Origin: Oikopleura dioica | Taxonomy: Eukaryota; Animalia; Chordata | Direction: 5' to 3' | DNA length: 64,000 bases | Assembly (NCBI GenBank): GCA_907165135.1 | Contig: OU015569.1 | Location: forward strand, 4,030,001 to 4,094,000 | Part shown: piece by piece, positions 1-64,000 of the stretch | How the letters are laid out: each line of letters begins with the position of its first letter | Numbering within the stretch: the first letter of the stretch is position 1 | The notes under the pieces: model-generated | The model's database searches: none | The model's input: the letters and a program-made list of their open reading frames with translations, nothing else | What the model was told of the DNA's origin: nothing | Made by a program: the position numbers and the translations under genes

Positions 1-298
1 ATGACAACGGTTAATACTATAGATCTCTGCTGAAACCACTCTGTCTTGCCGCCAATTGTACGCTACTGTTATCATTCAATTTTTCCCCATGTAATTTGTC
101 CCGATAAACTTGGAGAAGTCGTAAAGCAGTCTTTGAAATTGATCAATCTCAATTTTCAATTTATACTTTTCATTCTCAAGCTAGAGTTCTAGCTTCAATT
201 CAGCCTCGAAAATGAATAGTTTCGATATATGAGTTTTGGCTTTTATAAATTGGCAGCCGGAAGAGTCGGCATTTAGAGAATTGAACAAAAAAGCTTAC

Positions 299-452
299 CG
301 CTCTTTCGATATGCTCCTCTCAAAAAGTTCACCATTTCCTTTAGCGCAGCGATATCTTTTAGCAGCGAAATCAACTGTAGGCTTGCCTCGCATCTGTAGT
401 CAATTTCCTGGAGAAGCTTCTCTGGCGAGTACCACAAAACGCCCCAATCCAT
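299..452 (-). CDS. Possible exon of an unidentified gene running toward the window start
   Basis: Open minus frame MDWGVLWYSPEKLLQEIDYRCEASLQLISLLKDIAALKEMVNFLRGAYRKS ending at a G|GTAAG donor. No family recognised. The + ORF 236-538 is probably its antisense shadow. Confidence 0.3.
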
Positions 453-909
453 TTCTCACTCTTCTACTAAATCAACAATTCTCGGAACAATTCGAAAGTC
501 GGCTAATAGCGCAAGAAAAATGTTTATTTCTCGGATGACTGAAAGAGCAGAGGAAAGGTTGTCAGATGTATGCATTAGGTTGTTTTACACCCGAGGCAAT
601 GACATCTGATTTTACGTCGTCGCATATCACATAATACTATGATGTCCGGCAAAATCACATTTATAGAGCCCCGTCTAAGCTCATTCGGAAAGCTCCTCAC
701 TTTCGTTACAAAAATCGATGTTTAGGAGAAATCAGAAGAGTGCCTCGCGCTGCGCGGTCACGTGATTACCGAACTCCCAAATTATTACCAGCTTTGGACA
801 AAATAGAGCAAATTTTTCGATGAAATAAGAAGTGAGACTGATTTTTAGAAGTGGAAAGAACATGAGGTGCTTTTATTCATTCTGCTAAAAATATACATGA
901 CAGGAGTTT

Positions 910-3900
910 TCAAGCAATGGCCCGCTTCATACAAATAAATGGAAGTCTTTGGCGGCAGTTTTCTGGTGAGAATTTGGAGCTCATTTCTAAATGCAATTTT
1001 AAGATTAGGCAGATTGTTTCTTCTGACCTAGTTTTCCACAGAAGAAGCTTTTATCGTGCGTTCGAGGCTTCGAATTCCAGAACAGTCTTCCAACTGGTTC
1101 CTTGGTGACCCACTGCCACTTCTCGGCGTCCATTTTAAGCCCTATCCAAAAAGCAGTTCTTTCTTCGAGCATGAGTGCTTTTGAAAGGCGTCGGCTGTGA
1201 ACGACAGCTAATGTCGAGTCCTTCAAAATAACTCAGATGCATTATAGCTATAAAATATAATTTCTCACCTGCTGCTTGCATTCGTAAAGAGCGTTCACCC
1301 AGTTTTCGGGTGTTTGCACCTTTTTGAAGCAGTTTCCTTTGATCATCTCCCACCCTGTTGGGCATGAAGGTGCTTTGTTTCTGTTTGAAGATTTAAGAGC
1401 ACTTCGAGGAGACGATTTCGGTATCCAAATATTTCCGTCGCATAAGTAAGTCGTTCCTCCTACATCATCGACGAATATTGCTCCCGAAATCGAGCTTTAA
1501 CAAAATTTAGACATTTTTTTAGAAATAAAAGCCGAGGAAGCTAAAAAGAATCTTTTGGCGCCCCCAGAAATAAATTGATAGAACTCGTAAATGAGTTCTG
1601 TTGCTAATTTTATTGTAAATGTCAGACATTTACAAAAAAATATCTCGTTGCGTATTAACATCGAACTCTTGCTGTTGATGTTTGAAAAGTAATTGACATA
1701 CGGCGTGCATGTAGTGAATTCTTCTTTAGAAGTGGCAATGTCCTTGCGCCCGGAGCTCGCCAAACGTGCTCGTTTTCGTCGAAGTGCCCAGTCACCGCGA
1801 TCTCAAGAATTATTACAAATCCGCTAATTTCGCTGTTTTTCGTGTGTACCTGGCACTACGAAATCTTCCGAGTAGGCATCCGACACTGTAGAGCCCGAAT
1901 GGTAAGTCCCTTTATCAGGGTCTATCACGGACGGATCTTCGATCACATGTTTTGTGGGCACCCGATTTCCAGCTCCTAAACAAGTGTAACTTCGGAAATG
2001 AGTTAGTTTAGCGCAATTTAGATAGTTAAATTAACATTAAATGTTCTCGTTTGCTAGCTCATATACTTGATTTACATAATAACTCTAGAATCACCGGGGA
2101 CAGGCCCGATGGCTTAGTTGGTTAAAGCGCCTGACTAGTAATCAGGAGATCCCGAGTTCAAATCTCGGTCGGGCCTTTTGTTTTTCTTTTGAATTTATTC
2201 TAGAAGAGGTTTACCGATGAACTCGCCAGCGTCTTCTTCCCTGACGACGGCCCCATTCATTGCATGGAACGTCCATACTTTCGTGTTGGCTATTTCAGCG
2301 ACACCAGCTGCTGTTCCTTTGGTGGAACCATCGCCGAGGGTTCGTGCCACATTTACTCGACCGTTTCTTGATCTTCTTCGAGAGCCACTACTTCTATCAG
2401 AGTTTGAGTTAATCAAGCTAGTCTCTACTTACATTTCCTGAGCCATGTTCTTGGGAATTTCTGAGAGTGCGCTTTTATCGCAATTGCCTCTGTGGTTATC
2501 ATGCACTCGGATAGTCAGCTTCATCTTGTCCCCTGTAAACTTAGATATAATTAACCTTTTCGGAAAGCGATACAAACCAGGCGTTGCATTAAGCAAATTC
2601 GATAAGTAAATTCTTATCTCCTCCGTCGGCTCCTCAAAGTTGTCTTCCAAAGTTTGGACTGTAATAGACTTGGAGACCTCTGTGGGATCGAATTGAATTT
2701 GGAAGGAAGAGCTGGGGCGGGCGAAGAAATCATCGTTCACTTTCGCTGTGTCTATGCCTTCGACCTCCACAGTGACAAATGATGACTCCAAGAAACCGCC
2801 GAAGCGCCTTACTGGAATCTCGACCGAGTCTCCTTCGCAAATATCCAACAGTGTGTTGTCCAGAGTTATTACAGGCCAGTTGATCACAAACAGCTGCGGA
2901 GGACTTTGACAAGTATTAGGATCACATATTTTCAAAGAGTTAATTGACCTGGTGTTGCCCCACATATCGCTGACCGTGAACATGAAACTTCCAGTTGGTA
3001 CGATGGCAGGGTGGAAATCTTTGTAGTGAACGACGTAACCGATTCGCCCCTTGTTAACATCGGCCTGTGTGAATGTCTTCGCAGGAGTGAATGAGGTGAC
3101 AAAGATCAAGTGACCTAAACTCTTTGCGGGAGAGTCTACTTCGAACTTGATCGATGAGGGGTCAGTGTTACTGTCAGCAGTGTTGAGAGTGCTGCCATCG
3201 ATGAGAACCACATAATGAAGTTCGCCTTCTTGGGCTCAAATCCCCCTTCCGACCGGTTACAAAAAACATAGAAATAAAGAGCCGTGCCTTTGTACGTGAT
3301 TGGAGTGACGGCTTCCGGAATTTTCTTGATGACGATCTGTGGTGGATTTATGTCGGGATGGTTTATCTACGATAGATGAAATCAAAACTGATCCGGTTTT
3401 GTGGTCAACCCGCAACATGCACATAGAATTCGTAGTAGCTAAATCACCAGTAGCTACTGAATTTGAGTAACACGTAGTTTGCTGTAACTGCAAAATATGT
3501 GCCCGCTCATTAATAAAACAGTTAATGTTAGGTATATGATATACCGTATATCTGTGCAGCCAATTCAAGTTTACCTGCAATGTGAGGGTGATGGGGAGCT
3601 TGGTTTCCATGTTACCACTCAAGTATCCGTCGTTAAGTCCGTCGGTTGCCGCGATGTTGATATTATCCATGGAAGCCGAGTTTCCGTTGTTTTGGTAAAG
3701 GAGTTTGCCTTGTTTGAGGGATTCCAGTGACACTCTAAGCCCCGGGACGTACACCTCAGCGCCATTAGCGATTAGGCGTCCGTGCTTTGGTAGCGTTTCG
3801 AGAATTATGAACACGTCCAGGTCGTTTGTGTCTGGATCCGAAAGACGAATCAAGTCGTCCGATAGTACGATACTATTCAAGGGTCACACATTATCGTAAT

Positions 3901-6900
3901 TTTGAAATTTGAAAACGTAACTAAGTTAACCTTCTGGGTCGCAGTGTACTAATGCCATAAGCTCCTGGTAGTTGTATTCTAGAGACCCGATCCTATCGCC
4001 TGTCTGAAGAAAAACCTGGGAATTGGCAAGCTCTAATCTTGGCATTTCCACGTCGATAGGAATAACTTCCATCTCAAAGAAAGCATGTGCTGTGGCGCCC
4101 CGATTGTTGGAAACGGAGAACGGAATCCGGTCGAATTTCACATCTCTCTTGCTCTCAGCGACAAAGACGATTTTTCTGGAGACGATATCCAATTCAGTAA
4201 AAGTTCGTAACGGAGATTCGATGTTATTAAAATGGGCAAAATAGCCAGCTTTGAAAAACGTTAAATATTTTGGTATATTTCTTATCAAAGTCATCGAAAG
4301 ATTTTTAACGGTTCCTTTGGGCTTAGCCTCTATGACGAATTTCACGTCTTCAAAGTTAGTACTTCCATCCGTTGCTGTAATCTCATCGGTAGAAACGAAA
4401 TGCCTCTCCCCTTCACGAATAGTGATCGGTTTTGCCTGAATATGAATCGAGTTCTTCACTGTGCTGCCAGACAAATGAATCGACAGCTTTGTTTCTGGAA
4501 GAGTATTGGCTCCATCTGTCATAGAGAATGTGAAGCTATCTGTCTCAAGCTTGCTCTCTATATTGTGTCTGTAATGGACTTGGTTCTGGTGGATTTGCTC
4601 TTCAGTAAAACTATCGCCAATTCTCATTTCATAAGGGCGCGTTCCCGGAGAGGTGACAACAAGAACGCCTGCTTGTGGAAGTGTCAGAAGCTCATATTGT
4701 AGCTCAGAAGGAGAACTATCTATGTCTGTTAAATGAAGAGCAGTGTTGGAGATAACTCTTGTTTCGCCAAGCTCCACTTGAAGCGTCTCATGAGTTGCTA
4801 AAACTGGACACTCGTCATTTGTCAAAACTATTTTGACCGTGATCTTCTTTGAGATTTGATGTGTTCCGTCTGTGACTGTTACTGTTATTTCGTCGGATTC
4901 TTCTTCTACTCCACGACCAAAGTTAACATATGCGATTTCCATTAGTGGATCGTTTAAGTCCTTCAGTGAGATTTGATCTAGTGGCTGGATATGACTCGCC
5001 GATTCGAGAAGGTCTTTGGAATCTTCTTCTGGTGCGTCATTTTGACACTCTTCGCATGACCCAAACGTGCTGCTCACTGAATCCAGTAGTCTTTTATTAA
5101 GAATCACGCCTTGTTCTGGGCGATTGAAGTGAATTTTAATGCGCTCTTTGACAAGGCTGACACATTTGATTAATTCCGCCGAAAATAATATTTTTGAAAT
5201 TTACGAATGCAAGCCGTTCCTGGAGAAATATTTTGAATAGAATTCTTTACATGTATAGCATCGCTAAGAAGAACGAGCTCATTTTCTAAGACTTGAATTG
5301 AGTCTTTCACTTCTAACAGCGGTGGTTCGTCATTAACATCTTTGATTTTGACACGAATTTCTAGAGGGGCGGTGATGGAATCGCCGTCAGTGGCGGTGAC
5401 TGCACCAGCATCTGATCTCGGTTCTTTTCCGAGATGGTGGAATTGGTTATAGCGGATGAATCCCTTTTCAATGTGAGGGTAGGGGAAGCAGTCGATGGGT
5501 TTATTGACAAGAGGATCTTCAGAGCCGCTTGCTGGAGCAATACTGTCAAAGAATCCATGCTCAAACTGCTTCACAACGCAAATAACGATCTCTTCAACGT
5601 TTGTATCGTCATCAGAAACTCGCAATACCTCTTTCTCCAGTATGACGGCTGCGCCCTCGTCCACGACCAATAAGGCATTATTGGAGTAAATACGAGGAGC
5701 AGCGTCGTTAACTCGATGTATATTAACGTCAAATCGCATTCTGTTAATTCGGGTCCGATTATTTTTTCTGATCTACTTCAAATTCATGGGAACCATGCCT
5801 TGCCGCTATTTTAGAGCCAATGTAGCCGGGATCCTCCACAGAAATGATAAATGAATCCTGAAGATCGTTTTGGCCAAGTTCTCCTCGATGGACGAAACAT
5901 ATTTCATTCTTTCCGATACTTTCATAGCGGAAGTCACGCACGTCACGCCCGTTCATGATGACTCGACCGATACGGGGCTGACTTTCGACTAAAATTATTT
6001 TAGTAAAATATATTGACTTAATTTTATAGCGCTTTGAAACGCCGTCATACCTGAGAAAGAAAGCTCTGAATTCGCCGTATCGAAATCGTATACGTCAATG
6101 TTGCGAAGAGAGAGACAATTTTCGCCATTTTCCTCGACGAATATGCGCGTTACGAGGCCATCTCTAAACTCGGCCTGGTGGTCGTTGACTAGCGAAACTT
6201 TCACGTGAATGTCCAACAAATTGCTTTTGTTGTCTTTCGGGTCACGAGCCATGATTGTGAAGATGTCGTCTTCAGTTTCGGAATCGTCATGACAATAAAC
6301 TAAAGAGGCAAGTTCGGAAAGCTTCGTAGGGGTCAACATTAAAGTGCCGAATGAAATAAGAATGAGTCTTATAGTCTAATAAAGATCATCTTCGTGACCC
6401 CTAACGTAAAATCCTGGTCTTTATTAATCGGAGTTCCCAAGGGTAGTCCAATATGACCGTTCAAAGGTGATTTGATAAAGCTGACTTTAAAGCGAGGCTG
6501 AAATTGAATCCTAAAAACTTGCCGGAAAATTTGATTTATGCATAGATCTTGAAGTTACAGAAAATTTTACTCATCAACCGCAGTTTTAGTCTCTTCCTGT
6601 CAGATCGCGTGATCTGGTATCCGGATCATGGAGCTCAAACAACTTCCGAGGATTCAGTTTTGTACAATCGCCCTCCTTCACTTGTACTTTAGCTGCTTTT
6701 GAACGGAAAACTGGCGCCTGATTATCGATAGGCTTTACAGTCAGATCGAATGTGTGGACGGGAGAAGATTTTCCAGTTGCATCGGTAACTTTGAATGCAA
6801 ACTGCACTTTGATCGGGTCAGGGCCGATTTCAGTCATCGGAGGCTCGTATCCCAGCCTACATAGTTTTAAGGACTTTTTCCGGCGATTTGTTTGCTCCCA

Positions 6901-9900
6901 AGTTTTTACCTTAGGTGATTCACTTCTTGCTGTGTGAATTTCGCCACTTCGGTAAAGCCTTCTCCTTTCAATCTGTCAAGCGATTCCGAAATTCGCACGA
7001 TCCGGCCAGGGTCATTGAATTCCGGGGCACAAGTGGCGCAAGAAAAGGGTTCAAAGAATTGACAAGCTAGATTTAATTAATAATTATTAATTTCATAATT
7101 ACAACAAAGGAAATTTTATTGAACCCTTACGCAAGAGCAGGACTTGACGATTTCATAAGTCAAATCTTTTGGCCCAGAGAAATCATCGAGATAGCCGAGC
7201 TCTGCGTGGCCGATCGGGAGGACTTCATCTTCATTCATTGTTAGACAGAATGTGCAGTTTTTCTCTGGCCAAGGCGGAAGCCTATCATTTTGCTCTGCGC
7301 GAATCCGAAAAACTTTTCCTTCTGTCTTTAAGAGGATGCATGCGATATTCTTAAATGGCTCTTATCTGAAATTAATCCGGAATTATAATCATGAAAAGCA
7401 CAGTAACACCGTTTATCGGCAGAGCTCGAAACTTATCATTATTTCGTTCAACGTGCAATCTATGGAAAATCTACTTTGAGAAAAACTAGAGCAAGCAAAG
7501 TTATCTTGAGGCTTTTAAGTTGATACGCTGCTCATAATTATGAACTTTGACGAGCTAATAACATCCTTGCCTGTCGCTTGTAATGATCACGAAAATAGAA
7601 CTTGAATGTGTCGTCCAAATTTTCAGAGCCATCATGACGATAGAGAAGATGTCCTCGGAAGATTTCAAACTGGTAAAGTTCGCTCTCTTGCAACGGCCAG
7701 GGAACAGGATCCCACTCGCGCTGAATCATGAGCTGCCCGTTTTTTGGAAATTCGGTAATAACGAGTTTAATGTAATCGTCAGAGGTATCCAAGTCGGATG
7801 CGTCTAGGATGTGTCTTCTGATTTTTGCTTGCTGCCCCCAGCGCACTTTGAGCAGCAGATTCGAAGTAATCTCTGGCGGCGAGTCATCTTTTGGCATGAT
7901 CAGAATCGGAATCGTAAAGCGCGTCGGAGGCAACGCCATCGGCCCCGGCGGACCACCGTCAACAATTCGCAATTCAATAAAGTCGCCATACGTGTCAGAA
8001 TCATCGTGTGCGTAGACGGCATCATTATTGAGTAAGTCGATGTAATTGAACAAGTACGAAGGACGACCCTTTACCAATAGAAGACCGTGACGTAAACCTC
8101 CAGTGACCATGAACTTCAGATTTTTAAGTGTATCGGGATCTTCGAGCATGAAATTTGCGTTTGAAAGAGCGCGCGTTTGACCCTCCAACAAGGTCAGTCC
8201 AGTGTTCTTAAAATCATTAAAATCAACGAGGAGTCATTATTGGGTTCGGAAAAGTCTCCCTTGGAGATATTTGGTTAGTACAGCATAAAAAAACACGTAC
8301 TAGGATTAGCATGTACGCCTTTATTTTTAACCTTGAAAATTCAGAAAAAGCTTTAGATTTCAAAATATTTTAAGAATAAAACATTACCCATGTAACTCTT
8401 GGAGCTTCCGTCATCTGTCTATCAATTTGAATCCAGACGTCAATCGGTCTGCTTCGCCTGTGGAAATCGTCAAAGACTGCAACTTTGAATTGAACTTGGT
8501 GAAGATGGTCATAGGCTACAGGAGGTGGCTGATACATGATCCGTAGGCTTTCAAGATCCTTCATCGAAAAACTTTCAATTGGGCGCGTGTGATCGTCCGC
8601 ATGAGTGATGAAACCGACTTCTGGTTTTTGCACAATTCGAAAGTAAAGCCGAGATTTTTCGGTTTCACGGTCGATGGCTGCCAGATCGGTCGGAAAAATT
8701 CTAGACAGCACAAACTGATCCACCGAAATGAGATAGTCACAACTTGGGTCAGCTGTCGGAGGAGAGCTTTTTGCGCCGCCAATAATCTTATTAATAACTT
8801 AATTTATGAAACCAATAGTTGTCTACCTGTATTTCAATGTGGTGTCTTTCCGAACGAACAACATATCCAGATTGGTGGTCTATAAGTTCCACCGAAATTG
8901 GAATAAAATCCTTGTCGGGAGAAGGCCATTTAGAGTGTTTGTATCTGTATCTCTTTCCAGTAGTGCGGAAGTCGATGCACTTCGTATTGATTTCTTTCAC
9001 GACCTCGTCGTTTTCATCAATCAGATAGCCCCAGTAAGGAAAGTTTTTGTGAAAGAAGCGCACGTAGCAGTCTGTATCCAGTACATTGTATCCAGTTGCG
9101 AAATCTTTATTGAATCAGAAAAGTGTATAGAAAGCACAACGTGCTTCGCATTGAAAATTTCATGATCAATTCCTATATTGTTAGTAGATAACTCCGCGGT
9201 GACTCCTGCTTGTCGAACTGACAGATGGTTTCCGACGCTAACCTGGGCTAATCCTAAGAGACTTCGAGTTTTTTTGTTCTTTATCGAACACTCCCTTTTT
9301 TCAGAAAGGGTCATCTAGGTCATTGTAGAGGTTAATTTATTTGTTATAATTTCGATCAGCCCGTGCCGAATGAGCGAACATTGGGATCGATCCAGCTCGA
9401 CGTTCATGTAAATGTCTTGCTCGATTGTGTGCTTTTCCGCTAAAAGAAACACGCGCATCTTTACGTTGTCTTTCATGGCGCTTTTCATACGTTTTCATTA
9501 TTTAATGCTGAATGTATCAGGAGATAAAAAAAGATCCATCCCTTTATGCAATAAACTTCCTCCATAATGCTCATACCAAACTGATCCGTAATCAAAGTCG
9601 CAGTCGAACACATCCGGGAAAACGGTTCCCATTCGAGAGTAAGCAGGTTCTTTCAAAACTTGAACCCGGCAAGAATAGTTTCCCGGATTATTCACCTTTC
9701 ATTGTGCTGTTTAGAGTCTAAGATTATTAACTTACGTTATTGTAAACATACGGAAATTAACATATTGTATGGAGTGAGGAGCACTTTCCTTGAAGCGATC
9801 GAGATTGGTGTTTTGTCCATTTTTAACATTTTGCGTGATTAGTGAAGAGATGATCTCGTTGGATTTATAGGGCGGCAGGTTCACCTGAGACCGTACAGGC

Positions 9901-9968
9901 GGAGCAAACGCATTCTGTCCGGCGACTGCGCCCAAGAAACTCCCCAAGACAAAACTCTTGCAAAGCAT
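910..9968 (-). CDS. FREM1: FRAS1-related extracellular matrix protein 1-like (signal peptide, CSPG repeats, one Calx-beta domain, C-terminal C-type lectin); multi-exon
   Basis: ATG 9968 with signal peptide MLCKSFVLGSFLGAVAG. Repeated CSPG units (DPDT/DxDS...L.Y.H...SE...DxFxFxVTDG) in ORFs 3257-8723. Calx-beta (VEIPVRRFGG...NDDF...IQFDPTEVSKSITV...DNFEEPTEEI) in 2429-3211. Hand-spliced C-type lectin exons (CPTGWEMIKGNCFK..WVNALYEC; FWIGL..WQW; ENCRQRLPFICMK*) between 1370 and 910. This domain order is diagnostic of FREM1 rather than FREM2/3. Confidence 0.9.
2103..2176 (+). tRNA. tRNA-Thr(AGT), antisense inside a FREM1 intron
   Basis: GGCCCGA/TCGGGCC acceptor stem, D arm, anticodon arm CCTGA-CTAGTAA-TCAGG, T arm GTTCAAATC, followed by a T-run Pol III terminator. 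Confidence 0.97.
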
Positions 9969-12900
9969 TTTACTCTTCTCTTATTCTACTCTTGCATGTC
10001 GAAAGTTTAAAAAAAAGTGATCGAGTTTTTGTTGCTTTTTGACAGCAAGGGGCAAAAACCCTCAAATACTCCCTAGTAAATAGAGGAACCAATACCAAAA
10101 TAAGGAAAAGCTAAACAAATAAAACAATAAAAAGGACGGGCTCCACCTTTTTTTGCTCTGAAAACATTATAAAACTCGAGTGAAAAATTCATGTTTCCAT
10201 AAGAAAATGAGAAAACTAGAATACCTTTATACTTTTATATTACTACTTTTATAACAACAATTATAGTAGGAATTTAATGCTATCAAGTGAAACTTACTAC
10301 ATAGGTCTTTCTTCAATTCAAACCCAGTTCTTTTCTGTTAATACTGTTATACATTTGACTGCCAGAATTCGACTTTTGCATGGACAGAACATCGGCTCCC
10401 CCGCGGAGTTAACACTGCCTCAAGAAAGCAGGAAGTTTTCCCAACGTGAGAATCGCGGATTCAAGACCGACAAGCCCGTTTTTCACAGATAATTCATCAG
10501 TCTTAGAGTATTTTTCTAGAGTATAGTATACTCAGTATTTAGCTAATTGCGCGATTGTGAGGGTTTTTTCTTTCCTCTTTATTATATTATATAATCATAA
10601 TCCAAATCGACATCCAACTCGCTTGTAAATCTTTTCAGTCAGCAGGTTTGACGTCGCAATCTTAGAGCCCCCTATTTGGAGGTCATACACTTTGGGAAAA
10701 TTCACACCGTCGAAGTGGACAGGGTGTTGGTAGTAGTCGAGTTTGAAGGATATAGATATGGAAATCCTCACGTTGTATACAGTTTTTCTCGTCTGCATTT
10801 GCTTGTTCACCTTAGGTATGTTGAGATTGCTTAGACATGACAGAGATTATAAAGTTCGTCTAGCACTGATTTCTATTTGCCTAAACCCAGCAATGTCCGC
10901 TCGACTTGGAATCAATGAGTTGGATGTGGCTGCAGAGACAGAAGAAGTCTAGGCTTTTTTATTGTTTTAAAAGTTCAACTTTGTGTCTTCTATTCATTGA
11001 ATTATGAAAAGGCTAAATAAATGATCTTTCGCGAAATTAATGCAACGTCATTTTTCTTTTCTGCACGAACACGTGATCTATATAAAATCGGCCGCTCTGT
11101 CCGTTTCGTTCTACGATTAATTAAAATTAAATGTTGCCTCTCTCGCAAAACTGATACAAAGAAGAAAAGCTGAATATGACAATTTCCATTTAAGCAACAA
11201 AGAGCAACCTGCGCAGAAAAGTGTCATCTCAGATTATCAGTGATCTCTTCCGTGCAAATTAATAATTCAACAAATGTAAAAACTTGTGCACGGAATCAAT
11301 ATTGTCGTATCGCTCCTTCTTACAGTGTTACCGTTAAATACGCCTTTATGTTTACTTGCTTTTATTATTTTCAATATTTGTTATCATTAGGCGATGATTT
11401 AAGCTCGACGCGGGCTATGGAATATTCAACAAAAAATCATGGATATGCATGTGATGATGAATGAATGGCATAAGGCCACGCGCGCAAGGTCGCCATATGC
11501 CAACTAGACAGGCTGAGTTATAGTATTATTATTAATTTAACTTCTTCCTTTCTTCTTTAAAATCCCGCAAAGTCGCTGTCTGCATCAATTTTATTTTTAT
11601 TTGGAACATTAAGTTTTTAGCGTTTTTATGTACGGATAAAATATGCAACATATTGCAATTTTTTTTCTGTCACTCAGAAAGATATGGAAGGCAAGACCGA
11701 ATTATCAAAAACAAAATATAGACAGAAATTTTTTTCTAGCAGAAATGATATCTAATGGGGTTAGGGTTAGGGTTAAACCCTATATAAAGAAAAAATATCC
11801 TTACAGAAAGGCCGCTACGCTTTCCGGAAGTCTATTCGGAATAGGCTATCCCCGGTCCTTTTATATTTTTTGCTAGATTTCCTCCTACTTTAGCATCTCT
11901 TTTTCTGTCTTCCGTCATACAATCATTTTAACAAGAATAAAGTCTATTGAATAAACCATACAGAGAAGACTGTTCTCAAGACTATTTGAATTTGTATATT
12001 CCCTTAAGATTGGTTTAATAAAACTATTTAAATCTACCTTAAAAATTGAAAGAATAAACTGTTATTTATTATTTCTAAAAACTGTTGTTATATTCCTCAT
12101 TCTTGATAGCTAATTCGGAGTAAGCAGGCGTAAGAGAATACAGAAGGGAAGAGGAGTGCACGATTTGTTAGCTGCTCGTAAATCTGACAGTAAGAGCAAT
12201 ATGTCCCAGCAGCAATATGGCAACAGCCTTAATAAAAAGTGAACAGTCAATATCCAGATTATAATTTCTTCAGAGGATCAGGCGAGCCAAACTTGGATAA
12301 TCGATTTCGGCTCAATTCATAGAACATAAAAATCAGGGGTCTTTCTTTAATGATCTTAAACTTTATCCTCCTTGATTACTTCTGGACTCAAAAGAACAAA
12401 TGCCAATCAGATCGACTAGTAACAGCATTTACCAAATTTTTTTCATTGCTTTCATTGAGCTTTCAATGTGGGGTTTTTAACTACAACTGTATTGAAATGT
12501 GAAAATTTTAGTCTTGAAGAATTTGAGACTCGTAGAATGAGAGCCCGGGATTATTTTTGTCTTAATTTTTCAAGGCTTTCTAGCGATCTTTTTCTTCATT
12601 GGATTGATTTTCTATTATAACAGAAACTTCAAGGTAGTTGCTTTGTCCAAACAGATAATCGAGATTGATTAGCAGTATGAGAACTGATATTATATTGCTG
12701 ATATAGCTGAGCATAGAATTTGTCCGTTCTTTTTCTCGTGTGGCGCCCTGTGCGCTGCACGACGCGCCGCTAGGTGCCCTCTGATTTTCCATTCTCGCTC
12801 GTTTCGAAAGAAGGGAACATCTTCGGGAAAATCCGATCAGCTTTTTACTACAGATTTATTCTAATTTTACTCGAGAAAATACAACTCAAAAGAGATTGGA

Positions 12901-13013
12901 CAAACCACAGTTTCGCCACGACAAACTTCTGGGAAACATAGAGGAAACCATTGAGATCCAGCGGAACACGCCGAGGGCCTCATCGGGCACGCCCAAAGGG
13001 CTGATAAAGAAGA

Positions 13014-16000
13014 ATGTCTTGGCATTTTCTAGAGAGATGGCTCGAACGAGCGAATCAGCACTCGACGCTGATAGGAAAGTTTTGGATAACTTACCTCATT
13101 GTCTGCAGAATGGTTATCATCGGTTCTATAGGTAAAAATCCAATCAACCGAGATCCTTTTTTATCTTAAAAGCGGCCCTAATTATCTTCATAAACCCTCC
13201 TTCGCTTCGTCACGCAATCAATTTTTTCTAAGAGTATAGATTGAAGCAATGATCACTTAGGGTGGCCTGTACAAATGAAGATGAGGCTTTGAAATATTTT
13301 AAATTATGAGCAAAGGAATTGTTATTATTCGTTTTTGGCAGTGTGTAATATTGCGATCGATAATTTATTCGCGTGATTTGGCACAGAATAATGGACAGTG
13401 TTTTTGATGCTCGAGGAGCATGTTATAAAGCTAATTGGAGAAAAATCCTATTTCAGAGTAAGTCCGTTTTGACGTTGATAGGGTTACCTGGTGCTCATCT
13501 CAAAAGCTCGTGGACGAGTTACAGTAAGCTGCCCTATCTACAGACAGTGCCGGCCCTTACTGCCCATCCCGATAATCATAAATATTACAATGCAATGTGG
13601 CAGCTCTTCTTCTCTACCAGTACAGTGAAATATACAGTTCTATCATGAATTTGTAGATTTATCTTACTAGTGACGTTTTTAATAAAAGAAAAACTTTAAA
13701 CAATGCTACATATTTATGACCAATTGAAATTTCAAATAACACCCGAATGGCTAATTTACTAATGGCTATCAAAAGAAATTTTGGAAATCAAGGAAGAGAA
13801 AAAGATGATTGAGGCTCTTTTTTTTCCACAGAAGTAACATATTAACATGATCGAGAAAAAAACTGTATTTGACAAGCATGATAAAGATAAAAGTCTTCTA
13901 AATAATTGAGAGAATTTAGATGAGAATCAATACTGATATTTGGCATTGTATTATGGACGCGTGAGCTTATTGCTCCTGCTAGCGAGGTGTTTTATTTATG
14001 ATTTTGCGCGTTGACATTTGAAAAAACAGAAAGTCAAGGAGATTTTTATCGATAAAATCTGCTATATTATTTATTTGTTGTGTTATATTATAAATTTTAG
14101 GAGACCGAGTTTACGCCGATGAACAGTCAGAATTTCGCTGCAATACCCAGCAACCTGGGTGTGTTCAGGTAATGCTAACGTATGGGCTTTCTGACGAAAA
14201 GAGGCTTATTGAAAATTGAGCATATTCCAAATTTACTTGCTTGTAACGGGTTATTAATGAATTAATGGATTCTGATCAGTGGCATCTCAGATTTGAAAAT
14301 GGAGAAGCTCCAAATTGATTTTATCATTCATTAACAGACAATTAATATTCTCCATCATCGTGTCTAGAGAACCTAATGATCCATTTTAATATTTTGTTCA
14401 AGTTATTTTATTGAGGAATATTTAGGTCTGCTACAACAAGTTCGCGCCAATTTCACATGTACGATTCTGGGGCTTTCAGCTCATGTGCGTGACGATGCCG
14501 TCTGTTGGCTTCATCGTCTATTCTGGTCATAAGGCGAAAGTGAGTGAGAAAGTTAAAATCGTTGCTCCTCAAGATGGGAGAAGATTCAGTTGATAACTGC
14601 TCAATTCAGGAAAAAATGCGCGTCGAACAATCAAAAAAGCAAGAAGCAAAGGCACAACTGATTGCAGAAAAGGTAAATTATTGTCGAGAATAAATAAAGT
14701 AAAAGCATTAAACTCGTTTATCCCTGGTGATTTCGAGTCCCTATGGGATGATGACCTACCCTTTTCTTTCGGTGTCAAGGGCACGGAATTGATTGCGCAT
14801 TCTTATTCAATGCGATGTCTTATGCTCTAAATTTAGAAATCCGAAAGGGCAGTGTCTACCTCAGGGAGCGTGCTACCTGCGGGTCAAAAGCCAACTACAA
14901 ACATGAAAGAAGCGCAAACGCAAACTCATCGCCAAACGGATGATGACTCCGATTCGTCGGGGAACAAGAACTACCACAGCAGGTACGAAAATTGTCATTT
15001 TCCCTGGATTCAGACAACATTCAGAAGATCGAGACATCATAGAAGTCGAGACAATACCAATGGACATCATACAAGCAGAAAGCACCAAAAGTCCCCACCT
15101 CAATATGAAAAAGAAGTGGAATATGACATGCCCCCTCCACCAATGCTCCAAACTGGCAAAGGATCTGATCTTCAAAACCAAGATCAGGTATGCCTCGAAA
15201 ATCCAAAATTATTAATGATGGAAACAGCCTGTCGTGCAGGCATTGCTCGATTCTTCAAAAGTGACGAAAGAAAACAAAGAAGAGTCCAAGAAAAAATGCG
15301 GCATAATGGTCGGAAAGTCCGTCTCGCAGCATTTTCATCTCTACATGGTTAGCACTTATTTTTGAAAAGGAAATGACTTTCGATCGCAGGCCAACGTATT
15401 CTTCCGTTTGGCTTCCGAAGCAACTTTCGGGATTCTTCAATTGTGGCTCTTTGGATATAAAGTGAAGGAGCTTTTCAAATGTCAGGGCTTTCCCTGCCCT
15501 CACGTCGTCGACTGTTTCATTTCTCGACCAGCAGAAAAAACTATTTTTCTCAATTTCATGCTAGGTACATTCTGAATACAAAACGGAAAATATTATATTT
15601 GTTTCTCAGGATTTACGATATTTTGCGTCATTTTAAATTTGATGGAGTTCAAGTACCTCTGCTATCTCTTCTTTAAAGCGAGAGTCAAGCTCACTGCCAA
15701 AAGAAGCCATCCTATACTGCCAAAACCTTCCTCCTTCCGAAACTTTCCTGCCTACGAGCCACTAGGAAAACCGCTAGGTGAGTCTGCAGTGTGAGAAAAC
15801 TCAAAGCCTGTTGATGATTTGTTTGGACAAGTTATTCCTGATCATATAGCGGCTGTCAGAATGATAAGTTGTTCCCTTGGTCTGCTTTAGAACATGTCAT
15901 TGACATGAGTATTCCAATTAGCAAGTCAGTTGTGGGGTGTCCGTTTTATTGTGCCCTTGGGGGTGTGCGTTCTCACCAGCATCACAATTTGCGTTGTCCT

Positions 16001-16275
16001 TGCCCCATCACTTCGCATATTTTAGGGTTTGACATGCCTGAGCCCCGCCCGCCAAATCAATCGCCCAAAGGACAAAATCAATTAGGCCTTGCACCTCCTC
16101 CTCCTATGCATCCACAGGTAATCGCAGTCAAATATAGCTGAAGTAATGATTTTGATAGAGCTACGTTGACGTCGATGCGGCGGCGTCGACATTTGGAAAC
16201 GGACACTTCGCTACTTCTGCCGGCGAAGTGGAGAAGCGCGAGAGCCGTTGGAATCTCCCGAAAAAGAAGTCGTAG
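13014..16275 (+). CDS. Connexin (gap junction protein), multi-exon, long low-complexity cytoplasmic loop
   Basis: Exon 1 13014-13131 MSWHFLERWLERANQHSTLIGKFWITYLIVCRMVIIGSI. Exon 14101-14168 GDRVYADEQSEFRCNTQQPGCVQ. Exon 14426-14539 VCYNKFAPISHVRFWGFQL (EL1 cysteine signature). Exon from 15390 ...FKCQGFPCPHVVDCFISRPAEKTIF (EL2 signature). GT-AG introns in consistent phases; stop TAG 16273-16275. Confidence 0.92.
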
Positions 16276-16463
16276 AATATTCTTATTTATAGACAAATGC
16301 CGACCCTTCCCCGTCTTAAACTTTGCACACATATGACAGCATAATATGTATAGATTATTGATATTTTACTGAGAACACTTTTAAATAGAATACAGTTTGA
16401 AAATCTTAACATTCTTGCTGGGAACTCATAGGAGCTCAATTAGCATCTTCCCTGGCGGAAAAT

Positions 16464-18503
16464 ATGGCGGCAAGTGACTTCCTGGGCGATTGTTCAAATA
16501 CTAGTTTGAAAGAGTATATTTACCTTCTGTTAATTCACCATTTTTTCGCAAAGTCAGAACTTTAGCAAAAGCTGTGCAAATGCCCTTGACCGCAAACTAG
16601 CAGCAATGATGCTAGCTTCGAAATAGGAACGAGAAAAAGACCAAAAGAAAGATAGATTGATACATAATAGAGACGAAAGAGCAAGATTACAGTGATGGTA
16701 ACCTGGGAAGATGAACACGATCAAGATTTACCAAGAAAAACGCTGAAAGATTATTATGTGACTGGGAAAAGGTTCAACATTATTTTGAATCTCATCGTAG
16801 CGCAATTAGAATTCCTTATCGTTTCGTTAATGAAGCTTTTTCAAATAAAAACAAAAACTGAGAAAGTACTGTACTAGCCATTGTGTATTAGACGAGAATA
16901 ATTCTGATGGCGAAGCGGATGCGATAGAGATAGTAAATACACTCGTTCTGTTTAAGTACCAGAACTAGATGACGGTCTCTAGAGAAATGACATTTGCTAA
17001 CATAGTGTTAGATGTTTACTTGAATTTAGTTGAAACTCAGAAAAGTATAAGTTCGTCGTTTATATACAAGGTAAGATTATTGACGGTTATCTACTTTCCT
17101 ATTGAAAGTGCAACGATTAAACAATTACTTTAGCTACCATAATCGAATTTATCAAAATTTTCACTTTCAGTAATATATATACCTCGGTATCTCCGAACTC
17201 AAAAGACAAATATGTTCACTTGAAAACTTCAACCTTATTATTCGCAGGCTAGTTACATTAGAATATTTCATTTTTCTTGCTCAACATGAAGATTTTTCCT
17301 GATTCAACAAAAGTTTTAATTACTACTAGAAATTTATATTTGGAGTCGAGATTCTTTCAAATATAGAAGGAAAGGTCTTTGACTGGGCTTAGTTGGCAGA
17401 TCCTCGAATAGGCTATCACTCAATTAGTACACAAATCCTTCAGCAATTATCAGACTTGGAATTATCGTTCTGTGTCGCGAGCAAATCGTCCTTACGCAAA
17501 CAGATCTTTGCAAAGTCCTAAGCTTCCCAAATACACTGGCCCGCTTCCTTGGCGACATGGAATAGCATCGTCGGAAAACATTCCGTACACACGCTTCTGT
17601 GTTTGTTGAAAAGACGCTTTTGACGGTCCGAACAAAGAAAGTTTGGCTAAGTCTGATAAGTATTTACTGTAAAGCACTTTGGATCAAAAGCCACTTTTGT
17701 CAAAAACTGCTGTGGATCGGAGACGCACTTCCCTTTTCAAAAATAATAAAAAACGCTAAACAAGACCTTATTATTCGATGGTTCAGAGATCAACAACAAC
17801 TCCTTGGTTCTCCTCGAGATACACCTTCAACAAAGATGCTGCAACTTTCACGCTGCCAATAAATTTAGAGGTAGAGAAGCCCGATTATTTCAAAGCACAA
17901 ACGTAGCTCTTAGGCTCTGCGGGGTCTGACGCCCCTTGAGTACATCACGGACTATCTGAAAATCGTTCCTCGTCGTCAGCGTCTTTACAAGAAACTCTGG
18001 GACCTTCGAATATCAAAACATCGACGATCAAAGAGAAAAGACGAGGATGACTTCGACCCCGATAGACTCAATCTTGAGGAACTGGCAGCCGCGTTCTTTG
18101 ACTTTTGGAGAGGTGCAACTATTTTAAACGTATTTTTCACCCTTTACTGGCAGGCGCTGTGTCGGCAGATAGTTTCACGAGAATGGGCGAGACCCTCAAT
18201 TTCCAAGGATTGGAAGAATTTGACGAGAAGCAATTTTACAGCGTGACTGCATTCTGGTAACATCATTTTTCCCCATCAAATCAGCATTTTCATTAGCGAA
18301 CGCTTCATGGCAAACGAAGACAAGAAGAAAGGACTGCAATTCAAAAAGACGGTGAAAGGTAGGCGACAAGGAGAAAAACAAGAACTCTAAAAATTCAAGA
18401 CCAAGAACGAGCCGACTTCAGTAGTTTCGGAAAATTCGAAAGATTTAAAATCTCCAAAGAAATGTTTTGCCTGTTCTCCTGCGTCAAGCAATTTAACTCT
18501 TAG
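16464..18503 (+). CDS. Unidentified multi-exon protein; C-terminal part could be EF-hand-like
   Basis: AAAATATGGCGG start context. Spliceable 3' exons give LTPLEYITDYLKIVPRRQRLYKKLWD...LNLEELAAAFFDFWRGAVSADSF...ERADFSSFGKFERFKISKEMFCLFSCVKQFNS*. 5' exons not resolved. Confidence 0.45.
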
Positions 18504-18622
18504 TGCATTTAAATTTTGAAATCGAAAGATTTTCCAGAGTAATAAACAAACTTTCATTCAACATAATAAAATTTATTCAATTACGTTCGGCAGCTCTTTA
18601 GCGGCAGTAGCTGGGGACAGAT

Positions 18623-19654
18623 TTAATTCTGCGCCGCTCTATTGTTGTAAACTTGGCTCTTCTCTCGTTCTCGCACTTTCTCGGCATTCAGCTGATCGAG
18701 CTGACTCTTGCAGTGCATTCGGGCTCGTGCTACGTCGTTCTCCGTAAGGACCTCTTCCGCGCGCTGCTCGATGCTCTTTATTCCCGAGCGGAAGATCTTC
18801 TCCCAATTGTAGACAGTCTTCGCCCGCGCACCGAACTCCCAGGTCAGCACCCGTTGATTGTCATTTTCAATCATTGTTTGGGTGCTCAAGTCTTTCTTTG
18901 TCATGCTTTAAAATCAAATTAATGACCATGAGGAGGTGAGTGTTAAGGTTTGCGCCCTTGTCTCGGCATTCTGTGTAGAAACCTGAGTCAGGTTTCCATC
19001 ACAATCTATTTATAACCTGTGGCGAAACGGTTAAAAAAACAACCCTACGCGGCTTTTTACAAATTTTAAAGCTCTTTCAGGCCCCTGACTCAGGTTTCTA
19101 CACTGGTTGCCCAGCCAAGCTGCAAGTATCGTAACTTACGCGACCCGTTTGATTAAGTTGCTTTTCTCGAGCATACTTATGAGCTGTTTGGCACTCTTGC
19201 CGCCATGGAGGCTATCTGGTTTGTCCCATTCGATCTTCAGCTTCTCGATGAAGATTTTCTTCATCTCGGGCTCGGTTAATTTCCCTTTTCGGAAGAACAT
19301 CACATGCATGAGCATGGTAGCGATGTGATCGAGCGAGGAAAAGTTATTTTCGGGCTTTTCTTCGGGCGAAAGAACCTTTTCTTCGACGAACACCGCCATT
19401 TCTTGCTGGTCACGAGGGAGAATGAGCTGGAGTCCTGGAGAGAAATGCAGGTCCATTCCGAACATTTGCTAAAAAACGCTAAAGATCATATTGACAGAAG
19501 AAGACACCTTGAATTGAGGAGCCATCTCCTTGAAATCTTTCACGCTCATTCCAGCGAGTTTGGCGATATCACCTGGTTGCTTTCCGGCATTCTTGCCGTT
19601 TATGATCACTTGGATCATCTGTTTGAGACGCTCCCGCCGTTCGTCTCGGTTCAT
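18623..19654 (-). CDS. NSMCE3: MAGE-domain protein, probable SMC5/6 subunit NSE3; 3 exons, divergent
   Basis: Spliced ...QFK|QMFGMDL..., then MLMHVMFFRKGKLTEPEMKKIF..KLKI....SLHGGKSAKQLI..LEKSNLIKR and WEFGARAK. These match the MAGE winged-helix pattern (VFGxEL; ILxxIFMxGN; FLWGPRA). Confidence 0.7.
18959..19118. mobile_element. Short MITE (family A) in NSE3 intron 2
   Basis: Perfect 20 bp inverted repeat GTGTAGAAACCTGAGTCAGG (18973-18992) / CCTGACTCAGGTTTCTACAC (19084-19103), extending imperfectly outward. Related ends at 26419, 28769-28925 and 55999. Confidence 0.8.
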
Positions 19655-19700
19655 TCTTGATCTAAATCACTCTCTGACGGCTGAGATAATGCAAAAAGAT

Positions 19701-19772
19701 TGCGATGGCCGGGAATCGAACCCGGATCTAATGCTTGGAAGGCATCAATGCTGACCATTACACCACCAACGC
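19701..19772 (-). tRNA. tRNA-Gly(TCC)
   Basis: GCGTTGGTGGTGTAATGGTCAGCATTGATGCCTTCCAAGCATTAGATCCGGGTTCGATTCCCGGCCATCGCA with anticodon TCC. One U-U mismatch in the acceptor stem; T5 terminator follows. Confidence 0.95.
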
Positions 19773-20792
19773 TTGGGATAAATGCGAAAAGACGGGCGTT
19801 ATTTGGTTGCAATAAATTTATTAAGAGTTTCATTTAAAGCATCGCAAAAAAAAGAAATGATGAAGTGTTGGAGATTCACAATATATAAACTTATAGAGGT
19901 CCATCAGTAACGAAGAAAAGGATAACAGGAGTTGTTTTGAAAATAGGTCTAAGATCTAGTTCCACTAGAAATGAAACAAAGGGCAGATTTTGAAGCCATC
20001 ACGGATTTGTGTGAGTGAGGACACTTTTGTTGAACTTCTGTTAAAGAGAACTTGAGGAGGCGTCTTTTCATAAGCACCGGTAAAAGACGTTATTTTAAAT
20101 AAAAATTATAAAAAGCTTGCGTAGGATTGAAGACCTGAGAAAGAGAAACGAGCCGGGTTTTGTGGAGGCTCTAGTTTTTTTTTAATGAAAATTGTTTAGA
20201 AGTAAAAGAGGAGAGTACCGCAACCAAGTAACAGCACTAAACACCTTTGATTATCTAGTACAGAATTTTTCGCGGGTTTAGATAGCGGGATAGACTTCAA
20301 ATGAGCATTCTCAAGATGTCTATCGAGTTCAGAAACTCGTCAGGTATCAAAAGAAAGTTTTTTTGAAAAAGCCAAGAAACTAAAAATTGCGAGTCAAGAA
20401 AAATTGGCAATTTTTTTTTGTCGAAATGGTTTGATATCATATACCCGTGTTAAAATTAATTCTTATTTTTTTATCTTTGAAAATTTTTAAACAAAAAAAA
20501 GGAAACAGCAAAAGATATGGAAGTTTGATTTGAGGCGTGGTGGTATACGATAGGATTTAGTTAAGAAAGCTCTTGAGAATTAGAACACCCTAGTTAAAAT
20601 TTTTAAAGAATCGAAATTATGAATATTGCAAAGACTAGCGTTTTGGTGTTTGTGTAAAGGGACCTATGTGGACCACCTATAGTTGGATCTATATTGTGTG
20701 TAGGAGAACCATTCCGCGCAGATTGTCGTTATGCCATTTATGCCAGCCGGTAAAATATCTTCATGGTCGAACTTTTTTCCCATAAAGATAGT

Positions 20793-23700
20793 TTAGTGTT
20801 TTTCCGATTCAGAGGAGACCAAGACCGCTTCCGTTCGATTTTCTTTCGCCACGCCGTTTCCATTGACCAGAGCCTAAAAATTTAGTGAATATCTGTGAAC
20901 TTTCTTTAGCGAAGGTCAGTCCTAGCATGCTTTTATGTGTATTATCTGCATGTAGTTCAAATAGACTAAATCGACTTTGCTTTTTTTATCGAGAAGAGTC
21001 GATATTTTTCAATAAGTAAGGATAAGTTTGTACCCTTGAATGTCTGAATTCTTTTCCCTGAAGACGATAGATGATAGTTATATAAACATGCATACCATTT
21101 GCTCTTGAGATTTTCCATTGGAAATTCCATGCTTCTTGTAGTCTGGATTCTCAGAAGAGTGTTTCCATCCGTACCCGAAGTATATCGCGTATCCGGCTAA
21201 AAGAAAGATATTTCCCGAGTTTTAGTCCTTTCTCTACCTGCAAGCCAGAAGGTGAGCTTGACCCAGATCGTCCATCGCAAGAACACCATCAGATAGACAT
21301 TGACAAGGATGTTTACAACAGGGATGAATGGGATGAGAGGTACCTTAAAAATGACCATCTTGATATAAGAGCAACAATACCTTGAAGTTGAGAACGGCCT
21401 CCGACTCCGGTTGGCGCCAGATAAAAATGCTGAATACGATAATTAAAACGCCGAAAACGAGCATTCCCTTCGTCCACTCGAACTTTGAGCACACTGAGAA
21501 GAGGATCGAAAAGATAGCTGAATGCGGCTTTAGAAAGGATGTTCAGCATTTGCACTCATTACCAATAAAAGAGGTGGAGTACGACACAGCCTGTGCGGAC
21601 AATTCGGTGGGAGTGCCATATCGAGGCGAGAAAAAATCCTTGATGGCAAAAGTCTCCGCAGAAGTATCAATTACTGGATCAGCGGATGTGTCCAATCTGT
21701 AGCGAAGTACCATGACCGACGTAGCGACAAGAGTGTAAGCCATAAGGGTTCCAATCGACATGAAATCAACCAGTTCTTCGAGATCGAAGACGAGCGCAAG
21801 TACAGCTAAAGAACCAAATGAACAAATAGAAACAGAATATTCATTCAAGTGAAGTTTGCAAATTTTTATGTCTTTCGTACTATGGATCAAAGTGGAAAGC
21901 TATTCACTAGCTTCAGCGAATTACTTTTCATCAATCAATTGGAGGGCCGATTAGCCTTTGAGAAATAATCACGAAATAAATACCTTGCATAATTTGCGCG
22001 CACTAGACTTTCTTCTGCATTGGACAAATTAAGAGAAAATAAATCAAGCTAGCTTACCGGCGAGGGCACCAGAAACAGCAGTAGCGATAATGGGCGTTTT
22101 GGTTTTTTCAGAAACTTCGGCGAGTTTTCGGAATAGAATTCCGTCTTCGGCCATGGCGTAAATGACGCGCGGCATGGGAAACATTGCGCCGAGCAGAGAC
22201 GTAGTCAGCGCACAGGTGGCACCGATACCAGTCAAATACTGGTTCACAGGGTCACAACGCATTCTGTGTGTCAACATTTCTTGGAGGAGAAGAGACCCTT
22301 TCCTTGGCCCAGGGCATTCCATTACGAGCAAAGGCAGCGGGCAATGGCGCTTCTTTGTCCAAGAAGAAATAAGGCACCATCAAAGTCAAGCTAGCGGAGA
22401 CACCAAGGTACGCAACGCAGCATACAATCAAGGAAAGAACAATGGAATAGGGAATATCTCGCTGAATCGGAAATGAGCAACTCTAACTGCTACCTAAATT
22501 ACCTGAGGGTTGATAGCTTCTTCGCCAGTGGTAGCGATGGCATCGAAGCCAACGAAAGCGTAGAAACAGGTGGCAGTGCCAGCGATGACGCCTGAAAAGC
22601 CGTATGGAAGGAAACCACCACTTCCGGGCCATTCGCCTTCTTCTGGATCACGGGCTGTCTGATCAACGTTAAACGATATGTTCCCTTGAGAGTAATTCTC
22701 TAAGATGCTCATTCCATTCGATTTCTGTTAGTGGGATTTTTCACGCGTTAGTTTGAAAATAAATTTAATTTTTGCGGATCTCACAACACTTGTGCATGAA
22801 TTCGAAACTCGCAAGAAAACTCGGAAAGGGAAAAATTATTGGACAATCCAAAATTTCATGAAATCACTCCTTAGAAATTCTGGTAAAAGAAAAAGACACT
22901 CGATTGAAAATGCACTCAAGCTAGTTCTACCGATTGCGGATTAAAAGTCCCATCCTCCCAGAATACATGGTTGGTGTGGTTGATGTCGCGGCAAGAAACA
23001 GTGGACGTCGAGATATTGTCGGAAAACTGATGTTCCACCAAGTAGTTAACTTCGGTCTGGTTGAGCGTCCAGTTTTCGAAAAAGGGTCTATCACCACCGA
23101 CGAATAATCCGGCGAAAGTGACGAACACGATCACGACGATGTTGACCATTGTGAAAAGCTTGTTGATAAAGGCGACTTCTTCGACTCCATAAGCGAGGAG
23201 ACCTGGGATTTGGTTTTTGCGCAAGGCAGAGGGATGGATTACTTACAGCAGAGGAGGATGATGATCACAGCAGCGAATATGTCAGGATAAGATTCGGTGA
23301 AGGAACTGCTGAAGTGGGGCATGTACTGCACAGTGAAGGAGCGAATTTGGCATCCTATCAGCGCGTCCAAATTCGTACTCCACGCTTTTGCCACAGACGC
23401 TGTCCCAACAACGTACGAGAGCACGAGATTCCATCCGATGGTCAACGCGCAGAACTCGCCCATTGTCACGTAGCTGAGGCGATCGAAATTAGATATATTC
23501 ATTCTTAGCATTGCATACCTATAGATATAGCCGGAACCTGCCTTTGGGACTCGCGCGCCGAACTCGGCGTAGCACATTCCAGAGAGGATGGAAGAGAAGG
23601 CTGCGATTATAAAGGAGAGGATAACGGCCGGGCCAGAGGCTTCTCGGCCGACTTGTCCAGAAAGGACGTAGACCCCAGCTCCGAGGGTCGAGCCGACTCC

Positions 23701-23882
23701 GATCGAGGTGAGATCAAGGAGTCCCAGCGTTCTCTTTTCATGTGTTCAGCAAGATTTACCCTTTTAGAAAAAGAAACGCTAGAATTATTGTTGAGCCGGA
23801 CCTTGAGCTTGGTCTCGGTCTTCTCCTCGTCAGAGAAGACCTTTCTACGCGTCATTGCGTTGAGTACATCTGTCAGTGGCAT
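20793..23882 (-). CDS. Cationic amino acid transporter (SLC7A1-4 / CAT family), multi-exon
   Basis: [23 protein letters not shown]; [16 protein letters not shown]; [39 protein letters not shown]; [17 protein letters not shown]; [16 protein letters not shown]; C-terminal VPLIPFIPV. Last exon ...SESEKH* ends at 20793. Confidence 0.92.
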
Positions 23883-24897
23883 TGTCGATGTAGTTTAATA
23901 TTTTTGCGTCCGTCGATGTGGTCAGCTTGTCTCGAGACAGTTCTCTAAAAAAGTGAAGGATTAGATAGCTGGTTGCCGCAATTTATACGAGAAAAAAATA
24001 GTATGGGAGTAAAGGAGCATCACCGATAAGTAGCGCCGCAGGCGGGCTAACGACGTCATTCGCCAAAAGCCTGTAATTGACGCAACGATAGTTCAGTTCA
24101 CAAATTCCTTGTCCGTGAAAATAAAAACGGTCTCTTTCGTAAACCTAGTTTAGTAAATTATGAGAAGGTGCGGGAGTAAATTTCTAAATAGATCCAAATT
24201 AACGGAAGCGGAAATACTATATCTTCATTAATTCAGGACGCGATTTTCACGTGGTACTGTATTTCTTCCATAAAAGGGGGGACTCTGTTTTAACATGAGA
24301 ATCTCTTTTTTAGGTGACAATTAGTCGCTGACATGCGCTAGAGAAAAAATACCTTGACTTGACATTTTTGCCAACAACGCCCTGTCCTCTCAGACTTAAA
24401 CGCTTTAGCTACTGGGAGAATACTCTGTTGTTACTTGTTAATGATGATAGTAATTACTAATGACGGGTATTAAGTATTTAATTAATAATGAGTTTTGAAA
24501 ATATGAATTCGGATAAATTAAAAGAAGGAATTACGCGAAAATGAATTAGGAAATGGAAGATTTGTTGAATGTCTCTCCTGAATTCAATAAAATAGGGATG
24601 GAAAAATAGGCGTGTTCTGTTAACTCAGCGAAAATTAAAAATTGGTCTCGAGCGTGGGCAAAAACGTTCTGGCGCGCGCTGATGACTCAGAGAAATACGA
24701 AAAAGATCCTTTTCTGAAGAGCAGATCCTGCTTTCTTCTCTTTTCGGCATCTCTTTCCCCACTTTCCTGAGTCGGGTTTAGTCTTTATGAAAGTTGAAGC
24801 AATTATTGATTGAAATTTGTTTCATTATTCAAGCATGATGAAATGTTTCCGAAGAAAATAACGATTTTTTTCTTCTTCAGAAAAAGATTCATTTGAA

Positions 24898-27800
24898 ATG
24901 GCATTTTCGGGGACCGTGAGAATCGGCGACCTGGACGATTTTATCGGCCCCGGGCTCGAATGCACCAAACCGGTCGATATTCAAAAGCCGAAACGAGGCC
25001 AGGAAAAAGTTCAGTGATTTTAAAATCGCAGTTGTTAAAATGAAGCGAATCTGAACTTGGGCAAGGTCGGCCGTGTAAAAAGAAATAAAGGTACCTTCAA
25101 AAATCGCCAATTTTAATTGATAAAAACTGATAAGATTCGGCGAGGGATCTAGAATAATGACTAACTTGGGGTTTAGATGGCAGCTACGCCGACTCGTCGG
25201 GTAAGAAGCTCGAAAAGGCGAAAATAACACTGGCAGGTAAATCATGGCGTTTATAATGCGCTGGTAGGAGTGCCTTGGCTGGACTCACCTTTTATAATTG
25301 CCCTAGACTGTCTTGCTTGTTCTGGTTGCGTCACCTCTGCCGAGACAGTTTTGATCACCGCCCAGTCTGGGGTTCAGCGCCTCTTTCTCTTTTATACTTA
25401 GTCGCGTTTCGTGAAGTTAGCCTTGGAATATTTTAAATTCTCGCATGTTGGCGATCATGTCTGACCTGTAGCTTGAGCCCCGATTAGTCACTGGATGAGT
25501 TCTACTCTGTTTTGCGCAAGAAATCGTCGAAAGTTGTCGTCACGCTATCCCCTCAGTCGCGCAGTTCACTCGCTCAACGGTTTAGGCACACGGGGTGAAA
25601 AAAACCTTTATTCACCGTTAGGGGCGTTGCCCAACAACATTAACACGCAAAGCTCATCCCCCACGAAAGCGTGGATGAACTTACCATTTTGAGGAAAGGC
25701 TCTCATTTGAGAAGAGTGACCTAGTAAGGTGGCTGCTAACACTGTGACCGTCTTGACAGTCAAATCCGTTTGAAATTCATTCTGAGCCAGACAGAGGACT
25801 AAGAGCGGTTCTGCATAAACTGGGCGTGTGGAAGACGCGCGATTTGACTCCCTTCCGCGACGTGGCTCTAGAAGAGGTCAAGAATGAATTTCTCGCACGC
25901 CTCAACAGCCAAGCTCAAGCGGCCAAGGGTCCACTGCTTTGCTCCGCCTGTCCTGGTTTCGTCTGCTACGCCGAAAAGACGCAAGGAGATCTGCTCGTTC
26001 CGCAACTCTCAAAAGTACGCAGCCCACAGGAAAGGATGAAAACATTGCAAATAGCTGTCAATTGCACAAGTTTGCGATCGCAGTTGAGAATCCCTGGGAA
26101 AGCAAATTTCCGGCATGAGTCTGAAGCGATCGCTGCCAGACGAAGGAGCTTGTGAAAATCGCGAGTTAAGAATCTATCTGCGATTTTGATTAATTGAAAG
26201 GTGCTTCTTGGGAAGCTAGAACCTTTCTTTATCGCTTTCGAATGCGCGTGGAAGTATTTCGCATTTTCGCAGCCAAAGATAAAGACATTTACCACGTCAC
26301 TGTGATGCCATGTTTCGACAAAAGCTCGAAGCGGCCAGACAGGAATTCCAAATCGAGAGCAATGGCCGGGTTGTTAAGGATGTAGGAACGGGACTTCGCC
26401 ATTTATTTCTTTAGACTTGGCTCAGCAACCTGTGTAGAAAACCTGAGTATCTGAATGATGATTAATAAGAGGGAAATCACCTTGACAAGACTGCGTTCTG
26501 GCCACAACCGAGATCGAAAAATTGCTAGTCGACAATCTCGAAGAGGACGATCTGGAAACCGTCGTGGCTTCTTTCGAGCACGAGGACAACGACGGAGATG
26601 TTATTTACTCCCATCGTGGCGGAGGCTCTGGAGGATATCTCGACTACATCTATCGAAGCGCAGCGGAATCTCTCTTCGGAAAGGATCGCGAATCATTTTT
26701 TATTTCCAGTTGTCAAATCTACTAGTAGACGGATCAAACGACGCTTCCTGACAATGCTAGTGACAGGTTTAATTAATACCGCCATTTTGTTAATTTATGA
26801 GTGCTTTTCTGATCTTCGAAAAGGCCAAAAACCGACGGGAGAATTGACTTTCACCAAAGTCAGAAATAACAAAGATTTTCTTGAAACGACGCTAGAGATC
26901 GATGGCGAAGTTAAACTCAGGAAATGTTACGTTAAAATTCAAGAATATTTTTATTTTCGAAAATAGTTTATTTACACTTCAGAACATGGCTGTTGATTTC
27001 GAGTCCTTTGGTTTTACCCGGCATTTTTTCCGGGCAACCCGCAGATTTTTCTGCGGGTTACTCGCGCGGAGACCCGTGCGAGTAGATCGAGTAAATGGGT
27101 AAAGGATAATCGCGAGCTACTCGCGAAAATTTCGCCTAGAAAAAAGAAAATTCGCTCGTATGATTGGCTCGAGAAAAAGGGTTGCGGGTAATCACGAGCT
27201 ACTCGGCGGAAAGGAGAAAACAAGTAGAGCGGGTAGCCCGTGAAAAAGAGTCTCCGTGCGAGAAACCCGCTGAAAAATCTGCGGGTTGTCCGGAAAAAAT
27301 GCCGGGTAAAACCAAAGGACTCGAAATCAACAGCCATGCTTCAGAAATTGAAATAACAATGACACTGTTTTTTTTATGTTTCCGACAACTGGGGAGTCTA
27401 TGTTCTCCGACCAGAGAAGTCGCAGAGAGTCCCCCAGGGTACCAAAATGTAGCTAAGGGTCTGATCTGTGGCGTAGGGACACTGAGCAAATGTCAATGTC
27501 ACGTGATCTTTGACAAATGACGTCATCAACCCGAATATACCCGATTTCGCCAATTTTAACCTCATATTGGGAGTCTATGTTCTCGGAGTACAATCATCGT
27601 ACAGCGTCTCAAAGGGGCTCAAATGAGAGCTAAAGCTCTATTCTGTGGCGTAGGGGGGTTAAGATAATCTCAAGATATACTCATCCCTTTTTTACGGAGG
27701 GTCGAAAATGGCGTCGGAAACATAAAAAAAACAGTGTCAATGGAGAGATTCGCAAAGGCGTACGGTTTCCGAAGCATACAGAATCTAGTGACGCGACTGA

Positions 27801-29196
27801 AAACAAAGGGACTCGAGTTGAAGCGAACTTAAAAGCCTCTGAAAGAAAAGTGAGACAAGAAAGACACGCGCTCAACTCATTGATAAGCGAGGAAATGCCT
27901 ACGACTATATTGAAGTAATGGCCTGTCCGGAAAGGCTTTGATTTTGTCACTTTTTAAAATCTGCGATTTGGACGTTAAATTTTTAAATTTTAGTTTGAAA
28001 GTAGCGCCGCGAGGCTGATTTTCAACATTGTCAATGTTGGTTTTTTTATTGCTCACAAAAAGCGCGTCTGTCAAAGAGAAAGATGCGTGGTTGAGTTAAC
28101 ATTATAAATCGCCACGACGACAACGTTTTCTTCTCATCTTTTGGATATTTCAATGATTCTGACAGAGATGGATCAGAGAGAAGACCGGAATTGAAATTAT
28201 TGAACCCAAAGCCTAAAAACAGTCCGGCTGCTTGAATGGCGGAGCTCAAATTCGTTACGATGATCGAGAAACAAACGAGTCAATCTTGACCCGGATGACG
28301 GATGATTACAACGCCTTAGGTCCGGTGAATAGATAAAACAAAGCTCAATCATCCTCGGGATTAGAGCCTTAGTTGCGAGCACTAAATATTCATCGTTTTT
28401 TATTTTCGAAAAGTACGTATTTTAAGAAAGAGAAAACGCTTCTGAAGTCGCCACTTACTTTTTTCTCGCTGGGAATGACCTTGGAATTCCAATATGCAAA
28501 TACGTTAATTAGAGTACTGCAGATGCCTTTTTAATAGTAAATTTCAAAGTACGCAAATATTTGTCCGCAGCGTTCACCACGGGCGCGTCTTGCCAGCCGT
28601 AGCACCGCCTTGCGAATAGCTCAGAGATGGATGAAGAGATAAAAAACCACAAGTGCGTTATGAAGTTTTCATTACGCTCATTTCAACTTTTCCGATAGTT
28701 TGCGATCTAGTTTTTTTATAAATATGGTAAAGTCTTTTATTTAGTGTTCATTCCCGACAAACTGACTGGGCTCAACAACCTGAGCAGAAAACCTGAGAGA
28801 GGGTTCTGAAAGCCGCGTTTTGAAATGAAGCCGGAATTAAAAAATAGATTGAAATAATTATTAGATGGCATTTATTAAAACTCCTTTTGAACCCTGTGTC
28901 AAGTTTTCTACTCAGGTTGTCGAGCGCAACTTATTGATTTTTTTGGGACAAGAGGTATATTAGGTTCCAAAATATTTTCTTTTTCCGATTTAATCAAGAA
29001 TAGTTTCTCATTGATCTGTGAAAAAAATGAACTATCTCGTCACCGGCATGGCATAGAAAACTATCAGCCGCTGACGTGCGAAAAATTCAGCCCACTTTTC
29101 GCACAGTTAAAACGCGACATCGACAAACAGTCCCTCTACACAAGTTTCAGGGCTATTCAGAAAGAAGAGACGAACGCCTTGACGATCAAGTGGTGA
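24898..29196 (+). CDS. CIAO3: Cytosolic Fe-S assembly component 3 (NARFL/IOP1/Nar1, hydrogenase-like); many introns, at least 8 of them GA-AG
   Basis: [26 protein letters not shown]; [17 protein letters not shown]; [16 protein letters not shown]; [12 protein letters not shown](K)LEA; [11 protein letters not shown]; [14 protein letters not shown]; [17 protein letters not shown]; terminal [20 protein letters not shown]. One 1-nt shortfall in the A4 run at 26320-26323. Confidence 0.95.
26419..26447 (+). repeat. Solo terminal fragment of MITE family A in a CIAO3 intron
   Basis: GGCTCAGCAACCTGTGTAGAAAACCTGAG matches the family A ends. Confidence 0.65.
26985..27338. mobile_element. hAT-like non-autonomous element (354 bp)
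   Basis: About 89 bp TIRs starting CATGGCTGTTGATTTCGAGTCC (about 4 mismatches). Exact 8 bp flanking direct repeat CTTCAGAA at 26977-26984 and 27339-27346; an 8 bp TSD is typical of hAT. Confidence 0.9.
27361..27738. mobile_element. MITE (378 bp) with 26 bp perfect TIRs and an internal 177 bp periodicity
   Basis: GACACTGTTTTTTTTATGTTTCCGAC 27361-27386 / reverse complement 27713-27738, with AAT on both flanks. GGGAGTCTATGTTCTC at 27392 and 27569; TCTGTGGCGTAGGG at 27465 and 27642. Confidence 0.85.
28769..28925. mobile_element. Diverged MITE family A copy in a late CIAO3 intron
   Basis: About 37 bp imperfect TIR GCTCAACAACCTGAGCAGAAAACCTGAGAGAGGGTTC versus GCTCGACAACCTGAGTAGAAAACTTGACACAGGGTTC. 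Confidence 0.7.
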
Positions 29197-29366
29197 TTTT
29201 CTATTTTTAGAGGAGCGAGAGATTATTTTGGAATAAGATGCTGGATGTTCATTTTGATAGATACAGATTTGCCAACTGAGCTAATATTTAATTTCGGTCT
29301 ACTAATTCCCATCCGTTTCTTCGAGCTATCTCTCTATTTTTCATTGAATAAGTTCTATGTTCTTAA

Positions 29367-30149
29367 GGATATAGCCTTGAATATTGAACTTTCGTAGCGC
29401 CGAATCCCTGTTACGAATTTATACATTTTCAAAGAAACCCTACCTAAAATCCAGCGTAGATTTCGAAAAAACCCTTATTTTTAGTACTTTCTATGGTGTT
29501 TGTACCTAAAAATCGACTTCAAAATAAAACAGACCGTCGTTCTCTGAAAATTTCCATTAAAAAGGTAAATCTGGATTGATGATATGAAAGATTGAAGCCT
29601 TATCTACAATCTAGCGGTGGATTTTGTAAAAATATTGAAGATTACGGCTTCTAGGAACTGGTTTTTGATTGTACTTCGAAAAGGAGAGTTGCGCGCGCAG
29701 CCAATGAGAGCGAGGGGAAAATCTCACTCAGCCATCGCTCATCCTATTTTACACGAGAAATTTTGTCGACAGGTTGGACGAAATCTTACTGAGATTCTCC
29801 CCTCGCTCTGATTGGCAGCGCGCGCCACTCTCCATTTCGAAGTACAATCAAAAACCAGTTCCTAGAAGCCGTAATCTTCAATATTTTTACAAAATCCACC
29901 GCTAGATTGGAGATAAGGCTTCAATCTTTCATATCATCAATCCAGATTTACCTTTTTAATGGAAATTTTCAGAGAACGACGGTCTGTTTTATTTTGAAGT
30001 CGATTTTTAGGTACAAACACCATAGAAAGTACTAAAAATAAGGGTTTTTTCGAAATCTACGCTGGATTTTAGGTAGGGTTTCTTTGAAAATGTATAAATT
30101 CGTAACAGGGATTCGGCGCTACGAAAGTTCAATATTCAAGGCTATATCT
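29367..30149. mobile_element. 783 bp fold-back (near-complete palindrome) non-autonomous DNA transposon, Kolobok-like
   Basis: Arms of about 360 bp (29367-29726 / 29787-30149) are near-perfect reverse complements around a spacer of about 60 nt. TTAA at 29363-29366 and 30150-30153. Termini read inward are GGATATAG and AGATATAG (RR, as in Kolobok, not piggyBac CCY). Confidence 0.85.
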
Positions 30150-30286
30150 TTAATCACTTGAGACGTGTTCTAGCTTGATTACATAACCCTGACTTTGACT
30201 ACAATCAATCGAAACAGTTCCATTTCAATCCTCGGCCGACATTTCACAAAACTTACTTTTGGTCCTTTTTAGATTGATTTTAAATA

Positions 30287-30878
30287 ATGGCCGACTTCAC
30301 TGAAGACCAGATCCAGGATTTCCGTGAAGCCTTCCAGCTCTTCGACCGCTCTGGGGACGAGCGAATCAAGCTCAGCCAGGCAGGAGATGTCTTCAGAGCT
30401 CTCGGACAGAATCCCACTAATGCCGAAGTGATGAAAGTGCTCAACAACCCAAAAGCCGAAGGTACTACCTATCCTTTATTTTTCTCTCCATTTAACTCTT
30501 GCGATAGACATGAATGTAAAAACGCTAACCTTTGACGAGTTCCTACCAATGCTCGCCACTATCACGAGAAATCAGGACCCCGGCAGCTACGAAGATTTTG
30601 TCGAGGTGAGAATAAGTTTTCGGTTAATTCAAATTAAATTCTCAATTTAGGGCTTGCGCGTTTTCGACAAGGAGGGCAACGGAACTGTGAACGCTGCCGA
30701 GCTCCGCCACGTGTTGACGACCTTGGGCGAAAAGCTTTCCGAAGACGAAGTTGAGCAGCTCCTGACTGGCCACGAAGACAACAACGGACAGATCAACTAT
30801 GAAGGCAGGTCTTTATTTTTCGATGTTATCATTAATTCTTTTTCTTTAGATTTTATCAAAATCATCCTCCAAGTCTAA
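30287..30878 (+). CDS. Myosin essential (alkali) light chain, MYL6/MYL1-like, 4 exons
   Basis: [24 protein letters not shown]...[12 protein letters not shown]; FDEFLPML; [29 protein letters not shown]; [13 protein letters not shown]. The last intron requires a GC donor at 30805. Confidence 0.95.
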
Positions 30879-31425
30879 GGCGACCTCTTCTTTGCATTTC
30901 ACTTCTTTAATTTCGAACGATAGCCAACAACAGAAGCCTTTCCTAGATTCTTGTTCTCAACTTCTTCTGCACCAGACAACCCCAAACTAATTTCTATCGC
31001 TCTCCAACTTTTCAGATCGACCAAAACTATGATTATTTTCCTTTTTTCTTTCCACAACACATCCGACACACCAACAAACGAAAAAAATGAACCATGTCCG
31101 TTACTGTCACGAACTGTAAATATAGTGATGAAAAGCATGATCTCTCAATTCTTGAAATTTTAATTTTTACTTTATTATTATTCTAGCCGCTTTATTTAAC
31201 CAAAACACATGATTTTTCATCATCCTCGCAAAATTTGAAAACGATTTTGTCCAAATTATCGATTCTATATTCGCTCAACTTTTAACCAAACGCAGGAAGC
31301 ATTTATTAAATGTAATTTTTCGCATTCTTTGACTCATTATTTATTCTATTTTCTTGTTAAGATTCAAGTCCTAAAATGAGTGGTAGAAAGTAAAGGAACG
31401 CGCGCTAGAATCGCCCAAAACTAAA

Positions 31426-33655
31426 ATGATGCAAGCTACAGCTGACAATCAGAATGAGCTTTACTACGCAGAGCAGGCGTCGAACTTGGAGAATCGTCCG
31501 TGGTGGGATGTTCCAAGCTATCTCACGGGTCCGATCAAATTTGGAGCTTGGGATGGCGTTTTTGTATCCGTAAGTAGAAAATTCTTCTTGAGCGAAAATA
31601 GTCAATCGTAAAAGATTATGCTGAACATCTTTGGCGCATTGCTCTTTCTGCAAGGAGGATTCATCGTTGGCGTCGGCGGTGTGAGTTGTGCGCTTGTAAT
31701 CGTCTTCCTTCTCATTTGGATCGGAATGGCGGCTGGAGCGGCTGCAATTGGGATTTGTGAGCGCACCGACGTGGCAAACGGTGGTCTCTACAAACTATTG
31801 AGCCGTGTGCTTGGAGCTAAACAGGGAGCAGCTGTTGGAATCGTCTTTGCCTTTGGTCTTACTGTTACGGCTTCCTTGTACGCCTCTGCTTTCGCCACCG
31901 CTGTCCTCGGTGTTTTCGAGAAGGACAAGAATCAATGGGCAGTTACTGGCTTGGCAATTGGCGCTTTGATTATTCTTCTTTTGATCAATCTCGCTGGCGT
32001 GAAGTGGGTCATTCGCTCTCAGATTCTCTTCTTCATCATCATCATTGCCGCAACAATCGACTTTCTCGTCGGCCCTGCCGTCAAAAACGACGTACAACAA
32101 CAAGAACAGGGCTTTTGGGGCTTCCAAAATAGCACTATCATCTCGGATAATATGAAACCAGAGTGGAAAATCATGATCAAGGGAACAAATGAAACTGCTC
32201 TCAAAATTCCAGGCTACGTCAATATCCACGAGTTCTTTGGACTACTGGGCATCTTTTTCCCGTCTATCTGCGGTGTTTTCGCTGGCGTAAACATGGCTGG
32301 AGATTTGAAGTCTCCTTCCAAAGATATTCCAAAGGGGACAATCGCCTCTATTCTTGTTACTGGTATCCTTTACATTATCTTTATTATTTACTTTGGAGCG
32401 ACTTGCACTAGAGAAGGTACTTTACTTTTTCAATACTTCAACTGACTTCTATTCCTTTAGCGCTCGTCTCGAATCAAATGATAGGTGGTCTCATTTCTGC
32501 TTCGAAGCTTCTGTTTAATATTGGTATTTATATTTCTTCCATTTCTGGCGTCGCCACTTGCACATATGGGTACGGAAAAGTAGTTGATGAAAGTTTATCG
32601 TTCTATTTCAAGAGCACCAAGGCTGATCCGTTCCATCGCCGAAGATGGCTCGATCAAGGGACTCGAGTACTTCGAAGTAACTTGGGGCGCTTCTAAAGTG
32701 CCAGTGCGCGCGATTCTGCTCGTCGGCCTAATCGCCATTATCTTCCTGCTCGCTGGCGATATCAACACTATTGCGCCTATCATCGCTAATGCATTCCTTC
32801 TCGTCTACGGCGTAACCTGCTACGCTAACTTCTGTTTATCAAAAGCTTATCATGAGCGGAAACGAAGAGAGAAACTCCAAGGTACTTATTAACATTGTCG
32901 AAAGTGTTAATACTCTTTGCAAGCACCCGCTCCTTCTGGATCAAACAACCTGCCATCAGAAGGGATGTATGGCCAGGATCTTCGAGATACGACGCGTGAT
33001 TTTCAAATTATGTCCCAGAATCGAAGAGGAACTACATTAAATGATCATATAGAAGATAGCTTCGCGATCGGGTAAAAACTACTTTCTTCCCTCGATTTTT
33101 ACTTTTTCAATAAAGGTCATCCTTACCGCCAGCGGTCGAGAATCCTTCTTTCAACGCAGACATTTTCGTGCGTCAAGCGGACGACATTGACGAATCACCC
33201 GATGCAGCGATAGTCGACAATGATGTACTCGAGCATTCTCCCGTGGAGAGAGAGGAAATACGTTCACAACCTCAATCTTGGTACAAATTTCTGTGTACTC
33301 CAAGTAAGAGCCTACTTATTACTGCTATTGAAATAAGTTTCTTCCAGCACATTCATTAGTTGCTGCCATTTTCAATACGATTCTTATGTTTTTGGTTCAT
33401 TGGGTGTATGCATTGATCAATTTTGCGATCCTCGGCATTCTGGTTTACTACATTCACGTCACAGCTCCTGGACTTTCACCGGGCCTTGCTGGCGGATTCT
33501 CCTTCCTTGACTGGCTCAAGAGTAAATGGAGAGGCATATTCTCCCCTAGCAAAAACCAAGAGCAATTTTTGGTCATCGCGCCTCCATCGATGAGTGCCAC
33601 GTAAGTCGTCACTAGTAAAAATTTATTGTGTTTTTTCAATAGTCAGAAGTATTAA
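31426..33655 (+). CDS. SLC12A8: Cation-chloride cotransporter family member, SLC12A8 (CCC9)-like; 3' end approximate
   Basis: PWW....PIKFGAWDGVFVS|IMLNIFGALLFLQGG; NGGLYKLLSRVLG; FFPSICGVFAGVNMAGDLKSPSKDIPKGT; APRLIRSIAEDG; GDINTIAPI; short C-terminus without the large CCC cytosolic domain. Confidence 0.88.
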
Positions 33656-33795
33656 ATTTTGCTATTCGCTTCTTGAAAACCTCCCGGAACAGCGCTGTTT
33701 TCCCTTCGTATTTTTGATTGTCGATTTTTCGCATTCGCGGCTGATTTGTGTAAATTCTACGTCGAGATAATTATTTAATGGCGTTGGGTTATTCC

Positions 33796-35616
<1,821 letters not shown>

Positions 35617-36377
35617 TACGATTTTTTTTTCTGACTAAGAGCGAAAGGACTCTGTTTGAAGCTATTCAAATATTTACTTGAACGCTTATATTGCCTATTG
35701 GCGCTCTGAAATTCACGATTGACTATTTTAGTCATTGTTGTTTTCATTAACACTAATTTAGCGGAAATGTGCAAACAGTCAACAACTACGGGCGAGACTA
35801 CGACGATAGACCTAACTTCCATCAAGTCACTGACATCTCTACCGAAGCAGCCGTCCACGAAAATACGCAAGTGGTCTATGCATAACGTTAGCACTAGAAC
35901 CGTCCTTCGAAATTTATAAATATCTGTATTGTTATTTTTTATATTGTTACTACTTTTTCAAATTCAATAACTTTCCTTTCTGTTTTATCTCGCCATTCTT
36001 TGTGTACATTTAAAAAAGTTCTTTCTTTCTCTTTCCAGCACTTTGTCTTTTTAATTCTAACATTTCAAGTTTAAATAATGTAATATACAGTTGCCTTCTG
36101 ATTACTTTTTGATTCGCTCCGAATACTGTTCCTTCAAAACAAATACTTCTACCAAATATTGCCAAAAAGTTCGTTACTACTGCATGTATGAAAAATTCTG
36201 ATTCCAGTCGAGTTCTTCGACCCTCCAGGAAAACTCGACGCATCTTTCTGTTAATATTTTGTTCACCCAATTGAAACTTCTTCAAGTGAAACTTCAACAA
36301 GACAGCAAACATCAATAAACAACAGAAACATTATTTTTTCGTATTCCACTTTATTCAGCTAGAAGGCGATTCAGGCA

Positions 36378-37567
36378 TTATGAACTTTCAGCTGATACTG
36401 ATACTATTAAAATTGAAGATCTTTCATAAACAAAGTACTCATCAAGATCGAGACAGTTTGAAAGAGTGACGACTTTTAATTTCTTGTTTTTGCATTCGTC
36501 TAAAAATTGATTCCAGGTGTCTTCATTTCGCATCGTTGCTTAGGATTTTATTGTTCATAAACAAGGCTATCCTCGAGTGGCTACCTGCTAGAATAATTTT
36601 TATTTCGGGCTTGTAATCTACGCATAGGCGAAGTAATGTTGTGAGGTCAGCAAACAACGCTGGCAAAAAGAATATATCTGCACCGCAAACGACATCGGTC
36701 TCGTCCAGCATTGCCTTCAACTCTTTCTGATCGTAAGAACACCAGTCGAGCTCCTTGACGGCTTTCCTTGATTCCAAAATGAGATTCGACCTTGGTCACT
36801 ATGAGAAATCTTTTGAATCAGTCCCTAGCGTCAATCCAGGCAGAAAACGCATCGCCGCCTTTGCATTCATCTCCGCAACCGAGAGCACTTCACTGTGAAC
36901 ATCCGTTAAGAAAACAGTCTTTTGAGAACTTTCTCCGAGTCGTAGAAGCGCGGCTGTAAATATTCCTCCTACTCCTGTTCCACAGCCAAGCTCAAGAAAA
37001 TTGCGTTCACCAAAGATTGCTCTCCCTGACTCCGAATTCGCGAACTCGGCGAGGCACCAGGCGGCGGGCCACGAGCAAAGACCCGTTGTGCCAGATTGGA
37101 GAAGCAAGCTTCGCGAACTAAAGAAAGGAAGCACTTTTCCTTCGGGAAGATGGTAATAGCGACAGCCGAACTGGCTTTCGGCCGGCAGCCTTGACTCGTT
37201 GAACGCGTCGTAGAGAACTGAAGAGACTTCCACGCCCTTTTCTTCCATCCATGTTATCAGCTTCTTTAGCAAGCGCGTGGTCCCGTGAATGTCCAAAGTT
37301 AGATCCTCCAGGAAGTACTTTTCTAACAGTTTTTCTTGGTTTCGACTGTCCTCCAAAAATCTTCGATCTTAGGGCTCTCTAGAATCGAGGAAAGACGTGT
37401 CACGGGCCAGCCTTCCTTTTATTGGGATAGTTTTTACAAAATTGCTCGTAATAACGCAGATTATACTCGAGAGAGAAACTTAGCTAATTTTAAGAATGAT
37501 GAATAAATTCCGTTTTGTTAGAGTTCTTATTTCCCGTTTCCTCGAAGCATCGGATAATCTCGCCCAT
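36378..37567 (-). CDS. EEF2KMT: Protein-lysine methyltransferase EEF2KMT/FAM86A-like, copy 1 (1-nt shortfall in the A run at 37355-37359)
   Basis: GTTGLCSWPAAWCLAEF; FLELGCGTG; FLTDVHSEVL; KELDW; DVVCGADIFF; TMRNEDTW. The start ATG is tentative. Confidence 0.8.
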
Positions 37568-38219
37568 GCCAGCAAAATTCTGACTTTCTCAGATTTCAAA
37601 TTTCGCGCCCTTCTGAGCTGCTCATCTGATTGCGCACCGTCCGCGCTCGCTGATTGGCTGCCCCACGCCCACATCTACACGTCACGCTACTCCTTTCATT
37701 TGCACTTGACTCATTAGTTGCAAATTCCTCGACACGAATTTCCCTTTTCGCACCTTTTGACATTGACCCACGGAGAATCTGTCCCTAAACAAAGAGAAAC
37801 CTCATTTTCTGTCTATTTTCTTCGTTGGAGGCCGCTCGAAAGATGGATTTCAAGAGAAACTGCCTTACGTGTCAACATTTAATTATTTTATTTCCGACCT
37901 ATCTTACATGAAAAAATTTCAGAATGTATCAACGCGACAGGAACCGCAGTTAAATGTCGAATACGATGTTTTTCTGCGATTTTTGCAATCGAAGGCGGGC
38001 TTTTGCCCAGGCTGCGTCAATGCGAATTCGAATGTGACTCGGATGAGCCGACGAAAACGATCCAAGAGTGGATGAAAATCCTTCGCCAACTACTGGCGAC
38101 AATGATGGTCTTGGTATGTGAACCCGCATGCTCACATCCACGACCATCAGTAATCGTAAAACCCGACTTATCACCAGATTTATGAGAATCTCTCACAAGT
38201 CAATCTCTCAGAATCTCTC

Positions 38220-39039
<820 letters not shown>

Positions 39040-39407
39040 TACGATTTTTTTTTCTGACTAAGAGCGAAAGGACTCTGTTTGAAGCTATTCAAATATTTAC
39101 TTGAACGCTTATATTGCCTATTGGCGCTCTGAAATTCACGATTGACTATTTTAGTCATTGTTGTTTTCATTAACACTAATTTAGCGGAAATGTGCAAACA
39201 GTCAACAACTACGGGCGAGACTACGACGATAGACCTAACTTCCATCAAGTCACTGACATCTCTACCGAAGCAGCCGTCCACGAAAATACGCAAGTGGTCT
39301 ATGCATAACGTTAGCACTAGAACCGTCCTTCGAAATTTATAAATATCTGTATTGTTATTTTTTATATTGTTACTACTTTTTCAAATTCAATAACTTTCCT
39401 TTCTGTT

Positions 39408-39734
39408 TTATCTCGCCATTCTTTGTGTACATTTAAAAAGTTCTTTCTTTCTCTTTCCAGCACTTTGTCTTTTTAATTCTAACATTTCAAGTTTAAATAA
39501 TGTAATATACAGTTGCCTTCTGATTACTTTTTGATTCGCTCCGAATACTGTTCCTTCAAAACAAATACTTCTACCAAATATTGCCAAAAAGTTCGTTACT
39601 ACTGCATGTATGAAAAATTCTGATTCCAGTCGAGTTCTTCGACCCTCCAGGAAAACTCGACGCATCTTTCTGTTAATATTTTGTTCACCCAATTGAAACT
39701 TCTTCAAGTGAAACTTCAACAAGACAGCAAACAT
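39408..39734 (-). CDS. Small unidentified ORF between EEF2KMT and the esterase (also at 36010-36312 and 42834-43160)
   Basis: About 108 aa open frame starting 66 nt after the EEF2KMT stop. Probably spliced; no family recognised. Confidence 0.25.
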   Translation of the reverse strand: MFAVLLKFHLKKFQLGEQNINRKMRRVFLEGRRTRLESEFFIHAVVTNFLAIFGRSICFEGTVFGANQKVIRRQLYITLFKLEMLELKRQSAGKRKKELFKCTQRMAR

Positions 39735-39799
39735 CAATAAACAACAGAAACATTATTTTTTCGTATTCCACTTTATTCAGCTAGAAGGCGATTCAGGCA

Positions 39800-40990
39800 T
39801 TATGAACTTTCAGCTGATACTGATACTATTAAAATTGAAGATCTTTCATAAACAAAGTACTCATCAAGATCGAGACAGTTTGAAAGAGTGACGACTTTTA
39901 ATTTCTTGTTTTTGCATTCGTCTAAAAATTGATTCCAGGTGTCTTCATTTCGCATCGTTGCTTAGGATTTTATTGTTCATAAACAAGGCTATCCTCGAGT
40001 GGCTACCTGCTAGAATAATTTTTATTTCGGGCTTGTAATCTACGCATAGGCGAAGTAATGTTGTGAGGTCAGCAAACAACGCTGGCAAAAAGAATATATC
40101 TGCACCGCAAACGACATCGGTCTCGTCCAGCATTGCCTTCAACTCTTTCTGATCGTAAGAACACCAGTCGAGCTCCTTGACGGCTTTCCTTGATTCCAAA
40201 ATGAGATTCGACCTTGGTCACTATGAGAAATCTTTTGAATCAGTCCCTAGCGTCAATCCAGGCAGAAAACGCATCGCCGCCTTTGCATTCATCTCCGCAA
40301 CCGAGAGCACTTCACTGTGAACATCCGTTAAGAAAACAGTCTTTTGAGAACTTTCTCCGAGTCGTAGAAGCGCGGCTGTAAATATTCCTCCTACTCCTGT
40401 TCCACAGCCAAGCTCAAGAAAATTGCGTTCACCAAAGATTGCTCTCCCTGACTCCGAATTCGCGAACTCGGCGAGGCACCAGGCGGCGGGCCACGAGCAA
40501 AGACCCGTTGTGCCAGATTGGAGAAGCAAGCTTCGCGAACTAAAGAAAGGAAGCACTTTTCCTTCGGGAAGATGGTAATAGCGACAGCCGAACTGGCTTT
40601 CGGCCGGCAGCCTTGACTCGTTGAACGCGTCGTAGAGAACTGAAGAGACTTCCACGCCCTTTTCTTCCATCCATGTTATCAGCTTCTTTAGCAAGCGCGT
40701 GGTCCCGTGAATGTCCAAAGTTAGATCCTCCAGGAAGTACTTTTCTAACAGTTTTTCTTGGTTTCGACTGTCCTCCAAAAAATCTTCGATCTTAGGGCTC
40801 TCTAGAATCGAGGAAAGACGTGTCACGGGCCAGCCTTCCTTTTATTGGGATAGTTTTTACAAAATTGCTCGTAATAACGCAGATTATACTCGAGAGAGAA
40901 ACTTAGCTAATTTTAAGAATGATGAATAAATTCCGTTTTGTTAGAGTTCTTATTTCCCGTTTCCTCGAAGCATCGGATAATCTCGCCCAT
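39800..40990 (-). CDS. EEF2KMT: EEF2KMT/FAM86A-like, copy 2 (intact frame)
   Basis: Same motifs as copy 1; the 201 aa exon is uninterrupted. Confidence 0.82.
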
Positions 40991-41643
40991 GCCAGCAAAA
41001 TTCTGACTTTCTCAGATTTCAAATTTCGCGCCCTTCTGAGCTGCTCATCTGATTGCGCACCGTCCGCGCTCGCTGATTGGCTGCCCCACGCCCACATCTA
41101 CACGTCACGCTACTCCTTTCATTTGCACTTGACTCATTAGTTGCAAATTCCTCGACACGAATTTCCCTTTTCGCACCTTTTGACATTGACCCACGGAGAA
41201 TCTGTCCCTAAACAAAGAGAAACCTCATTTTCTGTCTATTTTCTTCGTTGGAGGCCGCTCGAAAGATGGATTTCAAGAGAAACTGCCTTACGTGTCAACA
41301 TTTAATTATTTTATTTCCGACCTATCTTACATGAAAAAAATTTCAGAATGTATCAACGCGACAGGAACCGCAGTTAAATGTCGAATACGATGTTTTTCTG
41401 CGATTTTTGCAATCGAAGGCGGGCTTTTGCCCAGGCTGCGTCAATGCGAATTCGAATGTGACTCGGATGAGCCGACGAAAACGATCCAAGAGTGGATGAA
41501 AATCCTTCGCCAACTACTGGCGACAATGATGGTCTTGGTATGTGAACCCGCATGCTCACATCCACGACCATCAGTAATCGTAAAACCCGACTTATCACCA
41601 GATTTATGAGAATCTCTCACAAGTCAATCTCTCAGAATCTCTC

Positions 41644-42465
<822 letters not shown>

Positions 42466-43225
42466 TACGATTTTTTTTTCTGACTAAGAGCGAAAGGACT
42501 CTGTTTGAAGCTATTCAAATATTTACTTGAACGCTTATATTGCCTATTGGCGCTCTGAAATTCACGATTGACTATTTTAGTCATTGTTGTTTTCATTAAC
42601 ACTAATTTAGCGGAAATGTGCAAACAGTCAACAACTACGGGCGAGACTACGACGATAGACCTAACTTCCATCAAGTCACTGACATCTCTACCGAAGCAGC
42701 CGTCCACGAAAATACGCAAGTGGTCTATGCATAACGTTAGCACTAGAACCGTCCTTCGAAATTTATAAATATCTGTATTGTTATTTTTTATATTGTTACT
42801 ACTTTTTCAAATTCAATAACTTTCCTTTCTGTTTTATCTCGCCATTCTTTGTGTACATTTAAAAAGTTCTTTCTTTCTCTTTCCAGCACTTTGTCTTTTT
42901 AATTCTAACATTTCAAGTTTAAATAATGTAATATACAGTTGCCTTCTGATTACTTTTTGATTCGCTCCGAATACTGTTCCTTCAAAACAAATACTTCTAC
43001 CAAATATTGCCAAAAAGTTCGTTACTACTGCATGTATGAAAAATTCTGATTCCAGTCGAGTTCTTCGACCCTCCAGGAAAACTCGACGCATCTTTCTGTT
43101 AATATTTTGTTCACCCAATTGAAACTTCTTCAAGTGAAACTTCAACAAGACAGCAAACATCAATAAACAACAGAAACATTATTTTTTCGTATTCCACTTT
43201 ATTCAGCTAGAAGGCGATTCAGGCA

Positions 43226-44416
43226 TTATGAACTTTCAGCTGATACTGATACTATTAAAATTGAAGATCTTTCATAAACAAAGTACTCATCAAGATCGAG
43301 ACAGTTTGAAAGAGTGACGACTTTTAATTTCTTGTTTTTGCATTCGTCTAAAAATTGATTCCAGGTGTCTTCATTTCGCATCGTTGCTTAGGATTTTATT
43401 GTTCATAAACAAGGCTATCCTCGAGTGGCTACCTGCTAGAATAATTTTTATTTCGGGCTTGTAATCTACGCATAGGCGAAGTAATGTTGTGAGGTCAGCA
43501 AACAACGCTGGCAAAAAGAATATATCTGCACCGCAAACGACATCGGTCTCGTCCAGCATTGCCTTCAACTCTTTCTGATCGTAAGAACACCAGTCGAGCT
43601 CCTTGACGGCTTTCCTTGATTCCAAAATGAGATTCGACCTTGGTCACTATGAGAAATCTTTTGAATCAGTCCCTAGCGTCAATCCAGGCAGAAAACGCAT
43701 CGCCGCCTTTGCATTCATCTCCGCAACCGAGAGCACTTCACTGTGAACATCCGTTAAGAAAACAGTCTTTTGAGAACTTTCTCCGAGTCGTAGAAGCGCG
43801 GCTGTAAATATTCCTCCTACTCCTGTTCCACAGCCAAGCTCAAGAAAATTGCGTTCACCAAAGATTGCTCTCCCTGACTCCGAATTCGCGAACTCGGCGA
43901 GGCACCAGGCGGCGGGCCACGAGCAAAGACCCGTTGTGCCAGATTGGAGAAGCAAGCTTCGCGAACTAAAGAAAGGAAGCACTTTTCCTTCGGGAAGATG
44001 GTAATAGCGACAGCCGAACTGGCTTTCGGCCGGCAGCCTTGACTCGTTGAACGCGTCGTAGAGAACTGAAGAGACTTCCACGCCCTTTTCTTCCATCCAT
44101 GTTATCAGCTTCTTTAGCAAGCGCGTGGTCCCGTGAATGTCCAAAGTTAGATCCTCCAGGAAGTACTTTTCTAACAGTTTTTCTTGGTTTCGACTGTCCT
44201 CCAAAAAATCTTCGATCTTAGGGCTCTCTAGAATCGAGGAAAGACGTGTCACGGGCCAGCCTTCCTTTTATTGGGATAGTTTTTACAAAATTGCTCGTAA
44301 TAACGCAGATTATACTCGAGAGAGAAACTTAGCTAATTTTAAGAATGATGAATAAATTCCGTTTTGTTAGAGTTCTTATTTCCCGTTTCCTCGAAGCATC
44401 GGATAATCTCGCCCAT
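43226..44416 (-). CDS. EEF2KMT: EEF2KMT/FAM86A-like, copy 3 (intact frame)
   Basis: Same motifs as copy 2. Confidence 0.82.
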
Positions 44417-44689
44417 GCCAGCAAAATTCTGACTTTCTCAGATTTCAAATTTCGCGCCCTTCTGAGCTGCTCATCTGATTGCGCACCGTCCGCGCTCGCT
44501 GATTGGCTGCCCCACGCCCACATCTACACGTCACGCTACTCCTTTCATTTGCACTTGACTCATTAGTTGCAAATTCCTCGACACGAATTTCCCTTTTCGC
44601 ACCTTTTGACATTGACCCACGGAGAATCTGTCCCTAAACAAAGAGAAACCTCATTTTCTGTCTATTTTCTTCGTTGGAGGCCGCTCGAA

Positions 44690-45465
44690 AGATGGATTTC
44701 AAGAGAAACTGCCTTACGTGTCAACATTTAATTATTTTATTTCCGACCTATCTTACATGAAAAAATTTCAGAATGTATCAACGCGACAGGAACCGCAGTT
44801 AAATGTCGAATACGATGTTTTTCTGCGATTTTTGCAATCGAAGGCGGGCTTTTGCCCAGGCTGCGTCAATGCGAATTCGAATGTGACTCGGATGAGCCGA
44901 CGAAAACGATCCAAGAGTGGATGAAAATCCTTCGCCAACTACTGGCGACAATGATGGTCTTGGTATGTGAACCCGCATGCTCACATCCACGACCATCAGT
45001 AATCGTAAAACCCGACTTATCACCAGATTTATGAGAATCTCTCACAACCTCACTTCTTATTTTTGTAAACACTGTAATCACAATCTCAGCTTCTAGCACA
45101 TCACCTTATCTATCACATCACGTTACTCTTGCGACTTCTAACCGTTTTCAGCTTCTCTAACCCCCGTTTTTTTTAGTGATGATCGAAATCTCCTCTTCGG
45201 GAGTTATTTGAGAAAATTAGTCGGCCCTAACTGGGGTGCGAACGATCATCATCCGCAGCGAGACAAGGATGATGATCGGGAACGAAGATCCTGATGAGGG
45301 TCCTCATCAGGCGAGTCTTAACCATCAACCGAGGTGGAACCTTCCCATAGACCTGAAGAAAGGAGGACAATGCTGACCGTCTTGAAAGAAGCGGAAGGTT
45401 TTATGAGTCGCTTACGTCGACGTCGAAAAAAAGAAGACCGAAGTCGATGTCCCTATTTGTGACAT
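44690..45465 (+). other. Possible unidentified + strand gene; only this copy continues past the repeat boundary
   Basis: Cys-rich frame ECINATGTAVKCRIRC...CEFECDS ending at a GTATG donor, plus downstream exon-like segments (DDRNLLFGSYLRKL; LKEAEGFMSRLRRRRKKEDRSR). Structure not resolved. Confidence 0.25.
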
Positions 45466-45585
45466 GTTCACTATCCAACATCACTGTCTGTGTCAATTAT
45501 TCTTTCACTCCTCTCTAAACTAGTAGCTCACTTTCTTTTCACATCTAATCATGTCTGTTTAGAGTAATGATGCTTTCGCATAATC

Positions 45586-45657
45586 GCGAGAAATTATTAG
45601 GATGCGGGGTCTCCGTTGGACGACGGAGATGATCACCCGTATCGATCAGCGCTTTCC
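45586..45657 (+). repeat. Hairpin-forming dispersed repeat, copy A
   Basis: The 53 nt at 45605-45657 are identical to 47381-47433. Stems GATGCGGG/CCCGTATC and TCTCCGT/ACGGAGA. Confidence 0.9.
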
Positions 45658-45801
45658 CTGCCGGGAGTCTGCTTCTATCCTTTCGAATCGAATTTCGATT
45701 CGTGGGAAAAAAACTTGCACATCACAGAAATCCTGTCTTTTTATATTTATCGTTCATTCGACTGATATAATTTTACTTCTGAAATTCACAATTTTTGTAT
45801 A

Positions 45802-46209
45802 CCGTGGTTTTCCATCTTAAGAGCGCCCATTTTAAGAGCGTTTTTGCCAATATTTTCCATATTTTGTCATCTGAAAAAATCCCAACTTTAGAGCGTTTTT
45901 AGGAATTTTTAATTAATAATTAGAATAACGTTTATTTCAACCTGAAAAATCATTGAAAAAAATTGTTTTCTACGCTTTTTTGCAGGTGAAATCATAGCCT
46001 CTGATTCAAAGATCGTAATTTTTTTATCATAAATAGGTAAAAATGACCTCAGATGCATTTTTAGAGTTTTGGAAAAAGTTCATTTTATGCATTTTCATTC
46101 ATCATTTTTTTCCCACTGTCATCCTAGTTTGATCGTAAATTTTCCAACTTAAGAGCGTTTTGGTCTACCCTTGTCATCTGAAAAACGCTCTAAAGATGGA
46201 AAACGACGG
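45802..46209. mobile_element. Tc1/mariner (pogo/Tc2-like) MITE, 408 bp
   Basis: TIR CCGTGGTTTTCCATCTTAAGAGCG versus CCGTCGTTTTCCATCTTTAGAGCG (2 mismatches); TA on both flanks (45800-01, 46210-11); internal TT(A/T)AGAGCG repeats. Confidence 0.8.
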
Positions 46210-46233
46210 TAATAATTTCTCGCGATAGTCAGA

Positions 46234-47047
46234 ATGTCGTTCGATTTGTCCTCAGCTTCCGGTCTCGAATCTTTCAACAAGTTCCTTTTGGATAACTCCT
46301 ACGCTGCCGGATGGGTTCCTTCCCAAGCTGATGTTGCCCTTTTCAAGGCTCTCGCCGCCGCTCCTGACGGTAAAGATTTTCTACATTTTATAATTTCGAC
46401 TAGCTCTCTTTTCCATTTAACGAATTTACTTTTTTACACGTTTAGGCAGCCAAATTCGAGAACGTCTTGAGATGGTGGAATAATCTCAACTCTTACAGCT
46501 CCGAATTCACCTCTCTCCCAGCTGGTTCCGCATCCGCTGCCCCAGCCGAAGAAGAAGACGATGATGACGTTGATCTCTTCGGTGACGATGATGAAGATGA
46601 CGAAGAAGCCGAGCGTGTCAAGGTAATCAATATTAGCGTAAACCCAAGTTATAATTAAATAAATATCAGGCCGAGCGAGTCGCCGCATACAATGCAAGAA
46701 AAGCCGCCAAAGAAGAGAAGAAAGGAAAAGTCATTGCCAAATCGAACATCATCCTCGACATTAAGCCTTGGGATGACGAGACCCCACTAGACAAGATGGA
46801 GGAATGCGTCCGATCGATCGAAATGGACGGTCTTCTCTGGGGTACCGCTAAACTCATCGCCGTCGGGTAAATAACTTCTCATTTTCATCCCTTTGTAACT
46901 ATTTCCTTCAGTTACGGAATCAAAAAGTTGCAGATCACTTGCGTCATCGAGGACGACAAAGTTTCAATGGACGACCTCGAGGAGCAAATCGTCGCCTTCG
47001 AGGACTTCGTTCAGTCGATGGACATCGTTGCCTTTAACAAAATCTAA
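46234..47047 (+). CDS. EEF1B2: Elongation factor 1-beta, 4 exons
   Basis: [13 protein letters not shown]; NVLRWWN; [12 protein letters not shown]; [16 protein letters not shown]; GLLWG; [19 protein letters not shown]; [12 protein letters not shown]. Confidence 0.97.
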
Positions 47048-47361
47048 ACAGCGTTTCGCGTTAATCGGCTCAACTTTGAACATTCAACGAAGATAATCCT
47101 GTCCATTCTCTTGACTCTGCTCGAAATCGACAACCGCCTTGTGACCACGTTTTCGTCCCTTAGTACAGTTACAAGTTCTTTCTCTCTGACAGTGAGTGCA
47201 ATATTTTCAAGTTCATCCTAACTAGTCTTAAATTATCTTCGCTCCTGCTGTGCTATGTGATGCCATACTATCGCGTGTTTTTCCATTAAAAACCTGAATA
47301 CGTGTCACAATGTATAGTACCTCAGCTTATGACTTTCATTTAGAGTTTTGTTCGTAAAAAT

Positions 47362-47433
47362 GCGAGAAATTGTGAGGATACGGGGTCTCCGTTGGACGAC
47401 GGAGATGATCACCCGTATCGATCAGCGCTTTCC
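47362..47433 (+). repeat. Hairpin-forming dispersed repeat, copy B
   Basis: Same core as 45605-45657; the outer stem GATACGGG/CCCGTATC is fully Watson-Crick paired. Confidence 0.9.
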
Positions 47434-48225
47434 GAGTTTCGGAACGAGCTTGGCGAGATTATGTGACGAATGTCCGAAGAAAGTATTCATCCGATGATCA
47501 ATTATCGATATGTTGCAGAATTTGCAAACAACTCGCAAGAAGTGGAAATAAAAGGAAGGGAAGACATTCGGAGCTCATTCCAGAATACGATCGTTCCTTG
47601 TGGCTACCGGAAACTGATGAAGAAACAGAAACAGAAGAAATCGTGATTCTGAATTTAAGGATTGCCTTATTTACTAATCAACTTCTGTTTCCCTCGAATA
47701 TATCGTCATAATAACCAAATCATCCTGAGCAAGAGTTTCTGTCCTATCCTAGTGGGCCTCGAACTCTTATTTGTCCTTGTTATTAATGCAGTATCAACTT
47801 GAGCAGGACCATAGATTATCAACGTACAATTAAAATGAACCCTTTCTTCGACTAACGGCAGGCCAGGCAAACTTCAGTTGGTTGCTGGAGTACTTCGTCA
47901 GAGCCCTTAAGATTCCGCCGAGCAGATGGCGACTCATGCCAAAGATTCTAGATATTGCTTGCTACATAGACTATACTTGATTGAATGCGGTATTCCTCTC
48001 GATTCATCTTTTGATAACTTGAGAATGATCTTCGTAAGGATTAAAATGCGTCTTTATTTTTGAACTCTCAAGTACAGAAGTCATCGGCAAAATAGTAGTG
48101 AATGAGGTATTTAAGCCAAAAAAAGATTTCTTTTAAATATTTTCAGAAGTCGAAGTAGAATGTGTCTATTTAGGAAATAATAAATAGAATAAAGAATTAG
48201 AAATTAACACGGTGTTAATAAATGT

Positions 48226-51200
48226 TCACTTTTTGCGCAAATATTCTTGCTTCATCAGTTTTATGCGTTTTGGATCGTCGCGGAAAATGGAATCGTGGTG
48301 CTCTATCAGACATATCAGAATTTCAATCAGATCACCAGAGAATGACTCGGACTGATATTGGCCTAAAAAGTGAGTTTATTTATCTGTCAGACAGATTCTG
48401 TCTCCTGAATCAAGCAAAAAACTTACTCGGATCTTTCAGAGGGAAAAAGGTTGGACATAAGCAGGTTGCGAGATTACGACAACTCATCTTGTTGATCTCC
48501 GATTTCTCGGAGACACAGTACAGGTGCCTGCAAATAAAACGAAGCGTATGCCAATTAGCAAGGCCCTTTTCACGCACGGGTAATTCTAGCAGGACGTTGC
48601 GTATTCTTTCCCAGGGAGGCGGCGCTGATTCACTGGTTGGGGCTGAAATCAACGATGAGTAGTCCGTATTTTTCATTTTTGGAGCTCACCTATTGCTTTC
48701 ACCAAGTCCTCCTGTAGACTCTCTGGAATTATGGGCGAAGGTAGATTTTTCGGACTTAGGAACCACGAAACGCAACCAGCTAGTGTATTTGGCGCCAGAG
48801 AAAGATCACCGAAGTCGAAATCTGAAGAATTTTTGAACGTCTCATCGAAATGCTTGAGCAGAAGAGAGCGTTTTTTGCTGTCAGCTGGAACCCGATACAG
48901 TCCTTCGTAGTCGAGTGCTAAAATAGGTGAATTTCTTTGATCAATTCCGTCGCGGAAAACTTACAAGAGCTTTCAATGGCAGTTACGATGACCTTAAGGA
49001 AGACAGGCACAAGAGCATCCGGTCCCTCGAGATTCTCGAATGTGCCTTCATCCCCAAGTTCTCTACGAAAGAAGCGATCGCTGTATCCACCGTGATGCAG
49101 CGGGTTCGGCGTAAATGGAGAAACTCCTTTTGCTGTCGAGCTGTTACTCTGGGATTTCTCCATCCCGAGAAATTCTCGGATCGGTTTCGGCGTGGTGAAT
49201 CGAGGTCGGGATTTTGAATTTTTGGAATGGTGAGTGTCGAGTTGGGCTGAAAATTAGCCTCACGGGGTGCCTCGATTTGGGTGACTTACATAAAATTGAA
49301 GAATTTTCTTGCTTGTTTGAAATAGCAGCTACACTGGTTGACATATCGTGAAGAGATTCAGTATCTGAGTCTTTCAAAGACTAAAAGCAAATTAGCGAGC
49401 GTTGAGCAAACATGGCCGACAATTTGGGCGGCAGATTTTCGCTTGCTGTTCGGTGTTAGATGAGAGCAAAGAGAACGCGTGGACTGAGAAGTCAGAAAAG
49501 GTTTACACTTTGCATCCTCGCATGGTTTTTAAAAGAAATAGACTAGCAGGTTAATCAAAATATTACTGATTGGTGAGGAGCTGTCGTATAAAACAGTTCA
49601 TCAGTCTGATTACCAGACAAGCGGTGCAAAGTGCAAACCTATTTCTTAATATGCTGGAAATGATATTAACTTGTCATTAATTTACTTTGAGAGCGCGCAG
49701 AGAGCTCGAAAATAAAAATGGCTTTTTCAATTTGGATGTGCTCTGGAGCGAAGTTGTACTCAACGACCGAATCATTTTGTGCATCATGAATGTCACCCAA
49801 CCGATAGAGTTTCAAAAAAAAAAATTAACTATATCGTTTGTTAAAATTACAAAAAAAAACTTTTGGTAAGTAGCCTGCTAAACTAATAAAGAAGATGAAC
49901 TTTCGAAACTCATTTCAACTCTTGCGCTGAGGGCGATCATTCGTACAGTCCTTGAGAATGTCATTATCGGATGATCGCCGTTGGCTCTCTATTTCTCAGA
50001 GTTGGACAAAGGAAAAACCTTGCATAAGTAAATTCTAAACAAAGGCGATACAGCTGTTTATAGTATTCACAAGAAAACCAACTCTTTTTCGAGGTCGACT
50101 ATTTTTTCTCCAATATCAACACTCTCAAACTCTTTAAAATTGCCATAGTTTTTTTGGGAGGCAGGCATTCGAGTAAATATTCTTTACGCTTTCTCTCGCA
50201 ATTTTTTCATAAAAACGAAGAGAGGAAGCATTTGACGAAAATCGAATAAGGGGCACTGGGTCGGTCGCAGTTGGCTACGAAGCTCGCTAAGAATACAGTA
50301 TCGATCTTCTTTCCTTATTGCCTGCGCGAGCTTTCGCTTTATCCCATCATAAAATAATTATATTTTTATTCAGAGAGCTGTGATTTCTTTCGCCATTCAT
50401 TTTAAGAGAACAGTGGTTTGACAATTAACTTAGATTATTACAGTAAAAAATTGAAAACATAAGAATTATAACTTACCGTATTTAAATCGTTTGCCTTTGA
50501 ACGGCGCTTCTTGACTTTCTTGCCAGTGGTTTTTCCGTTCTCTAGCCCTTGATCTGAAGATTGAGTTGTTTTGCGACGGAACATGCCCAGGCGGCTGGAG
50601 GAACTCGGAGATGAATCTAATCATTAGGGTGTACTATTGAATAACACCGATTCACCGAATATACTCTCTATTTTCCAAGCAAAGAAAGTGAACGATTGTA
50701 TCAAAAACATATTTTACAAACAATCATTTGTACATTCAAATTTTTTGATCGGAAAGAGAAACATTTAAACAACTGATAAAAAATAGAAAGCTACAAACTA
50801 AACACCCAGTAACTAAACCAGAAACTCTGGTGACGGATGATGATAAGGAAGATGCAATGGACGGGGAAAGAAAGTCGCCGATCATCGAAGTCGGCATCGA
50901 CACTCGCCGCTTTTCGGAATAAACATCGGCGAGTTTCGCATCCAGTCCCTCCAATTTCGATCGGTCGAGCCTCCCGACATGGTGGTTAACTGTAACTACG
51001 CGAAAAAAATTGAAATAAGTTGCTTCTCTACAGATTGAATATTTTAATCATCAAATGATGGCAATTATTCTCAGTGAGCTGTCGATGATGAGATTTATGA
51101 AATTAAGTTTTACTAAATATTATCAGGCATCCGTTACCATGCAACTGTAACGCTTGTTTCACACGTGATTTAGAACATGCTAGCTGTTATTATGATCAAA

Positions 51201-54200
51201 CGATGGAACAGAACATTAATTTTGATTAAGTGATGGGTACCTTTGCTCCTTGTCGCTGGAAAATGCGCCTGGTTGAACCTCATAGCTCTATCGCGAACAT
51301 TTTCCGCCGCGTCCGATGACTCCACAGAGATGGAAGACGACCCTAAAAAGGATATCATTCAAAGAAAAACCTTTTATGTGTACCAAAGTTTGAATTTTTG
51401 TCGAGCGTGCTGAATGTGCTGTCGGGAGTGGCAAGTGTCTCAACTGTGCCATCGCTGAACATCCGTCCTATGCTTTTGCTCGCCTTGGCTGCGTTGATGA
51501 TCTCTTCAAATTTCCGGTCAAGGCGCGCTTCATTTTGCTGCTCTTTAGTCAAAAGAGGCGACAAGAGTTGACTGCTTCGTATGATTTCGTACTTGACTTC
51601 GCCAAACTTTTCGCTCGCCAGTCGCTGGAAACTGTCTTCGGTCGAGTGACTTGATGTACTCTTCAATGTTTCAATAAGGTCGGCGAGAAAAGTTATATAA
51701 AGAATACCTGAAAGAGTTGAAAGGGCTTTTTGGACGCAGGAGACCTTGAGAAAAATTCGGCACACGATTGGAGGCCGTTGAGCTTTGAAAAGCAGAAAAT
51801 TAAACCATCAACGTGACTGACATCGGGCTGCTCGAGGGAGGAGCCGCTTCCAAATTCGAAGAATTCGAAGATTATGTCATCGATCTGTTTAAGAATGTTA
51901 GAATGCTACTGCGCAAAGAAGAATACCTGAAGCCAATTAGGTCCATATTTTCCAACGCCATAGTTGAGCTGCTGCGCTTGATTACTCAGATACTTCTGAA
52001 AGATCTCACTCGGTTCCTTATCCAGTGCAGGCGCGCAGACCCCAAGAACAATCGATGACTCGTCTATCAACGGACCGCCAGATACTTCTTGAAGCTTTTG
52101 ATTTGTGGACGCATTCATCACAGAGCTCCGGATTGAGGGTAGGTTGGCCAATTCGTGAACGAACTCTTTCATTTTCTGGGGGAGATGAAGTTGCTGATTT
52201 GAAGGAGGAGAGAAGAAGAAGCCCGCCGATAAGGAACCGTTGATCTCGTTGAAGAACTCGCTACCGTCAATTGCGTGCCGCTGTCGTTTGTAAGGATCCA
52301 TGTCATGGTCGGGATTCATCACTAAAGATACCGGTATCGCCTTGAGAGGTGCATCATCTTCCAGCGTCGCGGAAGTGAGCCAATTTTTGCAAAATTGAAG
52401 ATTTTCGCCGTCAGAGTACACTGCCATTATTCCGTTCGGCGAATGCGGAGGGTAAAGTTGGTTGAGGTCCATTTTGGAAAATGATTCGTTGAATTGAAAT
52501 ATCTCGACGCCAGTGCCAAGACTTTCTGCGAATGATAAAATATGCTTTGATGCATTTTGATATTGCTGCTTACCTGAGAATTTTTGAAGCGGAATGGGGC
52601 TTTGGGAGAGAAACAGAATTTTAATGGTGTTGTTTCTATCGCCGTTCCAGCACCATCTTATAAAACCGTCAATTGAGCTCTCACTTTGTTGAATTTACCT
52701 GTTTGGGTTAAGTCTGAAAGCAGTGTGGTCCGGCTTCCCGATGGAAGAGAGGTCGTTTTCGGACATTTGTTCGTTCGTCGACGATGAGTGGATCGAGGGG
52801 GAAGAGCATTTTCCCAAACGATTTGGGATCGAATTTGTGGACTTAGACTGCTCCGTGAGTTGGAGAGAGGAAGCTGATCGCAATGCATGATTTGCTAATT
52901 TGAGTCGTTCGATCTTCCCAAGTGTGTCTTTTTTGAAGAGCTCGCCGGCGTATTCGTCCGTCAGTACATGGATGGGAATTCGAATATCGCTCGTTTGATT
53001 CACGTGTTCGTCTTCGTACCAATACTTTCCATCGTTGCCGCTTTTGCCGTTGTGTCCATTCACAGCGTCGTAGTTGGGAAGCGTGATGAACCACTTGTTA
53101 AAGTTGTTTTTCGTCTTGACCTCCTCTATCAATTCGTCCCACGTGGGCGTTGCGTTCTGGAATGAGTCCGCAATCAGTTCTCCTAAAGCCATGTCGACAT
53201 AGTGCTTGTATCCGCGGATGATCGTGTCGTGGTAAAGATTCTTCAGGTCCTTAACTCGCTCACGCAACACCTTGCGCGCCATGCTAGTTCCGAATAGCCT
53301 AACGAATGTTTTGAAGGCGCTCGAGTCGGGGTGAAACTTTTTCTCGAGTTCCTTGTACGTCGTTTCGTACTGGACCAGATTCTCCTTGAGGAACTCCTTG
53401 AAATCTTCATTGATTCGCGCCTCGTTTTTTAGCACTTCCTCGCGCGCCTGTCGAAAGGGCTTCACTTCGACGGACTTTCTGCTCTCTTTATTGTTGCGCC
53501 GCTTGTCAACAAGGGAGGCAATCACTTGAAACGTCTCCGAAATGTTCACGTTCTCGTCCGCCGAGGTCTCAATAATCGGCACTTCTCGCTGCTTTAGGAG
53601 TTTCTTTTCGATTTCGGGCCGCTTGAAAAAGTTCTTGACTTTGCCGCTGATGTCGTCTTCCAGTCTGGGGCTCTCCGCTACTTTGTCATATTTGGTCAAC
53701 GCAACAACCACGGGCGTCTTCTTGATATCCTTCATGTTCTTAAGAATTTTCTCGACAATGACCAGCTGATTCTCGATCGGCTGCTTGTCGTGCCGCTCCT
53801 TGCTGACGTCGATCAGAAGCAGAAAGGCGTCGATCTTGAATTTGTCTGGCATCTTGTCGTTCTCGTGCTCCGGTGTGTCGTGAAAATTCGCAAAGCCTTT
53901 GAACTTCTTTTGGCGCCAGTTCTTGAAAACCTCGATAGCGCAACGCTTCTCGTACGGCTCCTTCTTGAGCTTGTCGGCGTCGAACACTTTGAGGCTGGAA
54001 TCGTCGACGAAAACGGTCTGCTCGAGGAGCGAAAAGCTGAGTTCTGTCTTTTCGTCGGGTTCCACTGTTGTGGTGCCCCACCAGAGCGTGTGATGGTAGT
54101 TGATCAGGCCGGATGCGAAATCGACGCTGGAGATGATCGAGCGCTTGTCCATTTGCGAGTACTCATCCTGGTCTGGGTACATGAAGCGCGCGCAAAAGGA

Positions 54201-54381
54201 GGACTTGCCTATTCCTACGAGATCGCTGTCGCCACCCAGTTGATTGGAGTTGGAAGCGACTGGACCAGAACATCCGATTACGGAGACTTTGTAACTGAAT
54301 ACAAGCCAGCTGAGATAAAGCGCTCTTGATCGAAATCGCTTACCTGGAGGAGGTGCGCTTTCCCTTTTCGTTTTTGAACAT
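48226..54381 (-). CDS. ARHGAP35: p190 RhoGAP (ARHGAP35/ARHGAP5 co-orthologue): N-terminal GTPase, FF region, C-terminal RhoGAP
   Basis: YKVSVIGCSG...GIGKSSFCARF; INYHHTLWWG; EQTVFVDD; DAFLLLIDVS; PVVVALTKYD; IETSADENVNI; GAP domain (DYEGLYRVP, LRGFLSPKNLPSPII, NWHTLRFICRHL..V....EINKMSCRNLATCLCPT). Confidence 0.92.
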
Positions 54382-55998
54382 TATTTCTTTCTTCTTCTGT
54401 TCTTCCGATCAGGTTAGTTTCTGTCTCCGGCATCCCATTTTAGGTGATCGCAGTGTACACCCGACTTCCGATTTCGCCTTCTCAAAAACACCCAGTTAGC
54501 GAAACAACAACTTGACAAAAGCAAGAATGAACAGGAAATTAGCGCCGCCTTTTCCAAAGTGGCATTGGTTTAATGTTGATGAATCACCCCGCCAGGATGC
54601 AAAAAAAAATCCTCGACATCGTTAAACCTGAGGCCGAGCAGCAATCAAACGATCGAAAACGAATTTCTGGCGTTTGCCATTCCAACGAGCTGTAAAATCA
54701 TTAAAAAGATTTCGTTCTTGTCATAAAAAAAGAAAACGAAGCCGATTGAAAAGGAAATAAAAAAGCCAATTCTGGATAGACAAGTCAAATATATTTTTGA
54801 AAGAAAAAAAGGAAGCGAAAATCAAGTTTCCACTAACTAAAGCGCAAATTCTTTATGTTTAGATTACAGTAAGCAGCACTGTAAAAGGTCAGAAAATATT
54901 TAATAAAAACCGTCGAAAGCGGAGATTCTCGAGAAAACAAAAAAAGCCCTGCACACCGGATTAGAGTCAATTGGATGAGAAATTTGGCTCCTGGCCACCA
55001 GCCTGGTCTATTGATTAATCCAGCTATAGAACTTTTCTGGACTTTTGTAAAACACAACTCTCGAGGAGCCGATTAACCATTCCTACTCTATTTTCTCTAT
55101 TTTCTAGTTTTCGAAGAAAAGTTTCTTTTTACTTGAATACAAAGAGCCAGGCGCGTGGCTCATGAAAAGTTTATTTCGCGAGTTCGACAAAGCCAGACAA
55201 GTACGCCTAAGAAAATGCCGGAAGCTCACGCTCATTATCCTCTTTTTTAAGAAACTTGGAGAATTCTTAATCAAGTCGTGAATGATTAAAATTAAAATAA
55301 TTTTAAAAAGTTTCTCTTTGTTTTCGCTAGTTTTAAAATTCCTTTCAAGCATCAATTTTTTCAAGATTCACATAAAAAAATATTAAAGCAAAAGTACCAC
55401 ATCGTAATTTTCACTTTAGCGACTTTTGATAAAAAAGGGTGCTTTTGGAGGGAATAAAATTTTGGTATTCTTGGAGACCGAGAAATTTCTCTTTTTTTCT
55501 TTCTGGAAAAGGAGCTCATTGAGCTCAGTTCTTCGTGGTTCAATTGGCCGCCGCGTCAAATTCAAGTGCAAATATTTCGCTAGTTTAGTAATTAAAAAAC
55601 GCACATTGCCAAATTTTGATGATCAACGATAATAAAGCGACACTTATTCATGGATTTTCAAGTCAAAAAGAGTACAATAAAAAATTCCGCAAAAAGAAAT
55701 TAATTTTTTTCCAAAGGTGAAAATTCTCGGCGGTGCTGACGCCTGAAACCACGATCGAACCAAAATTTCGCCGCAGGGGGAAATACTTTTTTATAAAAAA
55801 ATATCATAATAACTTTCGGAAATCCCGATCGCTTCAGCCAGTGATTTTAACCTTTCGGGCTTCTCCGCGTTTCCCTTTTTTTGTTGAAGTTTGAAGCGAA
55901 TAGCGAGCGCAGAGGCTCAAGATTTTTCGCTGATAATCGATTTCGATAATTATTTTATTCTCTCCCTTGTTAACATTTTTGATTTAGGCTCTTCAGAA

Positions 55999-56033
55999 CC
56001 TGCCTCAGGTTTCCTACAAAGGTTGTCGAGCCC
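55999..56033 (-). repeat. Solo terminal fragment of MITE family A
   Basis: Reverse complement GGGCTCGACAACCTTTGTAGGAAACCTGAGGCAGG matches the family A ends. Confidence 0.6.
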
Positions 56034-58313
56034 AGCTTATCGGTATTTAGTGATTTGAAAATCAGAAATTTTGGCTTGGGAATTTGAAATACTGTACTGC
56101 GAACATTGGTGCATGTAATGTGTAATGCGACTGTATTTGCTTGGCCATGAATCTGGCGGATTCCTGCAGCGCGTAAATTGTCCAGCAAATAGTTCTGTTT
56201 ATCAAGGATTGTTTTGTTATTTCCCGCAAGGCGACTGTGCTTCTAGTTCTCATTACTGTATCATCTCTAATACTCCCGAAAAAAAGGTAAAAGACGATGG
56301 CTACTGTAAAAGCGCGCCCTTTGTAAGATCTGCCAGCTACCGATTATGATGTATTTTAGACGGGTGACAAACACCCGTCACAAAATAAGGTCACATGACA
56401 TGCCCCTAAGCGAGTTCCCACCTAAGAGCACTTGCACAGTTTACCATCGTGTGTACCTCCGCAAATATCGCTTCTTTCCTTGAAAAATCGACTATTTCAA
56501 TTCAAAATCTTCGCTCAAAAAACTTTCGAATGGGTTCAGTCTGATCTTAGCTCTCTTTTTGGCTTCTTCAAATGTTAATTTCGACGAGGCAGGGGGTTGT
56601 GCTCATTTTGAAACGCGTGAGGAGTGATTCTCTTGTTTTGGCTTGAGCCGATCGGAATTACAATTCGGGACATGAAAAATAGCGCGGGCATCTAGTCTTT
56701 ATCATCATCGCCAAGCGCTCGTAAAATCTGAACGCATAAAATCGTAAAAGCGAAGAAAATCCTATCAATAGAGGGGTATCGTGGCTAGGGCCCATGAAAA
56801 ATTCCCACTTCGGGATTTTATATCTCTTTAAAAAGATACTTGTAAATACATACTTTTAAAGAGCCATCTTCGACTTTTAACTGCTCCCACTGAGATTCTT
56901 GTGTCACATTCCTCGATTTAAAAGAAGTACAAAAATCTATTTTCCTTCAGTTGATCGCTGATTGACACAAAAACAGTTTTCTGATAAGCTTCCTCTGGCC
57001 GAGGAGAATAAGAAGAAAAAAATATAATTTTTCTTATCTAGCTTGTTTCTCTTTTAGTGTTTTGAACAGACGGAGGCAAGCGACTCCAATATCCGAAAGC
57101 CATCTGGGCACGCGCCAATAAATCACCGATTCGCACAAGAGTTGAATAAAATTTTTGGGGCGCTTTCTCAAAGTTGATTGCTCAAGTCAGCATACTTTTT
57201 TCAATAGAAATTCTATTGAAATGAAGTGGCCAATTATCGTCAGATGGTTTTTTCATGCTCGTTTTAAATTACTAAATTTCACAACACAAAAACGACGAGT
57301 TTTTAGAGGTGTTCTGCGTTTCGATTCTTCTATTTCATAAATTCACTTTTGAATATATGTAAGAACTAGCTTAAGTGCAAGTAGTTACGGTACCCGTCAG
57401 GCTATGCGATAATCTTATAAAGTAAGTAATTTGTTTTATCCGAATAAACGTCGTCATCAATCTGGCCACTGCAAGTCGCGCTGGAGTCACAAAGCGCCGA
57501 ATGCAAATTGTTGTTGCTTTGTCTGATCCAAATATTCTTCGGAATATTGGTTTGAAGTTCTCATTGCTTAGATTTGCTAACAGTAGAGAGTATCTACTAG
57601 AGACACCGATCCACAAGAAGAGCTGCAGCGCGCGCCTGACAGATTATGAATGATGAACAGGAATCAAGGAGGACTAAGCTCCCAAATTTTGATTAATTCG
57701 CTCTTTCAAGTTGGATTTTTATTGAAATTAGTGTCAACCTCAAAAAGTTATACGCATTTATCATCGGTATAACTGTCATGTACATTGCCTTTCCCCTTTT
57801 ACGTGAGTCACACATAAATTCCCTTTTTACTAGAGTCAGACATAAATAATCATATTCCCTTTTTTCGCCTAAATGACTATTTCGATTTCAACTCAATCAA
57901 GTTAACTCGGTGTTTAGTGTTGTGTGTTTATCTGGTGAAAGGAGATGAGACTGAACGCGATTTGAAGAAGACCACGATTGTGCTGGAACAGATTTAGATT
58001 AGAATAACAGCTTCGAACAATAAACATTTGCTTATATTATCTAAATTATATTGTACCATATAATTTTCACATTTTAGTTCTTGTGAAATCTTGCGTAATG
58101 AGAATAGGCCTCGTGCACACAAACTATGGCAAATTCTTCTGTAATATAAAATGCGAGTATCATTTCGGTGCTGAATAGACACTGCTCCTATAAACACAGA
58201 TGGACATTCATATTCAAGTATATTGGGAATATGCTAAACATTTATTGAAAGGGCAGACGTGCTCTTTATAAAGACAATGAAATGTTAATGAGCGAGATAC
58301 TCTTAGAAAGAAT

Positions 58314-59155
58314 TCAAGCCGAGTGTTGGTACAGTTTGAGAACATGCTCCTGGTAGAATTTGCGTGAGCACATCGGACACTCTTGATACGTAGCTTCCAC
58401 TCCACTGGAACGCGTTCGAGCTGTTTTAGGAAGCTTCTTGACGCAGGAATCACAGAACTCGTGGCCACACAGAATAAGGGCAACTCGAAATCTCTCATCA
58501 GTGTACTCGTCGAGGCAAACTGGGCACGAAATGACAACATGCTTCTTCGCGGAAGTTTTGAAGCCGGTTCTCTTCATTTTGTCGATCGTGGTTTGCAGCT
58601 CGTCTTTCAACTTGGCGATTTCGTAGTCAACAACTTTAATTTGGATTCAAACTTGTTATTAAAATGCCTTGTAGACTGTAATAGACAAGAATGAAAATCC
58701 GATCCTTCCTCTACTTCTACCGCTAGATCATCTGCTTCCTCGAGCATCCGTGATCCCTCAAAATGAAGAGTATCCGCTCGTTGAATCTTCTCCTCTCTCA
58801 GTTTAAGAAGCTCTTCAAGTCTCTTTTGAGTTTTCTTATAAAGATAAACAACGAAGCTTGCTCAATAAAACTAAGCATAATCAAAAGACTACAAAGATAA
58901 GAAAGGCATTTATCTTGTCTAACTTCCCTTATAAGCCGCCTGGTCTTCATTAATTTCCGCCATCTTGGAGTTGTACTCGTTTATTAGCCGCTGTCTCTCC
59001 ATTTCAACCTCGTCCTCAGTGAGAAGCTCTACGGCTGTAGAAAACTCATCCTTACAAGTATTCAAAAGTGTTTGATTCAAACGAGTTAAAGACAAGCTAA
59101 TTTAACAGTTATGTGCAGCTGGACTACTTTTCCTGTGTCTCGCATTCTCTCTCAT
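58314..59155 (-). CDS. Coiled-coil protein with a C-terminal RING-HC (C3HC4) finger, probable E3 ligase; start tentative
   Basis: CPVCLDEY...LILCGHEFCDSC...ECPMC; the upstream exons are Glu/Lys/Arg-rich and helical. Confidence 0.8.
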
Positions 59156-59325
59156 TTTGCCTCTCTGCCCGCTTGGTAAATTCAGTGAACCCGCGTATAA
59201 AAAACTGAAATAAATACGGAACGAGATACATTTCGATCTGGACAACAAAACCGAAAAAGTCAGGCCAAAAACCAATCACTCCTGCGGGCTACAAGATTTC
59301 AAGATAAACTGATTTTTTTTTCGAG

Positions 59326-60666
59326 CTACCACCCTTGGAGCGTTTCGACTCCAAGGAATGAAAACAATTCTTTATTGTAATAACTGAAAAAAGCATCAGC
59401 TCTTTGGATGAATTCTTCGCTGAAATTCGGACCACCATTTGATCTTGTCTTGCCTTTATGATCGCTTAAACATGACGGCTTTTCATTTTCTCTAGCGCGA
59501 TAACAGAAAAATTGCTTTTCTTCGTCGAGCACAAAGTTTTTTGACGTCAGAATCACTGGAATATTGAGGAACTCTTGTGCTTCTATTACCGCCTAAAGAA
59601 GCAAGCTTTTATAGACAGATATTAATTGACCTTTCCTTTGATGGATTTTTTATTAGTTCTTCGCCATTGATGATTAAAATTTGAGGCTTTTGGAAGCTAT
59701 GAAGGGATCTAGTAATTTTATACTGATCAAGTATAAAGGTTATTTGAACCCGGCTTGCCCAGCTCTTAGCCAATTGTCCAAATGAATTGAATAAAGTCCA
59801 TTGGTTAGTACAGTCGCTTCAACCTGCGTACTATGAATCTGTTTCACCAGCTCTCGAAAATCGTCTTCGCCCTTGTTCCTCCTTCGTTGCTCAAATCTAC
59901 GTATGAAATCAATTGAAAATTGCTCAAATGCACGTAGTTTTGCTTCTTCCATCTCGCTCTCTGTTGAATTAATGTATTTCGTAATTCGCTAATCTACGTA
60001 TTAATTATTGTGTACAATAAATAATTGAACGCATTATTCCAAGAGCAAATTCTAGTAACCTTTGAAGTGTACTTTGATAACAGTCTTTTGATAAACTCTG
60101 AATACGCTCGTCTCTTCGGCTCGCAGACAACAATGATGATCTTTAAATGGTTTGATAAATCCGAAAGAGCGGGTAACAAATTCCACGCAAAAACCATGAC
60201 TTGATATTCGGGTCCATGTCAAAAACGCGCTGGGGTACTTCCGGCATCACCATATATTTCGGAGTCTTTTCAAAAGTTATTTGCGAGGGCTGTGTTCTGG
60301 GCATCATGGATCTATAGAATTCGATCCCCTTCGAGTACTCTTCTATGTTGTCGAAAAAGTGCATCTCGTAGGCTGCTGGAGTAGCGATTAGCGGATGGTG
60401 TGAGAGAAAATCTTTTAAAGCCCCAGTTCCGCATTTCTTCGCTCCGATGCAAATTGCTTGAGGTAATCTTCTCTGCTTTGAGTTTTCATCGAGATTTGTC
60501 TCCAAAAAGTCTTCGTTGTTTTTTGTTGCTTTAATTATCTTATAAATTATAAGTTATAATGTAAAAATGAAATTTTGATAGGAGGAAGACATGCGAGACT
60601 TACTAAAAAGCCAAGTCCAACAAGAAAAGTTAAAAAAACAATTCTCTTAACTCCTGCAACTTGCAT
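59326..60666 (-). CDS. Heparan sulfate glucosamine 3-O-sulfotransferase (HS3ST family)
   Basis: N-terminal anchor MQVAGVKRIVFLTFLVGLGFL; RRLPQAICIGAKKCGTGAL (5'-PSB); EMHFFD; FEKTPKY; CEPKRRAYS (3'-PB); GLYSIHLDNWL; FFCY...CL...KGKT. Confidence 0.9.
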
Positions 60667-60965
60667 TTTTTCTATATTTTTGCGATATAAATCAGCGACA
60701 TTTTAGCGCTGAGGGCCGGATCGCCAAAGCATATCATTTTGAACAATATTTATGAAAAGAAACAAAGATATTGGAATGAATTCAGTTTTTATTTTTGCCT
60801 TTTCAAGCGACTTATTTGTCAAGATAAGGTTTGGGCAGTAACAATTTCAGGGAGATGGGGATGTTCGCGGGGGAAGATGATAAGGCGATTAGTGGGTTCG
60901 CAATCTTAAAGTTCGGTTAAAAGAGGCTCGATTATTTCAAACTACCTTGGGGGAAATCGATAAAC

Positions 60966-61891
60966 TTAGAGGTACTCGTTGGAGTCGTAGTTGGTTTTGC
61001 GCTGGCCGCCGTTGAACTGGTTGGGCTGGGCGTAATTTGGAGTGATAAGTCCGCGCTGGGTGCCGTACATGGACCCATCACCAACCGAGCTAGAAGAACA
61101 GCTCGCGCAGATGATGATGCCACCACCAATCCAGTTGATGATCATGGCGATCCAGCCGAGATAAGTACAGTAACCGTAAATGTACCTAATGAAATTCCAT
61201 TGGCGCTTGAATTGAAAATCAAGGTTTACCTTTCGCCGACTTGGAGCTGAGTGTTGGGCCCGCGCATACCGCCATTCATTCCACTCATTCGAATCATGTT
61301 TGTTCCATTGTACTCTTGGAGCACGGTCGCGGCGTAGTAGCTGACTCCCACGCACAGCGAGATACCGGCGAAGACGACGGAGCCGCCGACACCCAGCATG
61401 ATCTTTCTTTTGATAGCAGCATTGTCACCCTCTTGGAACCATTATTAGAAAATATAATAAAATTAATTTCTAACCTGGATCAGCTGACTCGTAAGAAGGA
61501 ATGAGATTTGTGCATTCCATCCCAGCAAAAGCAGCCAAACTAGCAATTCCTTGGAAAGCCAAAGCAATGCAGACGCAAGCACGGGCAACTTGAAGAGGAG
61601 CGGGCAATCCAAGGAAGAAGGTATCGTACTGATCGCATTGCCAGTTGCCAGTATTATAGTATGTGCACTGAATAGAGTGTTAGAAATATAGGAGAAAAAT
61701 CAATAGTTGAAGGAAAATGGCTGTTTTGTACTTACACGAGACCAGAGGCCAGAGGAACGTCTAATAGACTCGATGACTTCTCCGTCGAGATCATTGACCC
61801 TCCAGTTAGGTCTGGCACAGATAATGATGGTCAAAAGTAGACCTATCATGCTGATCATGTAGCCGAAGAGTTGCACAAAACTGGACGCCAT
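60966..61891 (-). CDS. Claudin
   Basis: PNWRV...GLWSRC...WQC (W-GLW-C-C signature); LQVARAC; GMECT; four hydrophobic segments; C-terminal EYL* PDZ-type end. Confidence 0.92.
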
Positions 61892-63074
61892 GTTTCTTTA
61901 CTTTCCTGTCTTGTTGTTAGTCTCGTTTGTTCGGGGTCTAAGCTTCACATAAGCAAAAGCTAGAATAGCGTAATTCCTACCGTGATTGATTCTCTTTTCA
62001 AAAGCAATAACCCAGAATAAGTGTTCTACTTTTTGAAAAAGAATTAAGCTGAAAGTTGATGTGTCTCTTGATTTTGTTTTTGATTTTTCGGTTTGAAAGT
62101 GTATTGTCTGAGAGAACAGCGGGGCGGCTTTAACCGTCGCAGCGGCAGAAGATGGCGCCAAATGTGGACGCAAATTCAGGTCGACCGATGCTATCAAGCG
62201 TCACACTTGGCACAGTTATCGACTCCATCACCTGCCTTATCAATTTTACGCCTCACACATTCTACTAGGATTATTCTGATGGCCTACAATCTGAATGTTA
62301 TTTAGGTCTTCTTCAGACAATTGTAATCATTTCACGGCTAGTAGCCTACTGCCAGTAAAGTATGCAGTATAAAGTTTCTAATAAAAAATGGATACCAATT
62401 TCTTTCTTGTAAAAAGCATTGATATCTGTCGAATTAAACGATTTATGTATGAATCTATTGCATGTAAAAAGGAGAATTGACAATTTGAAATTGTCTTTTA
62501 TATTTGTAGATATGGCAATAGAAGATATTATGGCAGTTATTTTCGTGCCACCATCCGAGAATACTTACTTACTTGTAAACCGTAAATCATTTAATCAAAT
62601 CTGAAATCAAAAGTTTTTGATGCATGAAGCAAACAACCGGTGTCTACCCTAGAAATTGATCAGCAGAGCGATGAACCGATTTTTCAGAAGCCCCTTGGAC
62701 CGAAGCGAAGCCATTCACTCAACCGATTCCCACTGTGAGATCGACTCGTGGAAGATGACCTGATTTACAAATGTAATTACAATTGATACTTTTACTGCCT
62801 GGTTAGATTTTATAAAAATAGTGAGCAGCTATCATATTTTATAACAGGAACGTTTGAACCTATTGAACTCAAATTCGATTCAAAGAATCAATTCAAAATC
62901 TGATTTTCAGTTCTCGAGTAGCCACCAAATTTCCGGTAGATTTTAATCTCGTTGTTGCTAAAATGGGAACGTAGTCTTCTTCATTTCGTTATTCTTAAGT
63001 TTCTTTTTTAAGTTTTTTACGTTTATTAATTTTTCTTGAGTTATAATTGATTAATTATGTCAGACGACAAAAGA

Positions 63075-64000
63075 ATGATTCAAGAAGAGATGGCTAAAAA
63101 AGAGAATGAGAAAGATGCAAGAAGGAGGTCGACTGCTAAGTGTGCTTCGATCACCCGCATTGTTGTTCTTGTTGTTGTTTTCTTCTCGTTCGGTGTTGGG
63201 ATTTATTAGAGCAAAAGTTAAGATGTTTAAATGATAAAAACAAAACCCACAAAGTGCTGTTCTCGGATTTTATGGACCCCTGATTCAGAAAGATACGTCG
63301 CTTCTTTTTGCTAGTGGACGAACTGTTCCGTTTGTAGACAGATATAGACTCAGCCATGAGAATCTGCCGTTGGAATGGTTTCATGAAGACATCTGTTTGA
63401 ACCACTCAAATGCCGACTGGGCGCTAGAAGGTAGAGTCATTGGTGGCAGCGACGGCGATATCAAAGACCATCCCTGGCAAGTATCGATTCAGTTCCGTCA
63501 AGATGGCCCAGGAGAGTTTCCATTCCAACATTTTTGTGGTGGAGCAGTCATTGCTCCAAGCGAGGATTAAAAATTTTTAATCATTTTTTATCATTTGATA
63601 ACTTTTTGAACAATTTTTTAAATCTCTTGTTTTTCATCCAGTCGAAAGTTTTGTCCTATCCGCTGCTCACTGCTTTGAAGGCGATTTGAAAAGTTGGAAA
63701 ATTTGGCCGAAGCTTTCAATTCTTGCTGGAAGTACTAAAACGAACATAGGATTGAGCCAACTCGCAGACTTGATCGGCGTTCAGACACGGAAGATAAATG
63801 CGGTGGAGATTCATCCGAGATGGGACAGCAAAACCTTTTACTATGATTTCGCACTTCTTATGCTCGACGAGAAACTTGTCTATCGCTATGGAGCACACGC
63901 AGTTCGACCGATTTGCATGCCGAAGTTAAACGAACAAGGATGGGCTTTCATATCTCATTTTAAAATGTGTCCTGAGACTATAGACTGAATAGCCTGAAAA
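63075..64000 (+). CDS. Type II transmembrane trypsin-like serine protease, partial (continues beyond the window; extra 5' exons possible)
   Basis: TM segment IVVLVVVFFSFGVG|AVLGF joined across a GA-AG intron at 63200-63254. Activation site R-VIGG; PWQVSIQ; HFCGG; LSAAHC (His); YDFALL (Asp); VRPICMP. Confidence 0.9.

Follow-up and report, generated by a model that had tools for sequence, protein, structure and literature searches.

The Fe-S assembly gene CIAO3 (NARFL, Nar1) of the tunicate Oikopleura dioica (Okinawa lineage), located in the 64,000-nucleotide stretch of DNA analyzed here (the window), is a single, intact and expressed gene in which 11 of 14 introns are not GT-AG. In most eukaryotes GA-AG introns are rare exceptions, and O. 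dioica tolerates thousands of them. We consider it probable that the pile-up in CIAO3 reflects the gene's own history of lineage-specific introns, handled by an ordinary permissive spliceosome with no special machine.

A profile search of the genome returned only one PF02906 match, at the CIAO3 locus (OKI2018_I69, XSR), and the encoded protein carries the Fe_hyd_lg_C domain. Its closest relatives are named narfl or CIAO3, and the motifs CLACSGC, CPGF, MPCFDKK and ACPSGCLNGG align with amphioxus, Styela and lamprey. The full model has 15 exons and 14 introns within 4.3 kb (Table 1) and comprises 1377 nt encoding 458 amino acids, stop-free once one missing A is restored. The assembly lacks this A in the run 26316-26319 of exon 9. 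It is carried by X1, a same-lineage RNA contig that is 100% identical to the window, and all relatives read DKKLEA across the site. The missing base and the garbled public model (P0192, OKI2018_I69.XSR.g14407) could point to a decaying pseudogene or a misassembly, with the GA donors as errors. This is largely refuted and retains next to no probability: RNA of the same lineage has this A and shows splicing at GA-AG junctions, there is no other break in the frame, the locus is the only copy in the genome, and GA donors were seen again in other lineages, in independently obtained metagenome contigs. The public model is wrong because of the non-canonical introns and the 1-nt assembly error, which makes it probable that genes with many introns of this kind are underannotated. 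Published non-canonical rates may be underestimates.

By their ends, the introns comprise eight GA-AG, one GG-AG, one GC-AG and three GT-AG, together with I4, which is neither GT-AG nor G*-AG. A sequence-only reading had proposed at least eight GA-AG introns in CIAO3. The total of eight was correct, but the listing was not, since two introns were misplaced and the GA-AG intron I6 was left out; the non-canonical I4 and I5 were also missing. Six of the listed introns (I1, I7, I9, I10, I11 and I13) were exact, each running from GA to AG after an exon-final G. For I8, listed as 26146-26272, the GA-AG class held, but the end had to be moved, because the X1 contig skips 139 nt. Where a GA-AG intron had been placed at 27810-27891, an intron is indeed present, but with other bounds and as GG-AG (I12), as defined by sister-lineage reads that skip 79 nt and by mRNA proteins that read ...LKTK/RGNAY.

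In the flanks of the eight GA introns, G at -1 is invariant (8/8), AG occupies -2/-1 in 6/8, and A is found at +3 in 7/8. Each junction of the G*-AG introns allows one to three slid readings, and G*-AG is the sole reading common to all. The purine-rich 3' ends without a polypyrimidine tract that had been described were apparent in the last 5 to 6 bases before the AG, but the difference in the tract was weak (pyrimidine content from -18 to -4 of 0.50 versus 0.58 in GT introns, p = 0.07).

Table 1. Exon-intron map of CIAO3 and nested MITEs (window positions). X1, same-lineage RNA contig; X5-X7, sister-lineage sequences; a slash in a quoted reading marks the joint.
Feature	Positions	Strand	Ends, length	Remarks
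Exon 1	24898-25002	+		Start codon, MAFSGTV...KRGQ; identical to P0192
Intron 1 (I1)	25003-25065	+	GA-AG, 63 nt	Sister-lineage loose end ...GGCCAG/GTTGGCC
Exon 2	25066-25090	+		
Intron 2 (I2)	25091-25176	+	GT-AG, 86 nt	
Exon 3	25177-25236	+		
Intron 3 (I3)	25237-25306	+	GT-AG, 70 nt	Joint in X5-X7
Exon 4	25307-25365	+		CLACSGC cluster
Intron 4 (I4)	25366-25487	+	122 nt	20 sister-lineage reads
Exon 5	25488-25585	+		
Intron 5 (I5)	25586-25669	+	GC-AG, 84 nt	Loose end at 25585; L019 mRNA
Exon 6	25670-25693	+		VDELTIL
Intron 6 (I6)	25694-25794	+	GA-AG, 101 nt	L019 mRNA and P0192 read ...ILR/GLRAV
Exon 7	25795-26029	+		PF02906 core
Intron 7 (I7)	26030-26102	+	GA-AG, 73 nt	X1 contig skips 73 nt
Exon 8	26103-26145	+		X1 contig
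Intron 8 (I8)	26146-26284	+	GA-AG, 139 nt	X1 contig
Exon 9	26285-26385	+		One A missing in assembly
Intron 9 (I9)	26386-26489	+	GA-AG, 104 nt	VKDV/DCVL in P0192 and other-lineage mRNA protein P0003
Exon 10	26490-26678	+		
Intron 10 (I10)	26679-26823	+	GA-AG, 145 nt	
Exon 11	26824-26920	+		
Intron 11 (I11)	26921-27747	+	GA-AG, 827 nt	Loose end at 27746
MITE 1 in I11	26985-27338			89-nt terminal inverted repeats, 8-bp target duplication CTTCAGAA
MITE 2 in I11	27357-27742			30-nt inverted repeats, CAATG flanks
Exon 12	27748-27808	+		
Intron 12 (I12)	27809-27887	+	GG-AG, 79 nt	79-nt joint in X5-X7
Exon 13	27888-27929	+		
Intron 13 (I13)	27930-28222	+	GA-AG, 293 nt	Joint in X5-X7
Exon 14	28223-28319	+		SGCLNGG...
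Intron 14 (I14)	28320-29056	+	GT-AG, 737 nt	Weak donor GTCCGG; joint in X5-X7
Exon 15	29057-29196	+		Ends ...NALTIKW and stop

The non-canonical junctions of CIAO3 are used in mRNA. Same-lineage RNA (X1) supports I7 and I8, and joints or loose ends in the sister lineage support I1, I3, I4, I5, I11, I12, I13 and I14. Furthermore, I7 to I14 are supported by the spliced mRNA protein P0003 of another lineage, I5 and I6 by the L019 mRNA, and I2 and I9 by the public gene model P0192. Most of the junction evidence comes from sister lineages, and that for I4, I9 and I10 from other lineages or the gene model. For all introns but I2, absence from the mature mRNA was seen in RNA reads and in mRNA contigs or proteins. 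An in-frame GT alternative for I10 at 26709 was excluded by the junction SLFG/(Q/R)KP in P0003 and P0192.

The proposed excess of GA-AG, or more broadly non-canonical, introns in CIAO3 was borne out. With a published genome-wide rate of 11-12% (PMC8008620, PMC7072748), the probability of at least 11 of 14 at 0.12 was 1.9e-8 in a binomial test, which assumes independence of introns and takes the published rate, not a per-gene distribution, as the null. As a control, the neighboring amino-acid transporter gene was analyzed by the same method and has eight GT-AG introns and one GA-AG intron. Since its introns are mostly GT-AG, novelty of an intron is not sufficient for non-GT ends.

A variant U1/U6 or a dedicated accessory factor, which would make CIAO3 expression a regulated gate of Fe-S maturation as the sequence-only reading had suggested, is in our judgment very improbable. 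CIAO3, an essential single-copy gene, does have a real excess of such introns, and unspliced sister-lineage reads were found around I4 and I13, but all four full-length U1 genes begin with ATACTTACCTG, the canonical 5' end, which leaves a variant U1 unsupported. Moreover, the same intron class is present in the neighboring gene, and an antisense transcript accounts for the unspliced reads at I4. The junction read counts of the non-canonical I12 and I13 were similar to that of the canonical I3 and lower than that of I14, all within about 2.5-fold. Nothing indicates regulatory gating through the CIAO3 introns. The U1 5' end is also conserved in Fritillaria borealis, and a 5'-terminal m6A is found on larvacean U1, that of O. 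dioica included (PMC13326754).

Non-canonical G*-AG introns of O. dioica were reportedly described by Denoeud et al. in 2010. The eleven CIAO3 introns belong to, or border on, this known class, which comprises GA-AG, GC-AG and GG-AG introns ('GV/AG'; Frey & Pucker 2020, PMC7072748; Bliznina et al. 2021, PMC8008620; Soo et al. 2026, PMC13326754). The class and the CIAO3 introns share the species, a canonical U1, a start with G plus a non-T base, an AG end, an exon-final AG or G, and A at +3. Ten CIAO3 introns (the eight GA-AG, the GG-AG and the GC-AG) fall within G*-AG, and I4 falls outside. These three papers describe neither a gene with 11 of 14 such introns nor the terminal stems of these introns or which relatives have or lack them.

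None of the 14 introns matches any of the eight positions that amphioxus and lamprey have in common. Judged by these positions, no ancestral chordate intron has survived in CIAO3, and its present 14 are lineage-specific. A related Oikopleura species represented by a syntenic Tara scaffold (R) carries I2, I3, I5, I6, I12 and I13, four of them non-canonical (I5, I6, I12 and I13), and lacks I1, I4, I7 to I11 and I14, at whose sites its coding sequence is uninterrupted (for instance, GQVGRV is contiguous at the I1 site). The position of I5 is common to R and a species S. Within O. dioica, three lineages have the same GA donors at I6, I7 and I8. The alignments indicate that GA donors are stable across the cryptic O. 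dioica lineages, some of them across species, and that the cluster is not a recent burst. Of the burst of intron gain proposed earlier, the gain is supported by the lack of ancestral positions and by the eight introns absent in R, but a recent burst is not, given the GA donors conserved among lineages and the four non-canonical introns shared with R.

The eight introns absent in R may have been gained in O. dioica or lost in R; both are compatible with the data. If loss prevailed, the Oikopleura ancestor would have had most of the 14 introns, and R would have lost I7 to I11 in one step by recombination with spliced cDNA, and I1, I4 and I14 in separate events. In that case the clustering would predate O. 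dioica, which would merely have retained it. Indeed, I7 to I11 are adjacent, so a single cDNA-mediated loss could explain them, and the four shared non-canonical introns and the age of the GA donors within the O. dioica complex fit this history. We nevertheless rate it as possible but unlikely, since I8 is absent in both R and S, S has GT-AG introns not at the I7 and I9 sites but 8 nt downstream of the former and 7 nt upstream of the latter, and I12 and I13, located between the lost blocks, were kept in R.

Repeats were found inside several introns. In I11, 5 nt separate the end of MITE 2 from the 3' splice site, and without its two nested MITEs this intron would measure about 84 nt. I9 contains a 45-nt fragment (26416-26460) and I14 a full copy (about 28766-28927) of a MITE with approximately 1700 copies. 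No multi-copy intron bodies were found in the genome, the repeated parts being only the nested MITEs of I9, I11 and I14. Introners, as presented in PMC11282704 (Gozashti et al. 2022), are lineage-specific and have inverted-repeat ends, as in CIAO3. MITEs are active in the CIAO3 introns too, but as nested insertions that do not form the boundaries, and the intron bodies match no multi-copy family. Most introns have inverted ends. The repeats of 2-3 nt at the junctions are identical to the AG consensus. A further introner feature, the empty site in relatives, was found in R for I1, I4, I7 to I11 and I14, where it may also reflect loss.

Several likenesses among the introns could suggest that one GA-AG intron was copied to other CIAO3 sites by reverse splicing or local duplication. 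Four GA introns start with GAAAGG, the 5' ends of I6 and I13 match at 14/16 bases, and the 7-mer ATCGCAG recurs in I1, I7, I8 and I13 (expected 0.23). I7 and I8 have a 17-nt stretch in common (z = 4.6), I1 and I7 agree at 10/10 bases, and GTTCAG is located at +7 to +12 in both I1 and I4. However, intron pairs align nowhere beyond short motifs, GAAAG downstream of the cut resembles the flank reported for GA introns in general (PMC7072748), and the motif enrichment was borderline after multiple-testing correction. Such copying within the gene is therefore quite improbable.

In most non-GT introns of CIAO3, the ends pair into a short stem, whose 5' arm begins 3-7 nt into the intron and whose 3' arm ends 6-13 nt short of the intron's last base. 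Contiguous end-to-end stems with p < 0.05 were detected in 9/16 non-GT introns versus 3/13 GT introns; the comparison gave p = 0.0065 in a Mann-Whitney test and a weak one-sided p = 0.08 in a Fisher test on the counts. I1 has an 8-bp stem (AAGTTCAG with CTGAACTT at +5/-8, p = 0.006) and I4 a 10-bp stem (+3/-6, p = 0.006). The longest, of about 12 bp, is that of I8 (whole-intron fold z = -2.2). Stems were also found in I5 (GGGGTGA with TCATCCC), I12 (GAGTTGA with TCAACTC) and I13 (AGGCTTTG with CAAAGCCT at +4/-9). The stem scan revealed no significant contiguous stem in I7, I9, I10 (weak pairing of AGGATCG with TGATCTT) and I11, and whole-intron fold energies were not unusual except for I8. GT introns have stems as well, namely I14 (CCGGTGA with TCACCGG) and, in R, I2.

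O. dioica and R both have stems at I6, I12 and I13, but with unrelated sequences. In R, the stem of I6 differs in sequence, I12 is GC-AG with a different 9-bp stem, and I13 is GA-AG with an unrelated stem of approximately 10 Watson-Crick pairs (13 with wobble). Within O. dioica, the I6 stem (GGCTC with GAGCC) is invariant in three lineages, like its GA donor, although the intron interior does not align.

I4 stands apart. Its ends read TC-AG, GT-TA if slid by 1, or AG-TT and others by further sliding within the 4-nt repeat AGTC, which is located at both junctions, was seen in two lineages and is the only 4-nt repeat among the introns. An alternative in-frame GT-AG intron (25372-25487) would add two residues, SG, and mRNAs of other lineages as well as R read AQ/SL across the site. 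Furthermore, the sister-lineage stem shows a compensatory change from G-C to A-T. We tentatively raise a structure-assisted splicing mode in O. dioica, in which a short stem in fixed register would help define, or outright define, the cut sites of introns whose donor is weak or not GT. CIAO3 would then represent the densest natural test bed of this mode. I4, which cannot be read as G*-AG, would be the chordate equivalent of the nonconventional introns of euglenids and would have originated when a palindromic element inserted. This, too, is in our view rather unlikely.

In euglenid nonconventional introns (PMC11282704), about +4 to +6 pair with -8 to -6, compared with +3 to +7 and -6 to -13 in CIAO3. 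The weak polypyrimidine tract is a likeness, and short direct junction repeats are found in CIAO3 only at I4. In euglenids, the end dinucleotides of these introns are not fixed, and removal is believed to occur as circles and without the normal spliceosome, whereas 10 of the 11 non-GT introns of CIAO3 keep G at +1 and the AG end. Closer in phylogeny are the MITE-derived non-canonical introns of the larvacean F. borealis (Henriet et al. 2019), as related in PMC11282704 and PMC13326754. According to these accounts, they also have inverted repeats at their ends, and canonical introns are said to occupy conserved positions and non-canonical ones species-specific positions, which we liken to CIAO3. 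However, the Fritillaria introns are described as mostly AG/AC and AG/AT and accompanied by duplicated U2AF subunits, while those of CIAO3 keep the 3' AG and have single-copy bodies.

Under the explanation we favor, gene history with ordinary splicing, many introns in the O. dioica lineage would originate, or persist, with self-complementary ends and a donor that is weak or not GT, and CIAO3 would either have acquired unusually many of them or have retained unusually many. Their removal would be accomplished by the ordinary permissive U2-type spliceosome with canonical U1, probably helped by good U1 and U6 pairing outside position +2 (AG/GAAAG) and by the short stem, which would bring the two cut sites together. 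A gene-specific factor would not be needed, nor would a regulatory gate be implied. CIAO3 offers natural controls in the canonical introns of the same transcript, in relatives without eight of the introns and in relatives that kept a stem but not its sequence, and it is a compact substrate for minigene work on donor strength, stem pairing and U1 modification. In human FGFR genes, a GA 5' splice site is used efficiently, as cited in PMC7072748 (Brackenridge et al. 2003). There, the helper GT is described as lying upstream, whereas in CIAO3 a GT lies downstream and is absent from most GA introns; it is located exactly 6 nt from the used cut in I1, I4 and I8.

The gene at 24898-29196 (plus strand) is the sole Fe-hydrogenase-like gene in the genome (a single PF02906 match), and its closest named relatives are annotated as "cytosolic Fe-S cluster assembly factor narfl / CIAO3". 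The public gene name assigns the locus to the sex chromosome, in its X-specific region (XSR). The gene model was built by reading three reading frames and aligning public RNA (four runs) to 24300-29300. One run, X1, is a plankton metatranscriptome with contigs 100% identical to the window. The other three (X5-X7) carry the same species label, yet are only 85-95% alike when compared with the window and therefore come from another cryptic lineage (here, the sister lineage). The 15-exon coding sequence is open over 1377 nt (458 aa). The spliced model, joined from window coordinates with N at a missing base, served to check the frame and was aligned locally with relatives' loci; database searches were made with single exons or retrieved proteins rather than with the joined model. 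The missing base lies in exon 9, where the assembly has AAAA at 26316-26319 and the X1 contig has AAAAA (extra A after 26319). With this A present in same-lineage RNA, the frameshift is either a polymorphism or an error of the assembly. The public protein Oidioi.mRNA.OKI2018_I69.XSR.g14407.t1 (P0192, 399 aa), identical in sequence to the window exons, compensates for the missing A by retaining intron 7, which yields about 50 wrong residues; furthermore, it runs into intron 12 and stops there, with exons 13-15 missing. The exon 10 peptide alone had no match in a large protein index, and P0003, the protein of the other-lineage mRNA contig L019, matched only Oikopleura mRNA contigs and distant protists among metagenome contigs. 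An Rfam scan of the CIAO3 locus revealed no credible match and no intronic snoRNA.

Introns of CIAO3 in window coordinates, with their ends, the terminal stem test and the state in the related Oikopleura species R
Intron	Position	Ends	Stem p < 0.05	State in R
I1	25003-25065	GA-AG	yes	absent
I2		GT-AG	no	GT-AG
I3		GT-AG	no	GT-AG
I4	25366-25487	neither GT-AG nor G*-AG	yes	absent
I5	25586-25669	GC-AG	yes	odd ends
I6	25694-25794	GA-AG		GA-AG
I7	26030-26102	GA-AG		absent
I8	26146-26284	GA-AG	yes	absent
I9	26386-26489	GA-AG		absent
I10	26679-26823	GA-AG		absent
I11	26921-27747	GA-AG		absent
I12	27809-27887	GG-AG	yes	GC-AG
I13	27930-28222	GA-AG	yes	GA-AG
I14	28320-29056	GT-AG (weak donor GTCCGG)	yes	absent

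The X1 contig is joined at 26027|26101 and 26142|26282, which with the allowed shifts gives the GA-AG introns 7 and 8. The intron coordinates of the sequence-only reading were mostly right; its intron 26146-26272 is 12 nt longer, ending at 26284. Sister-lineage reads contained GT-AG joints at introns 3 and 14, a 79-nt GG-AG joint at intron 12, a 293-nt GA-AG joint at intron 13 and a 122-nt joint at intron 4; across introns 1, 5 and 11, loose read ends spell the upstream exons. The spliced metatranscriptome contig L019 confirmed the junctions of introns 7 to 14 at the protein level. It joins exon 6 as ...ILR|GLRAV, which makes intron 6 GA-AG. A first model, in which this intron spanned 25695-25759 (AA-AG or GA-CA) and left an 11-residue insert, was ruled out by the acceptor 25794 in the L019 mRNA, in P0192 and in two other lineages.

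GT alternatives were enumerated for all 14 introns. The GT donor 25009 for intron 1 was ruled out by the sister mRNA and by R, and an in-frame GT alternative of intron 10 was excluded by P0003. The intron 4 junction sits in a 4-nt repeat, AGTC, found at both ends, and can be read as TC-AG, GT-TA, AG-TT and others. A GT-AG alternative 6 nt downstream (25372), used by the public model, adds two residues (SG) that are missing in two other lineages and the related species; its use in the window's own lineage is possible. GT also occurs exactly 6 nt downstream of the used 5' cut in introns 1, 4 and 8 (25009, 25372, 26152), and GTTCAG at +7 to +12 is the 5' stem arm in both intron 1 and intron 4. 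The polypyrimidine difference between non-GT and GT introns was weak.

Published rates of non-canonical introns are 12% (OdB3) and 11% (OKI2018_I69) (PMC8008620), and GA-AG is more frequent than GC-AG (PMC7072748). At the 12% rate, the binomial probability of at least 11 non-canonical introns among 14 is 1.9e-8, introns being taken as independent; under independence, the excess is real. The local control was the amino-acid transporter gene next to CIAO3, on the minus strand at 20.8-23.9 kb, for which part of the L019 mRNA was mapped onto the window. Of its introns, eight are GT-AG, one is GA-AG and two more have no end call. We conclude that the clustering first noticed from sequence is real: a known intron class is concentrated in CIAO3 to a statistically striking degree, which is best explained by this gene's own intron turnover history.

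A variant U1 had also been proposed. Published work reports that F. borealis has a conserved U1 5' end and that U1 of larvaceans, among them O. dioica, carries a stable m6A at its 5' end (PMC13326754). The genome contains four full-length U1 genes, and all four start with ATACTTACCTG, a canonical 5' end that lends the proposal no support.

Terminal pairing was scored as the best contiguous helix that the first 22 intron bases can form with the last 26, with p against shuffles (Table). In the transporter gene, one of eight GT introns had p < 0.05, and the single GA intron has the stem AGGGTC/GACCCT at +4/-10. Stem p-values differed between 16 non-GT and 13 GT introns (Mann-Whitney p = 0.0065; significant stems in 9/16 versus 3/13). 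Positions +3 to +7 and -6 to -13 hold the outer stem pair, a register like that of euglenid nonconventional introns (PMC11282704). The stems of introns 6, 12 and 13 are present in both the window and R with unrelated sequences, the intron 6 stem is identical in three lineages in which the intron interiors are not alignable, and the intron 4 stem differs between lineages by a G-C to A-T double change. The stronger argument for the stems comes from these comparisons. Whole-intron fold energies were ordinary except for intron 8, and topology was set aside as evidence since end-to-end closure in minimum-energy folds is seen in GT introns as well. We found no report of terminal intron stems in Oikopleura in the literature covered, with Denoeud et al. 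2010 and Henriet et al. 2019 outside that coverage.

Gating of Fe-S maturation through these introns, as the sequence-only reading envisaged, was not supported. Junction reads in X5, X6 and X7 numbered 15, 18 and 8 at intron 12 and 11, 18 and 8 at intron 13, similar to canonical intron 3 (16, 21 and 4) and below intron 14 (26, 43 and 9), within about 2.5-fold. These counts gave no indication of regulated intron retention, and the unspliced reads around intron 4 can be explained by an antisense transcript. In X1 record 1 (minus strand), 25533-25466 is followed directly by 25421-25310, and the 44 nt left out between them read GT..AG on the minus strand. In L019, the divergent transporter gene has its 5' end (about 23946) joined to a point near 25303. 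From these joints, the transporter's 5' exons seem to be antisense to CIAO3 exons 4-5. In the sister lineage, some reads lie within intron 13 (27974-28221), with a joint from 28133 to 28221, and 13 X6 reads run unspliced from intron 13 into exon 14; these may reflect an alternative exon or partial retention.

Intron positions were compared across relatives. Amphioxus has 10 introns and lamprey 9, with eight exact positions common to both; none coincides with any of the 14 CIAO3 introns of the window, and the nearest are displaced by 2 and 4 nt, as expected by chance. Styela clava was of no use as an intron outgroup, its annotated narfl-like gene being one uninterrupted 1464-nt open reading frame. 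A 16-kb Tara scaffold from R, with the same flanking transporter genes, carries an intact CIAO3 (458 aa, 68% protein identity) with six introns (Table). Its exons 1-2, 4-5, 7-12 and 14-15 are contiguous, so eight window introns are absent. Either these eight occur only in the O. dioica complex or R has lost them, and the five adjacent ones could have been removed in one cDNA-mediated loss. A third Oikopleura species (contigs L106/L107) shares the intron 5 site and lacks introns 6 and 8; its GT-AG introns lie 8 nt past the intron 7 site and 7 nt short of the intron 9 site. In an mRNA contig of this species (L107:734-760), the K|DVD exon junction has an additional G that splits the reading frame in two; either an acceptor 1 nt upstream is used or the contig is misassembled. 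GA is kept at introns 6, 7 and 8 in two further O. dioica lineages (short metagenome contigs), and no GT-to-GA switch was found among shared introns. Canonical introns 2 and 3 are thus among the oldest in CIAO3, and the non-canonical class is stable.

The CIAO3 intron bodies are single-copy in the genome. MITEs lie inside introns 9, 11 and 14, none forming an intron boundary; intron 11 has two, one with an 8-bp duplication. The intron 9 fragment and the full copy in intron 14 belong to one family of about 1,700 copies on both genome strands (in the window, 26416-26460, 28766-28927 and 56004-56032), with an inverted-repeat core of about 29 nt, GGCTCGGCAACC...AAACCTGAG. A palindrome-prone motif, AAAATC(T)GCGA / ATCGCAG, occurs in introns 1, 7, 8 and 13 (25023, 26083, 26156, 26178, 27958). 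Introns 1, 8 and 13 hold five of the eight window-wide matches to the AAATC(T)GCGA-type pattern; intron 7 has only the 7-mer ATCGCAG. The motif resembles part of the intron 11 MITE inverted repeat and may act as an enhancer or may be left over from a common origin. Elsewhere in the window, three tandem gene copies with a Methyltransf_16 (lysine methyltransferase) domain lie on the minus strand at 36799-44252, spaced by about 3.4 kb.
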